The notes beneath the pieces were generated by a model, which was given only the letters and a program-made list of their open reading frames with translations, did no database searches and was not told where the DNA came from. Shown here piece by piece: positions 1 through 36,353 of a stretch of DNA of 36,353 nt (within the stretch, counting starts at the first letter, position 1; each line of letters opens with the position of its first letter). The stretch spans positions 1 through 36,353 of the forward strand of contig JAYTYM010000016.1 in assembly GCA_043742365.1 (NCBI GenBank), read 5' to 3'. The DNA comes from a bacterium. GTDB lineage: Bacteria > Patescibacteriota > Minisyncoccia > Phycocordibacterales > UBA6899. The translations under genes and the position numbers were made by a program.

Positions 1-128
1 CTGTCCACTCATTGGGTCTTTTGTTTGCAAAGCCATACAAAAACCCACAATGAGTCTTGCGGAGCTCCCCCATAAGAATGGGGCCCTTAGTCGCTCCTCA
101 CCTTGTGCAGCTTAAGCCGCCCAAGTGA
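1..128. repeat. Structured repeat module, copy 1 (cut by the window edge). Homologous to 14258..14348 inside the tRNA-Gly locus.
   Basis: Blocks are shared with 14258..14348. ctgtccact[c/t]attgggtctttt matches 22/23. caatgagtctt[g/a]cgg, cctcac and cttaa follow in the same order. The long hairpin ACUCAUUG..GGGyUUUU..AAAAGACCC..CAAUGAGU is retained in both copies. Confidence 0.55.
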
Positions 129-1880
129 TTACTCGCTCACGACTCGGTAGACCTCTTCGATGCTCGTCATCCCTTGGGCGGCTTGAAAGATGCCGTCTTC
201 TAACATGGTGAGCATGCCTTCTTTGCGCGCTTGCTCCTCGATCTTTTCAGCGGATGCGCTTATGATCGCAAGGTCTTTAATCGCAGGCGACATGCGTAGC
301 ACCTCGTGTATACCGATGCGGCCCTTGTATCCTTCCTCACATTCGGGAGAGGGTTTGGGTTTGTAAAACAGCAGCGTTTCCCACGTCGTATCTTTACCGA
401 CGATGTTTTCATCCTTAAGTGCGGTAAGAATACGGTCGAGGTTAGCTTTTTTGCCGAGTGCTTCGATCTCTGACTTCGTCAGAGTGTATTTCTCTTTCGC
501 CAGACACAGTTTTCGCACGAGACGCTGCGCAATGATGACATTCACTGTTGAGATGATGAGGAAAGGTTCTGCGCCCATGTCGATGAAGCGCGGCATAGCA
601 CCTGCAGCCGAGTTCGTGTGGAGTGTAGAGAGGACCAAGTGTCCGGTAAGTGCTGCATTGATACCGAGTGATGCGGTTTCGCCGTCACGGATCTCTCCAA
701 CCATAATGATGTCCGGGTCCTGACGAAGCAGTGCGCGGAGCCCCATAGCAAAGGTGAGGCTTATTTCTGGCTTCACTTGCGTCTGATTGATACGCGGCAT
801 TTGATATTCAACCGGATCTTCGATCGTCGAAATATTTACGTCGGGCGTATTCAAAATATCTAGCAGAGTATATAGCGTCGTGGTCTTTCCGGAGCCAGTT
901 GGGCCTGTTGCGAGTATCATCCCCACGTGCTGCTTCATTGCATTGTGGAGCGCTTCGAGTCCTTGCCCATGAAAACCAAGTCCCTCGAGGCTAAACCCAC
1001 CTGATGACTCGCGCAAAAGACGCATAACGGTCTTTTCCCCATGATGTGTTGGCAAGGTTGATACACGGAACGATACCTTCTCGTTGTTCAATTGTATCTT
1101 GAAGCGACCATCTTGCGGTAGGCGTTTTTCATCCAGCTTTAAGTTCGAAAGCACCTTAATACGTGCGGTGATACCAGGCGCAGAGTCTTTTGGCAGCACC
1201 ATCGCGTCATGGAGAATGCCGTCGATGCGGTAACGTACGAGCAGCTGATTTTCCATTGGCTCGATATGAATGTCGGAAGCATTCTGGATGATAGCGTGAT
1301 TCAAGAGCGTATCAACAATGCGCACCACAGGTAGGTCTTCGGCAAGCTTCTTCAGATCTTTTTCCGACGCAGGATTATCCTCATCATCAGCGAGCATCTT
1401 TATCGATTGTGCTTCTTGTTGGATGATGTCGCCGAACTCAGCCTTCAGGGACTTTTGATACTGCAGCAATGCGCCTTTAATAGACTCTTGATCTGTGAGT
1501 CGCGTCTGGATACGAATACCTACCTTTTTGCGGACAAAGTCTATTGCCTCAAGGTCATCGACATCAAGCATCGCAACCTCTAGCCCGGAATCGGTTTTGC
1601 GAAAGGCGACGATGTTGTGTTTGCGCGCAATGGGCTCAGGGATAAGTGAGAGGATAGCAAAATCAATTTTTTGTCCCTTAAGGTCAACAAATGGAATACC
1701 GAGGATATATGCTTGAACGCGACGCAGATCATCTGTTGAGATCTTTCCCTGCTTGACCAGCATTTCGCCCACATCACCGCCTTCTTTTTCGGCTGTTTTT
1801 TCAGCCGCGAGCATGTCAGCCCGAGTTGCCAACCCAGAATCAAGGATGAATTTCTTTAATTTTGTTTCTTGTACGAGCAT
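129..1880 (-). CDS. pilB: Type IV pilus / type II secretion assembly ATPase (GspE/PilB family)
   Basis: 583 aa. N-terminal T2SSE_N-like domain, Walker A GPTGSGKTTT, and conserved GspE motifs (RLVRKLC, GYKGRIGIHEV). Confidence 0.93.
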   Translation of the reverse strand: MLVQETKLKKFILDSGLATRADMLAAEKTAEKEGGDVGEMLVKQGKISTDDLRRVQAYILGIPFVDLKGQKIDFAILSLIPEPIARKHNIVAFRKTDSGLEVAMLDVDDLEAIDFVRKKVGIRIQTRLTDQESIKGALLQYQKSLKAEFGDIIQQEAQSIKMLADDEDNPASEKDLKKLAEDLPVVRIVDTLLNHAIIQNASDIHIEPMENQLLVRYRIDGILHDAMVLPKDSAPGITARIKVLSNLKLDEKRLPQDGRFKIQLNNEKVSFRVSTLPTHHGEKTVMRLLRESSGGFSLEGLGFHGQGLEALHNAMKQHVGMILATGPTGSGKTTTLYTLLDILNTPDVNISTIEDPVEYQMPRINQTQVKPEISLTFAMGLRALLRQDPDIIMVGEIRDGETASLGINAALTGHLVLSTLHTNSAAGAMPRFIDMGAEPFLIISTVNVIIAQRLVRKLCLAKEKYTLTKSEIEALGKKANLDRILTALKDENIVGKDTTWETLLFYKPKPSPECEEGYKGRIGIHEVLRMSPAIKDLAIISASAEKIEEQARKEGMLTMLEDGIFQAAQGMTSIEEVYRVVSE

Positions 1881-1983
1881 GGTTGTGTACTCGCTCTATT
1901 ATATGTGTTATTGGAGGTAAATAAAAGCGATTAATTCCAAGAAAACTCAAACCTGTCGACTTGTCGCATGAGGGAGAAATATT

Positions 1984-2011
1984 TTGACAAAATGAAAGGA
2001 TGCTATATACT
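1984..2011 (+). promoter_or_regulatory. Candidate sigma70-type promoter upstream of the nusA leader
   Basis: TTGACA (1984-1989), 16-nt spacer, TATACT (2006-2011). Confidence 0.45.
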
Positions 2012-2023
2012 TAAATTTAATAA

Positions 2024-2058
2024 ACAGGCTACCTTACGGTACCCTGTTTTAATTTTTT
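2024..2058 (+). terminator. Promoter-proximal hairpin plus U-tract (candidate attenuator in the nusA leader)
   Basis: ACAGGCUACC-UUAC-GGUACCCUGU pairs at 9 of 10 positions and is followed by UUUUAAUUUUUU. Confidence 0.45.
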
Positions 2059-2088
2059 CAAATTTGTTACACACTAATAGTTAATCAC

Positions 2089-2214
2089 GGAGCGCGCAGG
2101 TTGGATGCAGTTTGGACGCGACAGCTGGTTGCGTGTCCGAGCGGACGTACTCATCGTACATTCGCCGGACCGCAACTGGCGACAAGTTCAAATTGCGCCG
2201 CCATGCACGCTCCC
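2089..2214 (+). promoter_or_regulatory. GC-rich structured 5' leader of nusA
   Basis: The closing helix GGAGCGCGC (2089-2097) / GCACGCUCC (2206-2214) pairs at 8 of 9 positions. Internal hairpins are GUCC-GAGC-GGAC, GUAC-UCAUC-GUAC and GGCG(A)CAA-GUUCAAA-UUGCGCC. GC content contrasts sharply with the AT-rich spacer at 1881-2088. Confidence 0.4.
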
Positions 2215-2224
2215 CCCAACAAAC

Positions 2225-3592
2225 ATGCTTGACCTTAAAACAATGAAGAGCGCACTGGAGCAGCTCGAAGCCGAGAAAGGCATTCCAAAAGAGAAGATCA
2301 TCGATGCCATAGAAGCTGCGCTTGCAGCCGCTTACAAAAAAGATTACGGCAAGAAGGGCCAGATCGTTCGCGCCAAGCTCGACATGGACACCGGTAAGAC
2401 CGATTTCGTACAGGTAAAGATCATCGTCGATGACGGCATGGTCCGTCAGCCCGTCGAAGGCGAAGAGGAGGACGACGACTTACCCGTGAAGCCTTTCATA
2501 AGTACCCCAGAGCCCATTGTCGGTGCTGAGGGCGAGGGAGATATCGACACCCGCGTACGTTACAACCCCGAGCACCACATCATGATCGAGGATGCACGCC
2601 TCATCAAGAGCGGGGCTGAACTCGGTGAGGAACTCGTTTTTGCACTTGACGCGAAGGACGACTACGGACGTATTGCTGCACAAACTGCAAAGCAGGTCAT
2701 TATTCAGAAGATCCGCGAAGCTGAGAAGTCCTCCGTGCTTGATGAATTTGCACAGCGCGGAGAAGAAATCGTCACTGGTCTTGTGCAGCGTATCGAGCGT
2801 GGCAATATCTTCATTGACCTTGGGCGTGCAACAGGCCTCATGGGCTACGAAGACCAGATCCCTGGTGAGCGCTATCGCACAGGTGAGCGCATTCGAAGCT
2901 ACCTATATTCAGTCGAGGAATCTCCTCGCGGTATCAATCTACGATTGTCGCGTGCGCATCCAAACTTTGTTCGCGCCTTATTCTCTCTTGAGGCCCCAGA
3001 AGTACAAAACGGCATAGTTGAACTCAAAGAAATTGCGCGCGAAGCAGGCTCACGCACGAAGATCGCCGTACATTCTAACGATTCACACGTTGACCCTGTT
3101 GGCTCATGTGTCGGCCAGCGCGGAGTGCGCGTCGCAACCGTCATCTCAGAGCTCGGCGGTGAGAAGATCGACGTTATCGAATGGTCGCCCGATATTGAGA
3201 AGTTCATTGCAGATGCACTTTCACCGGCGAAGGTGCGCAGTGTCATCGTCAACAATGAAGACCGGCAAGCAACTGTCGAGGTTATGCCTGACCAACTTTC
3301 ACTTGCTATTGGCCGTGGCGGTCAAAACGTGCGCCTTGCAGCAAAGCTTACGGGCTATCGCATCGATATCAAGTCAACTGAGGGTGAGGCTACGGTGGCG
3401 GATGCTGACGAAAATTCTAAAACAAAGGATGCGTCGACTCCTGAAGAGGAAGTTGCGGAATTCATTTCATCAGAGAACATGGGAATGCCAGAAGATGCTG
3501 ATGAAGTAGCTGAAGCGCTGCCGCTTACGAGCGAGAGTGCGGTCACCGACGACAATACCAACATCGAAGAAGAGTACAAGACGAAAGAATAG
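2225..3592 (+). CDS. nusA: Transcription termination/antitermination factor NusA
   Basis: N-terminal domain, S1 domain and two KH domains (GRGGQNVRLAAKLTG), with an acidic C-terminal tail. Start set at MLDLKTMK (2225); the ORF-track start at 2105 lies in the leader. Confidence 0.93.
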   Translation: MLDLKTMKSALEQLEAEKGIPKEKIIDAIEAALAAAYKKDYGKKGQIVRAKLDMDTGKTDFVQVKIIVDDGMVRQPVEGEEEDDDLPVKPFISTPEPIVGAEGEGDIDTRVRYNPEHHIMIEDARLIKSGAELGEELVFALDAKDDYGRIAAQTAKQVIIQKIREAEKSSVLDEFAQRGEEIVTGLVQRIERGNIFIDLGRATGLMGYEDQIPGERYRTGERIRSYLYSVEESPRGINLRLSRAHPNFVRALFSLEAPEVQNGIVELKEIAREAGSRTKIAVHSNDSHVDPVGSCVGQRGVRVATVISELGGEKIDVIEWSPDIEKFIADALSPAKVRSVIVNNEDRQATVEVMPDQLSLAIGRGGQNVRLAAKLTGYRIDIKSTEGEATVADADENSKTKDASTPEEEVAEFISSENMGMPEDADEVAEALPLTSESAVTDDNTNIEEEYKTKE

Positions 3593-3626
3593 TCGAACAC
3601 CCACTTAATAGATAGCTTACCTACAC

Positions 3627-4151
3627 ATGAACCTTTGGCACGATATCCCCTATGGAAATAAAGATATTTTAAACGTCATCATCGAAATTCCGATGCTTTC
3701 ACGCGTAAAGTACGAACTCGATAAAGACACCGGTCTTATTAAGTACGATCGTGTTCTCTATTCCCCGATGCATTACCCTGCGAATTATGGTTTTGTCCCT
3801 CAGACGCTCTGGGATGATGGCGACCCTCTTGATGTGCTTGTGCTTGGAGCTGAGCCTCTTGTTCCGGGATGCTTAGTTGAGGCTCGCCCAATAGGTGTCC
3901 TCGATATGATTGACGGAGGTGAGGGTGATGCAAAAGTCCTTGCCGTTCCTGCTGCTGACCCACGCTGGAAGAACACCACTGACATTTCTGACCTTGAACC
4001 ACACGCACTCGAAGAGATCAAGCATTTCTTCACCGTTTACAAAGACTTGCAGAAAAAGAAGGTTGAAGTGGGAGAATGGCGCGATGCTGCTTCTGCCAAA
4101 GCTGACGTGGTCAAGTCAATTGAGTCGTATAAAAATAGAGCAAAAGTCTAA
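3627..4151 (+). CDS. ppa: Inorganic pyrophosphatase (family I)
   Basis: 174 aa with the YPANYGFVPQT and DGDPLDVLVL motifs. Confidence 0.95.
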   Translation: MNLWHDIPYGNKDILNVIIEIPMLSRVKYELDKDTGLIKYDRVLYSPMHYPANYGFVPQTLWDDGDPLDVLVLGAEPLVPGCLVEARPIGVLDMIDGGEGDAKVLAVPAADPRWKNTTDISDLEPHALEEIKHFFTVYKDLQKKKVEVGEWRDAASAKADVVKSIESYKNRAKV

Positions 4152-4175
4152 TAGACAACTTATCCACCGCACACC

Positions 4176-4208
4176 ATAGCTGCTGTCACAGGACCGCAGC
4201 TATTTTGT
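4176..4208 (+). terminator. Intrinsic terminator after ppa
   Basis: AUAGCUGC / GCAGCUAU stem followed by UUUUG. Confidence 0.6.
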
Positions 4209-4261
4209 TATACTGTTGAAGCGTAAGTTTGGAATTCATTATTTAATAATATTCATAATCT

Positions 4262-5080
4262 ATGAGATCGATCGTACCCATAAGTGCCCTGATGCTCGGC
4301 GCACTGACTCTTCTCCCGGCAGTCAGCTTTGCTGAGCAAATTTCGGCGACAGCAGAAGCTTCTACGGAAACCTCGGGCACCATTAAGGTCCCCGTCACAA
4401 CACACGCCGACAGTTACTCCTTCGGAGCATCCAACCCAACATCAATGGGCACAAGCGGTCATGGTGCAGGCAAAATAACTGCGACCGGCACGAGGCCTGT
4501 TGAGAAAGCTATTGAGGAGCGTATGCAGGAACGCGATGCTATGCATGCAAAATTAGTTGGAAGCGGTGAGGAGCGTAGAGGTGAAATGCGGCAGAACATG
4601 ATGAAAGAGCGCGTAGAAATTTTTTCACACTTTAGCGCAACCATCATCGGTCGCATGAACGCAGCGATCAACAGACTGAAGAAGATCGCGGACCGCCTTG
4701 ACTCACGCATCACAAAAGAGAAAGCCCGCGGAGTCGACACTTCAAAAGCAGAAGCGAATATCGCAATAGCACGCGTAAAAATCTCCGATGCTGAGACTGC
4801 GGTGAGTCTCGCAGCAAATATCGTATCTTCAACAACCGCAAGCATTAACCTGAGCTCGACAACCACAAAGCCCTCCGATATTGGCAAGCCTGTACGAGAA
4901 GAGCTTGCGAAGGCACGTGAGGCAGTATTTGCCGCACACAAAGCACTTGTAGATGCGATATCAAGTCTTACGGGTGTCGTCACAACTTCCGACGAACAGC
5001 ACGGTGATGTAAAAACCCACGGCAAAGTTGGCTCGAGTACAACTGTCTCAACGAGTGCAGGCACATCGGTGACCCATTGA
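4262..5080 (+). CDS. Secreted hypothetical protein (signal peptide, Ser/Thr-rich ends, helical middle)
   Basis: N-terminal MRSIVPISALMLGALTLLPAVSFA signal-like segment. No recognisable domain. Confidence 0.7.
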   Translation: MRSIVPISALMLGALTLLPAVSFAEQISATAEASTETSGTIKVPVTTHADSYSFGASNPTSMGTSGHGAGKITATGTRPVEKAIEERMQERDAMHAKLVGSGEERRGEMRQNMMKERVEIFSHFSATIIGRMNAAINRLKKIADRLDSRITKEKARGVDTSKAEANIAIARVKISDAETAVSLAANIVSSTTASINLSSTTTKPSDIGKPVREELAKAREAVFAAHKALVDAISSLTGVVTTSDEQHGDVKTHGKVGSSTTVSTSAGTSVTH

Positions 5081-5109
5081 TCATAAATTATCAATCATAC
5101 TATTTACCT

Positions 5110-5397
5110 ATGGAACAAGAACAAAACACTCCGCAACTCCGAACAAGCAATAATTCCATGCACTTCGCAGTTGGCGCAGTTGGCGTCGTCGCAGTACTTC
5201 TCCTTGTTGGATATATCATAAATACACAGCAAGGTAGCCCTGAGATAGCACAGACTCCAACGCAAAATGGAGCACCTAAAGGTGATTCCGCGACAATGGC
5301 ACTCGCCTCACAGAGCTCTTCCGATGAACTGACGTCCATCAATGCAGACTTACGGGCAACTGACATGAATTCGCTTAATGATAGCGACAAGATATAG
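5110..5397 (+). CDS. Small single-pass membrane protein, hypothetical
   Basis: Start taken at MEQEQNT. One TM segment, FAVGAVGVVAVLLLVGYII. Confidence 0.6.
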   Translation: MEQEQNTPQLRTSNNSMHFAVGAVGVVAVLLLVGYIINTQQGSPEIAQTPTQNGAPKGDSATMALASQSSSDELTSINADLRATDMNSLNDSDKI

Positions 5398-5420
5398 CGA
5401 AATTCACTTGTTTATACAAC

Positions 5421-5450
5421 AACATCCGCCTCCTTAGGCGGATGTTTTGT
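5421..5450 (+). terminator. Intrinsic terminator
   Basis: AACAUCCGCC-UCCUUA-GGCGGAUGUU followed by UUGU. Confidence 0.7.
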
Positions 5451-5512
5451 TTATACTTTAATTTTTTTTGCAATTTTTTAGCGATTTGCAAAAGTGCGGA
5501 AGAACAGTTACT

Positions 5513-6601
5513 ATGCCGAGCATTATGGAAAATAAAATCAAAAATACTGATAAGTATCAGGTGACGATAAAGACATTGCCGATGTCTCAAGTAGAGATAA
5601 CCGCCGTCATACCGAGTGAGGAATTTGACAAGACGAGGGGCGAAGCCATCAAGCATATTGGGAAAGACATAGAATTCCCTGGTTTTCGCAAAGGTCATGT
5701 GCCTGAAAAAATGCTCAACTCACGATTAGGTGAAGGGGTGATACTCGAAGAAATGGCAGAGATAGCGATAGGCCGTGTTTATGGAGAGATCATCACCGAG
5801 AGCAAGATCGACGCACTCGGCAGACCAGAGGTACGCATCACAAAGATCGCAGCGGGAAATCCGCTTGAGTTCACCCTCACTACAGCTGTGTTTCCAGAGG
5901 TAATACTTCCCGACTACAAAAAGATTTCCTCCGCGACAAAAATAACTGAGGAGGTGAGCGTGAGCGAAGAAGAGATCGATAAAACGATCGATGAGATCCG
6001 CAAGATGCGCGCGAAAAATGATGCGGCAAAATCAGACGAGCACACCCATGAAGCAGGTACGCAAGCGGAAGTCGAGCCTGAGCTTCCTCCTCTTGATGAT
6101 GCATTCGTGAAGCTACTCGGTGATTTTGAAAACGTTGATGCGTTCAAAGCGAAGCTCAAAGAGAATCTTTTTAAAGAAAAGGAGCGCGCCCTACGCGACA
6201 AAAAACGCGTCGCCATAATGGAGGGAATAATTTCTGCAACTTCAGTCGACTTACCTGAAATTATTGTTGAGCAAGAACTGCACCGCATGGAAGAAGAATT
6301 TACTCAAGAAATATCTCGCATGGGCATGACTCTTGATGCGTACATGAAAGCGGTTGGAAAAACCACACAAGATATGCACAAAGAGTGGCGCCCAGATGCG
6401 GAGAAGCGCGCAAAAGTACAACTTATTACTTCTCAGATTGCCGACAACGAAAAAATCACTCCTGACGAAGAGGAGCTCGCACGAGAAGCTGTGCGTTTGC
6501 ATGAACTTTATCCAGATGCCGACAAAGCGCGTGTGCGAGGCTATCTTGAGATGCTGCTCACAAACGAAAAGGTATTTAAGTTCCTTGAGTCCCAAGCGTA
6601 A
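5513..6601 (+). CDS. tig: Trigger factor, apparently lacking the FKBP-type PPIase domain
   Basis: N-terminal ribosome-binding domain with GFRKGHVP. The C-terminal chaperone arm is present. Only a short acidic linker (KSDEHTHEAGTQAEVEPELPPLDD) sits where the PPIase domain normally lies. Confidence 0.88.
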   Translation: MPSIMENKIKNTDKYQVTIKTLPMSQVEITAVIPSEEFDKTRGEAIKHIGKDIEFPGFRKGHVPEKMLNSRLGEGVILEEMAEIAIGRVYGEIITESKIDALGRPEVRITKIAAGNPLEFTLTTAVFPEVILPDYKKISSATKITEEVSVSEEEIDKTIDEIRKMRAKNDAAKSDEHTHEAGTQAEVEPELPPLDDAFVKLLGDFENVDAFKAKLKENLFKEKERALRDKKRVAIMEGIISATSVDLPEIIVEQELHRMEEEFTQEISRMGMTLDAYMKAVGKTTQDMHKEWRPDAEKRAKVQLITSQIADNEKITPDEEELAREAVRLHELYPDADKARVRGYLEMLLTNEKVFKFLESQA

Positions 6602-6606
6602 ACTAA

Positions 6607-6642
6607 AAAAATAAATATCCCACTCAGGGATATTTTATTTTT
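6607..6642 (+). terminator. Intrinsic terminator after tig
   Basis: AAAAUAAAUAUCCC-ACUCA-GGGAUAUUUUAUUUU. Confidence 0.7.
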
Positions 6643-6710
6643 AACGAGATTGTAGGTTTTTGTTGTAATAATAATTTTGAAAATATTCATCAGTGTAGTA
6701 TCCTCCACTG

Positions 6711-7448
6711 ATGAGCAAGCCACGCATCTTAATTACCCTCGACCACTCATATGGTCCGAGCGAGCGTATCTATATCAATCTCTCATATTTAAACGCTATA
6801 GAGGGAGCAGGTGGTACCCCTGTTCTTGTCGGCCGCCCTGACAAGGAAGAGGTGGAGCGCCTTATCGCCTCATGTGACGCAGTGTTTCTTACTGGTGGCG
6901 ATGATGTGGTTCCTGAATTATATGGAGCAGAGAAAAGTCTGCTCTGTGGAAAAATTGACCCGAGCGACCGCGATCGTGTTGAGTGGGATATTCTTGACCG
7001 CGCATACGAAAGAAAGATGCCAATACTCGGAGTCTGTCGAGGGATGCAGGTCATGAACGCACACTTAGGTGGAACCCTCTACCAAGACATAGCCGGCGAG
7101 ATGGCAAACGCAATCAATCACGACTTTCACAAAGATGAGGAGGGTAATAAGCTCAGACGTGACCTACCAGCACACGATGCGCTGGTCATTCCTGATACGT
7201 TGTTCCACAAAATCGTTGGCGAGAACAAATTTTCCGTAAACAGCCTCCATCATCAAGGGGTTAAAAATCTCTCAAATAAATTCACGCAGGGCGCAACCTC
7301 ACCTGATGGCCTTATTGAAGCAATCGAGCACATCGAGCACCCCTTTTGCTTAGGAGTACAGTGGCATCCAGAAGAAATGGGCGACACCCCCTCGCAAAAA
7401 CTTTTCCAAGCATTTATAAGCGCTGCGCGTTCTTGGGATTCTCAATAG
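6711..7448 (+). CDS. Class I glutamine amidotransferase / peptidase C26 (gamma-glutamyl-GABA hydrolase-like)
   Basis: GVCRGMQVMN nucleophile elbow and the HHQ..QWHPE motif. Confidence 0.88.
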   Translation: MSKPRILITLDHSYGPSERIYINLSYLNAIEGAGGTPVLVGRPDKEEVERLIASCDAVFLTGGDDVVPELYGAEKSLLCGKIDPSDRDRVEWDILDRAYERKMPILGVCRGMQVMNAHLGGTLYQDIAGEMANAINHDFHKDEEGNKLRRDLPAHDALVIPDTLFHKIVGENKFSVNSLHHQGVKNLSNKFTQGATSPDGLIEAIEHIEHPFCLGVQWHPEEMGDTPSQKLFQAFISAARSWDSQ

Positions 7449-7618
7449 AGATGCCCTACTTAAAGAAGGATCATTGACTGATGCTTCTTTAAACATCCTT
7501 GAATCATTTGTTCAAGCTGCGATGATCTAAATCTGACAGCAGTATCGCATCCTTGTCAAATTGGTACATTCGTGTTATGTTTCTTTATATTTTGTGTTAT
7601 CGGAACTAATTTTTTTCT

Positions 7619-8209
7619 ATGTCATTCCTTATCCCAACCGTTATTGAAAAGACTTCCCTCGGTGAGCGTGCCTATGATATTTACTCTCGCCTACTAAAGG
7701 AACGAATTATTTTTCTTGGCAGCGCCATTGATGACGATGTTGCAAATATTGTTATTGCGCAACTGCTTTTCCTCGAGTCTGAAGATCCGAAAAAAGATGT
7801 GCTGCTCTATGTCCACTCACCTGGAGGCTCAGTATCTGCCGCAATGGCCATCTATGACACCATGAATCACATCAAACCAGATGTCTCTACTATCTGTATC
7901 GGCATCGCTGCATCAGCCGCCGCAGTGATTCTTTCGTCAGGAACCAAGGGCAAGCGCTATGCACTTCCCAATGCCGAAGTCATGATCCACCAAGTAATGG
8001 GAGGAGCTGAAGGCCAAGCCTCTGACATCGCTATAACTGCAAAGCATATTCTTAAAACCAAAGAAAATCTCAACAAGATCCTCTCAAAAAACACAGGAAA
8101 GACCATCGCAGAAGTTGAAAAGGACTCAGATCGTGACTATTATATGTCCGCAGATGAGGCAAAGAAATACGGACTAATCGACGAGGTTATGAAGCCAAAA
8201 GGTCGATAA
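7619..8209 (+). CDS. clpP: ATP-dependent Clp protease proteolytic subunit
   Basis: 196 aa. [19 protein letters not shown], active-site context [15 protein letters not shown]. Confidence 0.96.
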
Positions 8210-8233
8210 GCAAAATTGATACTATGGCGGCAT

Positions 8234-8271
8234 AAATGGAGCTTGTGTATATACATAAGCTCCATTTTTTT
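8234..8271 (+). terminator. Intrinsic terminator after clpP
   Basis: AAAUGGAGCUU..AAGCUCCAUUU followed by UUUU. Confidence 0.75.
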
Positions 8272-8582
8272 ACCGTTGTGTTGTGTAAGTAACTAATTCG
8301 ACACCGCAACTCCAATCTGCTACATTTAGATTGCTGACGTTCTATAGCTCCGTCCGAGTCAGCAAACTAAGAATTCGCTATTTATCAACACAAAAAGACT
8401 TTCTCTTCCTTTCGTATCAAAAAGCGCATATCGATATTGCAATAATGAATCTCAGAACTTGTTTTGAATTGAAAAACTCTCAAATATTCATGTAATATAG
8501 CCTCGCTTCACGCGACAGGCTCAGAGCTATCGTATAGACGCAAAATGAACTTTAGGAAAGTTAGTTTTGTTATTTTTAATTT

Positions 8583-10112
8583 ATGGACTTTACAACGGTT
8601 ATCGCAATCGGTGTTGGCTCAGGGATATTCGGTCTTATCGCCGGATACGTCATCCGCTGGGCACTTACCGTAGGGAAAAAGGGCTCGATTGAGATCGAGG
8701 TCAAACAAATGATGCTTTCTGCAAAGGAAGACGCACAAAAGGTAGTACAAGAAGCCGAAAAAAAGGCAGAGCATCATGCCTTAGAGCTCAAAAATTCTGA
8801 AAAAGAAAAGGAGCGAGAATGGAAGCGTACTGAAGAACGTTTAGTTAAAAAGGAGGAGCTACTCGATGGCAGACAAACCGACATCGACAAAGAAGTCGAG
8901 TCAATCAAAGGTAAGGCTGAGGAAATACGCGGTATAAAGACCGAGATCGAAGAGCGCAAGAAAGCGGTAGAGGTTGAGCTTGAACGGGTCGCAGGACTTT
9001 CCGAAGAAGAGGCCAAGCAAAGCCTGATCAAGAAGATCGATGAACGCTTTGAAGAAGATTTTCGTGTGCGCCTGCAGAAGCTCGAGCGCGAGGGCATAGA
9101 ACGCCTCGATCGTCGAGCTAAAGACATACTTTCTACCTCCATCCAGCGCCTCGCTGCTTCAACTGCGGGCGACATTATGACAACCTCGGTCAATATTCCA
9201 AACGACGAGATCAAGGGTAAGATCATCGGTAAAGAAGGCCGCAATATCCGCACCTTTGAGCGCTCTGCGGGTGTTGAGCTCATCGTCGACGATACCCCAG
9301 GAACTATCGTCATCTCCGCATTTGACCCAGTGCGCCGCCAGATAGCGCGCGTCGCACTTGAAAATCTTATTCTCGATGGCCGCATACAGCCTTCCAAGAT
9401 CGAAGAAATGTGTGAAAAAGCAAAAGATGACATCAATAAGATCATAAAAGAGAAGGGCGAGCAGGCCGTGTATGAGTGTGGAGTATTCAATCTTGACCCT
9501 CGCATCATCTCAATACTTGGCCGTCTGTACTTCCGTACGAGCTTTGGTCAGAACGTTCTTCAGCACTCCGTCGAAATGGGTCACATTGCTGGTATGCTCG
9601 CAGAAGAGCTTGGTGCAGATGTGCAAATTGCTAAAGCCGGTGCACTCTTGCATGACATCGGTAAGGCCCTTGACCATGAAGTACAGGGTACACATGTCGA
9701 CATCGGACGAAGGATACTTCAAAAATTCGGCGCAGATGAGCGCATCATTAAAGCGATGCAGTCGCACCATGAGGAATATCCTTACGAAACAATTGAATCG
9801 ATCATCGTCCAGACTGCAGATGCCATATCAGGTGGTCGCCCTGGTGCACGTCGTGAGTCAGTTGAAAACTACATTAAGAAACTTGAAGACCTCGAAAAGA
9901 TAGCGATCACAAAGCCAGGAGTTGAGAAAGCATACGCTCTTGCTGCAGGACGTGAGATCCGTGTCTTCGTTACACCAACTGCCATGAACGATATCGAAGC
10001 ACAGTCACTTGCTCGCGATATCGCCATACAGATTGAGCAAGAGATAAAGTATCCGGGTGAAATAAAGATCACCGTGATTCGTGAAACACGCTGTATTGAG
10101 TACGCCAGATAG
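8583..10112 (+). CDS. rny: Ribonuclease Y
   Basis: N-terminal TM segment, coiled coil, KH domain (GKIIGKEGRNIR) and HD domain (LLHDIGKA). Confidence 0.95.
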   Translation: MDFTTVIAIGVGSGIFGLIAGYVIRWALTVGKKGSIEIEVKQMMLSAKEDAQKVVQEAEKKAEHHALELKNSEKEKEREWKRTEERLVKKEELLDGRQTDIDKEVESIKGKAEEIRGIKTEIEERKKAVEVELERVAGLSEEEAKQSLIKKIDERFEEDFRVRLQKLEREGIERLDRRAKDILSTSIQRLAASTAGDIMTTSVNIPNDEIKGKIIGKEGRNIRTFERSAGVELIVDDTPGTIVISAFDPVRRQIARVALENLILDGRIQPSKIEEMCEKAKDDINKIIKEKGEQAVYECGVFNLDPRIISILGRLYFRTSFGQNVLQHSVEMGHIAGMLAEELGADVQIAKAGALLHDIGKALDHEVQGTHVDIGRRILQKFGADERIIKAMQSHHEEYPYETIESIIVQTADAISGGRPGARRESVENYIKKLEDLEKIAITKPGVEKAYALAAGREIRVFVTPTAMNDIEAQSLARDIAIQIEQEIKYPGEIKITVIRETRCIEYAR

Positions 10113-10130
10113 AACATATTTTACTGTCGT

Positions 10131-10160
10131 AAACAAAGGCCCCTTCTGGGGCCTTTGTTT
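10131..10160. terminator. Bidirectional terminator between rny and the convergent small ORF
   Basis: AAACAAAGGCCCC-UUCU-GGGGCCUUUGUUU, 13 bp. Confidence 0.8.
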
Positions 10161-10190
10161 ATAGAAGGAAAATATCCTTATATTTACTGA

Positions 10191-10376
10191 TTATTCTGGG
10201 ATCATCGGCCCATCTATCATTTTAGGAGCACTTGCATCAACTTGCTCATCAAGCGAACCTCTCAGGTAAGCGCCTGACTGGTAATTCTCTGTTCCGTCGG
10301 CTTGGGCCAACGCATCAGCAACCTGCTCTTGAGCTTCAGTTGGCTCTATTTCTCCTAAGTTATATCGTTCTGGCAT
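10191..10376 (-). CDS. Small acidic hypothetical protein (61 aa)
   Basis: ORF with a plausible upstream TTGACA-type promoter on the minus strand. No known domain. Confidence 0.45.
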   Translation of the reverse strand: MPERYNLGEIEPTEAQEQVADALAQADGTENYQSGAYLRGSLDEQVDASAPKMIDGPMIPE

Positions 10377-10598
10377 GATATTTTAATCTAGTTGTTATGT
10401 AAATATACTATAACAAAATTGAGATTTGTCAATTTTTGACAGCATGAGAGTTATCCACTCCTAAATAATGGCTTTATTGCGTGGAAAATGGCTTCCTATA
10501 TAATGATTCCAGAGGTTAATCCCTCTGCATGCAGAGTTATTCGTGTAGCTCACGATTAACCAAGCTATATTTTATTAGCATCTGCTAATTCGAAAACG

Positions 10599-10871
10599 AT
10601 GAACAAGCAGTCAATTGTTGAAGCAGTCCATGAGAAACTCGGCGGCACGAAAGTCGCTGCAGAGCAAGCTGTTGAGACGATGATCGAAACGATCACGGGA
10701 GGCCTTACGAAAGGCGACGAGGTCTCGATCGCCGGACTCGGCATTTTCTCAGTAAAGACTCGCGCTGCACGCACCGCACGCAATCCGCGAACGGGCGAGG
10801 CTATCAAGGTCGCAGCGATGCGTGTCCCCAAGTTCCGCGCTGCAAAGGCGCTCAAGGACGCGGTCAAATAG
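10599..10871 (+). CDS. hup: Nucleoid-associated DNA-binding protein HU
   Basis: 90 aa. GLGIFSVKTRAARTARNPRTGE beta-arm motif. Confidence 0.95.
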   Translation: MNKQSIVEAVHEKLGGTKVAAEQAVETMIETITGGLTKGDEVSIAGLGIFSVKTRAARTARNPRTGEAIKVAAMRVPKFRAAKALKDAVK

Positions 10872-10904
10872 GTTTTATAGAAGAACTCGGTTCATCAAAC
10901 ATAC

Positions 10905-10936
10905 ACACAAAAGCCGCCGCAAGGCGGCTTTTGTGT
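10905..10936. terminator. Bidirectional terminator
   Basis: ACACAAAAGCCGCC-GCAA-GGCGGCUUUUGUGU, 14 bp. Confidence 0.8.
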
Positions 10937-10954
10937 TACCTCTGTTACTTATAG

Positions 10955-11485
10955 TTAAACATGACTGAGAATGAATTCTGCTCTCTCGTGCGGTGAAAGA
11001 ACGGGGACTACAGTCGGTGTGTATCCAAATTCCCTGTATGCATTAAACAGTGCCTGATGTATTGAGTCGCGATATTCAGCTGTCTCTTTTCTAACTTCAT
11101 CTGGCTCATATCCGGGCAAAAGTTCTAGGATGAAAACCTGCGCATAGCGCAAATGCGCGTCTTGATACGCATGCAGTGGCACGCTTACATTGCCCAACTT
11201 ACTGTACGCATAACTATCGAGTATTCCACGATCGAGGAATACTTTGTCGTCAGATAACGCAAATTCAAGCTCTGCCTGCTTCATAACGACTTTTTCTTGA
11301 AAAAGCGCGAGGTCTTTCCACGGCAACACATCACTCCCCTTTAACTGTTCTTCTTCAATGACCATGCGTGCTGTTTCAGGTACAACCGGATATCCTTTCG
11401 CTTTTAGAATATCAACGACTGTGGTTTTTCCTGTGAATGGACCGCCAGTGAGTACATACTTTTTAGTTACTCGTTTTGTAGTCAT
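10955..11485 (-). CDS. AAA_28/NadR-C-terminal-like P-loop ATPase
   Basis: Walker A GGPFTGKTT near the N-terminus, then VFLDRGILDSYAY. Start set at MTTKRVTKK (11485) to avoid overlap with msrB. Confidence 0.75.
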   Translation of the reverse strand: MTTKRVTKKYVLTGGPFTGKTTVVDILKAKGYPVVPETARMVIEEEQLKGSDVLPWKDLALFQEKVVMKQAELEFALSDDKVFLDRGILDSYAYSKLGNVSVPLHAYQDAHLRYAQVFILELLPGYEPDEVRKETAEYRDSIHQALFNAYREFGYTPTVVPVLSPHERAEFILSHV

Positions 11486-11492
11486 TTCCTGT

Positions 11493-11978
11493 TTAATCTG
11501 GGATAAATAGTAACGCCACCCCATTCATACACCATCGCTTGCCAAGAGGAGGAGGTCCATCATCAAAAACATGGCCCAAATGCGCGTGCGTGTCTGCCGT
11601 CAATACTTCAATGCGAGATACGCCGAGCTGTACGTCGTCCTTAAATATTACTGACTCCTTGCTTATCGGCTTAGTAAAACTTGGCCACCCTGTCCCAGAA
11701 TCAAATTTATCCTCAGAGCGAAAAAGAGGCAATCTGCTGTCTGCGCTTACGAAAGTACCCATACGATGTTCATTATTGAGCGAGCTTGTAAATGGCGCCT
11801 CAGTTCCAGATTGGTACATTACATAATATGCTTCCCTAGAAAGTCTCGAGCGTATATCGGTAGTGGTCGCGACAATATTCTTACTCAGCTCATGAGGAAA
11901 TACATAGGGTACGTAGCGATAGCTAAGAACGGCCAAAAACACTACTGCTGAGAATATGAGGGGTGTGTGTTTGGTCAT
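11493..11978 (-). CDS. msrB: Peptide-methionine (R)-S-oxide reductase MsrB with N-terminal membrane anchor
   Basis: GTGWPSF and HLGHVFDDGP..RWCMN motifs. The N-terminal TM segment is LIFSAVVFLAVLSY. No CxxC zinc pairs. Confidence 0.9.
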   Translation of the reverse strand: MTKHTPLIFSAVVFLAVLSYRYVPYVFPHELSKNIVATTTDIRSRLSREAYYVMYQSGTEAPFTSSLNNEHRMGTFVSADSRLPLFRSEDKFDSGTGWPSFTKPISKESVIFKDDVQLGVSRIEVLTADTHAHLGHVFDDGPPPLGKRWCMNGVALLFIPD

Positions 11979-12090
11979 GTGGTAAGTATAGAAAATTTGA
12001 TGGGCGAGAGAATTACTGATGATAGCTGCAGGTACTTTCGCTTAAGTTGGCGCAGTGGATATATTTCGAACCTGTTTGGTGGGCAAATGA

Positions 12091-13614
12091 CTATTGGAGA
12101 CTTAGTTTATATATTGAAACGAGGGTTGAAGATCCTACTTCCTTTGAGGTTTCAAAATACACGATGCCAGGGGTTGATTTGTTTTCAATAAAATTCCTCA
12201 CATCATACTCACCACTTACTTTTTTCTCATCGAAAAAAAGACTACCTTTTGCGGTTGGCTGTGGCTTGTCCAAGGCGATGTATGCAAGTTTCCCATCAAT
12301 ACTTTTTAGGGAGAAAGGATTGATAATTCCAGCCAGCTCTTTCTCGTCATAAAAGATGTGATTTTCTCTGGTTGAACTATCGTATTTTGAATATTCAAGC
12401 TTCCCAGCAATTTCACTAAATTGTGGAGGACTATCCATCTTTGTCTTCGCGACTAACCGACTTCCAAGGTAAAGTCGTGCTTCTTTGGAAGAGTAATCTG
12501 TTGCGAGATAGGCTGGCTTCCCCGTGGCCTCTATCAGTTTTGCGATACTATTAGCAGACTGAATCATGTTTCCATCGAAGTAAAGTTGCTGAGAATCCTC
12601 TGTCGTTTTACCACTGATGTAAGCGAGCTTCCCAGAAATTTTCCTTATCTCAATATTATATGATCCGTCTGCTGTAATTTTTTTTCCATCTTCAAAAAGC
12701 GTTTGAGTTGTAGGATATTCGCTTCCTAAGTATCCGCCAATATCCTTTGGTGGGGTTTTATCAACAAATGTGAGAGTAGTGTAGGCGAGTTTACCATTAT
12801 TCTCCTCTAGATAATCCGGTATCTCATATGCAGAGATGACTTCTTTTCCATTGAAATAGAGCGTATCGGTATTCGCAGAAAAATCATGAATTATATATGA
12901 TAGTCCTTTGCTGGTCATTTTGAAATTCTTTATGTCTTGCCCAGTTACAATTTTCTTTCCACCAAAAAACAATGTCTTCTGTTTTGAAGCTTTATCGTAG
13001 ACGGTATAGGCGAGTTTCCCATCTATTTCTTTAACGTCAAACATGTCAGTCAAGCTTGTAACAGGAGCGGTTGCGAGCATCTCTGTACCATAATAAAGTG
13101 AGTGGGCTAAGGATTTTGTGTCATTACTGATATACATAAGTTTCCCAGCCAATTCCTGCATAATAAAAACATTTTCAGTAATCTTTGCCTCGTTCAAGAA
13201 TAATGAATTACTAAGATTGTGTTTTATGGTGTATGCAATGTCACCAGTTGAAAGGAGTGCGGTTTCACCGAGATAAGTACCATTACGATCATTTGATTCC
13301 GCGAGTGTTTTTGCAGCTTTTGCGGGTATGGTTAGTGTCTTTACTAAAATTGGCTCAGGCGATTGAGGCACTCCCACGACTGGAGTAGCTGTACTTGCGC
13401 TACTACGATTAGTTGAGGATGACACGGACGAACCCGAAAGACCTGGCACAACTGCCGTAGTCCCTGATGCTTCTGGTTTAAGAGGTGAGCTCGAAGCAAA
13501 ATTGTTTACGATAGTAGTCGGATCATTGGTTAGAAAATAGCCTCCTGCTATTACGAGTGCAACCATAGACGTTCCAGCAGCGACAATCCAAAGTACTAAT
13601 TTATTTTGTTCCAT
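12091..13614 (-). CDS. Membrane-anchored repeat protein (about 9 repeats of roughly 45 aa centred on G-K-L-A-Y)
   Basis: N-terminal TM segment and a Ser/Thr/Pro linker. Repeats then follow: DGKLAYTVYD, NGKLAYTTL, SGKLAYISG, TGKPAYLAT, AGKLEYSKYD, DGKLAYIALD, AGKLMYISND. Confidence 0.8.
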   Translation of the reverse strand: MEQNKLVLWIVAAGTSMVALVIAGGYFLTNDPTTIVNNFASSSPLKPEASGTTAVVPGLSGSSVSSSTNRSSASTATPVVGVPQSPEPILVKTLTIPAKAAKTLAESNDRNGTYLGETALLSTGDIAYTIKHNLSNSLFLNEAKITENVFIMQELAGKLMYISNDTKSLAHSLYYGTEMLATAPVTSLTDMFDVKEIDGKLAYTVYDKASKQKTLFFGGKKIVTGQDIKNFKMTSKGLSYIIHDFSANTDTLYFNGKEVISAYEIPDYLEENNGKLAYTTLTFVDKTPPKDIGGYLGSEYPTTQTLFEDGKKITADGSYNIEIRKISGKLAYISGKTTEDSQQLYFDGNMIQSANSIAKLIEATGKPAYLATDYSSKEARLYLGSRLVAKTKMDSPPQFSEIAGKLEYSKYDSSTRENHIFYDEKELAGIINPFSLKSIDGKLAYIALDKPQPTAKGSLFFDEKKVSGEYDVRNFIENKSTPGIVYFETSKEVGSSTLVSIYKLSLQ

Positions 13615-13682
13615 CCTAAAATCATATCACACTAAAACTGAAAAATCCCTTGGTTGAGGGAGTTCTTGGTGAAGACTGAAGT

Positions 13683-13797
13683 TGGTCAGTAGGGAGAATC
13701 GATTCCCCGGCGCAAGTGAAGCAGCGACCAAAATCACTTGAGCGTAGCGATTTGAGATTGGAAGTACTCTTGTGGTGTTCACTTGCTTCCCGCACCA
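13683..13797. ncRNA. tRNA-associated structured element A (short form of element B at 24246..24487); strand unresolved
   Basis: The 46-nt core at 13720-13765 matches 24358-24403 at 44/46. It is enclosed by the 9-bp helix 13712-13720 / 13778-13786, which covaries with copy B. A T-arm-like hairpin GGGGAAUCGAUUCUCCC lies at one end. Confidence 0.5.
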
Positions 13798-13840
13798 ATA
13801 TAAAAAAATCCTCTAAAGGATTTTTTTATATTGGTGCGGG
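13789..13840. terminator. Long perfect hairpin that incorporates the CCA end of the preceding tRNA-like element
   Basis: cccgcaccaatataaaaaaatcc-tctaaa-ggatttttttatattggtgcggg, 23-bp arms. Confidence 0.6.
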
Positions 13841-13989
13841 ACGGGAGAATCGAAGTCACGAATCACTAAATCTTTTTCGCTTTGCTCAAAAGCTTAAGTG
13901 TTCTCGACCCCGGCGCGCCACCTCACAAAGCTTCGGTATGCCTTGCGCCCAGTTCGATTCTCCGGAAGCTATGCTTCCTCCGTCCTCGC
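13832..13989 (-). ncRNA. tRNA-Gly-derived minihelix-like element with masked T-loop and about 100-nt insert; ends ..GUCCCGCACCA
   Basis: The 3' end UUCGAUU-CUCCC-GUCCCGC-A-CCA equals the T-loop, T-stem and acceptor of the adjacent tRNA-Gly(UCC). The 5' end GCG(A)GGAC mimics the acceptor 5' strand. The hairpin GGAAGC-AUA-GCUUCC follows. GGAGAAUCGAA (13953-13963 on plus) is the exact complement of UUCGAUUCUCC (13844-13854 on plus). Confidence 0.55.
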
Positions 13990-13990
13990 A

Positions 13991-14037
13991 TCGACAGCAA
14001 CAAAAAACGGCACAATGCCGTTTTTTGTTGCTGTCGA
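13991..14037. terminator. Perfect 22-bp hairpin between tRNA-Gly(UCC) and the minihelix-like element
   Basis: tcgacagcaacaaaaaacggca-caa-tgccgttttttgttgctgtcga. Confidence 0.6.
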
Positions 14038-14038
14038 G

Positions 14039-14109
14039 TGCGGGACGGGAGAATCGAACTCCCACCAAGAGTTTGGAAAACTCCTATTCTACCATTAAAC
14101 TAGTCCCGC
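14039..14109 (-). tRNA. tRNA-Gly (anticodon UCC), CCA not encoded
   Basis: GCGGGAC-UA-GUUU-AAUGGUA-GAAU-A-GGAGU-UUUCCAA-ACUCU-UGGU-GGGAG-UUCGAUU-CUCCC-GUCCCGC-A. All four stems pair. Confidence 0.93.
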
Positions 14110-14130
14110 ATTATTTTTGATTTACTAAAG

Positions 14131-14384
14131 TTCACCAAGAGTTTGGAAAGGCCTGTAGGCACTTCCAAATTTATACTTACTGCGGTCGTTAAATTTTTAG
14201 GTCGGTGCGCGAAATGGGAATTTCGGCACACTTCCAAATTTATACTCCTTACAGGAGCTGTCCACTTATTGGGTCTTTTTCAAAAGCCCTCAATGAGTCT
14301 TACGGTGCGGGTCCCGTACCCACACCTCACGCTCTGCTCCTTAAATTTTAGGTCGCTCCCATTCTACCCTTAAACTAGTCCCGC
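14131..14384 (-). ncRNA. Promoter-proximal composite: a perfect tRNA-Gly 5' half (14355-14384) fused to about 220 nt of structured repeat modules, with no T-arm
   Basis: GCGGGAC-UA-GUUU-AAGGGUA-GAAU-G-GGAGC is followed by two CGACCUAAAA..UAUAAAUUUGGAAGUG modules. There is an 18-nt exact direct repeat at 14160-14177 and 14229-14246. A copy of the window-start module sits at 14258-14348. A 17-nt duplicate of the tRNA-Gly(UCC) anticodon/variable region lies at 14133-14149 (= 14063-14079). Confidence 0.5.
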
Positions 14385-14418
14385 ACTGACGTTCGGCTCA
14401 AACTTGAACGTGCTTCGT

Positions 14419-14447
14419 ATCCTAACAAATTGACATCCGATAGGCAA
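14419..14447 (-). promoter_or_regulatory. Candidate promoter for the minus-strand tRNA-Gly(UCC) locus
   Basis: On the minus strand: TTGCCT, 17-nt spacer, TAGGAT, about 34 nt upstream of the tRNA-like 5' end. Confidence 0.4.
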
Positions 14448-14494
14448 CGGGTAAAAATGATGTAAGAAGTACGTTAAATACGAAAGGGGTTGGT

Positions 14495-15286
14495 GTGAGT
14501 AAACGAAACACAGATGCAGGCTTGGCTAAATCTGTTGATAAAAATGCAGCTGCTTTCCGTATCTGCGCGAAGATATTTGAGTTTTGGCGATTAACCGAAC
14601 TTGAGTCTTCTCGCATGCTTAGGCTCAGTTATGAAGAGTGGCAAAGTGCAAAATGTGCACGATCTTTACCAGCAAAAGCACTTGATGATCTTTCGCGCAT
14701 ACTTTGGATAGCAAGACTATGTACGGATCTTTACCCGCTCGACAAAGAACTCAGCGTGGCATGGCTGCGCAAAAATATCTTTGAAGAACCATTTTGGGGC
14801 ATGTCACCGCTTTATTTTATGCTCTCGAAAAGTGAGGAGCCGCTCGCGAGAACGCATCGCTTTCTTGCTCTGAAATTTGATACATGGGGCGCCCTACGTG
14901 ATGAGCGCAATGAGCTCGTGTACTTAAACGATGAGTTGCGCATCAGCGATGAGCCTATCGATACACTTATGTGCATGGCACTTCGTGTAGCGCGGTCCTG
15001 GCAACTTTCTGCACAAGAAGAGCGAGGACTTTTGGGAACAGAGTTTTCTTCAAATTCTGATTGTAGGGGGTTGCGCCCCGACACGTTGGTCAAAGCACGA
15101 ATGATAGTCCTTATTGATCTTGTTCTCTGGCACATATTTCATGATGGCAATAAAGTCGCCGCATGGGTACGAGCAAACAATATGCATCCCCTTTTTGAAG
15201 AAAAATCGCCACTTCAATTGCTGTGTTCAGGCGATGTAGGGGTTATGAAAGTCGTTTATGCATACCTCCGCAACATTTCACCGTAG
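14495..15286 (+). CDS. Tandem-duplicated Xre-like/DUF2384 (MbcA/ParS-type) antitoxin-domain protein
   Basis: Two similar halves. Each ends in the DUF2384-like signature: WLRKNIFEEPFWGMSPLYFML and WVRANNMHPLFEEKSPLQLLCSGDVGVMKVVYAYL. GTG start with AAGGGG upstream. Confidence 0.7.
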   Translation: MSKRNTDAGLAKSVDKNAAAFRICAKIFEFWRLTELESSRMLRLSYEEWQSAKCARSLPAKALDDLSRILWIARLCTDLYPLDKELSVAWLRKNIFEEPFWGMSPLYFMLSKSEEPLARTHRFLALKFDTWGALRDERNELVYLNDELRISDEPIDTLMCMALRVARSWQLSAQEERGLLGTEFSSNSDCRGLRPDTLVKARMIVLIDLVLWHIFHDGNKVAAWVRANNMHPLFEEKSPLQLLCSGDVGVMKVVYAYLRNISP

Positions 15287-15345
15287 TCTTATGCTGCGGT
15301 CTTTTTATTTTGAGACAAAAGCAAAAAGCAGCTATAATTACACGT

Positions 15346-16680
15346 ATGACTTCAATATTTAAATCATACGATGTACGCGGACTTTACCCCGAAGAGATAA
15401 ACAAGGAATTCGTCGAACGAATAGGACGGGCCTACGTAGCTTATGTAAAGCCAAAGCGAGTTGCCATCGCAAGCGACAAACGCGTTTCCTCACCTGCACT
15501 TTTTAAGGCATTAGCAAAAGGCCTGACCGAGTCAGGGGTGGATGTCATCGATCTGGGGCTACTCTCAACTCCAATGCTTTATTTTGCGTCAGCGACGCTT
15601 GAGGTTGATGGTGCGATCATGGTTACTGCATCGCATAATCCTGGTGAATATAACGGTCTTAAGTTTTGCAGACAAAACGCAGTTCCGATCGGACTTGCAA
15701 GTGGCCTCGCAGAGATCAGGGACATTGCCGAGGCGCGAATGTTTTCGAAGGCAGAGCAAGTGGGCACCATAGAAACTCATGACATCAAGCCTGCGTATAT
15801 AAAGCACATCACCTCATATGCAGAGCTCTCTGGTAAGCGATTTCATATTGCTACTGACACTGCACATGCAATGGGCGTGCTTGAGTTACCGGTACTCAGA
15901 AGCTTACCAGGAGTAGCACTGTGCGGCACGCTTTATGATACGCTTCAACTCCCAGGAGTTGCTCCTCATGAAGCGAACCCACTCAAGACTGAAACGCTCA
16001 TCGAACTTCAACACGTAGTTCGCAAAACAAAAGCAGACATGGGCATAGCTTATGATGGTGACGCTGACCGCGTTGGTTTCGTCGATGAAAAAGGGCGTGT
16101 TGTCCCGATGGATATCACAACGGCACTCATAGCTCAAGCACTGCTTCCGCATCACCCAAAGAGCACAATACTTTACGATCTGCGCTCGTCGCGCTCAGTA
16201 AGAGAGGCAATTGAGAAATTTGGTGGCATTGCGCATGAAAGTAAGGTGGGTCACGCAAACATCAAAAAGCAGATGCTCGATGAAGGTGCGCTTTTTGCTG
16301 GAGAGGCATCTGGGCATTATTACTTTGCGCTCTCAGGATATACCGCAGAGATGGGCACCCTTCCTGCCATTCTCTTAATGAACTTAATGGCCAAAACCGG
16401 GAAGACCTTATCTCAACTTGTCGACGAAGTGAGATTCTATGCACACTCAGGTGAGATAAATATGGAGGTGGCGGATGCAAAGAACATCATGGATAAAATT
16501 AAAACTATTTACGCAGACGGCAAGCTATCAGAGCTCGACGGGATAAAGATAGAATTTACAAACTGGTGGTTCTCGCTTCGCTCATCAAATACAGAACCCT
16601 TACTTCGTCTCAATCTTGAGGCAGATACTAAGGAGCTGATGGATGAAAAACTCAAAGAAGTTTTAGATCTCATCCCTTAA
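15346..16680 (+). CDS. Phosphomannomutase/phosphoglucomutase
   Basis: Active-site TASHNPGEYNG and the metal loop DGDADR. Start set at MTSIFKSYDVRG (15346), with TATAAT at 15332. Confidence 0.93.
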   Translation: MTSIFKSYDVRGLYPEEINKEFVERIGRAYVAYVKPKRVAIASDKRVSSPALFKALAKGLTESGVDVIDLGLLSTPMLYFASATLEVDGAIMVTASHNPGEYNGLKFCRQNAVPIGLASGLAEIRDIAEARMFSKAEQVGTIETHDIKPAYIKHITSYAELSGKRFHIATDTAHAMGVLELPVLRSLPGVALCGTLYDTLQLPGVAPHEANPLKTETLIELQHVVRKTKADMGIAYDGDADRVGFVDEKGRVVPMDITTALIAQALLPHHPKSTILYDLRSSRSVREAIEKFGGIAHESKVGHANIKKQMLDEGALFAGEASGHYYFALSGYTAEMGTLPAILLMNLMAKTGKTLSQLVDEVRFYAHSGEINMEVADAKNIMDKIKTIYADGKLSELDGIKIEFTNWWFSLRSSNTEPLLRLNLEADTKELMDEKLKEVLDLIP

Positions 16681-16690
16681 AACCTCAATA

Positions 16691-17359
16691 TTATATTTCG
16701 CCCAAATGCCCAAGCGGACAGAGGGCGTAATTGTGCTTGCGCGCTCGGCAATATTTTCGTCCATATTCTATGAGTAAATATGTGATGTGAAACCATTCGC
16801 TCTTAGGAAATATCTCCATAAGGTCATTTTCTATCTTATCTGGGTGTATTTCGTCCGAAAGTTTGAGGACATGTGACAAACGTTTCACATGAGTATCCAC
16901 AGCAATACCAAAAGATGTTCCGTATGCGTTTCCCAGCACTACGTTGGCTGTTTTCCGTGCCACGCCTGGAATGGTGAGGATTTGTTCCATAGTTTCAGGG
17001 ATCGTGCCGTGAAACTTTTCTTCCACCATCTTTGCTGCAGACAGAATATTTTTTGTTTTATTCTTGTAAAATCCACTTTGATATATCATCCTTTCAAAAT
17101 CTCTGACGCCTTTAGGTGTTTTACCCGCAAGAACATAGTCATGAAGTGTGGGATATGTTCCGAATAACGCAGGGGTTATCTCGTTTACCTTTTTGTCGGT
17201 ACATTGTGCGGAAAGCTCTACTGCGACAAGCAGCTCCCAATTATTAGTGTAGGTGAGCATCATCCCCGCTTTTGGAAAAAGCTTACGTAAACTCCGAAGT
17301 GCAATTCGCGCCCGCTTTATACGTGCGATCTTCTCTTTGGATGTTTCACGCTGTTTCAT
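16691..17359 (-). CDS. nth: Endonuclease III family DNA glycosylase (HhH-GPD) with an incomplete Fe-S Cys motif
   Basis: IPGVARKTANVVL (catalytic Lys) and IAVDTHV (Asp). The C-terminus has only C-x9-C instead of C-x6-C-x2-C-x5-C. Confidence 0.88.
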   Translation of the reverse strand: MKQRETSKEKIARIKRARIALRSLRKLFPKAGMMLTYTNNWELLVAVELSAQCTDKKVNEITPALFGTYPTLHDYVLAGKTPKGVRDFERMIYQSGFYKNKTKNILSAAKMVEEKFHGTIPETMEQILTIPGVARKTANVVLGNAYGTSFGIAVDTHVKRLSHVLKLSDEIHPDKIENDLMEIFPKSEWFHITYLLIEYGRKYCRARKHNYALCPLGHLGEI

Positions 17360-17385
17360 GATAAAAGAAGTTCCACGATACTTTT

Positions 17386-17901
17386 CTACTCAACATCAGT
17401 CGCTCCATCAGACAAATCTAGTGTGATGTTTTTTGTTCCCAACTGAGCAGCGGACCACGATAATGTATGCATATTAATAGTGTACTTTTGATATATATCA
17501 TCAGTTCCTGTTGCAGAGAATGAAAGCGTTGCCTGGTCAGTCCATTTAAATACATTTTTATTAAACGGCACCTCAAAAGGTCCTCGAACGGTGTAAAAGA
17601 CATGGGGCTTAGACTGCTCCAAATAGAGCACTGGTATTTTCTGAGCATCATGAGAGGCGAACACCCTTAGATTGCGAACGTGATTTGGCACCTTCATGTT
17701 ATTCGAAACATTATTTACCTGAGGACTTATGTCTACATGCACACCTCCGTCGACAGAGCTGCCTTGTTTCACGGCGAACATATCTCGATAATTTTGAAGT
17801 GTTGCAATGGAAGACGCTTCTGCACGTGCATGATGTTGAGTGATGAGTAGTGTCGTCACAAAAATAAAAAATCCCACGTACGTAAGAAAGTATCGTTTCA
17901 T
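17386..17901 (-). CDS. Secreted hypothetical protein
   Basis: Signal-peptide-like N-terminus MKRYFLTYVGFFIFVTTLLITQHHARA. No known domain. Confidence 0.65.
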   Translation of the reverse strand: MKRYFLTYVGFFIFVTTLLITQHHARAEASSIATLQNYRDMFAVKQGSSVDGGVHVDISPQVNNVSNNMKVPNHVRNLRVFASHDAQKIPVLYLEQSKPHVFYTVRGPFEVPFNKNVFKWTDQATLSFSATGTDDIYQKYTINMHTLSWSAAQLGTKNITLDLSDGATDVE

Positions 17902-17940
17902 ATTTCAAGTGTAGCGAAGCGTCACAAAAGCACAAGCACA

Positions 17941-18435
17941 CTACACCTTAGTTGTGATCTCAACGATTCCCGTTGAACAATCAAAGCGGACATTTCTTCC
18001 AACGGTTCCTCCGACAACCTCTGTTTCGATAGTAATGCCGTACTTTTTTAATTCTTCGCGAGCAGAGATAGTGTTCTCCCAACCTATGCCGTGCTGATCG
18101 CCCTCAAGCAGTGCGAACATATGTGCACCACCGACGAGTTTTGCGACAGTATGCTCAATAGTCCCACCCAATGATTCGATCTCAGCCACAAGCATGTCGA
18201 CTGCTTGATCGGCGTACTTCACAAACATTCTTCCAATCGCATCTCTGTCTTGAAATTGCAGAGAGGTATCATTTTCTTTTTTATGGGGGAGTATCGCATG
18301 AGCCATACCGCCCACTCGTGCGAGACGATCATAAAGCACTACGACAATGCACGAACCTACACCATTAGTGACGATGACGTTTTGCTGATCTCCGGCGTAA
18401 AGCTCTGCGATATGTATCTCGATCGTTGTACTCAT
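17941..18435 (-). CDS. cheD: Chemoreceptor glutamine deamidase CheD
   Basis: 164 aa. GVGSCIVVVLYD (catalytic Cys) and GGMAHAILP. Confidence 0.9.
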   Translation of the reverse strand: MSTTIEIHIAELYAGDQQNVIVTNGVGSCIVVVLYDRLARVGGMAHAILPHKKENDTSLQFQDRDAIGRMFVKYADQAVDMLVAEIESLGGTIEHTVAKLVGGAHMFALLEGDQHGIGWENTISAREELKKYGITIETEVVGGTVGRNVRFDCSTGIVEITTKV

Positions 18436-19082
18436 GCTCCGATCATTTTGTGGGTAAGCTCAAGAACCTGCTTTGCACTTTCTGGTCCAAGAAATAAGAA
18501 CATCTGCCCAGCTGCTTCTTCGCCATCATCGCAGGTAATAGCGTCTGATGATGCATTTACGCAAATGGAGACATCGAGCGTCAAAAATTCATCATGACTC
18601 TTGATCATGGAGGCAAAAATAGAGTTGAACATTGCCCCGCCCATATCGATAACGACGTCAGGTACTGACTGCAAAAGTTGTACTTTTAAAAATTGTGAGA
18701 GCCCCTTGAGCATTCCTCCTGTGAGCACATTTCCCACCTCTTGAAAAACTGAACGATCAAAGTCATCGAGCGCACGAAGGTCACCGACGGTTTTACCAGA
18801 AAGTGAATGGAGGAGATGGACTGCGGCAGCGTGCGGGAAAAACAACAACACATACCCCTCAAGTCCTCCCGAGAGGCGCAAGAGCACTGCAAGCGTGATG
18901 TCGTTGGGATTCTCTAAAAAGTGTGACGCTTTTTGCGCACTCTTTAAGTGCATTGTCGGAACGCTAATGCTTATGCGTCTGCCAACCATCTCAGAAAGCG
19001 TATTACCAGCATGCGATACACCAATATTTAAAAGTTCCTTAAGTTGATCTGTGTCTTCTGGTGAAAATTGTAATTGGGGCAT
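18432..19082 (-). CDS. cheC: CheC-family CheY-P phosphatase
   Basis: CheC/CheX/FliY-type repeats (LKELLNIGVSHAGNTLSEM, VFQEVGNVLTGGML). 4-nt ATGA overlap with cheD. Confidence 0.85.
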   Translation of the reverse strand: MPQLQFSPEDTDQLKELLNIGVSHAGNTLSEMVGRRISISVPTMHLKSAQKASHFLENPNDITLAVLLRLSGGLEGYVLLFFPHAAAVHLLHSLSGKTVGDLRALDDFDRSVFQEVGNVLTGGMLKGLSQFLKVQLLQSVPDVVIDMGGAMFNSIFASMIKSHDEFLTLDVSICVNASSDAITCDDGEEAAGQMFLFLGPESAKQVLELTHKMIGA

Positions 19083-19090
19083 ATTGTAGA

Positions 19091-20812
19091 TTATAAAGTG
19101 GGGTTTGTTGTACTCACTTGTACCTCTGTGTTTTCTAGTATATCGCCGAACGCTTGCAGAAGTAAACCATGAGTATCAAGCAGGAGAATGGTGCGCCCAT
19201 CAGGAAGGAGCGCTGATCCAGAAAAACCTTTTATCCCACGCAGCACGGGTGGCAAAGACTTCACCAGTAACTCTTGCTCACCAACGCACTCGTCGATCAC
19301 CAATATAACCTGCTCCCCTTCATCACTTACCAGCACTCCGAGGCACTCTTTATCAGATTGTCGTTCCTTGTGAAACATGCCTGCAAAAGATATTCCCAAA
19401 AGTACGTCGAGTCGCAAGAGTGATATAGCGTGCCCACCCTCAACGATAGCTTCTTGACTTGCACTCTTAGAGATCCTCTCGGGTGCGAATTTCATTGTTC
19501 GAATAACACCAACAAACGGTATTGCAAAGGTGAAGCCACTTGAGCGAACGATAAGCACTTTTACTGTTGCGAGGGAAACCGGCAGATCGATAAGAAACCT
19601 CGTGCCTCCCTTCTCGCTTGTAGGCGAGTGGAGTTCGATGCGCCCACCAACATCCTGAACGAATGCACGCACCGCCGAAAGGCCCACTCCTCGCCCAGAG
19701 ATATCTGTCACCGTCTCACTTGTAGACATATTCGGATGAAAGAGTAATTCCGCGATCTCTACTTTTCTTAATTTTTGCCCTTCTTCTTTTTCGATAACGC
19801 CTCTTTCGATGGCAACCTCACGCACGCGTTCATAATCAACACCCCCACCATTATCCTCGACGATAACGTGCACCCGCTCACTTGCCCTTTCTGCTCGCAG
19901 TAAAATCGTTCCTTCTTTTTGTATTCCATGATCGACTGCGTTGCGCAATAGGTGCGCCAGTGCACCGCCTAGGCCATCGAGTACTGTTCGATCGAGCTCA
20001 ACGTTTTCTCCCTCAACGCGAAATACCACCTGTTTACCTTCTCGCACGGAAAGGTCACGTATCATTCGAGGAAATTGAGAAAAGATCTGTTCAAGTGGCA
20101 CCAGTCGTATCAACAACAATTCTTCTTGAGTTTCTGAGAGTAAGCGCGCAAGCTCGCCAAAAAGAGTTCTGAACTCATTGAGAAAATAAATTTTCTGCTT
20201 GAGTATAGGGTCAGAAATCGACTTCGTAATCTCCGCTGCGGGCTCCAAGATTGTATCGAGTTTTAATCTCAACATCAGCATCTCTTCAAAAAGACCCATC
20301 AATGTATCGAGCTGTTCAACTTCAACGCGAATATTTGTCGGGGCAGCAAATGTATACTCATGAGGGATAACAGTTTTTGCTGGTGTCGGGGTCGCGATCT
20401 TTTCAACCTCGACATCTTTATTGATTGTACTTATTTTTAAAGCCTCGGTTAATGCGGCGATCTGCTCATCGACAGTAAGTTCTTCGTTCTTCGATTTTAT
20501 AGAAGCGAGCGCAAGCGTCATCTTGTCGATCGCCTCAAAAGAGAGACTTATCGCCTTTGCATCGAGCACTATAGCCTTTCGCTCTCCTGCATGGAACAAA
20601 TCTTCAAGTGTATGCGCGAGTTTTGCCATCTGGGCATAGCCCATAGTAGCCGCACCCCCTTTAATGGTGTGTGCACTTCTCATCAACGTTGCATACAAGA
20701 CTGAGTCACCTGGTGTTTGTTCGAGATCAAGAAGTGTCTTGGAGAGCACCGATAACTGCTCTTCAACTTCGAGACAAAATAGATCTTTGAATTTATTAAC
20801 AGTGTCAGTCAT
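19091..20812 (-). CDS. cheA: Chemotaxis histidine kinase CheA (short form; no obvious P2 domain)
   Basis: Hpt domain (RSAHTIKGGAATMG), HATPase domain (HLLRNAVDHG, GRGVGLSAV) and a C-terminal CheW-like domain. Confidence 0.93.
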   Translation of the reverse strand: MTDTVNKFKDLFCLEVEEQLSVLSKTLLDLEQTPGDSVLYATLMRSAHTIKGGAATMGYAQMAKLAHTLEDLFHAGERKAIVLDAKAISLSFEAIDKMTLALASIKSKNEELTVDEQIAALTEALKISTINKDVEVEKIATPTPAKTVIPHEYTFAAPTNIRVEVEQLDTLMGLFEEMLMLRLKLDTILEPAAEITKSISDPILKQKIYFLNEFRTLFGELARLLSETQEELLLIRLVPLEQIFSQFPRMIRDLSVREGKQVVFRVEGENVELDRTVLDGLGGALAHLLRNAVDHGIQKEGTILLRAERASERVHVIVEDNGGGVDYERVREVAIERGVIEKEEGQKLRKVEIAELLFHPNMSTSETVTDISGRGVGLSAVRAFVQDVGGRIELHSPTSEKGGTRFLIDLPVSLATVKVLIVRSSGFTFAIPFVGVIRTMKFAPERISKSASQEAIVEGGHAISLLRLDVLLGISFAGMFHKERQSDKECLGVLVSDEGEQVILVIDECVGEQELLVKSLPPVLRGIKGFSGSALLPDGRTILLLDTHGLLLQAFGDILENTEVQVSTTNPTL

Positions 20813-20825
20813 TTATGACATTGTA

Positions 20826-21914
20826 TCACGACAATGTATGACGCCCGCTTCGCAAAGAGAACAGTTTGTTTATGTAACTGGGCATATTTTCCACAGACAA
20901 CACTGCATCAATACCGCCTTCGTCCATGGCGTGAGTGGGCATTGATGACACTGTCGCAGTATGTGGGTCTTGCACGATGGTATGTCCTCCGTGTTTATTG
21001 ATTGCGTGCAACCCTTTTGTACCGTCTGAACCCATCCCCGAGAGTAATATGCCGCAGGAATGCTGTTCATAAAATCGAGCAATTGCTTCCATGGTCAGGT
21101 CTATCTCGTCTTCATGCTTCGCGAGCATTGTCGGAATAAGAAATAATTTATCGGCATCATTTTTGTCATTATGGAAATCAAGAGCGAAGCCACCAGGGAC
21201 AACAAGCGCAAGTCCGGGTGAAAGAACATCGTCGCTTTTTGCTTCGCGAACGTTGAAGCGAGTAACTCGATTCAAACGTTCTGCAAACAACTCAGTGAAG
21301 TATTTTGACATGTGTTGTGCAATGACTATCGAGATACCGAGTGAGGGATCGATCTGCGAAAGAAGGTGCTCTACAAGTGGTGGCCCACCCGTCGATGCGC
21401 CAATAACGATAACATGTCGCAATTGTTCATCTTTTAATTCAGCCTGCTTATCTGCGATTGCGTGCATCTTGTGCCCGGTTGCGATTCGTATTTTTCTTGC
21501 TGTTTCTCCTGCTTCTTTTATCTTTCGAACAACTTGAGCAGCAACTTTTTCAATATCAAGAGAGACTTCACCTGACGGTTTCGCTATAACTTGTGCTCCC
21601 GAAGCTTCAAGGGTGCGACGCATCTCTTGACCCTCTTCTCCCAAAAAAGCTGACAGCATGATTATCGACGGAAGTGGTCGCTCGCCAAGCATGATCGCAG
21701 CTGCTGCCTCGATCCCGTTCTTGCCGGGCATATTATAGTCCATCGTGATGACATCTGGTTTTAGCTTCGCAGCTAATAATACAACCTCGTCACCATTGCT
21801 TGCAGTTCCAATAATTTCGATTTCTGGTTCAGTCGCTAAAAGCTCAGCGAGATATCGCCGTATAAAAAAAGAATCATCCGCTATCAGTACACGAATGCGA
21901 TCTTGGGAATTCAT
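20826..21914 (-). CDS. cheB: Chemotaxis response regulator protein-glutamate methylesterase CheB
   Basis: REC domain (VLIADDS, DVITMDYNMP) plus methylesterase domain (GASTGGP, GMGSDG). Confidence 0.93.
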   Translation of the reverse strand: MNSQDRIRVLIADDSFFIRRYLAELLATEPEIEIIGTASNGDEVVLLAAKLKPDVITMDYNMPGKNGIEAAAAIMLGERPLPSIIMLSAFLGEEGQEMRRTLEASGAQVIAKPSGEVSLDIEKVAAQVVRKIKEAGETARKIRIATGHKMHAIADKQAELKDEQLRHVIVIGASTGGPPLVEHLLSQIDPSLGISIVIAQHMSKYFTELFAERLNRVTRFNVREAKSDDVLSPGLALVVPGGFALDFHNDKNDADKLFLIPTMLAKHEDEIDLTMEAIARFYEQHSCGILLSGMGSDGTKGLHAINKHGGHTIVQDPHTATVSSMPTHAMDEGGIDAVLSVENMPSYINKLFSLRSGRHTLS

Positions 21915-21946
21915 AATAAAATAAAACGCTCGAGCTTGAGCGTTTC

Positions 21947-22303
21947 TTATTTTCCGATATAGCGAACTGCCTTTTCAAGCACCTGATCGCGATCAAAAGG
22001 TTTGACGATATAATCAAGTGCTCCAAGTGTCTTTGCTTCTTCGATCATATCTTTCTGTCCGACTGCAGAGACAATGATGATCTTGGCTTCTTTGCCAATC
22101 TCACGCAATACATCCATTCCGTTCATCTCAGGCATGATCACATCGAGAAAAATAAATTCAGGGTGTTCGCTTTTCCATTTATCGATTGCATCTCGACCGT
22201 TGCTTGCTTCTATAAAATTTGTATAACCCGCACTTTCAAAAATATCGCGCAATACTTTACGCATAAATGCTGAGTCGTCTACGATGAGAATCTTTTTATC
22301 CAT
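21947..22303 (-). CDS. cheY: Chemotaxis response regulator CheY
   Basis: 118-aa single REC domain (ILIVDDS, FIFLDVIMP, KPF). Confidence 0.93.
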   Translation of the reverse strand: MDKKILIVDDSAFMRKVLRDIFESAGYTNFIEASNGRDAIDKWKSEHPEFIFLDVIMPEMNGMDVLREIGKEAKIIIVSAVGQKDMIEEAKTLGALDYIVKPFDRDQVLEKAVRYIGK

Positions 22304-22370
22304 AACTATAAAATGTTATTTATATTGTAGCACATATCCCCCCTACTATGGAAAGTGCCTAAAGCGTAGA

Positions 22371-23018
22371 TCACGTTTGCGCAGTTTCTTGCTGGATTGA
22401 GGCCAGTAAGTCCGTTTGGTTGAGTAATTCTTCGACGTTTAGCCATACTACTGGTTTTGAAATTATTTCAGGTTTTACGGTATTTTCTTTAGCAGAAGCA
22501 GGTTCGAACATAATTTCCTGATTTTTACTTTTTTTGCTTTGTGGCTCCTTTTCGACATACATGAACATTCCTTTAGTGTAGCGCGGGGGCATATGTGCGG
22601 CTATCAATGGGTCTATTTCAGTTACCTCTGTGCGGGGGACGCGAACTATAGTGCGAATTTTATCGATAAGTATGGCGAAGTAATCTTTATCGTGATGAGC
22701 AACAAAAAGATAGTATGGGGAAAGTGGGATGTTTCGAACTAAATTCATTCGTTTCAATAGATCGATTGCAACTATCACCCGCCCGCGCAGATGAAATATA
22801 CCGAGGATGAAGTTGGGAGAATTCGGAACGGCAGTAATTGGAGGTATTTTAATGACCTGATCAACATCTCCTACGCTTACCGCGTACAATGTACCATCTA
22901 ATTCAAAGATAAAAAATTCATAAGTTGGAATATTTTCAGTTTCCGAAAAAAACAAAGCACTTGATTGAGTGGCTGAGCTTGCTTGCTCCACTGTTTTATC
23001 ACTTGTTTCACTATTCAT
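22371..23018 (-). CDS. cheW: CheW-like coupling protein with N- and C-terminal extensions
   Basis: CheW domain core (FELDGTLYAV, GIFHLRGRVIVAIDL). Start set at MNSETSDK (23018) to remove overlap with the upstream gene. Confidence 0.85.
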   Translation of the reverse strand: MNSETSDKTVEQASSATQSSALFFSETENIPTYEFFIFELDGTLYAVSVGDVDQVIKIPPITAVPNSPNFILGIFHLRGRVIVAIDLLKRMNLVRNIPLSPYYLFVAHHDKDYFAILIDKIRTIVRVPRTEVTEIDPLIAAHMPPRYTKGMFMYVEKEPQSKKSKNQEIMFEPASAKENTVKPEIISKPVVWLNVEELLNQTDLLASIQQETAQT

Positions 23019-23061
23019 ATCATCATTGTAACGCGCAATGACAAGAAATGGAAAATCTGAA

Positions 23062-24099
23062 TTATTGGGGCGCGGCAAAAATACCACTCATGCCATTTAA
23101 TGCGGCCAAACAAGAACGCTTATTAAAAAACGATAATGTTTCACAAAACGCCATCGCCTCATCCGTTCTGCCATAATTATTTGCCATAAGCGTTGCAGCT
23201 CCAGCAATACATGCACCCCGTGAGCCAAATTGTGCTTTGTCACACTCACCTTCGATAATGCTTGTGTTATAGAGCTGTTCTTTCATCATTTGACTTCCTA
23301 CACCGGAAATACAGGCGTCTCTATTTCCATTTTTGGCTGCCAAACACCACGATAGCGCTTTATCATATTGATTTGGAAAAAGTGATAGGTAATAAACGGG
23401 GGCATATACGTAACACACTTGTTGAAACTCGCTAGGTTGTGTTTCACATGGAACAAAGGGGTCACGGGGGTCAAGGTAATGTGACACATGGATCTTTTGA
23501 TCAGTATTGAAATTTTCCATGAACACGCCATTTGCACAATTATCTTGCATAAAATGTGTTTGAAATTCTTTGCAATACAATAAGGACCTCGGCAGATCAT
23601 TGTCCATTACGAGCATAAGTCCGTGTCCGATACCGTGATAGCATTCCCAAGATAGATATGTTTCTCCCGTGTAACTATTACAGAGGTTTTTTATATTTTG
23701 CAGTGGGTCGGGACTTTTTGCTAAGGCTTCCTCAATAACACCGTGCAGAAACCCTGAATTACATTCTTCGTTTCGATAACTCATAGCTTTGGCAAAATCC
23801 CCGTAGCGCAAATATGTGGCACGTCCGATTGCATGCACCAAGCTGTGGCACGAACGCTGTAGTGATGGGTTAGAACTACTCGTTTTTTGTAAGTATTCCA
23901 AAGCCACACGAGGATTTTGCTCATTGACCATCACAATAAGTTCGTCGTGAAACGTTCTATATTGAGAAATCGTGAGTGGGGTGCTTACGAGAGGATTCTT
24001 TTTTTGTTCATGTCCATTGCTAAGGCTGACCGCAAAACACGACGCCACAACAAGAAGGGTGGCAATCAGTATATACGCTCTTTTTGTTATTAGATTCAC
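23062..24099 (-). CDS. Membrane-anchored Cys/His/Gly-rich repeat protein, hypothetical; first gene of the che operon
   Basis: N-terminal TM segment. Recurrent C-x-x-G-x-G/H motifs follow: CHSLVHAIG, CNSGFLHG, CYHGIGHG, CANGVFME, CISGVGSQ, CIAGAATL, CLAALNG. About 16 Cys in total. Confidence 0.7.
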   Translation of the reverse strand: MNLITKRAYILIATLLVVASCFAVSLSNGHEQKKNPLVSTPLTISQYRTFHDELIVMVNEQNPRVALEYLQKTSSSNPSLQRSCHSLVHAIGRATYLRYGDFAKAMSYRNEECNSGFLHGVIEEALAKSPDPLQNIKNLCNSYTGETYLSWECYHGIGHGLMLVMDNDLPRSLLYCKEFQTHFMQDNCANGVFMENFNTDQKIHVSHYLDPRDPFVPCETQPSEFQQVCYVYAPVYYLSLFPNQYDKALSWCLAAKNGNRDACISGVGSQMMKEQLYNTSIIEGECDKAQFGSRGACIAGAATLMANNYGRTDEAMAFCETLSFFNKRSCLAALNGMSGIFAAPQ

Positions 24100-24218
24100 G
24101 TTCTAAAGTATACAGCTGACGTCTTAAGCGCCAAAATTAATATAAAAAATGTCTTAAGCTGATTTACTGCTCAACTTTAGTAATTCAACTTAATCTCTGT
24201 GCCTTACTCAATACAATG

Positions 24219-24244
24219 AAAAATACTCCTAAGAGAGTATTTTT
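24219..24244. terminator. Terminator hairpin abutting the CCA end of element B
   Basis: AAAAAUACUC-loop-GAGUAUUUUU, 10 bp. Confidence 0.65.
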
Positions 24245-24245
24245 A

Positions 24246-24487
24246 TGGTCGGCGTGCAGGGAATCGAAGCTTACTGCTTCAGTATACCTTTGCGATTTAA
24301 TCGAAGCATAACTCCTCATAAATACCGCAAAGCTCTTCGATTCCCTGGCGTGAGCAAAGCAGCGACCAAAATCTCTTGAGCGTAGCGATTAGAGATTGGA
24401 AGTGACCAATTCTTCTTTTGCGCTCATCCGCTTAGAAGAATGGAAATACTCTCGTGGTGACTCTTGTGGTGTTTACTCACTCATCCC
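24246..24487 (-). ncRNA. tRNA-Pro-like CCA-ended structured element B (long form of element A)
   Basis: Ends CUUCGAUU-CCCUG-CACGCCG-A-CCA (C1:G72-type, Pro-like). A 13-bp perfect inverted repeat cagggaatcgaag (24257-24269) / cttcgattccctg (24335-24347) masks the T-loop. The 46-nt core at 24358-24403 is shared with element A. The helix 24350-24358 / 24472-24480 covaries with A. Confidence 0.55.
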
Positions 24488-24490
24488 CCC

Positions 24491-24531
24491 CCAAAAATAA
24501 AAAGTCCCCCAAAGGGAGACTTTTTATTTGG
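24491..24531. terminator. Hairpin overlapping the CCA end of tRNA-Pro
   Basis: ccaaaaataaaaagtccccc-aaa-gggagactttttatttgg. Confidence 0.6.
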
Positions 24532-24602
24532 TCGGGCTGCAGAGAATCGAACTCTGACCTCATGCTCCCAAAGCAAGCATACTACCACTATACTACAGCC
24601 CG
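24529..24602 (-). tRNA. tRNA-Pro (anticodon UGG), CCA encoded
   Basis: CGGGCUG-UA-GUAU-AGUGGUA-GUAU-G-CUUGC-UUUGGGA-GCAUG-AGGU-CAGAG-UUCGAUU-CUCUG-CAGCCCG-A-CCA. Confidence 0.92.
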
Positions 24603-24682
24603 ATTTATTGACCTTATTATCAACAAAGCGCCCTATTCCGAGCGCTTTGTGAGTATAGCAAGTTTCCCTAGTCCTGCAATGT

Positions 24683-25675
24683 TTAATAATTGCCTTGTGC
24701 CCTTCGCCCTGCTTGAATCTGTATCGCGGCAATATCTTGCGCGCGTTGCTTTTCAAGTTGCGACAACCTACCTTGAGGTCCTTCAGTGCGCTGAGTTGCA
24801 AGAAGTTGGGATTTAGCTGCACTCCACTCTTTCATAACAATGATTTTTTCGTCTGGTTGAGCTCTATCTACTCTGTCTTTAAAAGACTTATTTAGACGCA
24901 TGAGATTGAGTTCTTGCTGTTCCTTTACTGCTTGTAGTTGTTCAGGATTACTATTGATCTCTATCATAAGTCTACTTTTTTCAGTTGCATATCGCGCCTC
25001 AACATCACGCATCTGGTTAACCATTTGTGTGTCATATCCCCCTTCGTTGCCAGCACGCACAACGGCACCGCCGTTATATCGAACCTCCCCGTAGCTAGGA
25101 TAACGCTGTTGAGAGTAAGCACCGCCACCGTATTCAACACTACGCGGAACCACAACAACTTGCTCAGGTGCGCGGACCGTGGGCACCCCTGCGCCTTCAA
25201 GGACACGTACTGTGGCGGCATTTACAGTCCGGTCAATCATAATGCGCATAGCACCACCCATTACTCCCCCAGAATCTCTTCCTGCTTCATATACCTGCTG
25301 GTTTACGCCTCTTTTTACCTGATCACCAAATACCTGTAGAATATTTCCCTGATCGTGAGCACTTGCTTCTTCTGTGTGCGCAAGACCAAGACCCATGCCA
25401 GCAGCCAGAAGCATTGTTGCGACAACACTCGCCCTGGATCGTGATTTTGCTTCACCTTGCGCTTGGGATGCAAGATCGATAAGCATTTCATTTTCATTTC
25501 CGATCGCTAGAGCATTTTGATTGATTTCCTCATTGGTTACTTCGGAATCAAAACTAGACACCTCAATCTCCTCACTTGTTTCGCGTGAAACATTATCTGT
25601 ATCTAAAACATGCGTAACGCCATCTGCAGACTCTCCCACCACAGCGTTATTCAATATTATTGGATTAGTTTCCAT
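24683..25675 (-). CDS. Hypothetical protein with acidic N-terminus, one central TM segment and Gly-rich/coiled-coil C-terminal region
   Basis: 330-aa ORF. TM segment VVATMLLAAGMGLGLA. No recognisable domain. Confidence 0.65.
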   Translation of the reverse strand: METNPIILNNAVVGESADGVTHVLDTDNVSRETSEEIEVSSFDSEVTNEEINQNALAIGNENEMLIDLASQAQGEAKSRSRASVVATMLLAAGMGLGLAHTEEASAHDQGNILQVFGDQVKRGVNQQVYEAGRDSGGVMGGAMRIMIDRTVNAATVRVLEGAGVPTVRAPEQVVVVPRSVEYGGGAYSQQRYPSYGEVRYNGGAVVRAGNEGGYDTQMVNQMRDVEARYATEKSRLMIEINSNPEQLQAVKEQQELNLMRLNKSFKDRVDRAQPDEKIIVMKEWSAAKSQLLATQRTEGPQGRLSQLEKQRAQDIAAIQIQAGRRAQGNY

Positions 25676-25680
25676 GTTTA

Positions 25681-25971
25681 TTATAGTGCATGAGCGGCTA
25701 TTAAATCTTCAACCTCCATTCGCTCTTGTTTTACGATTTCATGAATTTTTTTTAAATTACCCTGCGCATCAAGCTTTTTTTTCAAACTTTTTACAATCAT
25801 ATCAACACCAAATGGATCTTCTTCGCATACTTGAACAAACATTTCGAGCATAACATCTGCGACAAACGGAACTCTACCTATCAACAATTTCTTGTCTGCG
25901 GGAGTAAGGTGTGACTCTTGAATGATAAAAGATGCTTTCTCTACCAATTTTATACGTTCTTGATCGGTCAT
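25681..25971 (-). CDS. Hypothetical small protein (96 aa)
   Basis: ORF 5 nt upstream of the 330-aa gene, likely co-transcribed. No known domain. Confidence 0.6.
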   Translation of the reverse strand: MTDQERIKLVEKASFIIQESHLTPADKKLLIGRVPFVADVMLEMFVQVCEEDPFGVDMIVKSLKKKLDAQGNLKKIHEIVKQERMEVEDLIAAHAL

Positions 25972-26117
25972 ATTTATAAAAACTATATCACATTTTTATT
26001 AAATTGCAAGGTTTAAACAGTTTTATATTGAAAGTATAGCACTTACTGAATTTTCATTAAAAAAATAAATCGTGATTCGGTTTGGCTAAGTAAGTTGTGT
26101 GGGAGCAAGAAACAGCA

Positions 26118-26501
26118 CTAAATGATCAAATCACTGAGCATGTTAACGCTTGCTTGTTTAGAAACTTGATCTAATTGGATTGTAATAACATCGAATTCCC
26201 ACTCATTATCAGCTGGATTTTCATACAAATACACTTCAATGGTCCTTCCAATTCTGAAGAGTTTATGAGAGTGAACATTATCTTCAGGGCGGAACTCGTC
26301 GTTTTCGCCTAAGGTTTTACGTGAAACGGTTTTTACTTCGACAAAATGAAGAATATTGTCTTTTAGACAAATAATATCTATTTCGCCAAATATTTTGAGA
26401 TAATTCCGCTTAATTATTTGGAAACCTTGTTTCACGAGAAACTTACACGCCAAATCTTCGCCAATTGTCCCAATTTGCTGTTTTTCTGTTTTAGTACCCA
26501 T
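26118..26501 (-). CDS. yraN: YraN family (UPF0102) endonuclease-like protein
   Basis: GEDLACKFLVKQGFQIIKRNY..GEIDIICL..HFVEVKT signature. Confidence 0.88.
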   Translation of the reverse strand: MGTKTEKQQIGTIGEDLACKFLVKQGFQIIKRNYLKIFGEIDIICLKDNILHFVEVKTVSRKTLGENDEFRPEDNVHSHKLFRIGRTIEVYLYENPADNEWEFDVITIQLDQVSKQASVNMLSDLII

Positions 26502-26589
26502 TTTTTAGATAATAACACAATTTAATAAAACAGAACTGTATTTTCAGCAAATCATCGCGTTATTCGTGAAACGAGTAGAAGCAGTTGTA

Positions 26590-26616
26590 ATATTATGTTA
26601 CGTAGTAACATAATAT
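26590..26616. repeat. Perfect 12-bp AT-rich inverted repeat with 3-nt spacer
   Basis: atattatgttac-gta-gtaacataatat. Confidence 0.7.
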
Positions 26617-26647
26617 CAAGGACATTAATGGCATTCATCCAGTGTTA

Positions 26648-26737
26648 TGGGGATAAAGCTGTGCACAGTGGGGATAAAGGACAACTCCCAATTTTGTAAA
26701 CTGTCCTTTATAAACAGTATCCACAGGTTTATCCACA
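26648..26737. promoter_or_regulatory. Cluster of four DnaA-box-like 9-mers
   Basis: TGGGGATAA at 26648-26656 and at 26669-26677 (1 mismatch each, one orientation). GTATCCACA at 26717-26725 (1 mismatch). TTATCCACA at 26729-26737 (perfect, opposite orientation). Confidence 0.5.
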
Positions 26738-26794
26738 TAATTGTGCATAACTCTGATTTAGGTGGCAAAAACTGCCATTTAGGTAGTTATTTAG

Positions 26795-26940
26795 TGGTGC
26801 GGGCAGATAGAATCGAACGCACAAGTTACTTAGTATTTTGACGCAAGAGCCTTAAAAATACTAAGTATCCGCGGTCCCACCTCGCTATCTTACAGAGCTT
26901 CGATATAGCTCCGGTCAGTTCGATTCTTCCGTCCCGACGC
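26795..26940 (-). ncRNA. tRNA-Gly-derived minihelix-like element (homolog of 13832..13989); ends ..UGCCCGCACCA
   Basis: The 3' end UUCGAUU-CUAUC-UGCCCGC-A-CCA has the acceptor of the adjacent tRNA-Gly(GCC). AGAAUCGAAC (26918-26927 on plus) complements GUUCGAUUCU (26809-26818 on plus). It shares GAAUCGAACUG, CGAAGCU.UGU.AG and GAGGUGG with the 13.9-kb copy, plus a homologous long hairpin with changed sequence. Confidence 0.55.
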
Positions 26941-26988
26941 AGGCACAAAACAAAAGAACAAGCATTCAGCTTGTTCTTTTGTGTGCCT
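26941..26988. terminator. Long hairpin between tRNA-Gly(GCC) and the minihelix-like element
   Basis: aggcacaaaacaaaagaacaagc-attca-gcttgttcttttgtgtgcct. Confidence 0.6.
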
Positions 26989-26989
26989 G

Positions 26990-27060
26990 TGCGGGCAGGG
27001 AGAATCGAACTCCCATCTTAACCTTGGCAAGGTCATGTTCTACCATTAAACCATGCCCGC
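26990..27060 (-). tRNA. tRNA-Gly (anticodon GCC), CCA not encoded
   Basis: GCGGGCA-UG-GUUU-AAUGGUA-GAAC-A-UGACC-UUGCCAA-GGUUA-AGAU-GGGAG-UUCGAUU-CUCCC-UGCCCGC-A. Confidence 0.93.
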
Positions 27061-27190
27061 AAATAATTTTTTCTTCAAAGACGGCTTTTCGATGGGAGAA
27101 CTTCCAATTCTTACTACTTTCGATCTTGGAATTTAGGTCGCCCCCACTTAGCTCAGCAAAGTTCATATTTTACCATCAAACCATGCCCGC
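27061..27190 (-). ncRNA. Promoter-proximal composite: tRNA-Gly 5' half mimic (27161-27190) plus a CGACCUAAA..UUGGAAGU module, with no T-arm
   Basis: GCGGGCA-UG-GUUU-GAUGGUA-AAAU-A-UGAAC is followed by about 60 nt and then GUUCU, which closes the anticodon-like stem. The module (27098-27140) is flanked by the helix UGGGGG / CUCCCA. Confidence 0.5.
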
Positions 27191-27200
27191 ATGTCGTCAT

Positions 27201-27229
27201 ATACTATCGAATCTTCATTAAAATGGCAA
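27201..27229 (-). promoter_or_regulatory. Candidate promoter for the minus-strand tRNA-Gly(GCC) locus
   Basis: On the minus strand: TTGCCA, 17-nt spacer, TAGTAT, ending about 10 nt before the tRNA-like 5' end. Confidence 0.45.
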
Positions 27230-27306
27230 ACTAAATGCGGCAAAAATCTTGATTCTCGCTTAGAATGCTCTGCATTTGAGTAAATATAGAGTATATTTAT
27301 GGTTAC

Positions 27307-27378
27307 GCTCTCGTAGTGAAATGGATATCACGACTGCCTTCGAAGCAGTTATTCCAGGTTCGAATCCTGGCGGGAGCA
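27307..27378 (+). tRNA. tRNA-Arg (anticodon UCG), CCA not encoded
   Basis: GCUCUCG-UA-GUGA-AAUGGAUA-UCAC-G-ACUGC-CUUCGAA-GCAGU-UAUU-CCAGG-UUCGAAU-CCUGG-CGGGAGC-A. Confidence 0.93.
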
Positions 27379-27513
27379 CAGCGAGTCTTCGAGTTGGCTC
27401 CCGAGGAGCTGAACTGCTTCAGCTCCGACAGGATTCGAAAGACTTTTCGTTGACGATTCCTAGAGTCCGAAAAGTACCTGCCGATGTAATCGGAGAATCC
27501 TGGCGGGAGCACA
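27379..27513 (+). ncRNA. tRNA-Arg-derived minihelix-like element bounded by a 19-nt direct repeat of the tRNA 3' end
   Basis: gaatcctggcgggagcaca occurs at 27362-27380 and 27495-27513. The insert carries GCUCCCG (27397-27403, complement of the acceptor 3' strand) and the hairpin GGAGCUGAA-CUGC-UUCAGCUCC. It also carries CAGGAUUCGAA (27429-27439), the exact complement of the T-loop/T-stem at 27359-27369. Confidence 0.55.
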
Positions 27514-27557
27514 AAAGCGTCTAAAAATGAGAACTGCTTCTCATTTTTAGCTTTTGT
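27514..27557 (+). terminator. Intrinsic terminator after the tRNA-Arg unit
   Basis: CUAAAAAUGAGA-loop-UCUCAUUUUUAG, 12 bp, followed by CUUUUG. Confidence 0.75.
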
Positions 27558-27760
27558 GAGACAGAGTATGTTTTGTTCAGCAGAACGAAACAACGAGTCG
27601 GGGTCGCGGAAATTTTCGAGTGAAGACGAGAAAATTATCTGTGACCTGCGCCCAGATCTCACATATCATAGAATTTCTGACATAACGTTTTAAATGAGGC
27701 CCTTTATGGGCGCTCCTATTTAATGAATTGAGCTTTTGATGACATAATACTATTATCCTC

Positions 27761-29245
27761 ATGCCCCACTTCACCATTCCTGACGAGATAAAAAACATCA
27801 CCAACACCCTACAAAGTGCTGGATTTGAGGCGTACCTCGTTGGTGGGTGCGTGAGAGATCTTTTACGCGCAACTACTCCTAAAGACTGGGATGTGACGAC
27901 AAATGCGAATCCCGAACAGATAATATCCTTATTCACTAAAACATTTTATGAAAACGAATACGGAACAGTGGGTGTGGTTAATGAGTCAATATCTGAGGAC
28001 GAGACAGAAAAACTTTCATTGCGGGTAGTAGAAATTACGCCCTATAGAAAAGAAACTACTTATAGCAACTTTCGTCATCCCGATGAGGTGGTCTTTTCCG
28101 GAAATCTGCATGATGATCTTATGCGCCGCGACTTTACCATGAACGCCATCGCGTATGATGTGAAAAATAATGAGCTTGTTGACCCATACGACGGTCAGGG
28201 TGACATAAAACGTCACTTAATTCGCACTGTGGGAAAGCCTAAAGACCGTTTTAACGAAGATGCTCTGCGCATTATGCGCGCTGTTCGTTTTGGTGCTGAA
28301 CTTGGTTTTGTCATAGAAAAAGAGACCATGGACGCGATAGTCTTGTTCGCACCTCGACTTGAGACTATCGCGGGGGAGCGTCTACGGGATGAGTTCACGA
28401 AGATAATCATGTCAGAACGACCAATGGAAGGGATTATCATGCTCGAACGAACAAAAACCCTCAAATATATCCTGCCTGAGCTTGAACAAGGTCTTGCATG
28501 CGAGCAAAATGGCGACCACATTTATGATGTGTGGGAGCATAACCTCCGCGCACTGCAGCATTCTGCAGAACGAAAGTGGCCGCTGCATGTACGCATTGCA
28601 GCGCTCTTACATGACATTGGGAAGCCTGCGACTCGCAAATGGTCAGAAGAAAAACGCGACTGGACGTTCTATGGTCACGACGTTGTCGGCGGGAGAATGG
28701 CAACGAAGATCCTTGAGCGCCTGCGTTTTCCGAAGCAATTCATTCATGATGTCTCAACGCTCGTGCGCTATCATTTATTCTTTTCTGATATTGAAAAAAT
28801 AACTCTCTCAGCTGTTCGTCGCATTGTTTCTAATGTTGGACCTGAATTAGTATGGGACCTTATGAACGTGCGGGCGTGTGACCGTATTGGGATGGGCAGG
28901 CCAAAGGAAACTCCATATCGATTACGTAAATATCATTCAATGATTGAAGAGGCGATGCGAGACCCTATATCAGTCGGAATGATCAAGCTTGATGGTCAAA
29001 AAATAATGCAAATTACAAAAGAGAGTCCGAGCCCGAGAATCGGCTGGCTCTTGCATGCACTTTTTGAAGAGGTGCTCGAAAATCCCTTATTGAACAGCGA
29101 GGAATATTTGACCGCCCGCACTATAGAACTCGCAAAAGACGACCCTGAGGTACTAAAAAAACTCGGCGAGGCAGGGAAAGAAAAAAAGGATGAGAAAGAG
29201 CAGGGAGAGGTGAATGCAATTCGACAAAAATATCGTGTTAAATAA
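27761..29245 (+). CDS. cca: tRNA nucleotidyltransferase (CCA-adding enzyme family) with HD domain
   Basis: GGCVRDLLR..DWDV polymerase-beta head, RDFTMNA, and HD motif AALLHDIGK. Confidence 0.9.
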   Translation: MPHFTIPDEIKNITNTLQSAGFEAYLVGGCVRDLLRATTPKDWDVTTNANPEQIISLFTKTFYENEYGTVGVVNESISEDETEKLSLRVVEITPYRKETTYSNFRHPDEVVFSGNLHDDLMRRDFTMNAIAYDVKNNELVDPYDGQGDIKRHLIRTVGKPKDRFNEDALRIMRAVRFGAELGFVIEKETMDAIVLFAPRLETIAGERLRDEFTKIIMSERPMEGIIMLERTKTLKYILPELEQGLACEQNGDHIYDVWEHNLRALQHSAERKWPLHVRIAALLHDIGKPATRKWSEEKRDWTFYGHDVVGGRMATKILERLRFPKQFIHDVSTLVRYHLFFSDIEKITLSAVRRIVSNVGPELVWDLMNVRACDRIGMGRPKETPYRLRKYHSMIEEAMRDPISVGMIKLDGQKIMQITKESPSPRIGWLLHALFEEVLENPLLNSEEYLTARTIELAKDDPEVLKKLGEAGKEKKDEKEQGEVNAIRQKYRVK

Positions 29246-29312
29246 GGATATTTTAATTACATTTGATCAGTTAAGATATTTTTGCACAACTTTTTTTATG
29301 CATCAGCACACG

Positions 29313-29348
29313 TTGACAGAACACAAAAGTTCTGTACTGTAAAGACAG
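29313..29348 (+). promoter_or_regulatory. Candidate promoter with overlapping palindromic operators
   Basis: TTGACA at 29313-29318. CAGAAC-N6-GTTCTG at 29317-29334. CTGT-N4-ACAG at 29337-29348. Confidence 0.35.
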
Positions 29349-29403
29349 AGGGACAACAATAAGGTTCATTCTCATTAACTTACATTTTTGAAAGGAGACT
29401 GCT

Positions 29404-30252
29404 ATGTCGCAGATTCTCGAAGTTCCAGATCGTAATTCGTTCGTAGAAAGCGGGTATTACCAGCTTGCGCGTGAGTGGAACGGGGTAGAGCCAAAATGGC
29501 CCGATGATCCTCCCGCTCGGCCGGACATGCTCACCTTGATCGGAAAAAATGGTCACACCACCCAGTATGTCGTGTCATCGACACGCGCGGTGATCATCGG
29601 TCATGAAAAAACATTGACGGGTACTCAGACGGGATTTATCTGCGCTGGAGACGACCGACAAAAGGCGGCATATGTCCTCGGTGGCGGAAAAGTGCAGCCC
29701 GATTACGACGGCGTAAGTAGCGACCGCATCGGAGTGCACGGCCAGAATGAGTCAGTGCGAAATTGTGTGATGAATGAGATCCGCGAGGAACTCGACATCA
29801 CACTCTTGCCCGAAAACTTCTTTCTCTACGGACTGCGGCCCATCACTGAACGTAATGCGGAGGGTGTTGAAACGCAGAAATGCGTCGAAGGCGGCATGGT
29901 CGTGGATGCATGCTTCATTGCCTACGCACCACAAGACCTCGACTACTTCGGTGGGCAAAAAGGTGAGACGCGTGTGCGGCACTTGAAAAGCGGCGGAGAA
30001 TTGCTTCGTCACATTCCACAAGCCGTGCGTGATCGTGAAAAGATTTTGCAACCGCTGATCGAGACGCATCGCATTGCGCTTGCTATGAGCATTCTCACCA
30101 TGAGAGATGTTTTTGGGAATAAACTTCCCGAGGAGATCGCATCGCTTATCGAGCAATCAGAGCAGATTGCAAGGACAACCTTCGATCACTCACGATTCGC
30201 TCGTGGTTTCATGCGCGTTATCCAAGAAGCTCCTTGGCATTTTGCCTCCTGA
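29404..30252 (+). CDS. Hypothetical protein with a degenerate Nudix-box-like segment
   Basis: GVHGQNESVRNCVMNEIREELDI fits G-x5-E-x7-[R>N]E-I-x-EE-x-[G>D]-I. Strong GGAGA RBS. The gene looks more GC-rich than its neighbours by eye. Confidence 0.7.
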   Translation: MSQILEVPDRNSFVESGYYQLAREWNGVEPKWPDDPPARPDMLTLIGKNGHTTQYVVSSTRAVIIGHEKTLTGTQTGFICAGDDRQKAAYVLGGGKVQPDYDGVSSDRIGVHGQNESVRNCVMNEIREELDITLLPENFFLYGLRPITERNAEGVETQKCVEGGMVVDACFIAYAPQDLDYFGGQKGETRVRHLKSGGELLRHIPQAVRDREKILQPLIETHRIALAMSILTMRDVFGNKLPEEIASLIEQSEQIARTTFDHSRFARGFMRVIQEAPWHFAS

Positions 30253-30255
30253 TAC

Positions 30256-30280
30256 AAACCGCACCATATTGGTGCGGTTT
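30256..30280. terminator. Bidirectional terminator
   Basis: aaaccgcacca-tat-tggtgcggttt followed by a T-run. Confidence 0.75.
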
Positions 30281-30281
30281 T

Positions 30282-31049
30282 TTATTTGAGCTCGATCCAG
30301 ACTGGACAATGATCGGAGCCGAATGTACTTGCAGAGATACCCGCTGCTTTAAGTTTGGGCAGAAGTTCAGATGAGACAAAAAAATAATCGATGCGCCAAC
30401 CGACGTTACGTTCGCGCGCGGCGGTCTTCATATCCCAGTAACTGTACGCCCCTTCTTTCCTGGGATAAAAATGACGAAAGGTGTCATGATAGCCTGAATA
30501 AGCAAGCTCATCGATCCATGCGCGCTCTTCAGGAAGAAAGCCAGTGTTGTTTTCGTTTGCCTTGGGGCGTGCGAGATCGATCTCTTCATGCGCAGTATTT
30601 ACATCACCAAAAAACACGACCTGCTTACCTTTTTTGCGTAATCCTTCTATGTACTCCAAGAATGCATCGTAAAAATCAAGTTTATATTTTAAGCGCTCGG
30701 GACCACCGCCCCCATTAGGAAAATAGACATTGAGAACAACCATATCGCCAAAATGTCCAATAATAATACGTCCCTCATCATCAAATTTTTTAATACCTAT
30801 ACCATATTCAACATTATCAGGTTTTGTCCTTGAATAAAGCCCGACACCGCTATATCCCTTTCGTCCTTTTGAGTGCGAAAAGTATCCGTGATAACCGACG
30901 GGGTTGCGAACCTCATCGGGGAGCTGTTCTGCTTCAGCTTTTGTTTCTTGTAAGCCAACGATGTCTGCATTGCTTTCATAAAGCCACAACAAAAAACCTT
31001 TTTTGTGTGCTGCACGCAAGCCGTTCACATTCCATGAGACAAGTTTCAT
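30282..31049 (-). CDS. xth: Exodeoxyribonuclease III (AP endonuclease)
   Basis: 255 aa. MKLVSWNVNGLRA, LQETK, SDHCPV. Confidence 0.95.
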   Translation of the reverse strand: MKLVSWNVNGLRAAHKKGFLLWLYESNADIVGLQETKAEAEQLPDEVRNPVGYHGYFSHSKGRKGYSGVGLYSRTKPDNVEYGIGIKKFDDEGRIIIGHFGDMVVLNVYFPNGGGGPERLKYKLDFYDAFLEYIEGLRKKGKQVVFFGDVNTAHEEIDLARPKANENNTGFLPEERAWIDELAYSGYHDTFRHFYPRKEGAYSYWDMKTAARERNVGWRIDYFFVSSELLPKLKAAGISASTFGSDHCPVWIELK

Positions 31050-31084
31050 GGAAGCATTATAACGTATCGAATATATTTCCTCAT

Positions 31085-32023
31085 CTATTGCCGACGTTTG
31101 TCGTGAAACTGTTTATGAATGTCCCTGAGTTTGCTATCGGTCACATGTGTATAGATCTGTGTGGTTGCAATATTTGCATGTCCGAGCAATGCCTGCACCG
31201 AGCGCAGGTCAGCACCATTTTCAAGAAGGTCTGTGGCAAAGCTGTGGCGAATAACATGAGGAGTAACCTTTTTAGAAATACCTGCTTTAACTGCGTAATG
31301 TTTCACGAGGCGTTCCACAGATCGCGGCGTCAGTCGCAGATCTCCCTTTTTGGTCGCAAGAGTTTTTACTCCACCTCGACCGATCTGAATGAATAACGCA
31401 CTATCTACATCTGTCCTTTTGTTTAAGTACAGTTTGAGTGCGTTCTTGGCTGTCTCTGACAAAAAAACCACGCGTACTTTTTCGCCTTTTCCACGTACGG
31501 AAAATTGATCACGCGTCAGGTCAAGGTCGCGTGGAAGTCCACACAACTCTGAGACACGCAGTCCAGTTGAAAAGAAAAGCTCAAGTATGGCGCGGTCTCT
31601 AAGTGCAGGAAGCATCTCTCCTTGTGGGGCATTCAATAGTCGCGTCAGGTCTTGAGACGAAATAAGGTCGAGTTCTCGCTCTGATGCTTTCGCGAGCTCA
31701 ATACGTTCAGGCGACATGACCGAAACCCCTTCGCGCGAAAGATATTTGAGAAATGCGCGCAGGGCAATAAGGTAGTAATTCTGGGTGCGCTTCTTCAGCG
31801 TATCTGATGCAATGCCACGCTTAGAAACGCGTGCATTCTGGCGATTAAGCCACAGTCGATACTCACGCACTATTTCAAGAGTTATTTTCTCTGGGTCCGT
31901 GAGTTTCGTGTGTTCGATGAATCGAGAAAGATAGTGATCATAATTAATGACGGTTTTAAGGCTTCTGCCTTTTTCGATCTCGATGTATTCAAGAAAGCGT
32001 CTTTTCCATTCAATGAGATTCAT
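31085..32023 (-). CDS. Tyrosine site-specific recombinase, XerC/XerD-like
   Basis: N-terminal SAM-like domain. C-terminal catalytic motifs: LRVSEL (Arg), HVIRHSFAT, LLGHANIATTQIYTHV (Tyr). Confidence 0.9.
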   Translation of the reverse strand: MNLIEWKRRFLEYIEIEKGRSLKTVINYDHYLSRFIEHTKLTDPEKITLEIVREYRLWLNRQNARVSKRGIASDTLKKRTQNYYLIALRAFLKYLSREGVSVMSPERIELAKASERELDLISSQDLTRLLNAPQGEMLPALRDRAILELFFSTGLRVSELCGLPRDLDLTRDQFSVRGKGEKVRVVFLSETAKNALKLYLNKRTDVDSALFIQIGRGGVKTLATKKGDLRLTPRSVERLVKHYAVKAGISKKVTPHVIRHSFATDLLENGADLRSVQALLGHANIATTQIYTHVTDSKLRDIHKQFHDKRRQ

Positions 32024-32120
32024 GTGTCTATTATATGCGGTGTGTTCTTGTGTGCATAATGGTCATAAGTGCATTGAAAAAATAAAGTGGTAGTGCTACG
32101 ATGAGAGCATCACACTACTT

Positions 32121-32321
32121 ATGAGCGAAGGATACTCACTTGAAGGATTTAGCGGGGTGGAGTCTGCAGATGCAGACATACTCGAAGCATATGCTGACAC
32201 CAAGCTTGGCTTTGAACCTACACCCGATACCGTAACTATTGATTCTCCTGAGGCGGTTGCAGCATTCAAGCGCGAGCACGGAGTCGATCTCTCAGCGTAT
32301 CTCGAGAATAATCAAAACTAG
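32121..32321 (+). CDS. Small acidic hypothetical protein (66 aa)
   Basis: ORF only. No domain recognised. Confidence 0.5.
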   Translation: MSEGYSLEGFSGVESADADILEAYADTKLGFEPTPDTVTIDSPEAVAAFKREHGVDLSAYLENNQN

Positions 32322-32322
32322 C

Positions 32323-32574
32323 ATGCCCATCCCAAGTTTCAGTGACACACTTGATGGAACGCTTGGTCTTGGAATAACCATCATTCATGATGGAGATATT
32401 TTTTCTTCTGATGACGACTCATCTCGCGGTCTTGATATGAACATGATGAATGCCGAACTAAAACAAAACTCAAAACTCGATGACATAGAGTTCATGGATG
32501 CCGAGGCACCAAAAGAGGACATTTCTTTCAAGCAATTCCTCAAATCCAAGCAAAGTGGTCATTTGTCTTCATAA
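32323..32574 (+). CDS. Small acidic hypothetical protein (83 aa)
   Basis: Start set at MPIPSFSD, 1 nt after the preceding stop. No domain recognised. Confidence 0.5.
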   Translation: MPIPSFSDTLDGTLGLGITIIHDGDIFSSDDDSSRGLDMNMMNAELKQNSKLDDIEFMDAEAPKEDISFKQFLKSKQSGHLSS

Positions 32575-32633
32575 AAGGCGCTGAATTTAATCAGCACTTG
32601 CATTTTAGAGAGGAACGTGCTACGCTACGATTC

Positions 32634-32897
32634 ATGCTAACAGTCAAGAAAAAAGGTGTCATCATTGCGAAGAACCAGCGTCACGATAGTGACACGGGAT
32701 CTCCGGAAGTGCAGGTCGCGATCTTGAGCCAAAAGATCAATGAGCTCGCAGCGCATTTAAAGGACAACAAGAAAGACAACCACTCGCGCCGTGGACTATT
32801 GAAGATGGTTTCTGATCGTCGTGCGCACCTCAAGTATTTGAAAAAGAAGAGCGAGCCAAAATATAACGCGCTCGTAAAAAAACTCGGTATTAAATAA
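32634..32897 (+). CDS. rpsO: 30S ribosomal protein S15
   Basis: DTGSPEVQVAILSQKINELAAHLK..DNHSRRGLLKMVSDRR signature. Start set at MLTVKKKG. Confidence 0.95.
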   Translation: MLTVKKKGVIIAKNQRHDSDTGSPEVQVAILSQKINELAAHLKDNKKDNHSRRGLLKMVSDRRAHLKYLKKKSEPKYNALVKKLGIK

Positions 32898-32901
32898 ACA
32901 A

Positions 32902-32930
32902 CAATAATGCGCGATAACCGCGCATTATTG
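32902..32930 (+). terminator. Intrinsic terminator/attenuator after rpsO
   Basis: CAAUAAUGCGCG-AUAAC-CGCGCAUUAUUG, 12 bp. Confidence 0.7.
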
Positions 32931-33106
32931 ATTTCTCTCTTTCTTTCGTTTTCATTTCGATTGCCAGAATGGTTTTTAGATACTTCCTATTTTCAACTGT
33001 TCGCACATTTTTATAAAGTTTGTAATATTTTGAACGTTGTTCAACTAGTCTGGCCTCGAGCGCTACTTGCGTTCGACCTTGATAGAGTGGAACGTTCTCC
33101 CATTTT

Positions 33107-33688
33107 ATGCCAGTTATTAAACACATGGACCAGCGCGTCGGTCTTTTTATAGATGCGCAAAACCTCTATCACAGCGCAAAACATCTCTATGATGATGCGC
33201 GTGTCAATTTTGCAAACATTCTCCACGATACGGTAGCAGACCGAAAGCTTATTCGTGCGATGGCATACGTCATTTCGACAAAAACCGGAGAAGAGTCTGC
33301 CTTTTTTGATGCCCTTGGAAAGATCGGTATTGAAACTCGCTCAAAGGAATTGCAGGAATTCTGGGGGGGAGCTAAAAAGGCCGACTGGGACGTTGGTCTT
33401 GCTGTGGATGCCATCACCCTTGCACCTAAGCTTGATGCGGTCATTATTGCTTCAGGCGATGGAGATTTTGTACCCCTGGTGCAGTATTTGCAGATAAACA
33501 TGGGTACCCAAGTTGAAGTTGTGGCTTTCGGAAAATCTGCCTCGTCGAAATTACGCGAGGCGGCAGATGAATTCTTTGATCTGTCTGATCATCCAGAAAA
33601 ATACCTCATAGGATTCAAGGAAAAAAGACGGTCTCGTGGTGACGACGGAGAGGGGAGAAGTACGACCCGACGCGCAGTTTCACTTTAA
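33107..33688 (+). CDS. NYN-domain (LabA-like) predicted ribonuclease
   Basis: VGLFIDAQNLYHSA, DWDVGLAVDAI, IIASGDGDFVPLV motifs. Basic C-terminal tail. Confidence 0.85.
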   Translation: MPVIKHMDQRVGLFIDAQNLYHSAKHLYDDARVNFANILHDTVADRKLIRAMAYVISTKTGEESAFFDALGKIGIETRSKELQEFWGGAKKADWDVGLAVDAITLAPKLDAVIIASGDGDFVPLVQYLQINMGTQVEVVAFGKSASSKLREAADEFFDLSDHPEKYLIGFKEKRRSRGDDGEGRSTTRRAVSL

Positions 33689-33713
33689 TAGACACCACTT
33701 ATAGTGCGCATTC

Positions 33714-33869
33714 ATGAGGCTTTTGTTTTGCCTTATTTTTGCTATAGTTGCCTCATTACTCATGTGGCCTCCAGATCATCGAATTGAACAGGGTAGCCTG
33801 AATTCAATACGAGAATCTGGATACCACTCGGCAATGACTGCGTTAGGCAATAAATTAGGCTTAAGTTGA
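33714..33869 (+). CDS. Candidate small membrane protein (51 aa) in the pnp leader region
   Basis: ATG at 33714 to TGA at 33867-33869. Hydrophobic N-terminus RLLFCLIFAIVASLLMW. Below the ORF-track length cut-off. Confidence 0.3.
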   Translation: MRLLFCLIFAIVASLLMWPPDHRIEQGSLNSIRESGYHSAMTALGNKLGLS

Positions 33870-33891
33870 GTTGTTGTCATAAATAATTCTT

Positions 33892-36033
33892 ATGCATAAA
33901 GAATCATATGAAGTTGAAATAGGAGGGAAAAAGTTGATTGCGGAGTTTAATGATCTTGCAGATCAGGCACATGGTTCAGTCATGATCCGCTATGGAAACA
34001 CGACCATCCTTGCGACGACCGTAATGTCGAGCAAAAAGCGCGAAGGCGGGGACTTCTTTCCACTTACGGTTGACTACGAGGAGCGCTTTTATGCAGCAGG
34101 TCAAATATTAGGTAGCCGCTTCATGCGCCGTGAGGGGAGACCATCAGATGCTGCTGTTCTTTCAGGCCGCATTATCGATCGCACCATCCGTCCGCTTTTT
34201 GATGGACGCATTCGCTTTGACGTTCAGGTGGTCATCACGGTGCTTTCTATTGGCGACAATGAGCCAGATATCTTAGCCGTCAATGGCGCCTCGCTTGCGC
34301 TTGCCACCTCTGATATTCCTTTTGAAGGTCCAGTATCTGCAATACGCGTTGCAAGACAAAACGGTAAATGGGTCACCCTGCCCTCATTTAAAGGAGAAGA
34401 GGGGATGGAGATAGTCGAAGGAGACTGTGAACTCGTTGTATGTGGAAAGGATGGCAATGTGAACATGATAGAGATGGGTGGCAAAGAGATTCCTGAAGAA
34501 GCGGTTATGGAAGGTCTCGCATATGCAAGTAGCGAGATTGAAAAATTACAGACATTTCAAAAGGAAGTTGTGACAAAGCGCGGCAAAGCAAAGCGCACAA
34601 TCGTGCTCGAGGATGTAGGCGAAGACATCAAAGCCCTCTTTAGAGATAAGATAGCACCAAAGCTCGAAGCGACGATATTCTTTGAAGCAGGGCGTGCACG
34701 CGAGTATGCATTACTTGAAGAATGGATGACCTGCGTCAAAGAAGTAGAGGGTATGAACGAAAAGCTTGCCGAGCAATATTTCGATGATCAGGTGAACGAC
34801 ATCCTGCACTCAAAGGCAATCAATGAGAATAAGCGCCCAGACGGACGCGGCTTTGATGATGTCCGCCCACTTTTTGCGCAAGCCGGAGAAGTATCTCCAG
34901 TACTCCATGGTACGGGCATCTTTTATCGCGGAGGTACACATGTTCTCTCAGTGCTGACTCTTGGCGGACCACAAGACTCGCAGATAATAGAGGGGATGGA
35001 AGTGCAGGGAAAGAAGCGCTATATGCATCATTACAACTTTCCTCCTTTTTCTTCGGGTGAAACCGGCAGAATGGGTGGGATGAATCGCCGCGCAATAGGT
35101 CATGGCGCGCTCGCAGAAAAGGCACTTGTTCCAGTACTTCCTGCGAAAGAGTCATTTCCTTACACCATCCGTATCGTCTCAGAATCGATGGCGTCAAATG
35201 GTTCTACCTCGATGGCGTCAGTCTGTGGCTCTACGCTCGCGCTTATGGATGCAGGTGTGCCCATCACTGAGCCCGTCGCCGGTATCGCATCCGGACTTAT
35301 GATGGAGTCTGCAACCAAATATAAGGTACTCACCGATATTCAAGGGCCTGAAGACCATCATGGTGACATGGACTTCAAAGTTGCAGGCACGCGAAATGGC
35401 GTTACCGCAATACAGATGGATGTGAAGGTCGGGGGCATCCCACTTCCCATTCTTAAAGAAGCATTCGATAAGGCAAAAGCTGCGCGCATCACTATCCTTG
35501 CGACAATGAAAGCCGCAATTGCTTCGCCTCGCGCTGACATCTCCCCATCGGCCCCAAAAATCGTGGTCATCAAAATAAAGCCTGATCAGATAGGCATGGT
35601 CATAGGCTCGGGCGGCAAAACAGTGAATGAAATCCGAGAACAGTCAGGTGCTGAGATCGACATCGAGGACGACGGCACCGTATTCTGCACTGGTAAGAAT
35701 GGCGCCGCCGAAAAAGCGCGTGACATCATCGCAGAAATGACACATGAATATGTTGCAGGTGAAATGTTTAAGGGTGTCGTTACTCGACTGATGGACTTTG
35801 GCGCATTCGTGCGCATCGGACATAGCGCAGAGGGCCTCGTGCATGTTTCTGAGGTCGCCTCATTTCGGGTTGAGCGCGTCGCTGATTACATAAAGGAAGG
35901 TATGGAAGTCCCTGTCGTCGTCAAAGAAGTCGACGAAAAAGGCCGTATAAATCTTTCGATTAAACGCGCCGACAAAGACTTCATTAAGCCAAATGAGCGT
36001 GACGCCAAATTAATCTCTGGCGGAAAAGTATAA
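33892..36033 (+). CDS. pnp: Polyribonucleotide nucleotidyltransferase (PNPase)
   Basis: Two RNase PH domains, a KH domain (IGSGGKTVNEI) and an S1 domain (GVVTRLMDFGAFV). Confidence 0.96.
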   Translation: MHKESYEVEIGGKKLIAEFNDLADQAHGSVMIRYGNTTILATTVMSSKKREGGDFFPLTVDYEERFYAAGQILGSRFMRREGRPSDAAVLSGRIIDRTIRPLFDGRIRFDVQVVITVLSIGDNEPDILAVNGASLALATSDIPFEGPVSAIRVARQNGKWVTLPSFKGEEGMEIVEGDCELVVCGKDGNVNMIEMGGKEIPEEAVMEGLAYASSEIEKLQTFQKEVVTKRGKAKRTIVLEDVGEDIKALFRDKIAPKLEATIFFEAGRAREYALLEEWMTCVKEVEGMNEKLAEQYFDDQVNDILHSKAINENKRPDGRGFDDVRPLFAQAGEVSPVLHGTGIFYRGGTHVLSVLTLGGPQDSQIIEGMEVQGKKRYMHHYNFPPFSSGETGRMGGMNRRAIGHGALAEKALVPVLPAKESFPYTIRIVSESMASNGSTSMASVCGSTLALMDAGVPITEPVAGIASGLMMESATKYKVLTDIQGPEDHHGDMDFKVAGTRNGVTAIQMDVKVGGIPLPILKEAFDKAKAARITILATMKAAIASPRADISPSAPKIVVIKIKPDQIGMVIGSGGKTVNEIREQSGAEIDIEDDGTVFCTGKNGAAEKARDIIAEMTHEYVAGEMFKGVVTRLMDFGAFVRIGHSAEGLVHVSEVASFRVERVADYIKEGMEVPVVVKEVDEKGRINLSIKRADKDFIKPNERDAKLISGGKV

Positions 36034-36047
36034 TCACGCGAGGACTG

Positions 36048-36086
36048 CCCTCAAAGAATCCCATGGGATTTCTTTGGGGGTTTTTC
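36048..36086 (+). terminator. Intrinsic terminator after pnp
   Basis: CCCUCAAAGAAUCC-CAU-GGGAUUUCUUUGGGGG followed by UUUUU. Confidence 0.75.
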
Positions 36087-36114
36087 TTTTGAGAACGATG
36101 CTATAATAAATTTG

Positions 36115-36353
36115 ATGAAGGAAATATCCTACGACAGCTCAAGGTTTGATAAAGAGAACGAGGAGCGAAGCAAGAAGCAACCTCAGAGCAGGGGAAGTTC
36201 AAGGGCGCCTAGCGTACGCACTTTCCGCGCGGATGTCGAGGGAATGATGCAAGAAAAAGGTGTCACAAAAAACGCAATCACAATGGCCGAGGCTGCGCGG
36301 CGCGAGTCGCGCGGGGAGAGTCGCTTTCCCGTCGAAGAAGAGGCATCGCATCT
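36115..36353 (+). CDS. Partial ORF (5' end only), basic/acidic low-complexity hypothetical protein
   Basis: ATG at 36115 preceded by TATAAT at 36101. The frame stays open to the window end (MKEISYDSSRFDKENEERSKK..). Confidence 0.4.
   Translation, partial: MKEISYDSSRFDKENEERSKKQPQSRGSSRAPSVRTFRADVEGMMQEKGVTKNAITMAEAARRESRGESRFPVEEEASH

Follow-up and report, generated by a model that had tools for sequence, protein, structure and literature searches.

The DNA analysed here, termed the window, is a stretch of 36,353 nucleotides (contig JAYTYM010000016.1, assembly GCA_043742365.1) assigned to the Patescibacteria (Paceibacterota). All four of its tRNA genes are accompanied by tRNA-derived flanking units. 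At the tRNA-Gly(UCC) locus, which is flanked by genes for a 507-aa protein without a Pfam match and for an Xre-like protein, a single live tRNA gene is present amid three non-coding units, each of which is derived from that tRNA (Table 1).

A sequence-only reading had previously described this locus as a nested or shattered tRNA gene, and every piece that it listed is found on the minus strand, displaced by 1–2 nt at most. The layout is real, non-random and recurrent. As had been claimed, it is seen again around tRNA-Gly(GCC) at 26795–27190, and the architecture of the flanking units is also present at the Pro and Arg genes of the window as well as at many tRNA genes elsewhere in the Paceibacterota. 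At up to two mismatches, TTCGATTCTCCC occurs 12 times in the window, compared to a mean of 3.35 in shuffled sequences, and none of 100 shuffles reaches 12. An assembly chimera as the origin of the units is unlikely, since they are present in independent assemblies.

Table 1. Coordinates of the features at the tRNA-Gly(UCC) locus and at the further tRNA loci of the window.
Feature	Positions	Strand	Evidence
Promoter-like TTGCCT-17 nt-TAGGAT, 5' of the locus	14419–14447	-	read from sequence
Upstream unit: dead copy of tRNA-Gly(UCC) with intervening hairpin modules, at the ancestral tRNA position	14110–14384	-	alignment to L047, fold
Copy of tRNA positions 1–30 (acceptor 5' strand, D arm, GGGAG)	14355–14384	-	28/30 identical
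Module copy 1a (rcA family), interrupted by nested hairpins	14229–14355	-	ends by sequence; nested hairpins by fold
Degenerate T-stem 3' strand and acceptor 3' strand of the dead copy (TTCCC ATT TCGCGCA CC)	14204–14220	-	read from sequence
Module copy 1b (rcA family)	14147–14207	-	covariance model R1, 41.6 bits, E = 1.2e-9
17-nt duplicate of the anticodon-loop/variable region	14133–14149	-	exact repeat of 14063–14079
Intact tRNA-Gly(UCC), CCA not encoded	14039–14109	-	ARAGORN; Rfam tRNA, 66.7 bits
hp1: 22-bp perfect palindrome, terminator-like core (CGGCA UUG UGCCG, then U6)	13991–14037	.	inverted-repeat search, sequence
Unit E: 158-nt rod	13832–13989	-	MFE -70.9 kcal/mol, z = -6.1
hp2: 25-bp perfect palindrome (terminator-like), takes in the CCA of unit E	13788–13841	.	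inverted repeat, 25-nt arms, 100% complementarity
Unit 2 ("Element A" of the sequence-only reading): tRNA-like remnant	13683–13800	-	fold, z = -2.39
rcA module in the hairpin of unit 2, strand opposite to the tRNA	13722–13779	+	R1, 72.1 bits, E = 6.7e-19
tRNA-Pro downstream unit, same architecture	24246–24490	-	R1, 65.8 bits (rcA module)
Gly-GCC downstream unit E2, paralogue of E, preceded by a hairpin (26941–26989)	26795–26940	-	z = -4.39
Gly-GCC upstream unit: pseudo-tRNA-Gly(GCC)	27061–27190	-	rcA module (27086–27143) at the T-loop position, R1, 56.1 bits
Gly-GCC counterpart of the promoter-like element, TTGCCA-17-TAGTAT	27201–27229		
tRNA-Arg downstream unit	27396–27512	+	conserved in L006 and L007, 10 compensated pairs
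B-type hairpin 3' of the Arg unit	27600–27646		

The intact tRNA-Gly(UCC) has the same sequence in many Paceibacterota contigs. Directly 3' of the gene CTCGAC is read, in agreement with the earlier observation that CCA is not encoded. The promoter-like element matches 8 of 12 consensus positions, which is below the threshold of the promoter scan. It is about 95% identical in the closest relative, L047, where it stands directly 5' of a bare tRNA.

Over its first 30 nt, the upstream unit aligns with positions 1–30 of the genuine tRNA in L047, with the same promoter ahead. This tRNA 5' half had been called perfect; it is a near copy only of the first 30 nt of the intact tRNA of the window. In the predicted fold (z = -2.27) the 5' end closes onto a degenerate 3' strand, which by our reading matches CTCCC G TCCCGCA at 10 of 12 positions, and the minimum-energy structure pairs CGCGC (14206–14210) with UGCGG at the 5' end. 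The 5' piece owns a T-stem and acceptor 3' strand, and therefore the distant 3' piece is not needed.

The T-loop position of the dead copy is occupied by two hairpin modules of about 55 nt, termed rcA. This part had been described as 220 nt of structured repeats without a T-arm; structured it is, but it represents two copies of a defined module family, and the degenerate T-stem is present. Copy 1a has its ends at CGACCTAAAATTT (14343–14355) and AATTTGGAAGT (14230–14240), and the sequence nested in between is in part homologous to an insertion in a pseudo-tRNA of L042. Here, the GGAGC/GCUCC pairing, which had been taken for an anticodon stem, is instead the stem of a hairpin nested in the module. 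The 17-nt duplicate that had been pointed out is exact.

Downstream of the tRNA, unit E and unit 2 are rod-like. The 3' strand of their outer stem copies the last ~23 nt of the tRNA, the 5' strand is its complement, and conserved hairpins lie inside. The 22-bp perfect hairpin hp1, found as the sequence-only reading had described it, is part of a larger inverted repeat whose 38-nt arms extend into the tRNA 3' end. Its identity to the corresponding hairpins in L037 and L042 is only ~58%.

The 5' arm of unit E is antisense to the T-loop, the T-stem 3' strand and the acceptor 3' strand of the tRNA. It is followed by a GGAAGC hairpin, a conserved core and a B-type hairpin, and the 3' arm is the tRNA 3'-end copy plus ACCA. 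This copy, TTCGATTCTCCCGTCCCGCACCA at 13832–13854, is 23/24 identical in the register of the direct repeat. The tRNA 3'-end letters and the CCA that had been ascribed to the 158-nt element are thus present, but a free T-loop is not: the "T-loop" letters are fully paired with the antisense stretch GGAGAATCGAA at the unit's own 5' end, and the 3' "end mimic" forms the 3' side of the long stem that closes the rod. Orthologues of unit E are present in L037 and L042, and its paralogue in the window, E2, is ~56% identical. The consensus contains 57 pairs, 12 of which show compensatory change, and the core (5' 96 alignment columns) is 90.6% identical to that of L037. Unit 2 is composed of CGGGAA, a hairpin, a palindromised T arm GGGGAATCGATTCTCCC and then TACTGACCA; its orthologue in L037 harbors other cargo within the T arm.

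At the further tRNA loci of the window, the Gly-GCC upstream unit is missing from the orthologous loci L006 and L007, and E2 from L006, L007 and L008. The Pro unit contains an rcA module at 24360–24417 (+ strand), with a second module-like copy of 55 nt nested inside. A three-way alignment revealed a 108-nt insertion in a hairpin loop of this unit, which is missing in L006 and L008, the cargo being otherwise conserved. The Arg unit consists of a perfect 7-bp acceptor-like stem, a hairpin, an anti-T-loop, cargo and a tRNA 3'-end copy.

The rcA module was found at 25 loci among the representative genomes of 185,579 species, all in Patescibacteria except for one chance match within a coding sequence. 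In 330 kb, 37 copies were identified with the covariance model R1. Of these, 18 are located no more than 400 nt from a tRNA, where ~4.4 are expected, a four-fold enrichment in a locus sample biased by having been fetched with module or tRNA-Gly patterns. Of these 18, 14 are on the tRNA strand. With respect to tRNAs and genes, modules are found in either orientation, which fits an insertion at the DNA level and would be odd for a strand-specific RNA structure.

As in a structured motif family, the secondary structure is supported by covariation in independent copies. Here, 96.2% of the cells are paired versus 88.5% in shuffles and at most 41% in slid controls, two-sided changes are seen in 9 of 13 pairs, and none of 500 shuffles reaches the observed value on four of five measures (1/500 on further pair types), in an alignment fitted to the model, which favours a paired result. 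Unpaired module bases are invariant across genera, and G.U exceeds A.C on one strand, the tRNA strand (39:4, 14:2 and 9:2, counts that are biased by the choice of pairs).

The ends of the module are set by head-to-tail tandem copies and by an empty versus a filled hairpin loop. In this one filled/empty comparison, from the Pro unit, the 53-nt module sits in the hairpin tip without target duplication. A G precedes the module on its 5' side in 22 of 26 copies, with no clear target motif. Next to module copies away from tRNAs, ten neighbours were examined; these are housekeeping genes, with no transposase or integrase among them.

Comparison with related genomes reveals a turnover of the units. 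The closest relative L047 (PGM 89% identical at the amino acid level) has a bare tRNA at the Gly-UCC locus, and its downstream synteny is unlike that of the window. L049 (77% amino acid identity) carries an E-like unit whose arms match its own tRNA, and in L042 two pseudo-tRNAs precede the intact gene, one with an insertion in the D-loop and one in the T-stem. The orthologous Gly-GCC locus is empty in L006 and holds a different unit in L007, where the distal tRNA 3' copy bears the native 3' flank. Units are present or absent between relatives at ~89% protein identity, with gain or loss between close relatives at some loci. Synteny breaks off 3' of tRNA-Gly(UCC), where the window, L047 and L049 have different genes; the 507-aa downstream gene was rejected as a guide to synteny, as its homologues lie in other contexts without tRNAs. 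A reverse complement of the tRNA's own T-loop and T-stem 3' strand is found within 450 nt downstream of 18 of the 51 tRNAs in related loci and upstream of none (0/51).

The cores of E and of the Pro unit are ~90% conserved between genomes that are ~81% identical at the amino acid level, and the terminator hairpin adjacent to E is 58% identical. CCA is present in only about half of the unit copies, and acceptor-like pairing has decayed in the Pro unit, in unit 2 and in the E of L042. We infer from this conservation that the unit cores are under sequence and structure constraint. This suggests either selfish elements held by their own propagation or transcribed structured RNAs.

Searches for known families yielded tRNA only. 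At the gathering score, no Rfam family but tRNA is found in the whole window, and permissive scans (window locus, L042, L044) yielded nothing beyond miRNA/sRNA noise caused by hairpins. The Rfam tRNA model at E <= 10 has no match outside the intact gene between 13400 and 14700, and neither ARAGORN nor Rfam detects a tmRNA in the window. A group I intron (Intron_gpI) is absent at E <= 10 from 13400–14700 and at E <= 5 from positions 600–2300 of L042; the insertions into tRNA copies are at the T-loop or D-loop, versus the anticodon loop for group I introns. Among ten neighbouring ORFs there is no transposase or integrase, and neither these nor ten scanned window ORFs include a Y1 (HUH) transposase or RAYT. 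The sole tyrosine recombinase gene of the window is a syntenic Xer-like gene at 31085–32023, 17 kb away.

A phage origin was considered and rejected, as blastn of the locus against phage records matched only cyanophage tRNA-Gly sequences. The module core has no match in viral contigs. A 19-mer of unit E is present in three of them (two distinct sequences), within or next to coding regions of high-GC phages, where the fold z is 0.18; this was judged to be a chance match.

These data indicate that the flanks are tRNA-anchored structured repeat units, which probably spread by recombination at tRNA-identical segments. The middle gene appears to be the sole working tRNA, and the outer pieces apparently do not supply each other's missing parts. 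The best explanation overall, to which we give about an even chance, is a dead copy upstream and rods with tRNA-derived arms downstream, spread by recombination, with the module colonising hairpin tips. Units would arise, spread and vanish through recombination at segments identical to the tRNA, possibly by tandem duplication or by a Campbell-type or illegitimate insertion via 23–35-nt direct repeats of tRNA ends. Such recombination would always restore one intact tRNA and would not need a dedicated integrase. The 53-nt module would then colonise hairpin tips (T-loop, arm loops) without target duplication or terminal inverted repeats, and the stems may be maintained or lengthened by fold-back copying. 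A simple Campbell insertion leaves the proximal inverted copy unexplained.

The mini mobile element suggested by the sequence-only reading comes closest to this evidence, given the presence or absence in relatives, the hairpin-tip insertion and the lineage-confined, tRNA-enriched modules. What was not found is a dedicated enzyme, a circular form or a clean empty/filled pair of unit E at any single orthologous site. A MITE was rejected, since fixed terminal inverted repeats and target duplication are absent; the arms of E-type units vary with the neighbouring tRNA, and the 53-nt module has neither feature.

REP/REPIN sequences with RAYT and other IS200/IS605-derived palindromic elements are tens of nucleotides long, multi-copy and intergenic, form strand-specific hairpins often near terminators, and have neither terminal inverted repeats nor target-site duplications. 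The rcA module is similar in lacking both and in its strand-specific hairpin and many copies. In contrast, it is near-invariant across candidate genera and four-fold enriched beside tRNA genes, forms exact head-to-tail tandem copies and, in the one filled/empty comparison, occupies a hairpin-tip site. The Rickettsia palindromic elements and the repetitive hairpin-forming elements of sponge mitochondria are, as portrayed in one account, selfish hairpin repeats that invade compact genomes and also sit inside or beside RNA genes, where they are tolerated because they extend helices (PMC2800124). The units described here differ in lineage and sequence. Dead tRNA copies and hairpins with tRNA-derived arms, beside a live tRNA, serve as the hosts here, and the cores are strongly conserved.

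The conserved cores of E and the Pro unit, the conserved unpaired bases of the module and the G.U excess are at least as compatible with a functional RNA as with a selfish element. A possible reading, though we hold it only tentatively, is that the E family and the Pro-type and Arg-type cargo represent a new class of structured RNAs on a tRNA scaffold, which would be expressed and benefit the host. Here, the acceptor/T-stem-like helix, often with ACCA, would allow the units to be processed and stabilised by RNase P and 3'-end enzymes, and rcA, B and the GUAA-loop hairpins would be working parts that could, for instance, bind proteins or act as decoys for tRNA-binding factors. This would account for an E core and a Pro cargo that are far better kept than the neighbouring terminator hairpins, for compensatory changes among orthologues, the excess of G.U over A.C on the tRNA strand, the invariant unpaired module bases across genera and the strand preference of the tRNA-associated modules (14/18). 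The 77%-aa relative moreover retains an E-like architecture with arms fitted to its own tRNA. However, units are missing in the closest relative at Gly-UCC and in L006 at Gly-GCC, and they sit 3' of terminator-like hairpins without space for a promoter of their own. Furthermore, acceptor-like pairing has decayed in three of them, only about half of the copies carry CCA, the paired T-loop letters preclude a tRNA elbow, and the Rfam tRNA model recognises neither E nor the other flanking units.

The tRNA-like domain of tmRNA, external guide sequences for RNase P and the stable RNAs that phage T4 co-transcribes with its tRNAs have minihelix-like ends. Unit E resembles these in that its paired ends form an acceptor-like helix with a single-stranded ACCA tail and in being encoded next to a tRNA, but its T-loop sequence is buried in a duplex, and CCA and acceptor pairing vary among the units.

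Both lines could be combined, which we consider unlikely, in an undescribed class of tRNA-scaffolded RNAs of the Paceibacterota, with a closing helix copied from the acceptor and T stem of the adjacent tRNA, often with ACCA, matured by tRNA-processing enzymes, carrying conserved partner-binding modules (rcA, B-type and GUAA-loop hairpins) and moved among tRNA genes and genomes by host recombination alone, that is, an integrase-free mobile RNA gene with homology arms. The units that this reading concerns are placed directly downstream, sometimes upstream, of tRNA genes.

An origin of the direct copies of the tRNA 3' end as attL/attR scars of repeated island or phage integration and excision appears improbable. 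In this case, the short units would be deletion remnants, likened to cis-mobilisable elements after loss of the integrase. tRNA-targeting integrases leave att duplications, and in integrase-less cis-mobilisable elements a direct repeat of the 3' end flanks the insert and the intact tRNA is restored. The units are similar in their direct repeat of the tRNA 3' end (23/24 nt, 204 nt between the repeats), the regenerated tRNA and the variable neighbourhood. Direct repeats sometimes reach into the native 3' flank (L007, Pro locus of L008), and the synteny break 3' of tRNA-Gly(UCC) in the window, L047 and L049 would also be expected. On the contrary, the inserts measure just 150–330 nt, and no integrase lies between or beside the repeats, the Xer-like gene being far off. 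The homology breakpoint is within the T-loop, but its position varies by unit, and the distal copy lacks the T-stem 5' strand expected from a T-loop crossover. Att scars would leave the proximal inverted copy of the 3' end, the upstream duplicates of the 5' end and the conserved structured cores unaccounted for.

A cis-regulatory leader/trailer system, in which proximal antisense copies would pair with the tRNA ends in the precursor and distal sense copies would compete, thereby tuning folding or processing, is quite improbable. Such a system had been suggested from the sequence and fits the symmetric arrangement with a distal direct and a proximal inverted copy on both sides (e.g. L014), the downstream anti-T-arm at 18/51 tRNAs and the upstream unit, which is necessarily co-transcribed from the conserved promoter. 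It is weakened by close relatives in which identical tRNAs work without units, by the terminator-like hairpins that lie between the tRNA and the downstream antisense arm, and by a unit content that changes from locus to locus.

Archaeal and red-algal split and circularly permuted tRNA genes have their pieces apart in the genome and, in the cases treated in these reports, no intact copy; complementary leader and trailer sequences and bulge-helix-bulge motifs serve the archaeal/eukaryal splicing endonuclease (PMC3978253, PMC4033280). At the Gly(UCC) locus, by comparison, the gene itself is intact, and the incomplete pieces pair with themselves. It is hardly credible that the outer pieces belong to a split, permuted or multiply interrupted paralogue of tRNA-Gly and are joined as RNA. 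The one point in favour is that stretches able to provide acceptor, D and T stems occur co-linearly. Against it, the outer pieces contain neither an anticodon arm nor a free T-loop and yield no complete cloverleaf, and the pairing of each stays inside its unit. The permissive Rfam scans matched neither a group I intron nor any other family related to splicing. An intact identical tRNA lies in between, the closest relative has the bare tRNA without the pieces, and these are decaying: the 30-nt 5' copy has two changes, and the 3' strand is degenerate.

The "shattered tRNA" is one case of a lineage-wide feature of the Candidate Phyla Radiation, in which tRNA genes anchor small structured non-coding units made from the tRNA's own ends. 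This pattern was described neither in Rfam nor in the full-text literature searched, in line with the statement of the sequence-only reading that no such bacterial arrangement is known. At least two motif families (rcA module and E core) are supported by covariation and have no Rfam family. In annotation, these regions attract calls of pseudo-tRNA pieces and spurious ORFs. tRNA loci are here hot spots of gain and loss and of synteny breaks without a recognisable integrase. Provided that the units are expressed, they would represent natural analogues of engineered tRNA scaffolds and would offer a handle on the RNA biology of organisms that are not yet culturable alone.

Some further readings of single features were rejected. 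A retro-copy origin, considered since CCA is present in some copies and not in the gene, is opposed by tRNA-Gly genes of the lineage that do encode CCA (L039, L049) and by related flanks that read CAAT, one base from the CCA version. A tmRNA-like reading of unit E, prompted by a resemblance of GAAUCGAAC and the ACCA end, is contradicted by the negative ARAGORN result, the length of only 158 nt and the lack of a conserved tag frame; the one short frame checked in the core (GCA..UGA) is not kept in L037. Finally, a k-turn was considered for the B hairpin. Its GA pairs vary, which leaves a plain helix with G.U pairs.

The contig that forms the window is part of a bacterial chromosome and has genes for RNase Y, PNPase, CheA and the CCA-adding enzyme; homologues of this enzyme and of other markers place its host in the Patescibacteria/Paceibacterota. 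An Rfam scan, which had been advised as a check, returned nothing at gathering score in the window beyond the four tRNA genes. Encoded CCA is missing from three of these four, several pseudo 3' ends do carry it, and the CCA-adding enzyme gene (27761-29245, plus strand) directly adjoins the Gly-GCC/Arg tRNA cluster.

Coordinates of the tRNA genes, downstream units and hairpin modules in the window
Feature	Position	Strand	Remark
tRNA-Gly-UCC	14039-14109	-	
tRNA-Pro	24529-24602	-	
tRNA-Gly-GCC	26990-27060	-	
tRNA-Arg	27307-27379	+	
Unit E	13832-13989	-	158 nt
tRNA-Pro downstream unit	24246-24490	-	cargo of a long hairpin and a GAAGC-AGUAA-GCUUC hairpin, rcA module inserted
tRNA-Arg(UCG) downstream unit	27396-27512	+	perfect 7-bp acceptor-like stem GCTCCCG/CGGGAGC, tRNA 3'-end copy
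B-type hairpin GGGGTCGCGGA...ATCTGTGACC	27600-27646	+	after bidirectional terminator; homologous to hairpin inside E
Module copy	13722-13779	+	covariance model
Module copy	24360-24417	+	covariance model
Module copy	27086-27143	-	covariance model
Module copy	14147-14207	-	covariance model

For tRNA-Gly(UCC), the sequence-only reading had described a 'shattered' tRNA, with an intact gene between a 5'-half mimic and a 3'-end mimic. All elements it named were found: the 22-bp hairpin is perfect, the 17-nt duplicate has no mismatch, and the 3'-end copy with CCA is 23 nt long and terminates in ACCA. The 30-nt 5'-half copy (14355-14384) is present as well, at 28/30 identity to the tRNA rather than perfect, and the second hairpin, indeed perfect, measures 25 and not 23 bp. 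The same plan was seen around tRNA-Gly(GCC), and a 12-mer resembling the T arm is present at 12 places across the window, where 3.35 would be expected. Nevertheless, the 'shattered' identity was rejected. At the locus a single live tRNA is accompanied by three units derived from tRNA, one case of tRNA-anchored structured repeat units; the finding is real and explained in kind, not in mechanism.

The 3' mimic is one strand of a stem in unit E. This unit starts with GCG(A)GGACGG...GGAGAATCGAAC, the reverse complement of the tRNA acceptor 3' strand, T-stem 3' strand and T-loop, which pairs with the terminal copy ...TTCGATTCTCCCGTCCCGC and leaves ACCA single-stranded. Due to this pairing, the 'T-loop' of the mimic is buried in a duplex. 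E folds at -70.9 kcal/mol (z = -6.1). Its paralogue at tRNA-Gly(GCC), E2, folds alike (z = -4.4), is only about 56% identical and has mixed arms, the 5' arm being UCC-type and the 3' arm GCC-type. The closing helix with its ACCA tail is reminiscent of a tRNA minihelix or of an external guide sequence for RNase P; among the units, however, it is not conserved.

The 5' mimic is the beginning of a dead tRNA copy. In this upstream unit a hairpin module begins after GGGAG, and the predicted fold pairs the 5' end of the unit with TTCCC ATT TCGCGCA CC (14204-14220), which represents a degenerate T stem and acceptor 3' strand. The upstream unit of tRNA-Gly(GCC) retains the acceptor 5' strand, the D arm, a mutated anticodon arm and the T stem, with the module placed exactly at the T-loop position.

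Such units are present at all four tRNAs of the window and appear to be widespread in Paceibacterota; no description of them was found in the literature. Allowing at most one mismatch per 12 nt, 18/51 tRNAs in Paceibacterota loci have their own T-loop and T-stem 3' strand in reverse complement within 450 nt downstream and 0/51 upstream, in a biased sample picked by module or tRNA-Gly patterns, to which most counted tRNAs were incidental. The 18 span Gly, Arg, Asn, Val, Met, Trp, Leu and Pro; for several tRNAs, the 3' end is in addition repeated distally in direct orientation, or the 5' end is repeated upstream. Unit arms track the adjacent tRNA: those of the relative L049 read GCGGGTA/TACCCGC, and in locus L010 the anti-T-loop ACUUGAA matches the T-loop UUCAAGU. 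Units of the GAGAATCGAAC and GGGATTCGAAGC...GAAGCTGTAAGCTTCGAAACTCCCTG types lie at L004 360-600 and in L005, a short contig of a more distant relative, with no tRNA detected within about 2 kb.

The hairpin modules represent a lineage-specific structured family. The upstream-unit motif GCGACCUAAA...UUGGAAGU corresponds, in reverse complement, to the core of unit 2 ('Element A' of the sequence-only reading). In a search of 185,579 species, each represented by one genome, the core pattern was found at 25 loci, all in Patescibacteria bar one chance match within a coding sequence. A covariance model built from these loci and run on 330 kb of sequence detected 37 copies, four of them in the window. 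In the alignment 96% of cells are paired (slid controls at most 41%), with both-sided changes in 9/13 pairs; shuffles reached the observed value in 0/500 cases on four of five measures and in 1/500 on further pair types. The unit is 53 nt long (CGACC...GTGGTG) and occurs as exact head-to-tail tandems in two unrelated Paceibacterota genomes (L025 5799-5909, L032 920-1030). Within 400 nt of an intact tRNA lie 18/37 modules, where the share of sequence that close to tRNAs predicts about 4.4; of the 18, 16 are downstream and 14 on the tRNA strand. Modules away from tRNAs have no orientation preference relative to flanking genes, and their neighbours are housekeeping genes, not transposases. In the Pro unit, a module with a nested, diverged second copy forms a 108-nt insertion in the tip of a hairpin that is uninterrupted in two relatives (L006, L008), with neither target duplication nor terminal inverted repeats. 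The lack of both, together with a strand-specific hairpin, is shared with REP/REPIN or IS200/IS605-derived elements, and the modules also resemble the hairpin repeats of Rickettsia and mitochondria; their association with tRNAs and their invariance across genera are unusual. Among the neighbouring genes examined there was no cognate transposase.

Comparison of relatives revealed where the units are missing. In the closest relative at tRNA-Gly(UCC), L047 (PGM 89% aa identity), the Xre-like gene, promoter and leader are the same, the tRNA directly follows the promoter, an unrelated terminator comes next, and the upstream unit, E and unit 2 are all missing; the 5' mimic of the window aligns with the first 30 nt of this tRNA. 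L049 (77% aa, PGM synteny) has an E-like unit. A relative of about 81% aa identity has clear E orthologues on two contigs (L037, L042), and its tRNA-E-unit 2 block is located elsewhere in the genome; the layout is complete in L042, with two upstream pseudo-tRNAs, one with a D-loop and the other with a T-stem insertion. At tRNA-Gly(GCC), L006 is empty, L007 has a different unit whose distal tRNA 3' copy includes native flank, and in L008 the tRNA is inverted and bare. Units therefore turn over quickly, by gain, loss and exchange.

We give an even chance to the explanation that the units began as duplicated tRNA segments and move and are lost by recombination at tRNA-identical stretches. Here, tRNA sequences would be the best-conserved anchors between diverged genomes, and the product would always retain one intact tRNA. 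Host homologous recombination needs about the length of the 23-35 nt direct repeats. The weakest step is the proximal inverted copy, which may have arisen when the terminator palindrome was extended by fold-back or when the T arm was palindromised, for which GGGGAATCGATTCTCCC in unit 2 is cited.

The main rival, possible though distinctly less probable, sees in the cores functional RNAs, expressed and built on a tRNA scaffold; it is compatible with recombination. In related genomes the units are gained and lost, yet their cores are conserved, with compensatory changes. Between window and L037, identity is 90.6% over the first 96 columns of the E alignment and about 58% in the terminator hairpin that separates tRNA and E. 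The Pro-unit cargo, insertion aside, is about as conserved as tRNA-Pro among three genomes at the same distance. The E alignment has 57 supported pairs, 12 with compensatory changes, and the Arg unit 10 compensated pairs among three close genomes, which in near-perfect palindromes could also arise through templated correction instead of selection. On the tRNA strand, G.U pairs are more numerous than A.C mismatches (39:4, 14:2, 9:2), a ratio biased by pair prediction on that strand and open to mutational asymmetry as another source. Integrase scars are improbable: the direct repeats are similar to att duplications at tRNA genes, but the units come without integrase and with an extra inverted copy. 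Slightly less credible still is a cis-regulatory leader/trailer; the units are polymorphic between relatives. A split or interrupted paralogue is very improbable, since each outer piece is self-contained and does not complement the other, and the hallmarks of split, permuted or intron-containing tRNAs, like those of tmRNA, were looked for and not found at the locus.

Distal to the tRNA-Gly(UCC) array, synteny with L047 and L049 breaks at 10955-13614, where three minus-strand genes encode an AAA_28 protein, a 161-aa ORF and a 507-aa protein without Pfam match, whose homologues elsewhere lie in glycosyltransferase clusters; L047 has other genes here, and in L049 an HU gene abuts the array. A public 149-aa gene call over the tRNA-Gly/E region at L008 7308-7757 (same DNA as L037 1-450) evidently represents a spurious ORF in structured, non-coding DNA. 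Five DnaA-box-like sites (TTATCCACA, at most one mismatch) lie within 103 nt (26648-26750) directly downstream of the Gly-GCC/E2 locus; this cluster, kept in L006, L007 and L008, may be an oriC-like or DnaA-regulated region.

Follow-up and report, generated by a model that had tools for sequence, protein, structure and literature searches.

Integration into a tRNA gene classically leaves a direct repeat that extends from the T-loop to the gene's 3' end. In E. coli, the tyrT repeats associated with rtT RNA, a processed small RNA, are units behind the tRNA that end with its last ~19 nt and CCA. tmRNA has a tRNA-like domain whose T-arm is exposed, together with pseudoknots and a reading frame for the tag, and group I introns of tRNA genes have a P3-P9 catalytic core, are inserted in the anticodon loop and interrupt an otherwise contiguous tRNA. 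RNase P and the CCA enzyme recognise a coaxial helix of at least 12 bp with a 3' ACCA.

We compared with these systems a minus-strand segment at 13832-13989 of the window (the whole 36,353-nt stretch of DNA analysed here), which a sequence-only reading had described as a "shadow" of the neighbouring tRNA-Gly(UCC). ARAGORN and Rfam (RF00005) called only four true tRNAs, none of them at 13832-13989 even at E <= 10. No tmRNA was called by ARAGORN in the window, and the Rfam tmRNA model matched neither the window nor the core of any related copy, the only sub-threshold match in a locus of the family described below (L040, 22.5 bits) lying outside the core; the paired T-loop and the 158-nt length of the element are also at odds with a tmRNA. 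A group I intron was rejected on the lack of an Rfam match (Intron_gpI), on a core of ~90 nt with three helices, and on an insertion site in the T-loop with an intact tRNA alongside, and rtT RNA (RF00391) gave no Rfam match either. Rfam 15, searched at its gathering threshold across the whole window and at E <= 10 or E <= 1 at the UCC locus and six good family loci, returned only tRNAs and hairpin noise (miRNA models).

Read along the minus strand from 14384 to 13690, the locus opens with an outer, ancestral 5' fragment of tRNA-Gly(UCC) (positions 1-29; 14356..14384, 27/29 identical to the intact gene), adjoining the ancestral upstream flank ...GTCAATTTGTTAGGATACGAAGCAC..., which is the flank found immediately 5' of the intact tRNA in the relative L260. 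Two small repeats, called Z (14229-14355 and 14160-14204), lie between this fragment and a second outer one, the 3' part of the anticodon arm (CTTTCCAAACTCTTGGTG, 14133..14150, a 17-nt exact repeat of 14063-14079). The intact tRNA-Gly(UCC) (14038..14109; ARAGORN, Rfam tRNA 66.7 bits), which has no encoded CCA, stands inside the split ancestral gene. Behind it comes hairpin H1 (13991..14037), a 21-bp terminator-like bidirectional stem in inverted repeat I1 (38-nt arms, 82% complementary), whose palindrome extends at one end over the 3' terminus of the tRNA and at the other over the shadow's 5' arm. The shadow starts 48 nt behind the tRNA with S'a (GCGAGGAC, 13982..13989), which apart from one additional A is antisense to GUCC-CGC, the 3' strand of the acceptor. 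The small hairpin Px (GGAAGC-AUA-GCUUCC, 13964..13978) separates this segment from a second antisense one, S't (GGAGAAUCGAA, 13953..13963), the perfect 11-nt complement of the T-loop and T-stem 3' strand. There follow a core (13855..13952), consisting of a P2-like hairpin (~13912-13951), GGGG and a long hairpin P3 (13855-13908) ending in GUGAC, and a tail, UUCGAUUCUCCCGUCCCGCACCA (13832..13854), which corresponds to tRNA positions 54-76, that is UUCGAUUCUCCCGUCCCGCA plus CCA, and supplies the 3' strand of helix P1. The tail's UUCGAUUCUCCCGUCCCGCAC is identical at 21/21 positions to the 3' end of tRNA-Gly(UCC) (14038-14058; 0.01 matches expected from shuffles), so that the tRNA 3' part forms a 21-nt exact direct repeat with copies 204 nt apart; CCA is encoded in the tail, whereas the tRNA gene itself lacks it. 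The ~200-bp interval between the repeats holds no ORF. After the tail stands hairpin H2 (13797..13831), a terminator with A and U tracts in inverted repeat I4, whose palindrome (25-nt perfect arms) reaches into ...UCCCGCACCA and into the arm of the next element, UGGUGCGGGA. This next element is a core-less relative (~13690..13796, minus strand; 90-96% identity over 47-67 nt with 24337-24403) with the order antisense arm UUGGUGCGGGAAG, Px-like hairpin and T-arm-like GGGGAAUCGAUUCUCCC, its Px-like hairpin being invaded by an inverted Z repeat.

The predicted fold of 13832-13989 has an MFE of -70.4 kcal/mol, against -48.0 +/- 4.2 in shuffles (z -5.3; 0/200 shuffles equally stable). Its outer helix has ~19 bp, broken by the Px hairpin and a single bulge, and leaves an ACCA overhang; the fold contains the coaxial acceptor/T-stem-like helix with a 3' NCCA overhang that characterises RNase P minihelix and CCA-enzyme substrates; the T-loop is paired. 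The sequence-only reading had thus been accurate on the exact copy of the tRNA-Gly(UCC) 3' end with CCA (21 nt, 13832-13854), on the perfect 11-nt antisense at 13953-13963 and on the near-continuous outer helix with its overhang. The 5' arm of the shadow can pair equally well with the real tRNA 3' end across the intervening hairpin (I1).

The ~100-nt insert that this reading had seen in place of the D and anticodon arms is not arbitrary: it is the conserved part of the element, a P1-P2-P3 junction recurring across CPR phyla. The tRNA-like tail is variable and target-derived; the core also closes on the topA 3' end and on trailer sequence. We defined a type-A family, with covariance model R1, by NCGGAG ... 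CGAGKYGGGGUCGCGRAA ... UAUYYGUGAC on this junction. Its invariant part is a three-way junction made of a 7-bp closing helix P1, strand J1/2 (RAAG-NCGGA), hairpin P2, strand J2/3 (GAGKYGGG) and a long hairpin P3 with invariant G.U pairs; there is no J3/1 strand, and the strands of the junction are strongly conserved and rich in purines. Host sequence directly 3' of the putative insertion point supplies the 3' strand of P1, and the 5' strand of P1 is the antisense of that sequence. R1 matched the UCC shadow at 13843-13962 (24.9 bits, E = 5e-7) with a full-length alignment, both this copy and the Gly(GCC) copy described below being outside the seed. The final 7 nt of S't are aligned as the 5' strand of P1 (AAUCGAA/UUCGAUU), and the pairing between T-loop and antisense is simply the closing helix of the family. 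The UCC shadow is a divergent member of type A (GGGGUCGAGAAC), with no CGGAG/CGAG motifs in P2.

In the type-A alignment, 91.8% of cells were paired, vs 73% in shuffles, and both-sided changes were found at 22/33 pairs, a level reached by 0/500 shuffles; when the 3' partners were slid by 1-3 columns as a control, pairing fell to 39-50%. At one position G.U is invariant (20/20), and another has G.U in 13/20 and G-C in 6/20, so that the functional strand is the tRNA strand. That the element is a genuine folded structure, conserved and strand-specific, was borne out. Scanning genomes for the core motif returned 120 loci, of which the low- and mid-GC ones were nearly all from CPR, with three Elusimicrobia (L014, L073, L123), and the high-GC ones were rejected as in-gene chance matches. 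R1 yielded 80 matches in 64 CPR loci (at most 4 per 8 kb). IMG/VR viral contigs gave only 10 matches to the core motif, all at ~70% GC and below 19 bits, and thus chance matches. No recurrent protein family emerged when the ORFs within 1.5 kb of 76 cores were clustered, the sole recurring neighbours being orthologous topA...relA/spoT, and no transposase, integrase or reverse transcriptase linked to the cores was found among neighbouring ORFs. No match for the family emerged from the searchable literature, and a published paper on CPR rRNA insertion sequences mentions neither tRNA nor the core motif. The elements, which are small, protein-less and tightly folded, apparently form a large undescribed family, present in dozens of genomes of ultra-small CPR/Patescibacteria and in a few Elusimicrobia.

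The four loci with different tRNA sequences proposed at the outset do exist, and hundreds of metagenomic loci can be added to them; the three others in the window fold similarly (z between -4.2 and -4.9). The Gly(GCC) shadow, with a type-A core (26797..26940, minus strand; R1 32.7 bits, E = 4e-10), has an outer 5' tRNA fragment at 27142-27191 and a 5' arm that fits a UCC-type 3' end better than its own tail (inverted repeat I21). The Pro shadow (approximately 24246..24368, minus strand) has a type-B core ending UACUGAAGCAGUAAGCUUCGAUUCCCUG...CGACCA, and pairing there would take in CCA. The Arg shadow (27396..27512, plus strand) has a type-C core and a small hairpin with a CUGC loop; its L006 orthologue keeps three hairpins through double compensatory changes. 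The sequence-only reading was borne out in that the closing helix pairs the T-loop-derived tail with an antisense arm; at the Arg locus just 8 nt of the T-loop region are paired and CCA is absent. The window contains more than four related copies: besides the core-less one at ~13690-13796, a canonical type-A core without a tRNA-like tail lies at 27547..27657 on the plus strand (R1 92.5 bits, the copy being in the model's seed), with a CUGC-loop hairpin ahead of it (27521-27550) and a counterpart behind tRNA-Arg in L009 that differs by compensatory changes and a compensatory indel. At both Gly loci of the window, CCA is on the native 3' end and not on the element-supplied one; as a rule this was rejected, the figures in type B being 9 vs 13 of 55.

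Type B, represented in the window at tRNA-Pro, occurs in at least 120 metagenome loci at tRNAs of at least 34 anticodons. Of its copies with a nearby upstream tRNA, 55/77 share at least 12 nt, mostly 21 nt, identical to that tRNA, and the arm sequence differs at each of the 34 or more targets. Px hairpins are present in most type-B copies, and in L262 the core stands within the T-loop of the upstream 5' copy.

Association with tRNA genes was also evident in type A, 33/52 members lying 26-92 nt behind a same-strand tRNA of 14 amino-acid identities. Thirteen members repeat 8-19 nt of the 3' end of their tRNA from C56 (10 of them at least 10 nt), and an anchored direct repeat of at least 10 nt was found in 11/62 copies vs 1/62 in the control; these anchored-repeat counts are lower bounds, since the anchored P1/direct-repeat script mis-registers several copies. 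Across copies the direct repeat ranges from 0 to more than 40 nt. The putative insertion sites lie mostly in T-loop-coding DNA of tRNA genes, and also at the extreme tRNA 3' end and the topA 3' end, and the tail starts exactly at this site in every class (in tRNAs, C56 after GGTT). In the topA copies the tail repeats the 3' coding end of topA, with the P1 3' strand as the precise starting point (33/33 nt in L018; 57 nt at 88% in L087; 35 nt at 94% in L080), with a 33-nt identical block followed by a diverged second copy of the gene end. The same core closes as well on generic trailer sequence; many family members have the 7-bp P1 only, with neither acceptor mimic nor CCA, and the many class 2 copies stand at a fixed distance of ~46-55 nt behind tRNAs with no duplicated gene fragment. 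The arms differ by target, equal the target sequence and are 7 to ~21 nt long. Derivation of the arm from the tRNA's own 5' acceptor strand was rejected, as complementarity takes in the discriminator and nucleotides of the spacer as well, and the arms extend the terminator palindrome (L143, L145 and L179). A scar of T^CGA restriction cutting fits the T-loop sites but fails at topA and class 2 sites. A terminator-like hairpin often lies between tRNA and core, so that co-transcription may be inefficient; copies between two tRNAs without a terminator, such as the core between tRNA-Val and tRNA-Pro in L016, must be co-transcribed.

Comparison with relatives documented the presence or absence of the element at individual genes. 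L260 (89% amino-acid identity) has an identical tRNA-Gly(UCC) with neither shadow nor 5' fragment. Since this relative is shadow-less and its upstream flank is the one abutting the 5' fragment in the window, the tail at 13832..13854 is the 3' remnant of an older, ancestral tRNA gene split in the T-arm. The same split-gene logic applies to Gly(GCC), whose element is missing at the syntenic locus in L006. L261 (77% identity) carries a homologous shadow, then a second, tandem type-A core, and more tandem units were seen at other loci; its arm GCGGGTA, the equivalent of GCGAGGAC, matches its own tRNA acceptor, and its Px homologue is GGAAGTGCC-CUGC-GGCACTTCC. At the Pro locus, the older orthologous copies of the window and L006 lose tRNA identity and keep the helix, and orthologous copies compared with L006 and L009 keep P2, P3 and the small hairpin by compensatory changes. 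An attempt to establish synteny through the adjacent 507-aa protein was abandoned, its homologues not lying beside tRNA-Gly; two of the homologue loci, L004 and L005, happened to carry related elements. No excised/empty-site pair with clean boundaries was recovered among the compared loci, and since no mobility gene is linked to the elements either, we infer their mobility from distribution only.

Our preferred explanation, to which we give a probability of about one half, is that the UCC shadow is a copy of a non-coding, structure-defined insertion element of ~90-160 nt that is protein-less and co-transcribed with tRNAs. An ancestral tRNA-Gly(UCC) with encoded CCA and its own terminator would have been split in the T-arm by the element, so that the intact tRNA, H1, the antisense arm and the core would now lie within the ancestral gene and its orphaned 3' end (54-76 plus CCA) would be the tail. 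The gene that is hit would stay functional because its 3' part (at other loci its 5' part) becomes duplicated, leaving an intact gene next to the element and a gene fragment on the opposite side. Candidate routes for this duplication would be a small circular intermediate (Campbell-style recombination), break repair or template switching. Transcription of the element would follow the tRNA strand, making it a trailer or spacer of the tRNA, and its self-folding may prevent the trailer from disturbing the tRNA fold. In young copies such as the UCC shadow, the modelled ~19-bp acceptor/T-stem mimic with its 3' ACCA would make processing by RNase P and the CCA enzyme plausible. Several observations sit less easily with this explanation: the antisense arm is target-specific and would have to be generated or reprogrammed at every insertion, and we know of no transposition chemistry that makes a target-specific antisense arm each time; class 2 copies stand at a fixed distance from tRNAs without a duplicated gene fragment; and the cross-phylum core and its compensatory changes are no less compatible with an RNA under host selection than with selfish DNA.

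The last of these points leads to a doubtful but possible alternative, a host-functional tRNA-linked ncRNA family, in which a processed stable RNA, with a mimic matched to the neighbouring tRNA, is cut out of the tRNA precursor by RNase P and CCA-tailed, and either serves tRNA-binding factors as decoy or sensor or works in cis within tRNA operons as a processing or insulating module. Selection or gene conversion would then keep the duplicated tRNA end, which would not be a left-over of insertion. A deeply conserved, covarying core with invariant G.U pairs on the tRNA strand is what such an RNA would show, as are the double compensatory substitutions and the compensatory indel seen against L006 and L009, but the identical core closes on topA coding or generic trailer sequence, and many copies have the 7-bp P1 alone. 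The antisense arm tracks lineage-specific acceptor changes (window vs L261) and 55/77 type-B copies match a nearby upstream tRNA, yet older Pro copies lose their tRNA identity while the helix stays, and the element is missing at the same tRNA in close relatives. Co-transcription in L016 fits a host RNA as well; copies that are tandem, or that carry or lie inside other small repeats, do not, and the 5' tRNA fragments beyond the intact gene play no part in this model. The sequence-only reading had left the choice between function and a specific generating mechanism, and of these the generating mechanism is the better-supported half and function the less supported one.

A more far-reaching version of the insertion element, which we regard as unlikely, would be a programmable mobile RNA or ssDNA, protein-less or trans-mobilised, whose junction is catalytic or recruits a recombinase, whose arm guides it to the target sense strand and whose insertion copies the target. 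Insertion would in that case make both the inverted arm and the duplicated gene end, and essential tRNA genes would thereby survive; to our knowledge, such guide-directed copy-the-target insertion has no counterpart among transposons, introns or integrative elements. Quite improbable, too, is a guide-bearing element with a core that serves as ribozyme scaffold or as partner of a recombinase or nuclease encoded elsewhere, and with arm, tail or both as a guide that selects the site of insertion or cleavage. A conserved scaffold directly flanked by variable target-matched segments, a tail that starts exactly at the insertion point in every class, an arm that differs for each of at least 34 type-B tRNA targets and purine-rich conserved junction strands, like those of catalytic or protein-binding RNAs, would suit such a guide, but the tail that would be the guide pairs in cis with the arm, arm length varies from 7 to ~21 nt, no nuclease or recombinase gene is linked to the cores and Rfam gave no match to a known guide RNA family. 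The analogues of this idea would be IS110 bridge RNAs, TnpB omega-RNAs and the EBS-IBS pairing of group II introns; the CPR guide system known from the literature, TIGR-Tas, consists of unrelated arrays processed into 36-nt RNAs. Finally, that the repeat is the attL/attR scar of a deleted integrase island or prophage, with an arm made by template switching that extended the terminator palindrome and a meaningless core, is very improbable, for although the direct repeat runs from T-loop to tRNA 3' end, perfect palindromes surround both terminators (I1, I4) and the window has an Xer-like tyrosine recombinase gene (31085-32023), the repeats are only ~200 bp apart around a conserved covarying structure of many phyla, the same core is also seen where there is no repeat, the recombinase is a housekeeping gene in synteny rather than element-linked, and IMG/VR viral contigs lack the core motif, high-GC chance matches aside. 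The L006 orthologue of the recombinase gene carries the Phage_integrase family.

The very small, streamlined genomes of CPR/Patescibacteria harbour many copies of at least two deeply conserved, covarying ncRNA families, types A and B, which have no entry in Rfam 15 and no report within the searchable literature. Hitherto unexplained features of CPR genomes, namely pieces of tRNA genes, 5' and 3' pseudo-halves and the long palindromes that surround tRNA genes, are explained by the elements, which probably mislead the annotation of tRNAs and genes. If mobile, they hit the T-loop, the cell's most conserved DNA, without destroying the gene; if host RNAs, they represent a novel tRNA-operon RNA class restricted to one third of bacterial diversity. 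Under either reading, the CPR strains now in culture allow direct tests of the family.

Set beside the described systems, the UCC shadow has in common with rtT and the tyrT repeats only the tRNA 3' end with CCA; rtT units are not known to have an antisense arm or junction core, nor to occur outside one enterobacterial operon. RNase P minihelix substrates and external guide sequences resemble the predicted ACCA helix of the UCC copy, directly behind its tRNA, and plant tRNA-snoRNA genes and MHV68 tRNA-miRNA units likewise have a small RNA released by tRNA-processing enzymes; unlike in RNase P minihelices, the T-loop of the element is paired, and most family members have no acceptor mimic or CCA. 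A retron ncRNA was rejected, no reverse transcriptase gene being adjacent to the cores. The element does share with retron msr-msd a structured ncRNA closed by flanking inverted repeats, and with TnpB omega-RNA a scaffold followed by flank-derived sequence, but it differs from both and from IS110 bridge RNA in having no adjacent RT, TnpB or recombinase gene, no sequence or Rfam similarity, many copies per genome and a tie to tRNA trailers. As in tRNA-gene integrative elements with P4-type integrases, an intact gene, an element and a displaced 3' fragment follow one another, with identity from T-loop to discriminator and with the 3' part of the tRNA directly repeated on both sides of the element, and the topA copies carry a repeated gene end as phage 21 and e14 carry a replacement 3' end of icd. 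No cognate integrase was found in the element or consistently linked to it, however; at ~200 bp rather than kilobases, with dozens of targets, 5'-fragment variants, an RNA-type three-way junction and a target-specific antisense arm, it departs from integrative elements. A MITE was rejected on the lack of intrinsic conserved TIRs and of a short, fixed target-site duplication, the arms equalling the target. The Rickettsia RPEs and the Neisseria Correia elements are likewise multi-copy, protein-less, strongly folded and patchy among relatives, and insert into or beside genes, including RNA genes, with which they are co-transcribed; the family described here is set apart from them by inverted arms copied from the target and by an asymmetric core conserved across phyla.

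The minus strand carries tRNA-Gly(UCC) (14109-14038, tRNA callers), a 21-bp hairpin behind it (H1, 14037-13991), a 5' arm segment GCGAGGAC (13989-13982), the small hairpin GGAAGC-AUA-GCUUCC (13978-13964), an antisense segment GGAGAAUCGAA (13963-13953), about 98 nt of structured sequence and a tail UUCGAUUCUCCCGUCCCGCACCA (13854-13832), followed by a second terminator hairpin. The 21 nt of the tail up to GCAC matched the 3' end of tRNA-Gly(UCC) exactly (0.01 matches expected from shuffles), and the 158-nt stretch folded at -70.4 kcal/mol, versus -48.0 ± 4.2 when shuffled (z -5.3). This identity and the outer helix present in the fold confirmed the layout and closing helix proposed in the sequence-only reading. 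The 5' arm paired equally well with the real tRNA 3' end across H1 (inverted repeat I1). The three other loci said to repeat the arrangement, Gly(GCC), Pro and Arg, all exist and fold comparably; however, the Gly(GCC) copy has a UCC-type 5' arm, and the Arg copy lacks CCA and pairs over the T-loop through just 8 bp.

Unexpectedly, two loci lying 5' of remote homologues of the adjacent protein (L004, L005) had the same internal motifs as this element, for example GGGGTCGCGAG...ACTTAG...CTAAGT...TGTGACC and TACTGAAGCnGTAAGCTTCGA. Scanning one genome per species with CGAGKYGGGGTCGCGRAW, we obtained at least 120 loci. High-GC loci were chance matches inside genes; among the matches listed, those of low or mid GC were nearly all from Patescibacteria (CPR; Saccharibacteria, Paceibacteria, Nomura-, Adler-, Kaiser-, Taylor- and Lloydbacteria, Minisyncoccia), plus three Elusimicrobia (L014, L073, L123), and had in common a full element of about 90-110 nt, here called type A. 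The nearest named relatives of the window's proteins are Patescibacteria and Parcubacteria. No Rfam 15 family matched the type-A element, even at E <= 1, and literature searches found no published description of it.

A 20-sequence alignment defined type A as a three-way junction, with P1 of 7 bp, J1/2 RAAG-NCGGA, P2 of 3+8 bp with loop AGCA, J2/3 GAGKYGGG, P3 of 15 bp and no J3/1. Pairing was observed in 91.8% of pairing cells versus 73% after shuffling, both sides had changed in 22 of 33 pairs (0/500 shuffles as high), and sliding the 3' partners by 1-3 columns as a control lowered pairing to 39-50%, so that the structure is strongly supported. One P3 pair was G.U in every sequence and another in 13 of 20 (G-C in six); since these would be A.C mismatches on the opposite strand, the tRNA strand is the one on which the structure is read. 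A covariance model of the core (R1), with the finding and the Gly(GCC) copy both left out of its seed, matched the finding at 13843-13962 (24.9 bits, E = 5e-7), the Gly(GCC) copy (32.7 bits, E = 4e-10) and L005 (45.7 bits); the search for further copies was positive, with 80 matches in 64 CPR loci, up to four per 8 kb. Type A is a CPR-wide structured family with its strand assigned. As P1 in the alignment of the finding is AAUCGAA/UUCGAUU, what had been described as a masked T-loop is the family helix P1, and the insert of about 100 nt, previously described as replacing the D and anticodon arms, is, by the R1 match and covariation, a conserved family part. Type-A cores in the Elusimicrobia MAGs, outside CPR, scored 52-55 bits (L014 6750-6849, L073 377-477, L123 2872-2971); in L073 a complete T-arm and acceptor 3' strand follow the core.

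The copies prefer tRNA trailers and gene 3' ends, and their tail and arm derive from the target. Among the matches listed, 33 of 52 motif-defined members lay 26-92 nt behind a same-strand tRNA (14 amino-acid identities), and certain copies stood between two tRNAs without a terminator (L016, Val-core-Pro); the elements are probably co-transcribed with the tRNAs. In class 1 ("shadow"), the sequence 3' of ...GUGAC begins at C56 of the T-loop and duplicates 8-19 nt of the adjacent tRNA (at least 10 nt in L024, L025, L026, L037, L055, L076, L093, L094, L096, L099 and L120), at times extending into spacer and terminator (L093, at least 40 nt), and the 5' arm is antisense to this duplicate over 7 to about 17 nt (16/17 matching in L120). 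Class 2 combines a long hairpin, whose loop is often CUGC and whose stem reaches the last 3-5 tRNA nt, with a short P1 after it, while class 3 has an additional 5' hairpin (L045 and L086 cores lie inside a tRNA-Ser-like 5' fragment). In a crude anchored test, whose figures are lower bounds, P1 of at least 7 bp was found in at least 23 of 62 copies (9% for mismatched flanks), and an exact direct repeat of at least 10 nt in at least 11 of 62 (1/62 in the downstream control). Class-1 junctions (for example L024, L094, L120; window 13952-13855), with the tail from C56 and the antisense arm ending ...TCG, coincide with the exact T^CGA / TT^CGAA cut position of TaqI-/BstBI-type restriction enzymes; this match may be coincidence, as it fails at topA and class-2 sites.

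The design is not confined to tRNAs. A type-A core follows topA (Pfam) in six CPR lineages, and its tail repeats the gene's 3' coding end from exactly the P1 3' strand onward: 33/33 nt in L018, where the final ~40 nt with the stop codon then recur in diverged form, 88% identity over 57 nt in L087 and 94% over 35 nt in L080. These tails give a general design, gene ... S ... gene end - hairpin - S' - core - S ... old gene end, S being the target-derived segment and S' its antisense arm. The doubled topA end flanks the core at L018 3600-3930 and also in L022, L058, L080, L081 and L087; in several CPR classes the topA-linked cores have topA on one side and a relA/spoT-type gene on the other.

The Pro copy is a member of a separate family, type B, with an 18-nt motif, TACTGAAGCWGTAAGCTTC, present in at least 120 loci from metagenomes. 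Among the matches listed, 107 copies had enough flank, of which 77 lay no more than 400 nt behind a tRNA on the same strand (at least 34 anticodons); in 55 the 3' end of that tRNA is repeated over at least 12 nt (mostly 21 nt), and 52 have an exact antisense arm of at least 10 nt (6.7% in the control). The layout is that of the finding: tRNA, terminator palindrome, antisense of the acceptor strand (also covering discriminator and spacer bases), a small hairpin Px, antisense of T-stem and T-loop, core and tail. In the Arg copy (type C), double compensatory changes preserve three hairpins when the window is compared with L006. Px loops of type B favour CUGGGAG or GUGGGAC across lineages, and CUGC loops, on covarying stems, are very common in hairpins before type-A cores and in the small hairpin of the Arg element (window 27521-27550 and 27404-27425, L009 9463-9491, many other loci); loops kept across lineages suggest recognition by something.

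In L260, a genome at 89% amino-acid identity, an identical tRNA-Gly(UCC) stands without shadow or any R1 match. Its upstream flank (...GTCAATTTGTTAGGATACGAAGCAC...) precedes in the window not the intact gene but an outer 5' tRNA fragment (14384-14356, 27/29 identical to tRNA-Gly(UCC)), which together with 14150-14133 and the tail 13854-13832 makes up an older, CCA-encoding tRNA-Gly(UCC) gene that was split in its T-arm, enclosing the intact tRNA-Gly(UCC), H1, arm and core. Gly(GCC) compared with L006 gave the same pattern of a split older gene. L261 (77% identity) has a homologous shadow, whose arm GCGGGTA matches its own acceptor sequence, then a second tandem core and decayed tail; in L262 (74%) the intact tRNA comes after an upstream 5' copy whose T-loop contains a type-B core. 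From these comparisons, T-loop insertion accompanies duplication of either gene side. Ancestral genes have been split, elements gained and lost among relatives, and copies lie in tandem and nested.

A separate small repeat, Z (CGACCTAAA(A)TT ... AA(A)TTTGGAAG(TG), 40-127 nt, both orientations), lies on the minus strand at 14229-14355, 14160-14204 and 27101-27140, and inverted at ~13725-13765 and ~24361-24403 (also L080 ~1225-1270); its sites include outer tRNA fragments, the loop of a Px hairpin and, in a Taylorbacteria genome, P3 of a type-A core, and its right end (TATAAATTTGG) looks promoter-like. A hairpin ACTCATTGnGGG...CCCAATnAGTGGACAG occurs behind gene 129-1880 (1-60, minus) and nested in the first Z repeat (14265-14310, minus), 86% identical over 28 nt. 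Between a UPF0102 (YraN-like) gene and tRNA-Gly(GCC), a DnaA-box-like cluster (TTATCCACA / GGGGATAAAG, 26630-26750) is kept in four related genomes (window, L006 9400-9510, L007 8900-8980, L009 8470-8560); it may be a replication origin, and the window's cumulative GC skew is lowest near 26-28 kb.

No integrase, transposase, reverse transcriptase or nuclease was linked to the cores, and core motifs in viral contigs were chance matches only. Directly 3' of the type-A core behind tRNA-Arg in L009, an uncalled short reading frame (9640-9975, plus) has by eye an HNH-endonuclease-like Cys/His pattern. A gene of the CCA-adding enzyme/poly(A) polymerase family (27761-29245, plus) lies immediately 3' of the tRNA-Arg, type-C and type-A cluster, an order syntenic in L006, L007 and L009.

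The main rival reading is a tRNA-operon RNA selected by the host, which gains support from the deep conservation and from the compensatory changes among orthologous copies. We infer instead a non-autonomous insertion element, whose self-closing fold would limit harm to the tRNA and whose young copies would mimic an RNase P/CCA-enzyme substrate. Such an element could have acquired its arm and duplicated gene end through a small circle and Campbell-style recombination, through break repair, or through template switching at the palindromes of terminator and T-arm. A guide-RNA-like mechanism is a further, less likely possibility. The elements are unrelated to TIGR-Tas arrays.

Follow-up and report, generated by a model that had tools for sequence, protein, structure and literature searches.

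A tRNA-half-like sequence upstream of a Patescibacteria tRNA-Gly(UCC) gene, read as a probable compound insertion scar of tRNA-associated structured repeats

On a contig of a Patescibacteriota bacterium, an intact tRNA-Gly(UCC) gene is preceded by what looks like the 5' half of the same tRNA, which lies close to a promoter-like sequence and runs into duplicated modules. The locus raises the question whether this segment (14131-14384) contains a tRNA-half mimic, as the original prediction called it, or is the trace of something that happened to the gene. We analysed it within the window, by which we mean the whole stretch of 36,353 nucleotides, and against loci outside the window, which carry numbers preceded by L. 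We think it probable, although far from certain, that 14131-14384 is a compound insertion scar of tRNA-associated structured repeat elements and not a working tRNA-half mimic.

The tRNA-Gly(UCC) locus and its relatives

All features of 14131-14384 lie on the minus strand, 5' of the intact tRNA gene. In the direction of that strand, and with R1 denoting a covariance model built on the core, the locus reads as follows:

14419-14427, minus: extended -10-like TGTTAGGAT, presumed promoter of the tRNA transcription unit; kept in L001, L003 (TGCTAGGAT), L004 and L007
14356-14384, minus: 5' part of tRNA-Gly(UCC), positions 1-29 with two substitutions, read as the displaced original gene front (from the repeat and from the alignment of empty and filled sites)
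14341-14355, minus: 5' arm of module F4 (CGACCTAAAATTTAA)
14245-14329, minus: three-way-junction core, compact "type A" (R1 62.9 bits, E about 1e-18; aligned with 15 other copies; covariation)
14326-14329, minus: UGAG of the core
14304-14326, minus: helix Hx of the core
14297-14303, minus: junction GUAAGAC of the core
about 14265-14296, minus: helix P2 of the core
14258-14264, minus: junction UGGACAG of the core
14245-14257, minus: helix P3 of the core, CUCC-UGUAA-GGAG
14229-14246, minus: 3' arm of module F4 (AGUAUAAAUUUGGAAGUG), one copy of an 18-nt exact repeat
about 14205-14231, minus: hairpin GUGCCGAAAUUCCCAUUUCGCGCAC between both F modules (predicted fold; homologous spacer in L001)
14160-14204, minus: module F3 (CGACC-hairpin-UUUGGAAGUG)
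14133-14159, minus: linker CCUACAGGCC and 17-nt tRNA copy (positions about 32-48), pairing with UUUGGAAG of F3
14110-14132, minus: A/T-rich spacer ending AAUAAU, directly 5' of the intact tRNA; equivalents in L001, L003 and L095
14038-14109, minus: intact tRNA-Gly(UCC), read as the working gene, CCA not encoded

Much of what the original prediction had described is borne out by this layout. A tRNA-Gly fragment is joined to duplicated modules downstream of a conserved promoter-like TGnTAGGAT, and the 18-nt repeat at 14160-14177 and 14229-14246 is exact (two matches occurred in 0 of 100 shuffles). The predicted RNA fold of 14110-14385 on the minus strand (-78.2 kcal/mol, z = -2.27) contains the proposed hairpin GUGC-CGAAAU-UCCC-AUUUCG-C-GCAC at about 14205-14231, as well as a UUUGGAAG/CUUUCCAAA hairpin. 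The proposed copy of the anticodon loop and its complement are also there: 14133-14149 repeats 14063-14079, that is, the anticodon loop, the 3' strand of the anticodon stem and the variable region, exactly over 17 nt, and UUGGAA is complementary to UUCCAA. The tRNA 5' half, which had been called perfect, is present at 14356-14385, but only 28 of its 30 positions are identical (93%). Other elements of the prediction have to be given up. GGAGC and GCUCC, which were thought to pair, both exist, but GCUCC is the 5' strand of the conserved, covarying hairpin P3, and the two strings do not form an anticodon stem. A codon-anticodon-type function of the leader finds no support in anything tested here. 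As for the promoter, we take TGTTAGGAT from its sequence to be that of the tRNA transcription unit; a simple sigma-70 scan did not call it at 14419-14427.

A highly structured insert that interrupts a tRNA copy brings to mind a self-splicing intron, and a few short motifs that had been likened to those of group I introns are indeed present. Nevertheless, it is extremely improbable that the insert is a degenerate group I (IC3-like) or other self-splicing intron in a tRNA-Gly pseudogene. Rfam Intron_gpI has no match in the region at the gathering threshold, neither it nor any other ribozyme model matches 13500-14700 even at E<=10, and a three-way junction of about 85-100 nt is far smaller than any group I intron. 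Moreover, the interrupted copy has no T arm, as had been noted correctly, and no acceptor 3' strand, and no 3' exon completes it: ARAGORN and Rfam find the intact downstream tRNA only. When the flanks of 100 copies were joined in silico and searched with ARAGORN, no interrupted tRNA lacking an intact neighbour was found, only the trivial products of joining to the tRNA next door. Bacterial group I introns that sit in the anticodon loops of tRNAs share with the insert that they are structured and interrupt tRNA sequence; the insert differs from them by having no catalytic core, by sitting mostly at the T arm, by its much smaller size and by the intact tRNA that always lies alongside. Searches of the region and of six clean metagenome copies against Rfam, at gathering and permissive thresholds, returned only tRNAs and chance microRNA-like hairpins. 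Small self-cleaving ribozymes (hammerhead, twister, pistol, hatchet, HDV-like and others) were considered and set aside, as there was no Rfam match and the order of the junction strands differs from that of the hammerhead.

Comparison with relatives explains the half tRNA better. The phosphoglucomutase (PGM) gene that adjoins the locus has its closest relatives in metagenome-assembled genomes (MAGs) of Patescibacteria (CPR), some of which are labelled Candidatus Lloydbacteria, and L001, L003, L004 and L007 all have a tRNA-Gly(UCC) and a phosphoglucomutase gene in divergent arrangement. The orthologous tRNA sites differ in the presence or absence of an insertion. In L004 and L007, the TGnTAGGAT promoter is directly followed by an intact tRNA-Gly(UCC) without any insert; in the window, L001 and L003, it is followed by the 5' part of the tRNA, inserted DNA and the intact tRNA. 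L003 is the cleanest case, with the promoter region, tRNA positions 1-49, an insert of about 100 nt, TTCGATTC and complement, an A/T-rich spacer and the complete tRNA; a perfect 49-nt direct repeat (tRNA positions 1-49) brackets the core. L001, the closest relative, shares the layout of L003, but its stranded copy additionally carries a single F module of about 45 nt in the anticodon loop; its core still lies at the T arm. Relative to L001 the window is rearranged further, as the core lies inside one of two F modules and the T-arm remnant is lost. Because L004 and L007 have the same promoter directly before the tRNA, we read the apparent mimic as the original front of the gene, left by its promoter, and the intact downstream tRNA as the working copy.

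A family of structured cores at tRNA genes

The core at 14245-14329 is not peculiar to this locus. Its compact upstream form measures about 85-100 nt and makes a closed three-way junction, and the alignment of compact copies shows conserved bases UGAG / GCAAGAC / AAAGGUGUACAG / loop CUGUAAG. Pairing reaches 99% in helix P3, where three of the four pairs have 47-60 double changes and the fourth has 5, and 85% in P2; helix Hx takes at least nine different paired sequences among 16 compact copies. The observed covariation score was reached by none of 500 shuffles. The fold energy of P2 is better for the tRNA-sense strand in 67 copies and for the other strand in 31 (mean -1.8 kcal/mol), a statistic that is overstated because the sequences are related; it modestly favours a structure at the RNA level. 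G-U pairs are not in excess in the model alignment (24, against 40 A-C mismatches). Together, the strong conservation of junction bases and the better folding of the sense strand suggest an RNA with a function and not inert junk, and thus weigh against the account of a plain scar.

Among the matches listed, R1 finds 117 copies in 85 sequences, and a scan of metagenome contigs for the core motif gave at least 120 stretches. Within the window, R1 also detects copies after tRNA-Pro, after tRNA-Arg and at the window start. The copies are associated with tRNA genes: among the 84 motif matches listed, 44 sit 81-327 nt (median 133) downstream of a tRNA on the same strand, 6 lie just upstream of one, 14 are too near a contig end to judge and 20 have no called tRNA nearby; 23 anticodon types are involved among the matches listed. 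The orientation relative to the tRNA is constant across units, and the core usually has a second copy of the tRNA 3' end on one side and an inverted complement of that end on the other. Contigs of relatives end at the units or show gaps there. The core family is widespread and structured. It is apparently undescribed, as the searchable literature yielded no account of such elements and Rfam 15 no family. Twelve hits of the core motif to viral contigs were dismissed as chance; the best two lie inside a DNA methyltransferase gene.

Downstream units have a regular order. The tRNA, usually without encoded CCA, is followed by a terminator-like hairpin, the complement of the acceptor 3' strand, hairpin H1, the T stem 5' strand with AAUCGAA (the complement of the T loop), the core, and a second tRNA 3' end that starts from GAUUC. 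The direct repeat begins at GATTC in the T loop, stops 1-6 nt past the discriminator and usually measures 17-26 nt. Ten cases have an acceptor stem with a wobble or a mismatch, and in 9 of them the upstream arm is exactly complementary to the tRNA 3' strand and not a copy of the 5' strand. One standalone copy, L126, is closed by a 17-bp stem that is unrelated to any tRNA. At orthologous loci no clean empty site for a downstream-type unit was found, with possible remnants in L003.

The window holds several such units beyond the upstream insert:

13975-14053: long palindrome spanning the tRNA 3' end and a terminator-like hairpin
13858-13990, minus: downstream unit of tRNA-Gly(UCC), with inverted repeats and the same layout as at tRNA-Gly(GCC)
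13980-13990, minus: acceptor 3'-strand complement of that unit
13964-13979, minus: small hairpin of that unit
13952-13963, minus: T stem and T loop complement GGAGAAUCGAAC of that unit, then its divergent body
13832-13857, minus: distal tRNA 3'-end copy (T loop to acceptor) with CCA
13692-13841, minus: perfect 25-bp hairpin (13788-13841), followed by what remains of a second downstream unit (by comparison with L001), with module F1 (13724-13776) in the H1 hairpin loop, GGGGAAUCGA retained at 13699-13708 and the core deleted
24260-24414, minus: tRNA-Pro downstream unit, core 24260-24341, module F2 at about 24363-24414 in the H1 loop
26795-27190, minus: tRNA-Gly(GCC) locus, with pseudo-tRNA 5' part 27141-27190, module F5 27100-27140, intact tRNA 26989-27060 and downstream unit 26795-26945
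27380-27500, plus: tRNA-Arg downstream unit, core 27434-27500
1-110, minus: further compact core, cut by the window start (R1)

The divergent body of the unit at 13858-13990 is not detected by R1. Inverted T-arm copies are present downstream of tRNA-Gly(UCC); these, the tRNA 3'-end copy with CCA and the appendages at other tRNAs are features that the original prediction had not included.

The F modules form a second, smaller group. They have the form ACTTCC-hairpin-TTT(T/A)GGTCG, measure about 45 nt and occur in both orientations. A strict version of the pattern has four copies in the window, where none is expected by chance, and a fifth module (F4) holds the core in its loop; L001 and L116 are the only loci outside the window in which F modules were seen. 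The modules contain UUGGAA, which is complementary to UUCCAA of the Gly-UCC anticodon loop, and some copies also carry ACUCUUG(G)UGG, which corresponds to the 3' anticodon stem plus variable region. Because the main family carries a complement of the T loop (AAUCGAA against UUCGAUU), we read the UUGGAA pairing as meaningful, by analogy probably as a mark of origin or targeting. The idea that F modules are miniature cores found no support, as R1 does not detect them even with filters off. Judged by sequence, one may conjecture that their ends (CGACC... / ...GGAAGU) are akin to GCAAGACC... / ...AAAGGUGUAC.

Signs of duplication and movement are not confined to the orthologous tRNA-Gly(UCC) site. 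L114, L132 and L136 contain identical tandem units, in L119 one core is nested within the P2 loop of another, and L004 has an insertion in a P3 loop. Further insertions lie in H1 loops (tRNA-Pro unit of the window, distal Gly unit, L116) and in anticodon loops (L001, L116). The core after the tRNA-Arg of the window and the core after the tRNA-Gly of L007 are 90% identical, while their hosts' PGM proteins share only 62% identity, and cores at different tRNAs of one genome are about 91% identical despite differing flanks.

These observations bear on the idea that no mobile element is involved, and that everything stems from local events alone, namely duplication, unequal crossing-over and template switching at the hairpins of tRNAs and at terminators. 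Such events would account for the identical tandem units and for the long near-perfect palindromes that are centred on terminator loops and include the tRNA 3' end. They do not account for the same core and junction motifs beside 23 tRNA species (among the matches listed) on many unrelated contigs, or for cores that remain so similar within one genome between flanks that differ. We consider this idea unlikely, and the distribution of the family already largely refutes it.

Insertion, integration or by-product RNA

Together, our data suggest a model in which the locus began as a TGnTAGGAT promoter directly before tRNA-Gly(UCC). A small non-coding three-way-junction element of about 85-100 nt would have entered the gene at the T-arm side, bringing with it a second tRNA 5' part and an A/T-rich spacer, so that an intact tRNA was rebuilt downstream. 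The original 5' part would thereby have been stranded beside the promoter, where it was free to decay. The stranded copy may then have gained F modules of about 45 nt at its anticodon loop, each carrying the complement of the loop, and a later rearrangement would have placed the core inside one F module, with loss of the T-arm remnant. We infer that transcription from TGTTAGGAT reads through the relic of about 275 nt, that RNase P frees the tRNA, and that the CCA-adding enzyme encoded in the window (27761-29245) finishes it. Since the tRNA would be kept functional, the insertion would be tolerated by the host. More generally, the family would move or duplicate among tRNA genes via hairpin loops, duplicating whatever part of a gene the insertion would sever, and a spacer may come with the upstream form of the elements and a terminator with the downstream form.

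The gene neighbourhoods offer no candidate machinery for such movement. Proteins encoded in the window include RNase Y, ClpP, NusA, trigger factor, CheA/CheB, PilB, PNPase, the CCA-adding enzyme and a Xer-like recombinase; Pfam and NCBIfam searches of the window neighbours found no mobility gene beside the locus, the flanking genes being unannotated or housekeeping. When ORFs of 90 aa or more that lie up to 3 kb from metagenome copies were clustered, the families that emerged were all housekeeping ones, with no transposase, integrase, reverse transcriptase or nuclease.

The Xer-like tyrosine recombinase gene (31085-32023), the only recombinase gene of the window, invites the thought that the tRNA fragments are att-site scars left by tyrosine-recombinase integration and decay. 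Crossover would have occurred in the T loop or the anticodon loop, the incoming element would have brought a replacement tRNA part, and the leftovers would be mini-elements that can be mobilised in cis. The direct repeats do span the distance from a stem-flanked loop (T or anticodon) to the gene end, and a repeat from a loop flanked by symmetric stems to the gene end is reportedly the classic sublocation pattern of tRNA-targeting integrases. Integrative elements of this kind also leave the tRNA intact, as is the case here. However, the elements measure only 100-190 nt (0.1-0.2 kb), without cargo, and the metagenome loci examined show no integrase linked to them. In the upstream type, the core, which is conserved and has the look of an RNA, is placed between the 5' strand of the T stem and the T loop, and not past the crossover. 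The replacement arms match every different tRNA, to which they are tailored and which a fixed attP cannot do. The recombinase of the window, finally, looks like a housekeeping XerC/D and is 17 kb away from 14131-14384. Taken together, we regard att-site scars as very unlikely.

The layout of the downstream units has a close counterpart in Escherichia coli. The tyrT-tyrV-rttR locus contains 178-nt units, each of which closes on the 3' end of tRNA-Tyr, starting in the T loop (AATCC...) and finishing with CCA, and holds an inverted T-arm/acceptor copy. RtT repeats are not known outside the tyrT locus of enterobacteria. RtT repeats (rttR; RF00391) and the CPR units are both about 170-185 nt long, directly follow a tRNA in the same orientation, are often in tandem, finish on a second tRNA 3' end that begins within the T loop (with AATCC... 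in E. coli and with GATTC... in CPR) and contain an inverted T-arm/acceptor copy. A unit in the orientation of the tRNA that ends in a duplicate of its 3'-terminal 19 nt or so is found in the downstream units of the window and in 44 of the 84 metagenome copies listed; 14131-14384 itself is an upstream variant of this layout. There are also clear differences. We see no homology, as the Rfam RtT model misses the CPR units and R1 scores less than 5 bits on the E. coli locus, and the CPR family has a conserved three-way-junction core, is found with many kinds of tRNA in many genomes, and also occurs upstream of and inside tRNA copies.

By analogy with RtT, the units may be functional by-product RNAs of tRNA operons, co-transcribed with the tRNA, released by RNase P and 3'-processing enzymes and then acting as small RNAs. 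Their ends would imitate the acceptor/T helix of a tRNA, their role might lie for example in stress or translation control, and 14131-14384 would be the leader version; a mobile origin would be compatible with this. The match in architecture to tyrT-tyrV-rttR, the invariant junction bases and covarying helices, the better fold of the tRNA-sense strand and the constant orientation all speak for such a role. Most downstream units, on the other hand, begin after a terminator-like hairpin with a U tract, so that co-transcription would require read-through. Their presence and copy number differ among close relatives, many copies are truncated, nested or interrupted, and the copy at 14131-14384 is rearranged relative to L001. 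The RtT RNA itself has no established function (bioRxiv 10.1101/2024.07.17.603846). We see by-product RNAs as a possible explanation but not a likely one.

A more far-reaching idea takes the conserved three-way-junction core for a mobile RNA of a new kind, small and either catalytic or RNA-guided. Via complementary arms, such an RNA would enter hairpin loops that are exposed in structured RNAs or in the genes for them, and it would be cut or joined at P3|GAUUC. Its targets would be the loops of the T and anticodon arms as well as the P2, P3 and H1 loops of the element itself, recognised through AAUCGAA against UUCGAUU and UUGGAA against UUCCAA, and the mobile form might be a rod-like and possibly circular RNA of about 170-185 nt that is copied back into DNA. 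If this RNA is indeed circular, a junction of ...GUAAGNNNN joined to GAUUC... would be present. We hold this idea to be rather doubtful.

Meaning for the family and its hosts

For insertion of repeat elements, which we continue to prefer as the explanation of 14131-14384, comparable small palindromic repeats that insert into protein and RNA genes are the Rickettsia palindromic elements, MITEs and the REP, BOX and Correia-type repeats. These are likewise short, non-coding, multi-copy and hairpin-forming, nest in one another and occur inside structured sequences. Unlike them, the CPR elements do not have constant terminal inverted repeats; their closing arms vary and copy the local tRNA or other local sequence. 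They are bordered by repeats of 17-49 nt and not by a short target-site duplication, their association with the T loop is strict and orientation-specific, and their junction bases are conserved like those of a functional RNA. By analogy, the elements appear to work like RtT-type repeats and like integrative elements that restore their tRNA, although we would class them under neither.

Read as an insertion, the apparent tRNA-half mimic becomes a legible insertion history. The scar itself is ordinary and of modest interest; the family behind it is widespread. The units break assemblies and can mislead the annotation of tRNAs in metagenome-assembled genomes. The conserved core is open to tests of cleavage, ligation and protein binding, and the 45-year-old puzzle of E. 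coli tyrT and its RtT repeats gains many comparable examples that have such a core. Should the core turn out to be a mobile RNA, the RtT repeats would be a distant and degenerate example of the same biology. The locus exposes a large family that lives on the tRNA genes of the ultra-small CPR/Patescibacteria without destroying them.

Cores and other features around the insertion scar

The compact three-way junction (helices Hx, P2 and P3) that forms the core of the insertion scar upstream of tRNA-Gly(UCC) recurs within the window. Two further cores and three genes of the window are:
1-110, (-) strand: another compact three-way-junction core; it and the core in the scar fall into one subfamily
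14495-15286, (+) strand: 263-aa ORF, flanked by the promoter region of the tRNA on one side and the phosphoglucomutase gene on the other
27380-27500, (+) strand: unit after tRNA-Arg, containing a core
27761-29245, (+) strand: CCA-adding enzyme gene, ~260 nt beyond the tRNA-Arg unit
31085-32023, (-) strand: tyrosine recombinase of 312 aa, with Phage_integrase and SAM-like N domains

The second core lies directly downstream of a PilB-like gene, is cut by the window start, and has the ...AGUGGACAG variant in common with the core in the scar. The core after tRNA-Arg and the L007 core that follows tRNA-Gly are 90% identical.

The 263-aa ORF gave a weak Xre/MbcA/ParS antitoxin C-terminal match and nothing else; an NCBIfam search returned no match. 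Among relatives with the orthologous tRNA-Gly(UCC)/phosphoglucomutase locus, L003 apparently has a counterpart, the spacing in L001 is compatible with one, and L004 and L007 have none. The tyrosine recombinase, which looks like XerC/D, is 17 kb away from the scar; no other recombinase was seen in the window.

DnaA-box-like 9-mers (TTATCCACA, at most one mismatch) occur 22 times in the whole window, against 7.6 expected. Five of them fall within ~100 nt at 26648-26750, in a cluster that adjoins the tRNA-Gly(GCC) locus and is probably the replication origin.

Stand-alone and nested copies, and the E. coli repeats

Some metagenomic copies have no tRNA nearby (L126 5370-5520; also L106, L129, L148 and L169). 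In stand-alone copies of the L126 type, a 17-bp stem of unrelated sequence closes the core and is followed by a U tract. Cores can also be interrupted: at L119 2480-2690 the P2 loop of one core houses another complete core, and at L004 7900-7975 the P3 loop houses a 69-nt palindromic insert flanked by GTAAG repeats.

In the E. coli tyrT/rttR region (L213; NC_000913 1286000-1287600), every 178-nt repeat carries a 22-nt inverted copy of the tRNA-Tyr T arm/acceptor, 86% complementary, on top of the 3'-end duplicate that was known before. A fourth, diverged unit makes up the tyrT-tyrV spacer.

Terminators and contig ends

The tRNA terminators of the window lineage are long near-perfect palindromes (window 13788-13841; L001 1360-1420; L004 1-50), the stems of which incorporate the tRNA's own acceptor 3' strand, plus CCA if encoded. 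Contigs of relatives stop exactly at tRNA-Gly or barely within the downstream unit (L004 1-121, L005 1-72, L006 1-72), and L005 has a 100-N gap (5860-5960) where the tRNA-Pro unit is expected. The tRNA-linked repeats evidently break short-read assemblies.

The units downstream of tRNA-Gly

The units downstream of the two tRNA-Gly genes in the window (13858-13990 and 26820-26945, (-) strand) share a different, shorter body, which reads …AUCGAAGCUYUGURAG…GAGGUGG… and was not detected at either place by the search with the core model. The shared body, missed by this model, suggests that these units represent a second subfamily.

Follow-up and report, generated by a model that had tools for sequence, protein, structure and literature searches.

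A probable mosaic of a relic tRNA-Pro-derived unit and nested hairpin-loop insertions behind a tRNA gene in Saccharibacteria

Element B, the sequence that follows tRNA-Pro(UGG) in the window (the whole 36,353-nt stretch of DNA analysed here), is most likely a mosaic of small mobile or selfish DNA that colonises the hairpins of tRNA genes and not the gene for one RNA, a reading that we hold with moderate confidence. The evidence comes from the anatomy of the locus, empty sites in relatives, the opposite strandedness of its parts, covariation, the multi-copy and nested nature of the inserted modules and turnover at the level of strains. The backbone of B is a degenerate tRNA-Pro-derived unit on the minus strand, in tandem behind the real tRNA-Pro, in which a hairpin with a CUGC loop (P1) takes the place of the D and anticodon arms. 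Core modules would have been inserted on the opposite strand into the P1 loop, two of them nested in B and one in a second copy, A. The original prediction took B for a single 240-nt transcript, and this does not survive the comparison: the core is an insertion absent from the corresponding sites of relatives, the parts are structured on opposite strands and there is no 5' acceptor strand.

All of the sequence features described earlier are nevertheless confirmed. The 13-bp perfect inverted repeat (CAGGGAATCGAAG / CTTCGATTCCCTG, 24257-24269 / 24335-24347) is 100% complementary with its arms 65 nt apart; the longest repeat given by 200 shuffles of 24200-24620 was 11, short of the 13 observed. 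The minus strand does carry a Pro-type end, CTTCGATT-CCCTG-CACGCCG-A-CCA (24269->24246), with discriminator base and 3' CCA in place (CACGCCG-A-CCA, 24256->24246) and followed by a hairpin at 24219-24244. As proposed, this end is similar to the tRNA-Pro 3' end and not its copy, with 24233-24268 and 24516-24551 being 81% identical over 36 nt (3' end and terminator start); over the following 32 nt, which complete the terminator, identity with tRNA-Pro is 75%. The interval from tRNA-Pro to the 3' fragment is about 280 bp of non-coding sequence, and the promoter scan found no promoter for B.

Within B the D and anticodon arms are replaced by one 9-bp hairpin with a 4-nt loop, the remnant of which is GCA and G (sense C and UGC) at 24359-24361 plus 24471. 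The T-loop is paired in the 13-bp repeat, which arises because the first 8 nt of the S-type insert, AAUCGAAG, complement the T-loop; the insert itself folds into a long helix with an inner hairpin and a short UACUG/CAGUA hairpin. No YGGYGUG is found anywhere upstream that could act as 5' acceptor strand, the best 7-mer pairing at 5/7 positions with CACGCCG, and the GGGAUGA at the expected acceptor site is also kept in the orthologous locus of contig L020. Lacking this strand, B gives no foldable tRNA-like molecule with an acceptor stem. The suggestion of a tRNA-like end with a masked T-loop is thus upheld as far as the end is tRNA-Pro-derived and the repeat is a recurrent helix that encloses a structured insert and shows compensatory changes, but not for B as a foldable tRNA-like molecule.

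Table 1 Features of element B and of related units and modules in the window
Feature	Position	Strand	Evidence or remark
tRNA-Pro(UGG), intact, CCA encoded, parent gene upstream of B	24529..24602	-	ARAGORN; Rfam tRNA 63.8 bits
Terminator-like hairpin separating tRNA-Pro from B	24495..24529	.	Inverted repeat 16 nt, 94% complementary; terminator-like matches
Expected site of B's acceptor 5' strand, reads GGGGGGGGAUGA, unpaired with CACGCCG	24481..24494	-	
P1 hairpin of B, 5' arm in tRNA sense GUGAGUAAA	24472..24480	-	Sequence reading; P1 family statistics
Core of B, two nested insertion modules	24362..24470	+	Covariance-model hits 59.5 and 14.5 bits; missing from L020 ortholog
Core module 1 of B	24362-24403 plus 24460-24470	+	Boundaries ambiguous by 1 nt
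Core module 2 of B	24404-24459	+	Inserted at GGAAGT^ACTC of module 1; boundaries ambiguous by 1 nt
P1 hairpin of B, 3' arm in tRNA sense UUUGCUCAC	24350..24358	-	
Inverted-repeat arm of B: T-stem 5' strand CAGGG, then AAUCGAAG (tRNA sense)	24335..24347	-	Repeat search; S-unit alignment
S-type structured insert of B, between T-stem 5' strand and T-loop	24269..24342 (74 nt)	-	
tRNA-Pro-type T-loop, T-stem 3' strand, acceptor 3' strand CACGCCG, A73, CCA	24246..24268	-	Direct repeat of tRNA-Pro 3' end plus terminator
Hairpin plus T-run after B's CCA end, paralog of tRNA-Pro terminator	24219..24244	.	Inverted and direct repeats
Copy A, single core module in GCA^G loop of its own P1 (arms 13712-13720 / 13778-13786)	13724..13776	+	Covariance-model hit 77.1 bits
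Divergent core-like module in T-arm of pseudo-tRNA-Gly(GCC) (27061-27191), upstream of intact gene	27084..27146	-	Covariance-model hit 19.7 bits, E = 8e-4
tRNA-Gly-derived unit A	13684..13799	-	Sequence reading; alignment to L030
tRNA-Gly-derived unit A' (G-type insert), acceptor strands GCG(A)GGAC / GUCCCGC, ends ACCA	13826..13990	-	
G-type unit after tRNA-Gly(GCC)	26797..26985	-	Absent from L020 and L024/L025; S-type unit instead in L022
R-type unit after tRNA-Arg(UCG)	27380..27513	+	3' end is exact 19-nt repeat of tRNA 3' end
Pseudo-tRNA-Gly(UCC): positions 1-29, nested core-like modules and other inserts, gene resumes at TTTCCAAACTCTTGGTG	14130..14385	-	

The core at 24358-24403 matches 13720-13765 with 2 differences in 46 positions (44/46), and the 9-bp helices around the two copies, gcaagtgaa/ttcacttgc (13712-20/13778-86) and gtgagcaaa/tttactcac (24350-58/24472-80), differ at 4 pairs, the fourth of which is in B a C·A on the plus strand and a U·G on the minus strand, all as originally described. 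Additional homologs keep the helix. Seven units, of Gly, Pro and Arg type, contain P1; its CUGC loop never varies, 98% of cells pair and 7/9 pairs change on both sides. As it is shared by 7 units, P1 is not the closing helix of the core. The idea of one structured RNA made of a conserved core and its covarying closing helix is therefore right about the helix, which is real and covaries, but not about its belonging to the core, since it occurs without the core at orthologous sites. On sequence comparison the formula merges two unrelated things, an older hairpin and a loop insertion.

The L020 ortholog of B, 86% identical over 237 aligned nt, reads GTGAGGCAA-ACTGCC-TTGCTCAC at the site where B carries about 109 extra nt. 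For copy A the empty site is found in L030, with an identical hairpin (GCGCAAGTGAA-GCAG-TTCACTTGC) and no module. The insertion measures about 53 to 109 nt. Insertion would be favoured over deletion here on parsimony only. The core hairpins contain 18 G·U against 1 A·C when read on the plus strand of the window and the surrounding inverted-repeat/S unit of B contains 9 G·U against 2 A·C when read on the minus strand, so that core and surrounding unit are structured on opposite strands.

The core module is about 55-60 nt long and consists of a (G)CGACC start, an AU-rich hairpin, the linker GGAAGU and a small hairpin with a CUUGU loop, with both hairpins supported by covariation. Its ends are GCGACC... 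and ...GTGGT(G), and the flanks, GCA on the left and GTT on the right, are not duplicated; neither terminal inverted repeats nor a target-site duplication were found for the modules, and their 5' flanks end in GCA, GTA, GGA, GGG or CGG, a loose target preference. The core of B also contains a tandem direct repeat, ACTCTCGTGGTG/ACTCTTGTGGTG, which bears on its reading as two modules. In the best-supported register of hairpin P2, the 8-bp AAAUCUCU/AGAGAUUU, the two differences between the A and B cores disrupt two base pairs of copy A with no compensation. This register is perfect in 9/10 other copies and covaries at the closing pair and in the divergent L024 copy; one that made these differences compensatory was dropped in its favour. 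A protein-coding core was rejected as every frame has a stop in copy A or B and none is open in both, and so was a promoter inside the core, since the hexamers there are wrongly spaced and the promoter scan gave no hit.

A covariance model of the core hit the window at 13719-81, 24357-412, 24415-63 and 27084-146, with no hit in 21 kb of syntenic L020 nor in L022. Ten further close copies occur in Saccharibacteria-type contigs, mostly near tRNAs, 5S rRNA and rpsT, in variable orientation to the neighbouring genes. Modules are nested or in tandem in B, L003, L006, L007, L009, L010 and L028 and also lie inside the anticodon and T arms of pseudo-tRNAs, and subfamilies share the layout (CGACC - hairpin - GGAAGU - hairpin) with entirely different hairpin sequences. 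The count covered contigs and yielded only some 15 copies of the module and some 12 units in total. Matches to phage DNA were set aside since all nine 16-mer hits in viral contigs lack conserved flanks and look like chance, as does the match in L001, from a cyanobacterium.

Every tRNA in the window has a tRNA-derived unit after it, and judged on its sequence B is a degenerate member of this set. The units begin with an acceptor 5' strand, a 9-bp hairpin with the invariant CUGC loop and a T-stem strand, and continue with a 70-110-nt structured insert, T-loop, T-stem and acceptor 3' strand, often with CCA and a terminator. The first 7-8 nt of the insert complement the T-loop and its 5' end tracks the local variant (AAUCGAA for UUCGAUU, AUUCGAA for UUCGAAU). 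In 4 other contigs homologs of the S-type insert were found at Pro, Gly-UCC and Gly-GCC loci; 93% of cells pair, and at 6 pairs both partners have changed. In the L030 unit the 7-bp acceptor stem (GCGGGAC/GUCCCGC) is perfect and the T-stem, GGGAG/CUCCC, is identical to that of tRNA-Gly, and several units encode CCA though the parent Gly genes do not, each with its own terminator. Unit A comprises the acceptor 5' strand GCGGGAA, P1 with its module and a spacerless T-arm-like hairpin, GGGGAAUCGAUUCUCC, and its 3' end, UACUGACCA, has decayed; homologs of A' are found at 26797-26985 of the window and in L028 and L029. The R-type unit is syntenic behind tRNA-Arg(UCG) in four species, the alignment of which gives compensatory changes in P1 and three further helices; no acceptor 3' strand is present in the L020 and L024 R units. 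We had considered the "anti-acceptor" and "anti-T" sequences as inverted copies made by recombination, and dropped this for a simpler reading, in which they are the 5' strands of acceptor and T-stem in a tandem tRNA-derived unit and which also accounts for the 25-38-nt palindromes around terminators. A GCGTG direct repeat beside the 13-bp arms of B was likewise discarded as a MITE target duplication, being missing from other S units.

Between strains with 99.9% identical flanks, units and core modules appear, vanish and change type, and their helices covary even so. L029 and L030 share these flanks (99.9% over 1025 nt), with L029 carrying a G-type unit and upstream of it a disrupted tRNA-Gly with a module, and L030 an S-type unit and neither of these. 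After tRNA-Gly(GCC) the window carries a G-type and L022 an S-type unit, and L020 and L024 have none; the layout of the pseudo-tRNA-Gly(UCC) recurs in L029 (one module) and L028 (two modules). In L022 a tRNA-Pro is split at the anticodon loop by a segment that carries a second complete tRNA-Pro.

The Rfam search proposed with the original prediction returned for element B no family at or above gathering threshold (Rfam 15), and ARAGORN and cmscan made no calls beyond the four true tRNAs, E-value mode included. As a tRNA B fails for want of a 7-bp acceptor stem, D arm, anticodon arm and free T-loop, with only discriminator and CCA present. A tmRNA, including the two-piece form, was rejected on the absence of any ARAGORN call and on the Pro-type acceptor, which has the wrong identity; the tmRNA_permuted score was 11 bits against a threshold of 47 and reflected the terminator only. 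For YrlA / Y RNA-like RNAs the single RF02553 hit (28 bits, threshold 69) overlaps the T-arm of the real tRNA-Arg, and no TROVE-domain (Ro, rsr) protein was found in the 20 large window ORFs scanned. A tRNA with a group I or other intron has no 5' exon here and the inserts are far too small for group I, and integron attC sites, bulge-helix-bulge introns and hammerhead-type motifs gave no match by inspection. Element B had no match in phage or plasmid collections. The modules are multi-copy with filled and empty sites, as MITEs are, and lack the terminal inverted repeats and target-site duplication; as for a genomic-island 3' fragment there is a downstream direct repeat, and no island with a tyrosine integrase lies between. 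No transposase, integrase or reverse transcriptase was found beside any copy, and the window contains a single recombinase (31085-32023), which relatives carry in synteny and which looks like a housekeeping XerC/D.

The units, B included, could instead be functional tRNA-like non-coding RNAs made beside the parent tRNA with the core as an accidental passenger, which we regard as unlikely. Such an RNA would be an acceptor/T-arm minihelix with a 3' CCA and its T-loop masked by the insert, and could serve as a decoy, a regulator or a substrate of enzymes that bind tRNA, for instance RNase P, the CCA-adding enzyme, synthetases or tRNA-targeting toxins. Compensatory changes with a tRNA-sense G·U bias in P1, S insert and R unit point this way, together with the R unit kept behind tRNA-Arg(UCG) in four species, the intact stems of the L030 unit, the CCA and terminators of units whose Gly parents encode no CCA, and the insert ends that follow the local T-loop. 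What weighs against it is the loss of the acceptor 5' strand in both B and its L020 ortholog and of the acceptor 3' strand in two R units, the units missing or type-swapped among close relatives and strains with near-identical flanks, a strong terminator between each unit and its tRNA, the lack of a promoter in the scan of B and the tolerance of 50-110-nt antisense insertions in P1. Independent status for the core, as a plus-strand small RNA gene with two copies in the window that lies antisense to tRNA-derived sequence by chance, is very improbable. Two covarying hairpins, the strong plus-strand G·U bias and the further close copies, usually beside stable RNA genes (tRNAs, 5S rRNA, rpsT), are what such a gene would show, but presence and absence are precise within hairpin loops, copies are nested, in tandem or placed in pseudo-tRNA arms, orientation to neighbouring genes is not constant, no promoter-like site is seen, P2 is damaged in copy A and subfamilies share layout and not hairpin sequence. 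A combined proposal, that the units are a new class of CCA-ended tRNA-derived RNAs and that the core is, separately, a new structure-guided, hairpin-loop-homing mobile element without terminal repeats or duplications, strikes us as doubtful. The units might in that case be decoys or regulators of tRNA enzymes, or the RNA intermediate of a retro-mobile element, an option that would agree with CCA being encoded in units of CCA-less parent genes.

Integrase crossover in tRNA genes classically takes place at two sublocations, the anticodon loop and the T-loop, and the breakpoints of the tRNA fragments fall in both. The whole could accordingly be the scar of integrase-mediated integration into tRNA genes, quite improbable in our view, with the CCA-ended piece as displaced native 3' end (attR), the DNA between as an island remnant cut by deletion or a cis-mobilisable miniature element, and the inverted T-arm copies possibly as a folded, CTX-phage-like attachment site. 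Each intact tRNA has a downstream direct repeat of its own 3' part, the L022 tRNA-Pro is split as described, and in the published literature integration normally splits the tDNA and leaves a displaced fragment behind (Islander, PMC4383910; tRNA gene fragments, PMC9897764). However, the units also hold acceptor 5' and T-stem 5' strands in order, neither of which is given by integrase duplication of a 3' part, and look like whole tRNA copies with replaced interiors. The intervals between repeats are 130-290 bp and contain no integrase or island genes, the 3' fragment of B mismatches the resident tRNA-Pro acceptor, the repeat runs on through the terminator, and covariation of the interior argues against neutral debris.

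Under the preferred reading, a mosaic of mobile or selfish DNA, units and modules would be small non-autonomous sequences that settle in single-stranded loops, both of tRNA genes and of tRNA-derived hairpins, and depend for their movement on an enzyme presumably encoded elsewhere. A single-stranded DNA or RNA intermediate would account for the strand-specific conservation of hairpins, and B would be an inactive relic that persists because the intact upstream tRNA-Pro does the work. Against mobility stand the want of a flanking enzyme gene, of terminal inverted repeats or duplication and of a match to known transposition chemistry, and the loose target. In addition the helices of P1, S insert and R unit keep pairing by compensatory changes and R is syntenic in four species; such covariation looks like the work of purifying selection on a transcript, and it is as compatible with a function as with a structure that mobility requires.

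Among known systems, IS200/IS605 PATEs and REP/RAYT share with the modules the absence of inverted terminal repeats and duplication, two hairpins at dissimilar positions near the ends, strand-specific structure tolerating G·T wobble, a taste for single-stranded DNA (hairpin loops) and a 5' flank often GNAG/GTAG-like at its end, but here the left and right hairpins are unrelated, the right end is at the hairpin foot, the target is loose and no Y1/HUH transposase is near the copies. MITEs, REP/BIME, Rickettsia palindromic elements and Correia/RUP/BOX are also short, multi-copy, hairpin-forming sequences that encode no enzyme, lie in intergenic regions or RNA genes and have filled and empty sites and nested copies; our modules differ in lacking terminal inverted repeats and duplication, in keeping layout while hairpin sequences differ and in entering hairpin loops of tRNA-derived sequence. 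Islander-type tRNA fragments are alike in their partial 3' copies downstream, anticodon- and T-loop breakpoints and strain-variable content, whereas these units have intervals of 130-290 bp without an integrase, keep 5' acceptor and T-stem strands and share the invariant-loop hairpin and covarying structured inserts. Units of the L030 type recall tRNA-like RNAs (tmRNA domain, YrlA, plant-virus and retroplasmid ends) in acceptor stem, T-stem, 3' A-CC(A/C) and a replaced anticodon arm, unlike which the T-loop is paired, there is no D-loop partner, tag reading frame or Ro-binding stem, Rfam scores are far under threshold and B has no acceptor stem. The modules recall rRNA intervening sequences in being sporadic extra stem-loops within pre-existing helix loops of stable-RNA genes; the host here is a non-essential tRNA-derived copy with the core antisense to it, and RNA-level removal is not inferable.

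For annotation, an insertion into an older conserved hairpin can mimic a conserved core with a covarying helix in these Saccharibacteria, and comparison with empty sites tells insertion and hairpin apart. The unit and module families, absent from Rfam, turn over quickly, so that tiny reduced genomes carry fast-changing tRNA-derived units and ~60-nt hairpin-loop-seeking modules round every tRNA gene examined, with helices kept by compensatory change despite the turnover. If mobile, these would be among the smallest structured insertion elements, and if functional, a new tRNA-like RNA family; either way they account for the breaks of assemblies at tRNA loci and could be of use in telling strains apart. 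The assembly of L035 breaks inside the core, and L032-L034, short contigs of closer strains that add no extra alleles, end 89-117 nt after the gene upstream of tRNA-Pro, before B. Both kinds of contig end are what repeats would be expected to cause.

Every sequence feature proposed for element B, the Pro-like CCA-ended piece at 24246-24487 on the minus strand behind tRNA-Pro(UGG), was present at its predicted coordinates. These include a perfect 13-bp inverted repeat with 65 nt between its arms (all 200 shuffles of the region stayed below 13 bp), a minus-strand 3' end reading CUUCGAUU-CCCUG-CACGCCG-A-CCA followed by a hairpin, a 46-nt core with two differences from its copy at 13720-13765 and flanking 9-bp helices that differ between the copies at four pairs. 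The original prediction joined these into one structured RNA. On balance we favour a different reading, in which element B is probably a mosaic relic, a decayed tRNA-Pro-derived unit that has an S-type insert and that subsequently received two core modules, one nested in the other, on the opposite strand.

The window is chromosomal DNA of a bacterium and encodes NusA, trigger factor, RNase Y, the CCA-adding enzyme, PNPase and a chemotaxis operon. Beyond its four tRNAs Rfam gave no match, whether at gathering thresholds or, for the regions of interest, in E-value mode. Each of the four tRNAs has behind it a terminator-like hairpin and then a unit whose end repeats the T-loop, T-stem 3' strand, acceptor 3' strand and A of the tRNA, in many cases with CCA. 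Stretches ahead of these ends that resemble puzzling inverted copies are the acceptor and T-stem 5' strands. The clearest unit, on the related contig L030, reads GCGGGAC-A-[P1]-GC-GGGAG-[AAUCGAAG...spacer...C]-UUCGAUU-CUCCC-GUCCCGC-A-CCC, P1 being a 9-bp hairpin; in both acceptor stem and T-stem this unit is identical to tRNA-Gly. Each unit is a copy derived from a tRNA, placed in tandem to its parent and altered in two ways: P1 stands in for the D and anticodon arms, and the T-stem 5' strand is separated from the T-loop by a 70-110-nt insert. Palindromes of 25-38 nt surround the terminators because the acceptor strands on either side, 3' of one gene and 5' of the next unit, face each other.

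Inserts of family S occur in B, L020, L022, L028 and L030, those of family G in A' (the unit at 13826-13990), the unit behind Gly-GCC, L028 and L029, and family R behind tRNA-Arg. The first 7-8 nt of all inserts complement the local T-loop (AAUCGAA to UUCGAUU, AUUCGAA to UUCGAAU), which accounts for the 'T-loop-masking' repeat. In the S family 93% of alignment cells are paired and six pairs are altered on both sides, with 9 G·U versus 2 A·C in the tRNA sense. Element A (13684-13799) is a unit that has lost its spacer (GGGGAAUCGAUUCUCC) and element B is a degenerate unit; neither B nor its L020 ortholog has a 5' strand that could pair with CACGCCG. The 3' end and terminator of B are paralogs of those of tRNA-Pro (75-81% identical), and neither the phage nor the plasmid collections contained a match to B.

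Coordinates of features in the window and in relatives
Feature	Contig	Position	Strand	Score
Inverted repeat arms	window	24257-69 / 24335-47		
tRNA Gly-UCC	window	14038-14109	-	
tRNA Pro-UGG	window	24529-24602	-	
tRNA Gly-GCC	window	26989-27060	-	
tRNA Arg-UCG	window	27307-27379	+	
Core module, covariance-model match	window	13719-81		77 bits
Core module, covariance-model match	window	24357-412		59 bits
Core module, covariance-model match	window	24415-63		14.5 bits
Core module, covariance-model match	window	27084-146	-	19.7 bits
R unit (~135 nt), behind tRNA-Arg(UCG)	window	27380-27513	+	
R unit, syntenic	L020	8395-8625	-	
R unit, syntenic	L022	1112-1342	-	
R unit, syntenic	L024	3450-3680	-	
GTGAGG.. 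repeat family	window	1-100, 14258-14310		
GTGAGG.. repeat family	L029	~380-470		
GTGAGG.. repeat family	L022	~4255-4285		
GTGAGG.. repeat family	L024	~6160-6195		
Split tRNA-Pro	L022	4110-4340		
tRNA-like gene	L003	~880-1010	-	
Core copy in hairpin	L008	4205-4345		
DnaA-box-like block	window	26648-26750		
263-aa protein	window	14495-15286	+	

Syntenic loci of relatives were located through neighbouring proteins. The ortholog of B in L020 (neighbouring protein 76% identical; 86% identity over 237 aligned nt) reads GTGAGGCAA-ACTGCC-TTGCTCAC where the window has GTGAGTAAA-[109 nt]-TTTGCTCAC, and behind tRNA-Gly(UCC) L030 carries exactly the hairpin of copy A, GCGCAAGTGAA-GCAG-TTCACTTGC, with an empty loop. 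These empty sites indicate that the 'closing helix' pre-exists and that the core represents an indel at GCA^G in the loop of this helix. Seven P1 hairpins from Gly, Pro and Arg contexts in four species have an invariant CUGC loop in the tRNA sense, with pairing in 98% of cells and changes on both sides at 7 of 9 pairs. The predicted covariation is thus real, but since P1 is found without the core it belongs to P1 and not to a helix of the core.

Exact-pattern scans found nine more true core copies, in one Saccharibacteria MAG and eight metagenome contigs, and a divergent tenth came from the syntenic locus in L024. Their alignment on the window plus strand backs two hairpins, P2 (AAAUCUCU/AGAGAUUU), whose closing pair is AU, GC, CG or GU among copies and which has three other pairs exchanged in L024, and P3 (UACU-CUUGU-GGUG), which uses U·G, U-A and C-G pairs. 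Across both, 95% of cells are paired and four pairs show two-sided change. With 18 G·U versus 1 A·C in the plus sense the structure, if it matters, matters on the plus strand, opposite the CCA-ended RNA to which the core had been assigned. In the supported P2 register both differences between the A and B cores harm P2 of copy A. The covariance model had no match in 21 kb of syntenic sequence from L020 and L022. The core of B is two nested modules, with module 2 (24404-24459) lying within module 1 at GGAAGT^ACTC, hence the tandem ACTCTCGTGGTG/ACTCTTGTGGTG. In other subfamilies the layout, (G)CGACC - AU-rich hairpin - GGAAGU - small hairpin, is the same and the stem sequences are unrelated. One copy, in L008, lies within a hairpin (GCCAA-GTAG-TTGGC) that, uniquely among the copies, has a flanking ~23-bp direct repeat (CTMACGCTTGTCRTCACAGATAAA).

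The units are unstable as genes. Behind tRNA-Gly(GCC) stands a G-type unit in the window and an S-type one in L022, and L020 and L024/L025 have no unit there. The flanks of L029 and L030 are 99.9% identical over 1025 nt and the neighbouring protein is identical; L029 has a G-type unit and, upstream, a copy of tRNA-Gly that is interrupted twice, at position 29/30 by a core-type module and at the T-loop by a second insert, and L030 has an S-type unit and lacks the upstream copy. Similar disrupted copies lie upstream of Gly-UCC and Gly-GCC in the window and of tRNA-Pro in L024. In L022 a tRNA-Pro (acceptor CGGGCUG) is cut at the anticodon loop into 5' and 3' fragments, and the segment between them bears another tRNA-Pro, this one complete, whose acceptor stem (CGGGGCG) differs; the arrangement looks like gene replacement through an ~150-bp insert. 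Among independent assemblies of the same or close strains from other samples, L035 begins in the middle of the 46-nt core and L032-L034 end 89-117 nt past the gene upstream of tRNA-Pro, breaks that fit with sequences that are repeated or that differ between strains.

Could the units instead be functional tRNA-like RNAs? Their covariation and the synteny of the R unit, kept behind tRNA-Arg(UCG) in four species, would fit, and the four-species alignment as read has compensatory changes in P1 (CUGC loop), two inner hairpins and an enclosing CAGGAUUC/GAAUCCUG helix, making the R unit a good candidate for a conserved structured RNA outside Rfam. The missing acceptor strands, the terminators and the strain-level swapping argue against this reading for the units, and we regard it as unlikely. 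Genes neighbouring the other core copies are housekeeping genes, e.g. gyrB, ftsW/rodA and cofD, with no transposase, integrase or reverse transcriptase among them. Classical integrase scars seem quite improbable, and that the core is a plus-strand small RNA we consider very improbable. Under the favoured mosaic reading, units and modules would behave like small mobile or selfish sequences, non-autonomous ones that settle in the loops of tRNA genes and tRNA-derived hairpins, and the conservation of hairpins on a particular strand points to an intermediate of single-stranded DNA or RNA.

Debris of tRNA genes and small structured interspersed repeats are already known kinds of sequence. The unit and module families, their shared architecture and the hairpin-loop insertion habit were not found in Rfam or in the literature searched, in which these features were not directly queried; the sole related statement found is that CPR tRNAs can have group I introns (PMC8172020). 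The tRNA-like gene in L003 (GCGGGTG...TACTCGCACC), which ARAGORN did not call, has normal D and T arms, and its anticodon arm carries an additional ~40-nt helical insertion; it may be a tRNA with an intron or a disrupted one.

A further small repeat family (GTGAGG..TGGGTA.GGGA.CCC..CGCAAGAC, with hairpin GGGAACCCG...CGGGAAC) is found inserted where T-stem and T-loop meet in disrupted copies of tRNA-Gly, and also next to tRNA-Pro fragments. Five DnaA-box-like 9-mers (TTATCCACA, <=1 mismatch) lie within ~100 bp in the interval from the UPF0102 gene to the tRNA-Gly(GCC) unit; this block is also kept in L020, L022 and L024 and may be an oriC or a region under DnaA regulation. Over the whole window the motif occurs more often than expected (22 matches versus 7.6). 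The 263-aa protein weakly matches the Xre/MbcA/ParS antitoxin toxin-binding domain at its C terminus (E = 8e-4, below the Pfam cut-off), and its homolog in the L020 genome is truncated to 158 aa.

Follow-up and report, generated by a model that had tools for sequence, protein, structure and literature searches.

The 36,353-nt stretch of DNA analyzed here (hereafter the window) raises the question of what kind of entity would begin with the complement, and end with a copy, of the 3' third of the tRNA gene that precedes it. The element at issue spans 146 nt on the minus strand (26795-26940), 48 nt 3' of a tRNA-Gly(GCC) gene, and runs from GCGUCGGGACGGAAGAAUCGAACUG at 26940 to ...GCGUUCGAUUCUAUCUGCCCGCACCA at 26795. 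It is a member of a large family of ~95-190-nt structured elements from CPR bacteria of the Paceibacteria/Parcubacteria type, which is present in none of the catalogues that we checked.

Anatomy of the element and its copies in the window

The 3' arm (26798-26818, minus strand; UUCGAUU-CUAUC-UGCCCGC-A) is a direct repeat of positions ~53-73 of tRNA-Gly(GCC) (26989-27060, minus strand; called by ARAGORN and, at 70.8 bits, by the Rfam tRNA model). It comprises the T loop, the 3' strands of the T stem and the acceptor, and the discriminator, and is followed by an encoded CCA (26795-26797) that the tRNA gene itself lacks. The sequence comparison (22 nt at 90.9% identity by blastn, with two mismatches, one of which is compensated in the 5' arm by a G-C to A-U change) confirms the assignment, made in a first-pass annotation of this DNA, of the 3' end to the acceptor of the adjacent tRNA. 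The 5' end is in turn the complement of this tRNA-derived 3' end: the 5' arm (26918-26940, minus strand; GCGUCGGGACGGAAGAAUCGAAC) is an inverted copy of the acceptor 3' strand, the T-stem 3' strand and the T loop, is paired in the minimum free energy (MFE) fold, and is recovered by blastn of the tRNA against its flanks as an inverted match to tRNA positions 50-69. The pairing of the two ends that had been claimed is exact where AGAAUCGAAC (26927-26918) meets its perfect complement GUUCGAUUCU (26819-26810), but not at the acceptor level, where the segment GUCGGGAC, which resembles the UCC-type sequence, pairs with UGCCCGC through a register shift and a bulged A; the closing helix is thus altered yet paired, and forms no clean acceptor stem.

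The arms enclose two further helical elements, both mapped from the family consensus. P4 (26879-26915, minus strand) consists of ACC/GGU and GCU/AGC helices on either side of a conserved GGA/GA internal loop, is supported by covariation, and holds a lineage-specific insert (AUAUCGAAGCUCUGUAAGAU). P5 (26819-26876, minus strand), which is also seen in the MFE fold, is a long hairpin with a variable tip; its upper part is the perfect 12-bp hairpin noted earlier (ACUUAGUAUUUU/AAAAUACUAAGU; 26866-26855 with 26839-26828), and its lower part is weak, with two G.U pairs and two mismatches. The entire element folds at -55.8 kcal/mol (z = -4.67), an energy matched by none of 200 shuffled sequences.

The spacer between the tRNA and the element (26941-26988, minus strand) is itself a long, near-perfect hairpin with a terminator-like core (CAGGCACACAAAAGAACAAGC-UGAAU-GCUUGUUCUUUUGUUUUGUGCCUG), which was not called by a simple terminator scan. 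It prolongs the inverted repeat that the 5' arm makes with the tRNA 3' end, and forms the apex of a long hairpin when the tRNA, spacer and element are folded together as a 266-nt unit. Comparable terminator-like hairpins separate the tRNA from the element in both glycine copies of the window and in many other family members, so that expression of the element would hinge on read-through. The only promoter-like site of the unit (TTGCCA-17-TAGTAT, 27229-27201) lies upstream of the tRNA in the region 27061-27229 (minus strand); it is followed there by a decayed 5' copy of the tRNA (27190 down to ~27140), the T loop of which bears a 42-nt hairpin insert (27140-27099). In two relatives (L003 and L006), the true tRNA directly follows the same 5' flank. 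The direct repeats in the tRNA and the element are separated by 190 nt, in which no ORF of at least 80 aa is listed.

All four tRNAs of the window carry an element. The sister copy of type A (13832-13989, minus strand), 3' of tRNA-Gly(UCC) (14038-14109), likewise encodes CCA, has an extra P2 hairpin in its 5' arm, and folds with z = -5.34 relative to shuffled sequences. The shared architecture proposed for the two glycine copies reflects homology: a covariance model seeded with 23 family members, both of these copies included, scores the element at 66.2 bits (E ~2e-17) and its sister at 65 bits. The blocks GAAUCGAACUG, CGAAGCU.UGU.AG and GAGGUGG are colinear in both, as had been stated, and a hand check likewise reproduced 11 of 13 pairs in the insert hairpin of the sister. 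A third type-A body (27553-27663, plus strand; 42.9 bits, E ~3e-10) lies behind the tRNA-Arg element, directly after a bidirectional terminator (27521-27550), and is without tRNA-derived arms. One copy in the window is located directly upstream of a CCA-enzyme gene, which occupies 27761-29245.

A structured family and its linkage to tRNA genes

The type-A covariance model recovered 82 copies in 83 Paceibacteria (CPR) loci totaling 622 kb, counts that are biased since these loci were picked around one gene lying beside tRNA clusters, and at least 30 further copies in metagenome contigs. A body-anchored pattern scan of metagenomes, which partially corrects for this bias, yielded model-confirmed elements in ~24 of the 80 loci listed among 120 matches, the other listed loci being chance matches to a GC-rich pattern. 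Two scans of IMG/VR with 15-16-mers gave 44 loci, in which most of the k-mer matches are due to chance and a single contig has model-confirmed elements; this indicates that the family is not phage-borne, and the phage records searched gave tRNA matches only. About one-third of the sampled tRNA genes carry an element. The same body adjoins at least 15 tRNA identities across many species, and at least four unrelated body types (A-D) occupy the same tRNA-arm scaffold, of which a second type (B/D) also shows covariation. Related species can have the same element at the same tRNA, as in L036 and L040 (95% identical).

Throughout the family, the tRNA is followed by the hairpin spacer, the 5' arm, the body and the 3' arm in that order. 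The 5' arm is an inverted copy of the tRNA 3' third, at times split by a CUGC-looped P2 hairpin, and precedes a conserved motif, CGAA(A/C). P4, with its GGA/GA internal loop, and the long, variably tipped P5 make up the body, which is a three-way junction. The 3' arm directly repeats the tRNA, beginning with the T loop and ending with the discriminator. Paired with each other, the arms form a closing helix that resembles the acceptor/T-stem minihelix of a tRNA, and the body consequently occupies the place of the T loop.

The internal helices P3-P5 are under structural selection. Across 80 distinct sequences, 93.9% of their alignment cells are paired as against 67.6% upon shuffling and 34-46% in slid-partner controls, and double changes are seen in 22 of 24 pairs (450 double-change cells versus 136 when shuffled); for these helices, the selection surmised in the first-pass annotation is therefore borne out. 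P5 displays the strongest covariation of all helices (98% of cells paired), RNAalifold finds 20 of 24 pairs to be compensatory in the 23-sequence seed, and the conservation of the helices and junction nucleotides is strong and extends over many species. G.U exceeds A.C by 55 to 15 in P4 and P5, pointing to the tRNA-sense strand as the one that folds, this bias and the pair counts being drawn from a model-fitted alignment that favors the structure. A folded single strand of DNA is expected to show the same covariation and strand bias.

The closing helix is conserved principally in its T-stem part (P3). Pairing at the acceptor level (P1) is intact in about one-third to one-half of the members, and only ~18-20 of 80 reach a perfect 7/7 where it is expected; an acceptor segment in the 5' arm (acc5) is recognizable in ~55% of the members with an intact 3' arm, and U occupies position -1 in 10 of 16 elements with intact P1. 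Given how often P1 is imperfect, processing of the RNase P/RNase Z type would not be a universal requirement. The arms differ with the adjacent tRNA (Gly, Arg, Pro, Leu, Trp and others), with only a T-loop remnant in common, and one subtype builds its closing arms from non-tRNA flanking sequence. The antisense segment does track the local T arm as was first noticed, in that the arms always match the neighboring tRNA; the suggestion that this signals selection on the RNA fared less well, as the match mainly reflects direct and inverted copying at the DNA level rather than gradual compensatory evolution, and on its own is no evidence of such selection. The copied stretch is the tRNA 3' third, at times together with flank and terminator.

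Almost all copies are co-oriented with a tRNA gene of one of many identities and lie 16-81 nt 3' of it. Of the 72 best matches, 66 are preceded on the same strand by a tRNA no more than 300 nt away, which in 56 cases lies at 16-81 nt, and most of the remainder are second units of tandem arrays; correspondingly, 20 of 30 model-confirmed metagenome matches sit 29-81 nt 3' of a same-strand tRNA, with Gly, Arg, Trp, Leu, Ser, Asn, Thr, Val, Ile and Pro among the identities in that scan. When each tRNA was compared with its own flanks by blastn, its 3' part recurred downstream in 91 direct and 74 inverted copies, and partial tRNA copies, 5' fragments included, are common around the tRNAs of the sampled loci. 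CCA is encoded in some elements and absent from others, in no consistent relation to the tRNA gene. The genes downstream of the elements are unrelated and often convergent, and we saw no conserved neighboring protein gene.

Searches of Rfam 15, at the gathering threshold over the whole window and to E <= 10 around the element, gave only the tRNAs and noise, and a search of 17 loci with body types A-D gave only tRNAs; no curated model of a self-cleaving ribozyme or riboswitch in that release matches the element, by-eye comparison with the hammerhead, HDV and twister ribozymes and group II domain V found no match either, and no description of such elements was found in the full-text literature searched. 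ARAGORN and Rfam call just the four true tRNAs of the window (RF00005), and the element has no D or anticodon arm, its T loop being paired or replaced. ARAGORN called no tmRNA, nor did Rfam match one, whether at the gathering threshold or, over the element, with the cutoff relaxed to E = 10. The only match to YrlA (RF02553), at 27327-27456 (plus strand), has 28 bits against a gathering score of 69 and overlaps tRNA-Arg, with none at 26795-26940; Pfam scans of 30 window ORFs found no TROVE/Ro60 (rsr) domain. TIGR arrays, which lie beside a gene for the Nop-domain protein Tas, repeat in tandem a unit in which box C/D motifs flank two spacers of 8-12 nt (PMC12045711). In contrast, the units here are 95-190 nt long, tRNA-linked and mostly single, with no Nop-domain gene in the scanned ORFs. 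A MITE- or REP-type repeat is at odds with terminal inverted repeats that are not fixed but follow the local tRNA, and with a target duplication of 17-60 nt rather than a short one.

Filled and empty sites, arrays and shared modules

A close relative (L003, CCA enzyme 89% identical) retains the same synteny with only a terminator after tRNA-Gly(GCC), i.e., an empty site. Its post-tRNA flank aligns with the flank that follows the element in another relative (L006) over 74 of 89 positions (score 57 versus 6.6±2.1 for the null), and in the latter genome the native flank of the tRNA is accordingly placed after the element and not after the tRNA. Duplication of the flank is visible in a minority of loci only. 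For the tRNA-Gly(UCC) copy, no empty site was found, the homologs of the neighboring 507-aa gene being without conserved synteny and without a tRNA.

Tandem arrays of identical units occur in three loci (L008, L046 and L048), and nested hairpin modules or nested insertions are also present in the family. Segments of 100% identity are common to elements at different tRNA types (Arg and Pro in L076; also L036 and L051), and in L078 the Gly and Arg loci share a spacer hairpin of 92% identity between wholly different arms. A body-less unit, GGGGAAUCGAUUCUCCC, matches the expectation for a turnaround at TCGA. The duplicated target measures 17-60 nt, and the terminal inverted repeats vary by locus in being local tRNA sequence.

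The 30 window ORFs scanned, which include all those above ~160 aa, encode no reverse transcriptase, transposase or integron integrase, and no reverse transcriptase domain was found among the genes called in L001, L003 and L004. The single tyrosine recombinase in the 36 kb is Xer-like and lies ~4 kb away. Its position relative to the CCA-enzyme gene is kept in L001 and L003, the two closest relatives with enough flank for this comparison, and in L003 the gene for S15 lies beside it.

Proposed nature of the element

In plants, dicistronic tRNA-snoRNA genes such as tRNA-Gly-snoR43 have reportedly been described (Kruszka et al. 2003, listed as ref. 66 in PMC12045711), and the bacterial counterpart is the small RNAs derived from tRNA 3' trailers. 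Those non-coding RNAs, like the elements here, lie directly 3' of a tRNA without a promoter of their own and are presumably freed from the tRNA transcript by 3' processing; unlike the present elements, which are tRNA-copied at both ends, multi-copy and polymorphic, they are not known to carry a tRNA copy. In tmRNA, YrlA (RF02553; PMC4201824), viral tRNA-like structures and mascRNA, an acceptor/T-stem-like helix with a discriminator (here with CCA) likewise closes a larger RNA and could be recognized by RNase P, RNase Z or the CCA enzyme. However, these mimics keep the T loop and elbow and are single-copy with a fixed sequence, whereas here the body replaces the T loop, the adjacent tRNA is copied, and Rfam and ARAGORN are blind to the element. 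Template switching during replication makes hairpins and small inverted triplications, including long perfect stems in one step (PMC8794818; PMC13334657). The sense/antisense/sense order and turnarounds at pre-existing palindromes are shared with such hairpins, but the latter are mutational events that form no recurrent family, and they leave the conserved, covarying body at the second turnaround unexplained.

Integrative elements reportedly target the 3' ends of tRNA genes and leave attL and attR repeats (e.g., Williams 2002). As in these, a direct repeat of the tRNA 3' end, starting in or near the T loop, bounds the insert here, and the native flank is moved to the far side of the distal repeat; in contrast to them, the insert measures ~150-250 nt, no integrase, ORF or other gene lies between the repeats, there is an extra inverted copy of the target, and the same body is combined with many tRNA "att" sequences in one genome. 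The attC sites of integrons are imperfect palindromes with a variable, sometimes branched center that form co-oriented cassette arrays. They resemble the elements in the palindrome, the co-oriented arrays, the topology of target, cargo, inverted copy, structure and target, and the bias toward folding of one strand; they differ in that here the arms change with the tRNA, no core sites (RYYYAAC ... GTTRRRY) common to all copies were found, no IntI-type integrase or attI was seen within the window, and there is no ORF cargo. The retron ncRNA (msr-msd) is closed by terminal inverted repeats. Like the elements, it has a purine run after the closing helix and a short hairpin module before a long variable hairpin; it differs in the reverse transcriptase gene, of which none is adjacent here, and we know of no retron with tRNA linkage or tRNA-derived arms.

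We propose, with roughly even confidence, that the element belongs to a new class of duplicative, tRNA-piggybacking structured RNA cassettes that probably depend on read-through from the promoter of the tRNA and have a replica of its minihelix as their closing helix. Having no promoter of its own, it would be transcribed by read-through from the strong tRNA promoter to give a stable RNA, and the folded RNA would be the selected entity, as the covariation and the G.U strand bias suggest. In members with an intact tRNA-like closing helix, the RNA could be freed and capped by RNase P, the enzymes that trim 3' ends and the CCA enzyme, in a manner resembling an engineered tRNA scaffold. At the DNA level, the cassette would have been inserted duplicatively between the tRNA 3' end and its native flank, where copies of the target in sense/antisense/sense order, three in all, would bound it. 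The anatomy and the one comparison of an empty with a filled site suggest that the arms arose by template switching: the triplication would be obtained most simply by fold-back at two palindromes, viz., the terminator hairpin and the TCGA center of the T loop, with the bodies and other hairpin modules then being copied between such sites inside one genome. A selfish tRNA hitch-hiker appears more likely than a housekeeping RNA. A more far-reaching version strikes us as possible but doubtful, namely a new kind of mobile structured RNA element for which any tRNA gene could be a target, at its 3' end or T loop. Such an element would build its closing helix by templated inverted and direct copying of the target, insert in a structure-dependent, sequence-independent fashion without an element-encoded protein, and, through its minihelix ends, exploit RNase P, RNase Z and the CCA enzyme to set the RNA free.

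The strong conservation of the junction and helices, the retention of elements in streamlined genomes at about a third of the sampled tRNAs, the same element shared by L036 and L040, the CCA encoded by the window copies but not by their tRNA genes, and the U at -1 could also be read as marks of a host-beneficial, trans-acting small RNA, i.e., an RNP or sRNA module embedded in a tRNA-minihelix scaffold and matured and stabilized by tRNA enzymes, on the model of the plant tRNA-snoRNA dicistrons or tmRNA, with presence and absence reflecting loss through the flanking direct repeats. This we consider unlikely in view of the many paralogous copies per genome with different arms, the arrays of identical units, the nested insertions, the empty site in a close relative, the frequent decay of P1, the lack of any conserved protein-gene neighbor seen, and a number of body types per scaffold that is unusual for a single housekeeping function. 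Were the RNA fold irrelevant, the arm-body-arm hairpin might instead be a folded, attC-like single-stranded recombination site, inserted at the tRNA 3' end (att) by a trans-acting tyrosine recombinase or similar enzyme. Such a DNA-only element would be in line with the attI/attC-like topology, the attL/attR-like direct repeat, the tandem arrays, the strict orientation relative to the tRNA and, with G.T pairs tolerated in folded DNA, even the strand bias. It nonetheless seems improbable to us: arms that change with each tRNA type leave no conserved core such as GTTRRRY, no integrase lies between the repeats, the sole recombinase is the Xer-like gene at its conserved position, the GGA/GA internal loop and junction purines are typical RNA motifs, and the elements are located in transcribed tRNA units.

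The 266-nt tRNA, spacer and element unit has an MFE of -121.9 kcal/mol (z = -10.3), in which the T arm and acceptor 3' strand of the tRNA pair with the 5' arm, and the tRNA 5' strand with the 3' arm. Together with the constant adjacency and co-orientation and the copy upstream of the CCA-enzyme gene, this would suit a cis-acting switch or processing signal, with the 5' arm choosing between the tRNA 3' third and its own 3' arm to control tRNA 3' maturation, termination, stability or a downstream gene. Such alternative pairing is, however, an automatic consequence of a triplicated sequence; most sampled tRNAs, and close relatives, manage without the element, the downstream genes are unrelated, and the conserved three-way junction would have no role in it, making a switch quite improbable. 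Least probable by far is that these are decaying tRNA pseudogenes or duplication debris without selected structure: partial tRNA copies do abound around these tRNAs and P1 is often degenerate, but the covariation of P4 and P5, which have no tRNA counterpart, far exceeds the shuffled and slid controls, and the same body recurs beside many tRNA identities and in many species, so that the RNAalifold analysis, the 80-sequence test and the covariance-model census largely refute it. A guide RNA for tRNA modification was set aside because the 3' arm sequesters the antisense arm in cis, and an aminoacylatable minihelix because P1 is often decayed and the scaffold also follows Arg, Pro, Trp and Ile tRNAs, which their synthetases recognize by way of the anticodon. 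An origin of the CCA in retrotransposed mature tRNA is unsupported, given that its presence bears no consistent relation to the tRNA gene.

Much of bacterial diversity belongs to the CPR/Patescibacteria, whose non-coding RNA content is almost unexplored. An architecture with ends copied from the preceding tRNA was found neither in Rfam nor in the searchable literature. If the tRNA-piggybacking cassette yields a processed RNA, it would constitute a natural "tRNA scaffold" with a functional module in minimal-genome bacteria; if it is a mobile element, it would represent a new way to colonize tRNA genes without destroying them, and may give rise to the fragments of tRNA and the rearrangements that are seen near tRNA genes in these organisms. 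Either reading offers testable targets, viz., defined 5' and 3' ends, CCA addition and insertion polymorphisms, and the annotation of CPR genomes would improve with the inclusion of this family.

Fold and covariation of the element

The 146-nt element (26940-26795 on the reverse strand, reading GCGUCGGGACGGAAGAAUCGAACUG...GCGUUCGAUUCUAUCUGCCCGCACCA) begins 48 nt downstream of tRNA-Gly(GCC) (27060-26989; ARAGORN; Rfam 70.8 bits). Its final 21 nt ahead of the CCA repeat the tRNA from T loop to discriminator with two mismatches, and its initial 23 nt are the same tRNA segment in inverted copy, as recovered by blastn of the tRNA against its flanks. The CCA is encoded in both this element and its sister copy downstream of tRNA-Gly(UCC) (13832-13989, reverse strand), and is mostly absent from the window's four tRNA genes. 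Both elements have a type A body, GCCGGAGC...GCGAGGCGGGGUCGCGAG...CUCGUGACC, a three-way junction with the helices P4 and P5, and both fold far better than shuffled sequences (z = -4.67 for the element and -5.34 for the sister). The blocks and hairpins listed in the first-pass annotation are all present, in the same order as in the sister copy, and the homology it claimed between the two is borne out by a single covariance model matching both (26798-26931, reverse strand, 66.2 bits; 13835-13965, reverse strand, 65 bits), along with a third window copy (27553-27663, forward strand, 42.9 bits).

Structure and covariation were analysed with RNAalifold and this model. The consensus from a 23-sequence seed alignment comprises 24 pairs, of which 20 show compensatory double changes, and the covariance model built from it returned 82 matches in 622 kb of related loci. 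An alignment of the 80 distinct matches (A4), which was fitted to the model and hence favours the structure, has standard pairs in 93.9% of cells, as against 67.6% with the 3' letters shuffled and 34-46% with the partners slid, and 450 double-change cells versus 136 shuffled; every P4 and P5 pair covaries. G.U exceeds A.C in P4 and P5 (55 versus 15), which points to the tRNA-sense strand as the one that folds. Covariation also extends to elements with type B and D bodies.

The conserved helices are P3, at the level of the T stem, P4, and P5, whereas the acceptor-level helix P1 is perfect in only about one member in four and can be recognised in roughly half of them, even among members whose 3' arm has kept full identity to the tRNA. 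The match between arms and tRNA is therefore for the most part a trace of the locus's origin rather than the outcome of RNA-level compensation. The earlier observation that the arms track the local tRNA stands, but that match is not by itself a sign of a selected RNA. The helices described as altered but still paired do retain most consensus pairs in the copy at 26795-26940; P5 is weak at its base, and the acceptor level pairs only with a bulge.

Linkage to tRNA genes and anatomy of the family

Of the best 72 of the 82 model matches, 66 are preceded on the same strand by a tRNA no more than 300 nt away, at a distance of 16-81 nt in 56 of these, and the rest are mostly second units of tandem arrays; all model matches in the 36-kb window adjoin tRNAs. 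Metagenome contigs scanned with a body-only pattern and then filtered with the model yielded 30 elements among the matches listed, and 20 of these follow a tRNA on the same strand at a distance of 29-81 nt. These tRNAs are of diverse identities (Gly, Arg with three anticodons, Trp, Leu, Ser, Asn, Thr, Val, Ile, and Pro), with 3' arms that correspond to the respective tRNA. The tRNA linkage does not appear to be a sampling artefact.

In 80 related genomic loci fetched around the CCA-enzyme gene, about one third of the tRNAs, including many for Gly, Arg, Pro, Leu, and Lys, have their own last 14-21 nt repeated 100-300 nt downstream on the same strand. Comparison of tRNAs with their own flanks (blastn) recovered 91 direct and 74 inverted copies of the 3' part on the downstream side, and 19 of the 5' part on the upstream side. 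The common anatomy begins with a spacer, in many cases a long palindrome built around a terminator-like core, followed by the acceptor 5' strand, an optional P2 hairpin with a CUGC loop, the T-stem 5' strand with AAUCGAA, and the body; it ends with a T-loop remnant, the T-stem 3' strand, the acceptor 3' strand, and the discriminator. This scaffold is common to at least four unrelated body types. All four window tRNAs carry an element: that of tRNA-Arg(TCG) is of type B (27397-27511, forward strand) and that of tRNA-Pro(TGG) of type D (about 24492-24246, reverse strand), both with a body of GAAAG, a hairpin, UACC, and a hairpin with a GUA loop on the same tRNA-derived scaffold.

The surveyed loci also contain a recurrent motif and a further arrangement specific to tRNA-Pro. 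GAGCGAAGCGAA (variants GCAAAGC and GCGUAGC) recurs at hairpin tips, including many P5 tips (e.g., L078 2625-2782, L062 98-243), in spacers, and in intergenic flanks; GCGAAGC is an unusually stable mini-hairpin. Downstream of tRNA-Pro(TGG) in five loci (L035, L037, L038, L051, and L026) are two small hairpins (AACCGGAAGYG..., GGAAAUYUCC...) and then a copied stretch comprising the variable region, a complete T arm, and the acceptor 3' strand; the 5' acceptor strand is not copied.

Insertion, duplication, and nesting

The window is chromosomal and of the Paceibacteria type of CPR bacteria, such a bacterium being represented by metagenomes only. Its genes are of the housekeeping kind, encoding NusA, trigger factor, ClpP, RNase Y, a Che operon, PNPase, and a Xer-like recombinase, and its CCA-adding enzyme (27761-29245) has homologues of 60-90% identity in organisms named as Lloydbacteria, Yonathbacteria, Paceibacterota, and Parcubacteria. 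Five DnaA-box-like 9-mers (TTATCCACA, at most one mismatch) lie within about 100 nt (26648-26750) in the interval separating UPF0102/yraN from the tRNA-Gly unit, out of 22 across the window versus 7.6 by chance; the cluster is kept in the relatives L003, L004, and L006 and could be an origin or a DnaA-titrating site.

The close relative L003 has the gene order of the window, but its tRNA-Gly(GCC) is followed by no more than a plain terminator. L006, likewise a close relative, has an element, and there the sequence following the 3' arm aligns at 74 of 89 positions with the L003 post-tRNA sequence from its first base (score 57 versus a null of 6.6+/-2.1), and the terminator after its tRNA is also L003-like. 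This match implies that the element sits between the tRNA 3' end and its native flank, its borders marked by the duplicated 3' end, to which L006 adds the duplicated terminator; on these alignments, the element appears to behave as an insertion with duplication. In the 81%-identical relative L004/L005, the tRNA-Gly(GCC) and element module (3095-3345, forward strand; window counterpart 26795-27060, reverse strand) is inverted with respect to the UPF0102 and CCA-enzyme genes; a response-regulator-like ORF is inserted beside it.

Two or three identical or near-identical units stand in tandem behind one tRNA in L008 (2812-3070), L046 (210-488), and L048 (3050-3340), each unit of the last with its own terminator; these arrays may be assembly artefacts. 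Elements at different tRNA types of the same genome have in common segments that are 100% identical, or a spacer hairpin at 92% identity, with wholly different arms. A nested module of about 52 nt (ACCACAAGAGU...UUUUGGUCG) occupies the CUGC loop of P2 at 13776-13725 and 24403-24363 (both reverse strand; 95% identical over 41 nt) and in L006 (2569-2615), and another of 42 nt (27140-27099) lies in the T loop of an upstream pseudo-tRNA. Both tRNA-Gly genes are preceded by decayed 5' copies (27061-27190 and 14110-14384, reverse strand) spanning tRNA positions 1-32/53 and 1-29 plus 31-47, into which hairpins of another family (CGACCUAAA...UUGGAAGU) have been inserted, at the T loop or the anticodon region. 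The 5' flank that precedes the decayed copy in the window leads straight into the real tRNA in L003 and L006.

A second, body-less unit (13684-13797, reverse strand) lies beyond the first Gly element and the bidirectional terminator of that element. It is made up of UGGUGCGGGAA, the complement of ...CCCGCACCA including the CCA, a P2 hairpin, and GGGGAAUCGAUUCUCCC, which is exactly an inverted T-arm copy and a direct copy joined at the palindromic TCGA of the T loop; it looks like an 'empty' scaffold. The third type A body (27553-27663, forward strand) is free of tRNA-derived arms and follows a bidirectional terminator (27521-27550) with an extended stem CACAAAAGC/GCUUUUGUG, ending about 100 nt ahead of the CCA-adding enzyme gene, where L006 has two such bodies. 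Some type A bodies take their closing arms from the post-tRNA flank (GUUGUG/CACAAC), again in a sense/antisense/sense arrangement around a terminator.

Nature and origin of the elements

The family combines a conserved single-strand fold on the tRNA-sense strand and strict placement 3' of tRNA genes with a target triplicated as sense/antisense/sense, insertion polymorphism, and modular, nested, and tandem growth. We consider it an even bet that the element is a selfish, tRNA-piggybacking structured RNA cassette. Between the tRNA and the element there is no promoter-like site, with one lying upstream of the unit, and the element would be transcribed by read-through from the tRNA promoter, its folded RNA being the putative selected entity. 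In members with both P1 and P3 intact, RNase P and 3'-end enzymes could cleave the tRNA-minihelix end, which could also carry the CCA. Fold-back or template switching is a described mechanism for the creation of hairpins and small inverted triplications (PMC8794818; PMC13334657); such events at the terminator hairpin and T-loop palindrome may have generated the sense/antisense/sense pattern, with bodies being copied between these sites.

Dicistronic tRNA-ncRNA genes and tRNA-scaffolded RNAs are the nearest functional analogues, and a scaffolded sRNA useful to the host is a less probable reading. Somewhat less probable still is a cassette recombining at the DNA level like integron attC sites, with which the element has its topology in common but whose conserved core it lacks. 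It also has the topology of retrons but no reverse transcriptase, and an att-like direct repeat as in integrative elements but no integrase and an added inverted repeat; it is unlike TIGR stem arrays. No mobility gene was found near the element, and no reverse transcriptase, transposase, or phage genes among 30 window ORFs scanned. The thermodynamic optimum of the 266-nt precursor pairs the tRNA 3' third with the element's 5' arm, leaving room for a cis switch acting on tRNA maturation, which we regard as improbable; mere debris is the least credible reading.

Model searches (ARAGORN, Rfam) ruled out a tRNA, tmRNA, or YrlA identity. A YrlA (Y-RNA-like) match at 27327-27456 (forward strand; 28 bits versus a gathering score of 69) covers tRNA-Arg together with the first part of its element, and the tRNA itself probably accounts for it. 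Despite likenesses to several known systems, the element has the defining features of none, and no prior description was found in Rfam 15 or the openly searchable literature. The first-pass annotation thus described something real that reaches further than it knew: judging from the sequences, the family appears to be a class of structured, tRNA-appended elements that is new and is widespread in CPR bacteria.

Follow-up and report, generated by a model that had tools for sequence, protein, structure and literature searches.

Why is the 3' end of a tRNA gene repeated just downstream of that gene? This question is raised by tRNA-Arg in the window, i.e., the whole 36,353-nt stretch of bacterial DNA that was analysed here. 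When the window is searched for the 19-mer GAATCCTGGCGGGAGCACA, it is found exactly twice on the plus strand, at 27362-27380 and at 27495-27513, with a spacing of 114 nt between the two copies. By chance 0.01 matches are expected, and two copies were observed in 0 of 100 shuffles. A third copy is absent from the window, even if up to three mismatches are tolerated. The sequence-only reading that pointed to this locus had reported the repeat, three antisense or hairpin pieces within the insert and a terminator just after the second copy. Each of these is confirmed, the last as a bidirectional hairpin with a T-run. The same reading had also proposed that the second copy folds into a tRNA-like "shadow" minihelix, as at the Gly and Pro loci, and had ranked an integration scar as the weaker interpretation.

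The element at tRNA-Arg

The insert carries, in this order, the heptamer GCTCCCG, a 9-bp hairpin and a complement of T-loop and T-stem, the latter (CAGGATTCGAA, 27429-27439) being the exact reverse complement of TTCGAATCCTG (27359-27369). The 19-nt repeat is the 3' boundary of a tRNA-linked repeat element of about 133 nt on tRNA-Arg (27381-27513). Its anatomy comprises a 5' arm that is complementary to the tRNA 3' end and interrupted by hairpin P1, a two-hairpin core (P2, P3), and a 3' arm that copies the last 19 nt of tRNA-Arg and pairs with the 5' arm. That is, in the predicted fold of insert plus second repeat the arms close a junction with the three hairpins P1-P3. The MFE of this fold is -55.4 kcal/mol (z = -4.35), and none of 200 shuffled sequences was equally stable. 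The opposite strand shows about the same folding stability, and thus energy alone cannot tell which strand folds. No terminator was found between tRNA-Arg and the element; the only one is distal (27521-27550). Coordinates are collected in Table 1.

Table 1. Features of the tRNA-Arg locus and of the further elements in the window (window positions).
Feature	Position	Strand	Remarks
tRNA-Arg(TCG)	27307-27379	+	ARAGORN; Rfam tRNA 67.7 bits; no encoded CCA, end reads ...GGGAGCA-CAG
Proximal 19-nt repeat	27362-27380	+	from T-loop position 57 to acceptor 3' strand, discriminator and 2 extra nt
Short trailer/spacer	27381-27396	+	terminator-free; same in L001 and L002 except for one L002 base
5' arm, part 1 (GCTCCCG)	27397-27403	+	complement of acceptor 3' strand CGGGAGC; pairs with 27505-27511 in the fold
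P1 hairpin, GGAGCTGAA-CTGC-TTCAGCTCC	27405-27426	+	9 bp; stems covary; loop motif AACTGCTT recurrent
5' arm, part 2 (CAGGATTCGAA)	27429-27439	+	complement of T-stem 3' strand and entire T-loop
P2 hairpin, ACTTTTCG...CGAAAAGT	27442-27475	+	type-A core; fold, compensatory changes
P3 hairpin, CCGAT-GTA-ATCGG	27481-27493	+	type-A core; loop GTA conserved; fold, covariation
3' arm	27495-27513	+	distal 19-nt copy of tRNA 3' end; exact repeat
Match of type-A model R2	27428-27512	+	73.3 bits
Bidirectional intrinsic-terminator-like hairpin (T2)	27521-27550	+	with T-run; homologous to the hairpin directly after tRNA-Arg of L006
Second element, type-B core	27557-27657	+	arms GTGAGA/TCTCAC; R1 49.4 bits, E = 3e-11
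Type-B element after tRNA-Gly(GCC)	26797-26930	-	tRNA 26989-27060; R1 model
Type-A element after tRNA-Pro(TGG)	24248-24347	-	tRNA 24529-24602; R2 84.4 bits
Type-B element after tRNA-Gly(TCC)	13834-13964	-	tRNA 14038-14109; R1 model

The arrangement is not confined to tRNA-Arg. All four tRNAs of the window (Gly-TCC, Pro-TGG and Gly-GCC on the minus strand, Arg on the plus strand) share a layout that often starts with a terminator hairpin, continues with a complement of the tRNA 3' end, a structured stretch and a direct copy beginning in the T-loop, and usually ends with a terminator. The layout assumed by the sequence-only reading for the Gly and Pro loci is thus indeed present at Gly-TCC, Pro-TGG and Gly-GCC. 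Individual elements deviate in detail. The arms of the tRNA-Pro element resemble each other more than they resemble the tRNA, and terminator hairpins stand on both sides of the element at the Gly-TCC and Pro loci, at Arg on the distal side only. The second element on the plus strand, whose arms are short and not derived from a tRNA, sits between the T2 terminator and the gene of a CCA-adding or poly(A)-polymerase-type enzyme (cca, 27761-29245), which is found 250 nt downstream. Other neighbours are a UPF0102 gene, an exonuclease III-type gene, a Xer-type tyrosine recombinase gene (31085-32023, minus strand) and PNPase.

With regard to the minihelix, the predicted fold at the Arg locus agrees with the proposal, and its T-arm part recurs, i.e., the T-stem/T-loop complement is paired with the second repeat in 93% of cells among 20 members of the family described below. 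The acceptor half is often degenerate or absent in relatives, and some arms comprise only 5-8 nt, such that a tRNA-like minihelix is not the conserved core of the element.

A family of elements downstream of tRNA genes

For comparison we used 80 syntenic loci that were found through relatives of the cca gene, by which the window is assigned to the Parcubacteria (Ca. Lloydbacteria) within the Candidate Phyla Radiation (CPR). The tRNA-Pro/tRNA-Gly/tRNA-Arg/cca neighbourhood is conserved in these relatives, with flips of the tRNA orientations. Exact matching for 231 tRNAs revealed many with an inverted copy of their 3' end 30-90 nt and a direct copy 90-260 nt downstream; upstream copies are almost absent among the same tRNAs. 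When matching is made tolerant (226 tRNAs), a direct copy is found for 71, an inverted copy for 89 and both in the correct order for 50. Of 66 same-strand direct copies with at most one mismatch, 53 are located within 0-400 nt downstream; at 400-1000 nt downstream, the 231 tRNA loci of relatives have none. More distant copies of 3' ends are explained by isoacceptors with a common 3' end.

We used two covariance models, R1 for core type B and R2 for core type A, and scanned about 848-850 kb of related loci. R1 yields 77 matches in 848 kb, 69 of which lie 13-243 nt downstream of a same-strand tRNA; R2 yields 65 matches, including the Arg and Pro elements of the window. Together these are 116 distinct elements, 105 of them within 600 nt downstream of a same-strand tRNA, and a clearly inverted core is seen just once among these about 116. 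At least one element follows 93 of the 214 tRNAs with enough downstream sequence (43%), and nine tRNAs are followed by two or three in tandem. The families occur at Arg, Gly, Pro and Leu tRNAs. Many tRNA-Arg loci furthermore show "short-armed" type-B copies with arms TTGTGC...ACAAG, which represent the tRNA's final bases plus trailer, as complement and as copy (5-8 nt). A strict terminator scan of 86 elements identified a hairpin in the gap between tRNA and element (T1) for 37, a T2 hairpin for 20 and both for 12. The data show that the elements form a large parcubacterial family of two core types, nearly always just downstream of a tRNA and on its strand.

Both core types are three-way junctions, for which we assessed base pair covariation. 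The type-B consensus (15 sequences) reads ...GAA-AGCCGGAGC-hairpin-GCGAGGCGGGGTCGCG-hairpin-CGTGACC-3' arm. Here, 94.6% of the cells are paired and both-side changes are observed in 20 of 27 pairs. The covariation score of 0.559 compares with 0.174 for shuffled alignments (0 of 500 reached the observed value) and with at most 0.142 when partners are slid. A small helix with GA/GA flanks is part of the structure, and 14 of 15 members share a conserved G.U pair. For type A (20 sequences), to which the Arg and Pro elements of the window belong, 93% of the closing helix is paired; P3 is paired to 84%, with both-side changes in all four of its pairs, and the covariation score is 0.516 vs. 0.196 for shuffled data (0/500). 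Among the Arg orthologues and their close kin, 15 of 20 P1 and P2 pairs show compensatory changes. For P1 alone, 9/9 pairs are supported, 8/9 with compensatory changes, e.g., the stem GGAGCTGAA/TTCAGCTCC of the window reads GGAACTGAG/CTCAGTTCC in L001.

Within the helices, G.U outnumbers A.C by 24:4 in type B and by 30:18 in type A. This excess, together with the conserved G.U pair, indicates that the tRNA-sense strand is the folding one. The covariation of the closing helix could come simply from both arms copying the tRNA, since it tracks tRNA identity; among informative positions of the T-stem, about 5 show agreement of the antisense arm with the tRNA and about 5 with the distal copy, an even split that does not favour selection for arm pairing as such. 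As for perfect hairpins, templated mutation in the DNA itself could also preserve them.

Rfam scans of the window and 11 relatives report tRNAs only. Weak matches of YrlA and microRNA models were rejected as tRNA or hairpin artefacts; the YrlA model reaches 28 bits (gathering score 69), mostly over a genuine tRNA. We also considered a hammerhead-like ribozyme and rejected it, given that the CUGA/GAAA motifs noted by eye are not conserved among members and no Rfam match was found. In the literature, nothing relevant was found on CPR tRNA-like, structured or intron elements, and the work found on "tRNA-linked repeat" concerns E. coli only. The two core types are candidate RNA families that are absent from Rfam. 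A type-B core 14-mer occurs in 120 IMG/VR stretches, with an element context in only one (L086), which holds an array of elements and neither tRNA nor integrase within its stored 3.3 kb. A phage origin was rejected: L086 is the sole type-B context, and a match of the type-A motif (L201) is due to chance.

Turnover and competing explanations

The sequence-only reading had suggested comparing the tRNA-Arg locus in relatives, where absence of the insert from all of them, along with a third copy of the repeat bounding a clear integrated element, would speak for a simple scar. The insert is indeed absent in one relative, i.e., L006 has no type-A element at tRNA-Arg, but not from all; elsewhere, truncated, decaying or tandem copies are found. 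The flank following tRNA-Arg in L006 aligns with the window flank following the distal copy (41 of 64 positions identical, score 14.5) and not with the proximal flank (score -2.5), from which it follows that window and L006 differ by a 133-bp indel bounded by the repeat. The indel is visible in these pairwise flank alignments and not cleanly in a MAFFT alignment of window, L006, L002 and L001. The acceptor part of the 3' arm is gone in L001 and L009 (3'-truncated copies), and L002 retains the repeat along with mutations that disrupt the acceptor complement, P1 and P3 (a decaying copy). Given the absence, the truncations and the decay, the element is not essential and dispensable over short evolutionary distances. 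Copies also occur in tandem and differ in core type. Tandem arrays comprise three units in L004 and two each in L029, L008, L003 and L076; the core at Gly-GCC is type B in the window and type A in L002, L003, L006, L008 and L010; and near-identical cores are found at different tRNAs within one genome (Pro and Gly in L040, Gly and Arg in L044). What follows the distal copy is in most cases a native-type flank, "CAA plus terminator". An origin by reverse transcription of mature tRNA was rejected, since CCA is not enriched after distal copies: it follows 3 of 4 of them in the window, and family-wide 10/71 copies vs. 8/71 genes.

Much of this turnover would also be expected of a mobile or integrative DNA element, small and non-autonomous, that inserts site-specifically into the tRNA gene segment from T-loop to 3' end and replaces the 3' end with one of its own. 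In single-stranded DNA, the arms of such an element would form a mimic of the target duplex, similar to CTX-phi attP(+) or integron attC, and the hairpins would serve transposition rather than an RNA function. The insertion polymorphism with repeat boundaries (L006), the tandem arrays, the differing cores at orthologous Gly-GCC genes of close relatives, the near-identical cores in L040 and L044, the decaying copy in L002 and the usual native-type flank are all in accordance with such an element. So is the identity block, which extends from the T-loop to position 74 like the att sites of tRNA-targeting integrases; these integrases have att sites in sublocations of tRNAs, including the stretch from T-loop to 3' end. 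The likeness to attP(+) and attC extends to two inverted target-like copies about 60-150 nt apart that can form hairpins, and to tandem arrays. However, no conserved recombinase boxes are present here (no GTTRRRY-type R box), the window is without IntI or phage genes, and the arms vary with the tRNA. No recombinase accompanies the elements, which are gene-free and 114-250 nt long, and the IMG/VR array contig shows no integrase context. Constraints on RNA are suggested by the internal GA/GA loop, by the conserved G.U pair and by G.U outnumbering A.C 24:4; a core is clearly inverted only once, and arms of 5-8 nt from tRNA end plus trailer fit a fixed att core poorly. We thus regard a mobile DNA element as unlikely, albeit with some weight left to it. 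A passive attL/attR-type scar, left behind when a larger integrated element (phage or island) was deleted, would likewise account for the direct repeat of a tRNA 3' end, a classic signature of integration that is shared with the att duplications of tyrosine integrases, and for the empty site in L006. Here, in contrast to such duplications, neither integrase nor cargo lies between the repeats, which enclose a 114-nt conserved, covarying insert; ORF-bearing versions of the repeat-bounded insert were not found within 10 kb. The inserts represent two conserved covarying families at Arg, Gly, Pro and Leu tRNAs, and copies cluster within 0-400 nt, with zero at 400-1000 nt, for the 231 tRNA loci. Further copies of the 19-mer, as att logic predicts, are missing from the window. 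The Xer-like recombinase in the vicinity, to which the sequence-only reading had linked a possible integration, does exist, but the link does not hold: at least 64 of 80 relatives have the gene at the matching relative position, irrespective of an element, and its identity across relatives follows that of the cca gene, i.e., it is syntenic housekeeping. As the repeats neither enclose nor adjoin a third copy, cargo or an integrase, we consider the scar of a larger element very unlikely, and its ranking as the weaker reading was justified.

A further explanation takes an alternative fold as the functional one. In this fold, the distal copy is paired to the tRNA body (1-53) and the antisense arm to the proximal 3' end, such that the element would be an intron-like T-loop insertion or would switch between two tRNA 3' ends. 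This, and not a tRNA plus "shadow" helix, is the fold predicted by both MFE and centroid for the whole transcript 27307-27556 (-109.3 kcal/mol, z = -7.6). The antisense arm pairs more fully with the real tRNA, since it complements the whole T-loop (54-60), which is missing from the distal copy. On the other hand, nothing is missing from the proximal tRNA, which would be the first to fold as transcription proceeds; co-transcriptional folding should therefore favour the normal tRNA. The distal copy is without T54, T55 and C56, which would make precise splicing necessary; no bacterial machinery for it is known. Furthermore, a terminator precedes the element in many relatives, and the tRNA is intact in relatives with a truncated 3' arm. 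We consider a functional alternative fold very improbable.

A probable tRNA-linked RNA module and its relation to known repeats

Our preferred reading, which we hold to be probably correct, is a small tRNA-linked RNA module that is co-transcribed with the tRNA, trimmed by tRNA end-processing, and gained or lost by repeat recombination. Since no terminator lies ahead of the element and one lies behind, it would be transcribed together with tRNA-Arg. It may then be released as a small structured RNA; as it ends in the tRNA's own sequence and helix, the enzymes that trim tRNA ends would also set the ends of the element. Copies would be gained, tandemly multiplied and lost via recombination between the repeated tRNA 3' ends. 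Members with a terminator-like hairpin before the element (37/86) would need read-through. In terms of the modelled folds, a switch or interference role of the element is possible.

Such a module has a precedent in E. coli, where tRNA-linked repeats (TLRs) were reportedly described by Egan and Landy (1978) and Rudd (1999). We take TLRs to be the Rfam RtT RNA (RF00391), which includes rttR in the tyrT operon as well as rrA/rrB/rrF after 5S rRNA. In the E. coli tyrT-tyrV locus we found 178-bp units that end in ATCCTTCCCCCACCACCA, with four RtT matches of 133-137 bits. The closing helix of the RtT consensus is GGGGAAGGAU:AUCCUUCCCC, i.e., an internal T-stem/acceptor complement pairs with the 3' copy. 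E. coli has 22 TLR copies at 10 loci, with 1-5 per locus; their 3' end shares 18-19 bp with the upstream tRNA or rRNA gene, and those of rrn operons are located between the terminators T1 and T2 (PMC8144298). They are transcribed by read-through and subsequently processed, which was shown for rrB and rtT only; for the repeat, a role as processing signal has been proposed, with no other function established (PMC8144298). According to a mobilome preprint, no circular DNA arises from the E. coli rttR region.

The elements described here are similar to TLRs in several respects. Both directly follow a stable-RNA gene and lie on its strand, share their last 18-19 nt with the 3' end of that gene (exactly 19 nt at tRNA-Arg), and are about 100-180 nt long with 1-5 tandem copies. 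In both, an internal tRNA complement and the 3' copy form the closing helix. Terminators on both sides, as around the TLRs of rrn operons, are observed at the Gly-TCC and Pro loci and for 12 of the 86 scanned elements. In contrast, the cores are unrelated, those reported here being of two types with a three-way junction each; the 5' arm can include an acceptor complement and the P1 hairpin; elements follow 43% of the sampled tRNA genes, compared to 22 copies at 10 loci in E. coli; and the host is a CPR bacterium. The RtT model has no match in the window at its gathering score (45 bits), none over the elements at E-values up to 10 and none in 11 relatives. Vice versa, R1 and R2 score the E. coli units with 6.4 bits or not at all. 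With no detectable homology either way, we file the element as TLR-like in its working and not as a member of RtT. Both the large family and the TLR precedent were missed by the sequence-only reading, which overstated the minihelix. Plant mitochondrial t-elements, mascRNA and YrlA offer another parallel, in that an acceptor-type helix beside a T-stem-type helix could recruit tRNA end-processing enzymes. The element differs from them in having no T-loop, the core standing in its place, and the Rfam tRNA model reports only the four genuine tRNAs of the window and none of the elements.

TLRs have been known in E. coli since 1978, still without an accepted function. The present findings indicate that the TLR architecture arose or persisted in a very distant, genome-reduced lineage, and the parcubacterial elements provide alignments, models and a large comparative set for studying TLR function and copying. 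In genomes of around 1 Mb, it is unlikely that so much conserved non-coding sequence is neutral. For annotation, there is a risk that such partial tRNA copies are mistaken for att sites or pseudo-tRNAs.

A more far-reaching proposal, which we consider rather doubtful, is that the elements constitute a new, pervasive class of tRNA-templated structured RNAs in CPR, the arms of which are re-specified to their tRNA. If true, this would imply that an active mechanism, be it copying or recombination, reads the tRNA gene at its 3' end. It would also imply a function at tRNA ends, e.g., as a competitor or decoy, with enzymes or toxins directed at tRNA 3' ends as its targets, or alternatively a switch in which the tRNA body pairs with either of two 3' ends. 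TLRs and the elements reported here would then be two cases of a general, so far unrecognised principle of bacterial tRNA operons.

Fold and surroundings of the tRNA-Arg element

For the transcript spanning tRNA-Arg(TCG) and its tRNA-linked repeat (27307-27556), the predicted minimum-energy fold has -109.3 kcal/mol (z = -7.6). Within this predicted fold, the distal 3' copy pairs with the tRNA 5' body, while the antisense arm is paired with the genuine 3' end. A second structured element follows downstream (see table), whose closing helix GTGAGA/TCTCAC is not tRNA-derived. Among many distant relatives, tRNA-Arg is trailed by 'short-armed' orthologues of this second element.

Features of the window by position
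Feature	Positions	Strand	Remark
Second structured element, type-B core	27557-27657	+	between Arg-element terminator and cca gene
Additional shared repeat (…ACTTCCAATCTC-AATCGCTACGCTCAAG-GATTTTGGTCGC…)	13690-13790, 24350-24500, 27100-27141
Partial tRNA copies	14356-14385, 14133-14149, 27142-27191	-	copies of tRNA 5' parts
Perfect palindrome, 25-nt arms	13788-13841

The loop of hairpin P1, i.e., the hairpin splitting the antisense arm of the Arg element, carries the motif AACTGCTT (27411-27418). The motif is also observed in the loops of terminator hairpins 3' of tRNA-Arg, both in the window (27531-27538) and at the related loci L006, L079, L051 and L040. In other genomes, Gly and Pro elements have it in their P1 hairpins. 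A terminator hairpin may be the origin of P1.

Upstream of the conserved cca gene (CCA-adding or poly(A)-polymerase type), the orientation of tRNA-Gly(GCC) and tRNA-Arg(TCG) relative to cca flips between close relatives, such that 4/4 combinations are seen when the syntenic loci L001-L031 are compared with the window.

Repeats, partial copies and palindromes at the Gly and Pro loci

At the Pro locus, the additional shared repeat from the table separates the antisense acceptor from the antisense T-arm. A third, coreless unit 3' of the Gly-TCC element contains it as well, and upstream of tRNA-Arg there is a related piece.

Both tRNA-Gly genes show partial copies of their own 5' parts upstream: for Gly-TCC, a 5'-half copy (30 nt, 93%) and an anticodon-arm copy (17 nt); for Gly-GCC, a 5'-half copy (50 nt, 76%). 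Upstream of Gly-TCC there is also an 18-nt repeat (14160-14177 and 14229-14246) that adjoins P3-like hairpins. In the perfect palindrome, the distal tRNA-Gly 3' copy (with CCA) plus the left terminator half mirror the right terminator half plus TGGTGCGGGA. The genuine tRNA 3' end lies within a similar palindrome, which has 38-nt arms (82%) and covers 13975-14053.

Related arrangements elsewhere

The tRNA-Pro loci of the relatives L032, L065, L077, L063, L075, L057 and L038 show a nested layout, i.e., a copied tRNA-Pro portion (positions 1 to ~37) is followed by a segment L, a complete tRNA-Pro, the reverse complement of L, hairpins and a last copy that runs from the variable loop through the T-arm to the acceptor 3' strand. 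This looks like an outer tRNA-Pro whose anticodon loop is split by an insert bearing a whole tRNA-Pro.

L086 (IMGVR_UViG_3300033463_005745), a contig catalogued as viral, carries at 2826-3319 an array that comprises no fewer than three type-B elements. Their arms match a tRNA 3' end (…CAAATCCCTCCCTCTCCG), and neither a tRNA nor an integrase was found on the stored 3.3 kb.

In E. coli tyrT (NC_000913.3, 1286709-1287236; our locus L202), every 178-bp unit contains GGGGAAGGAT-GAGAAGC-TTCGACC, i.e., the tRNA-Tyr T-arm complement in split form, which is arranged much like the 5' arm interrupted by P1 in the CPR elements.
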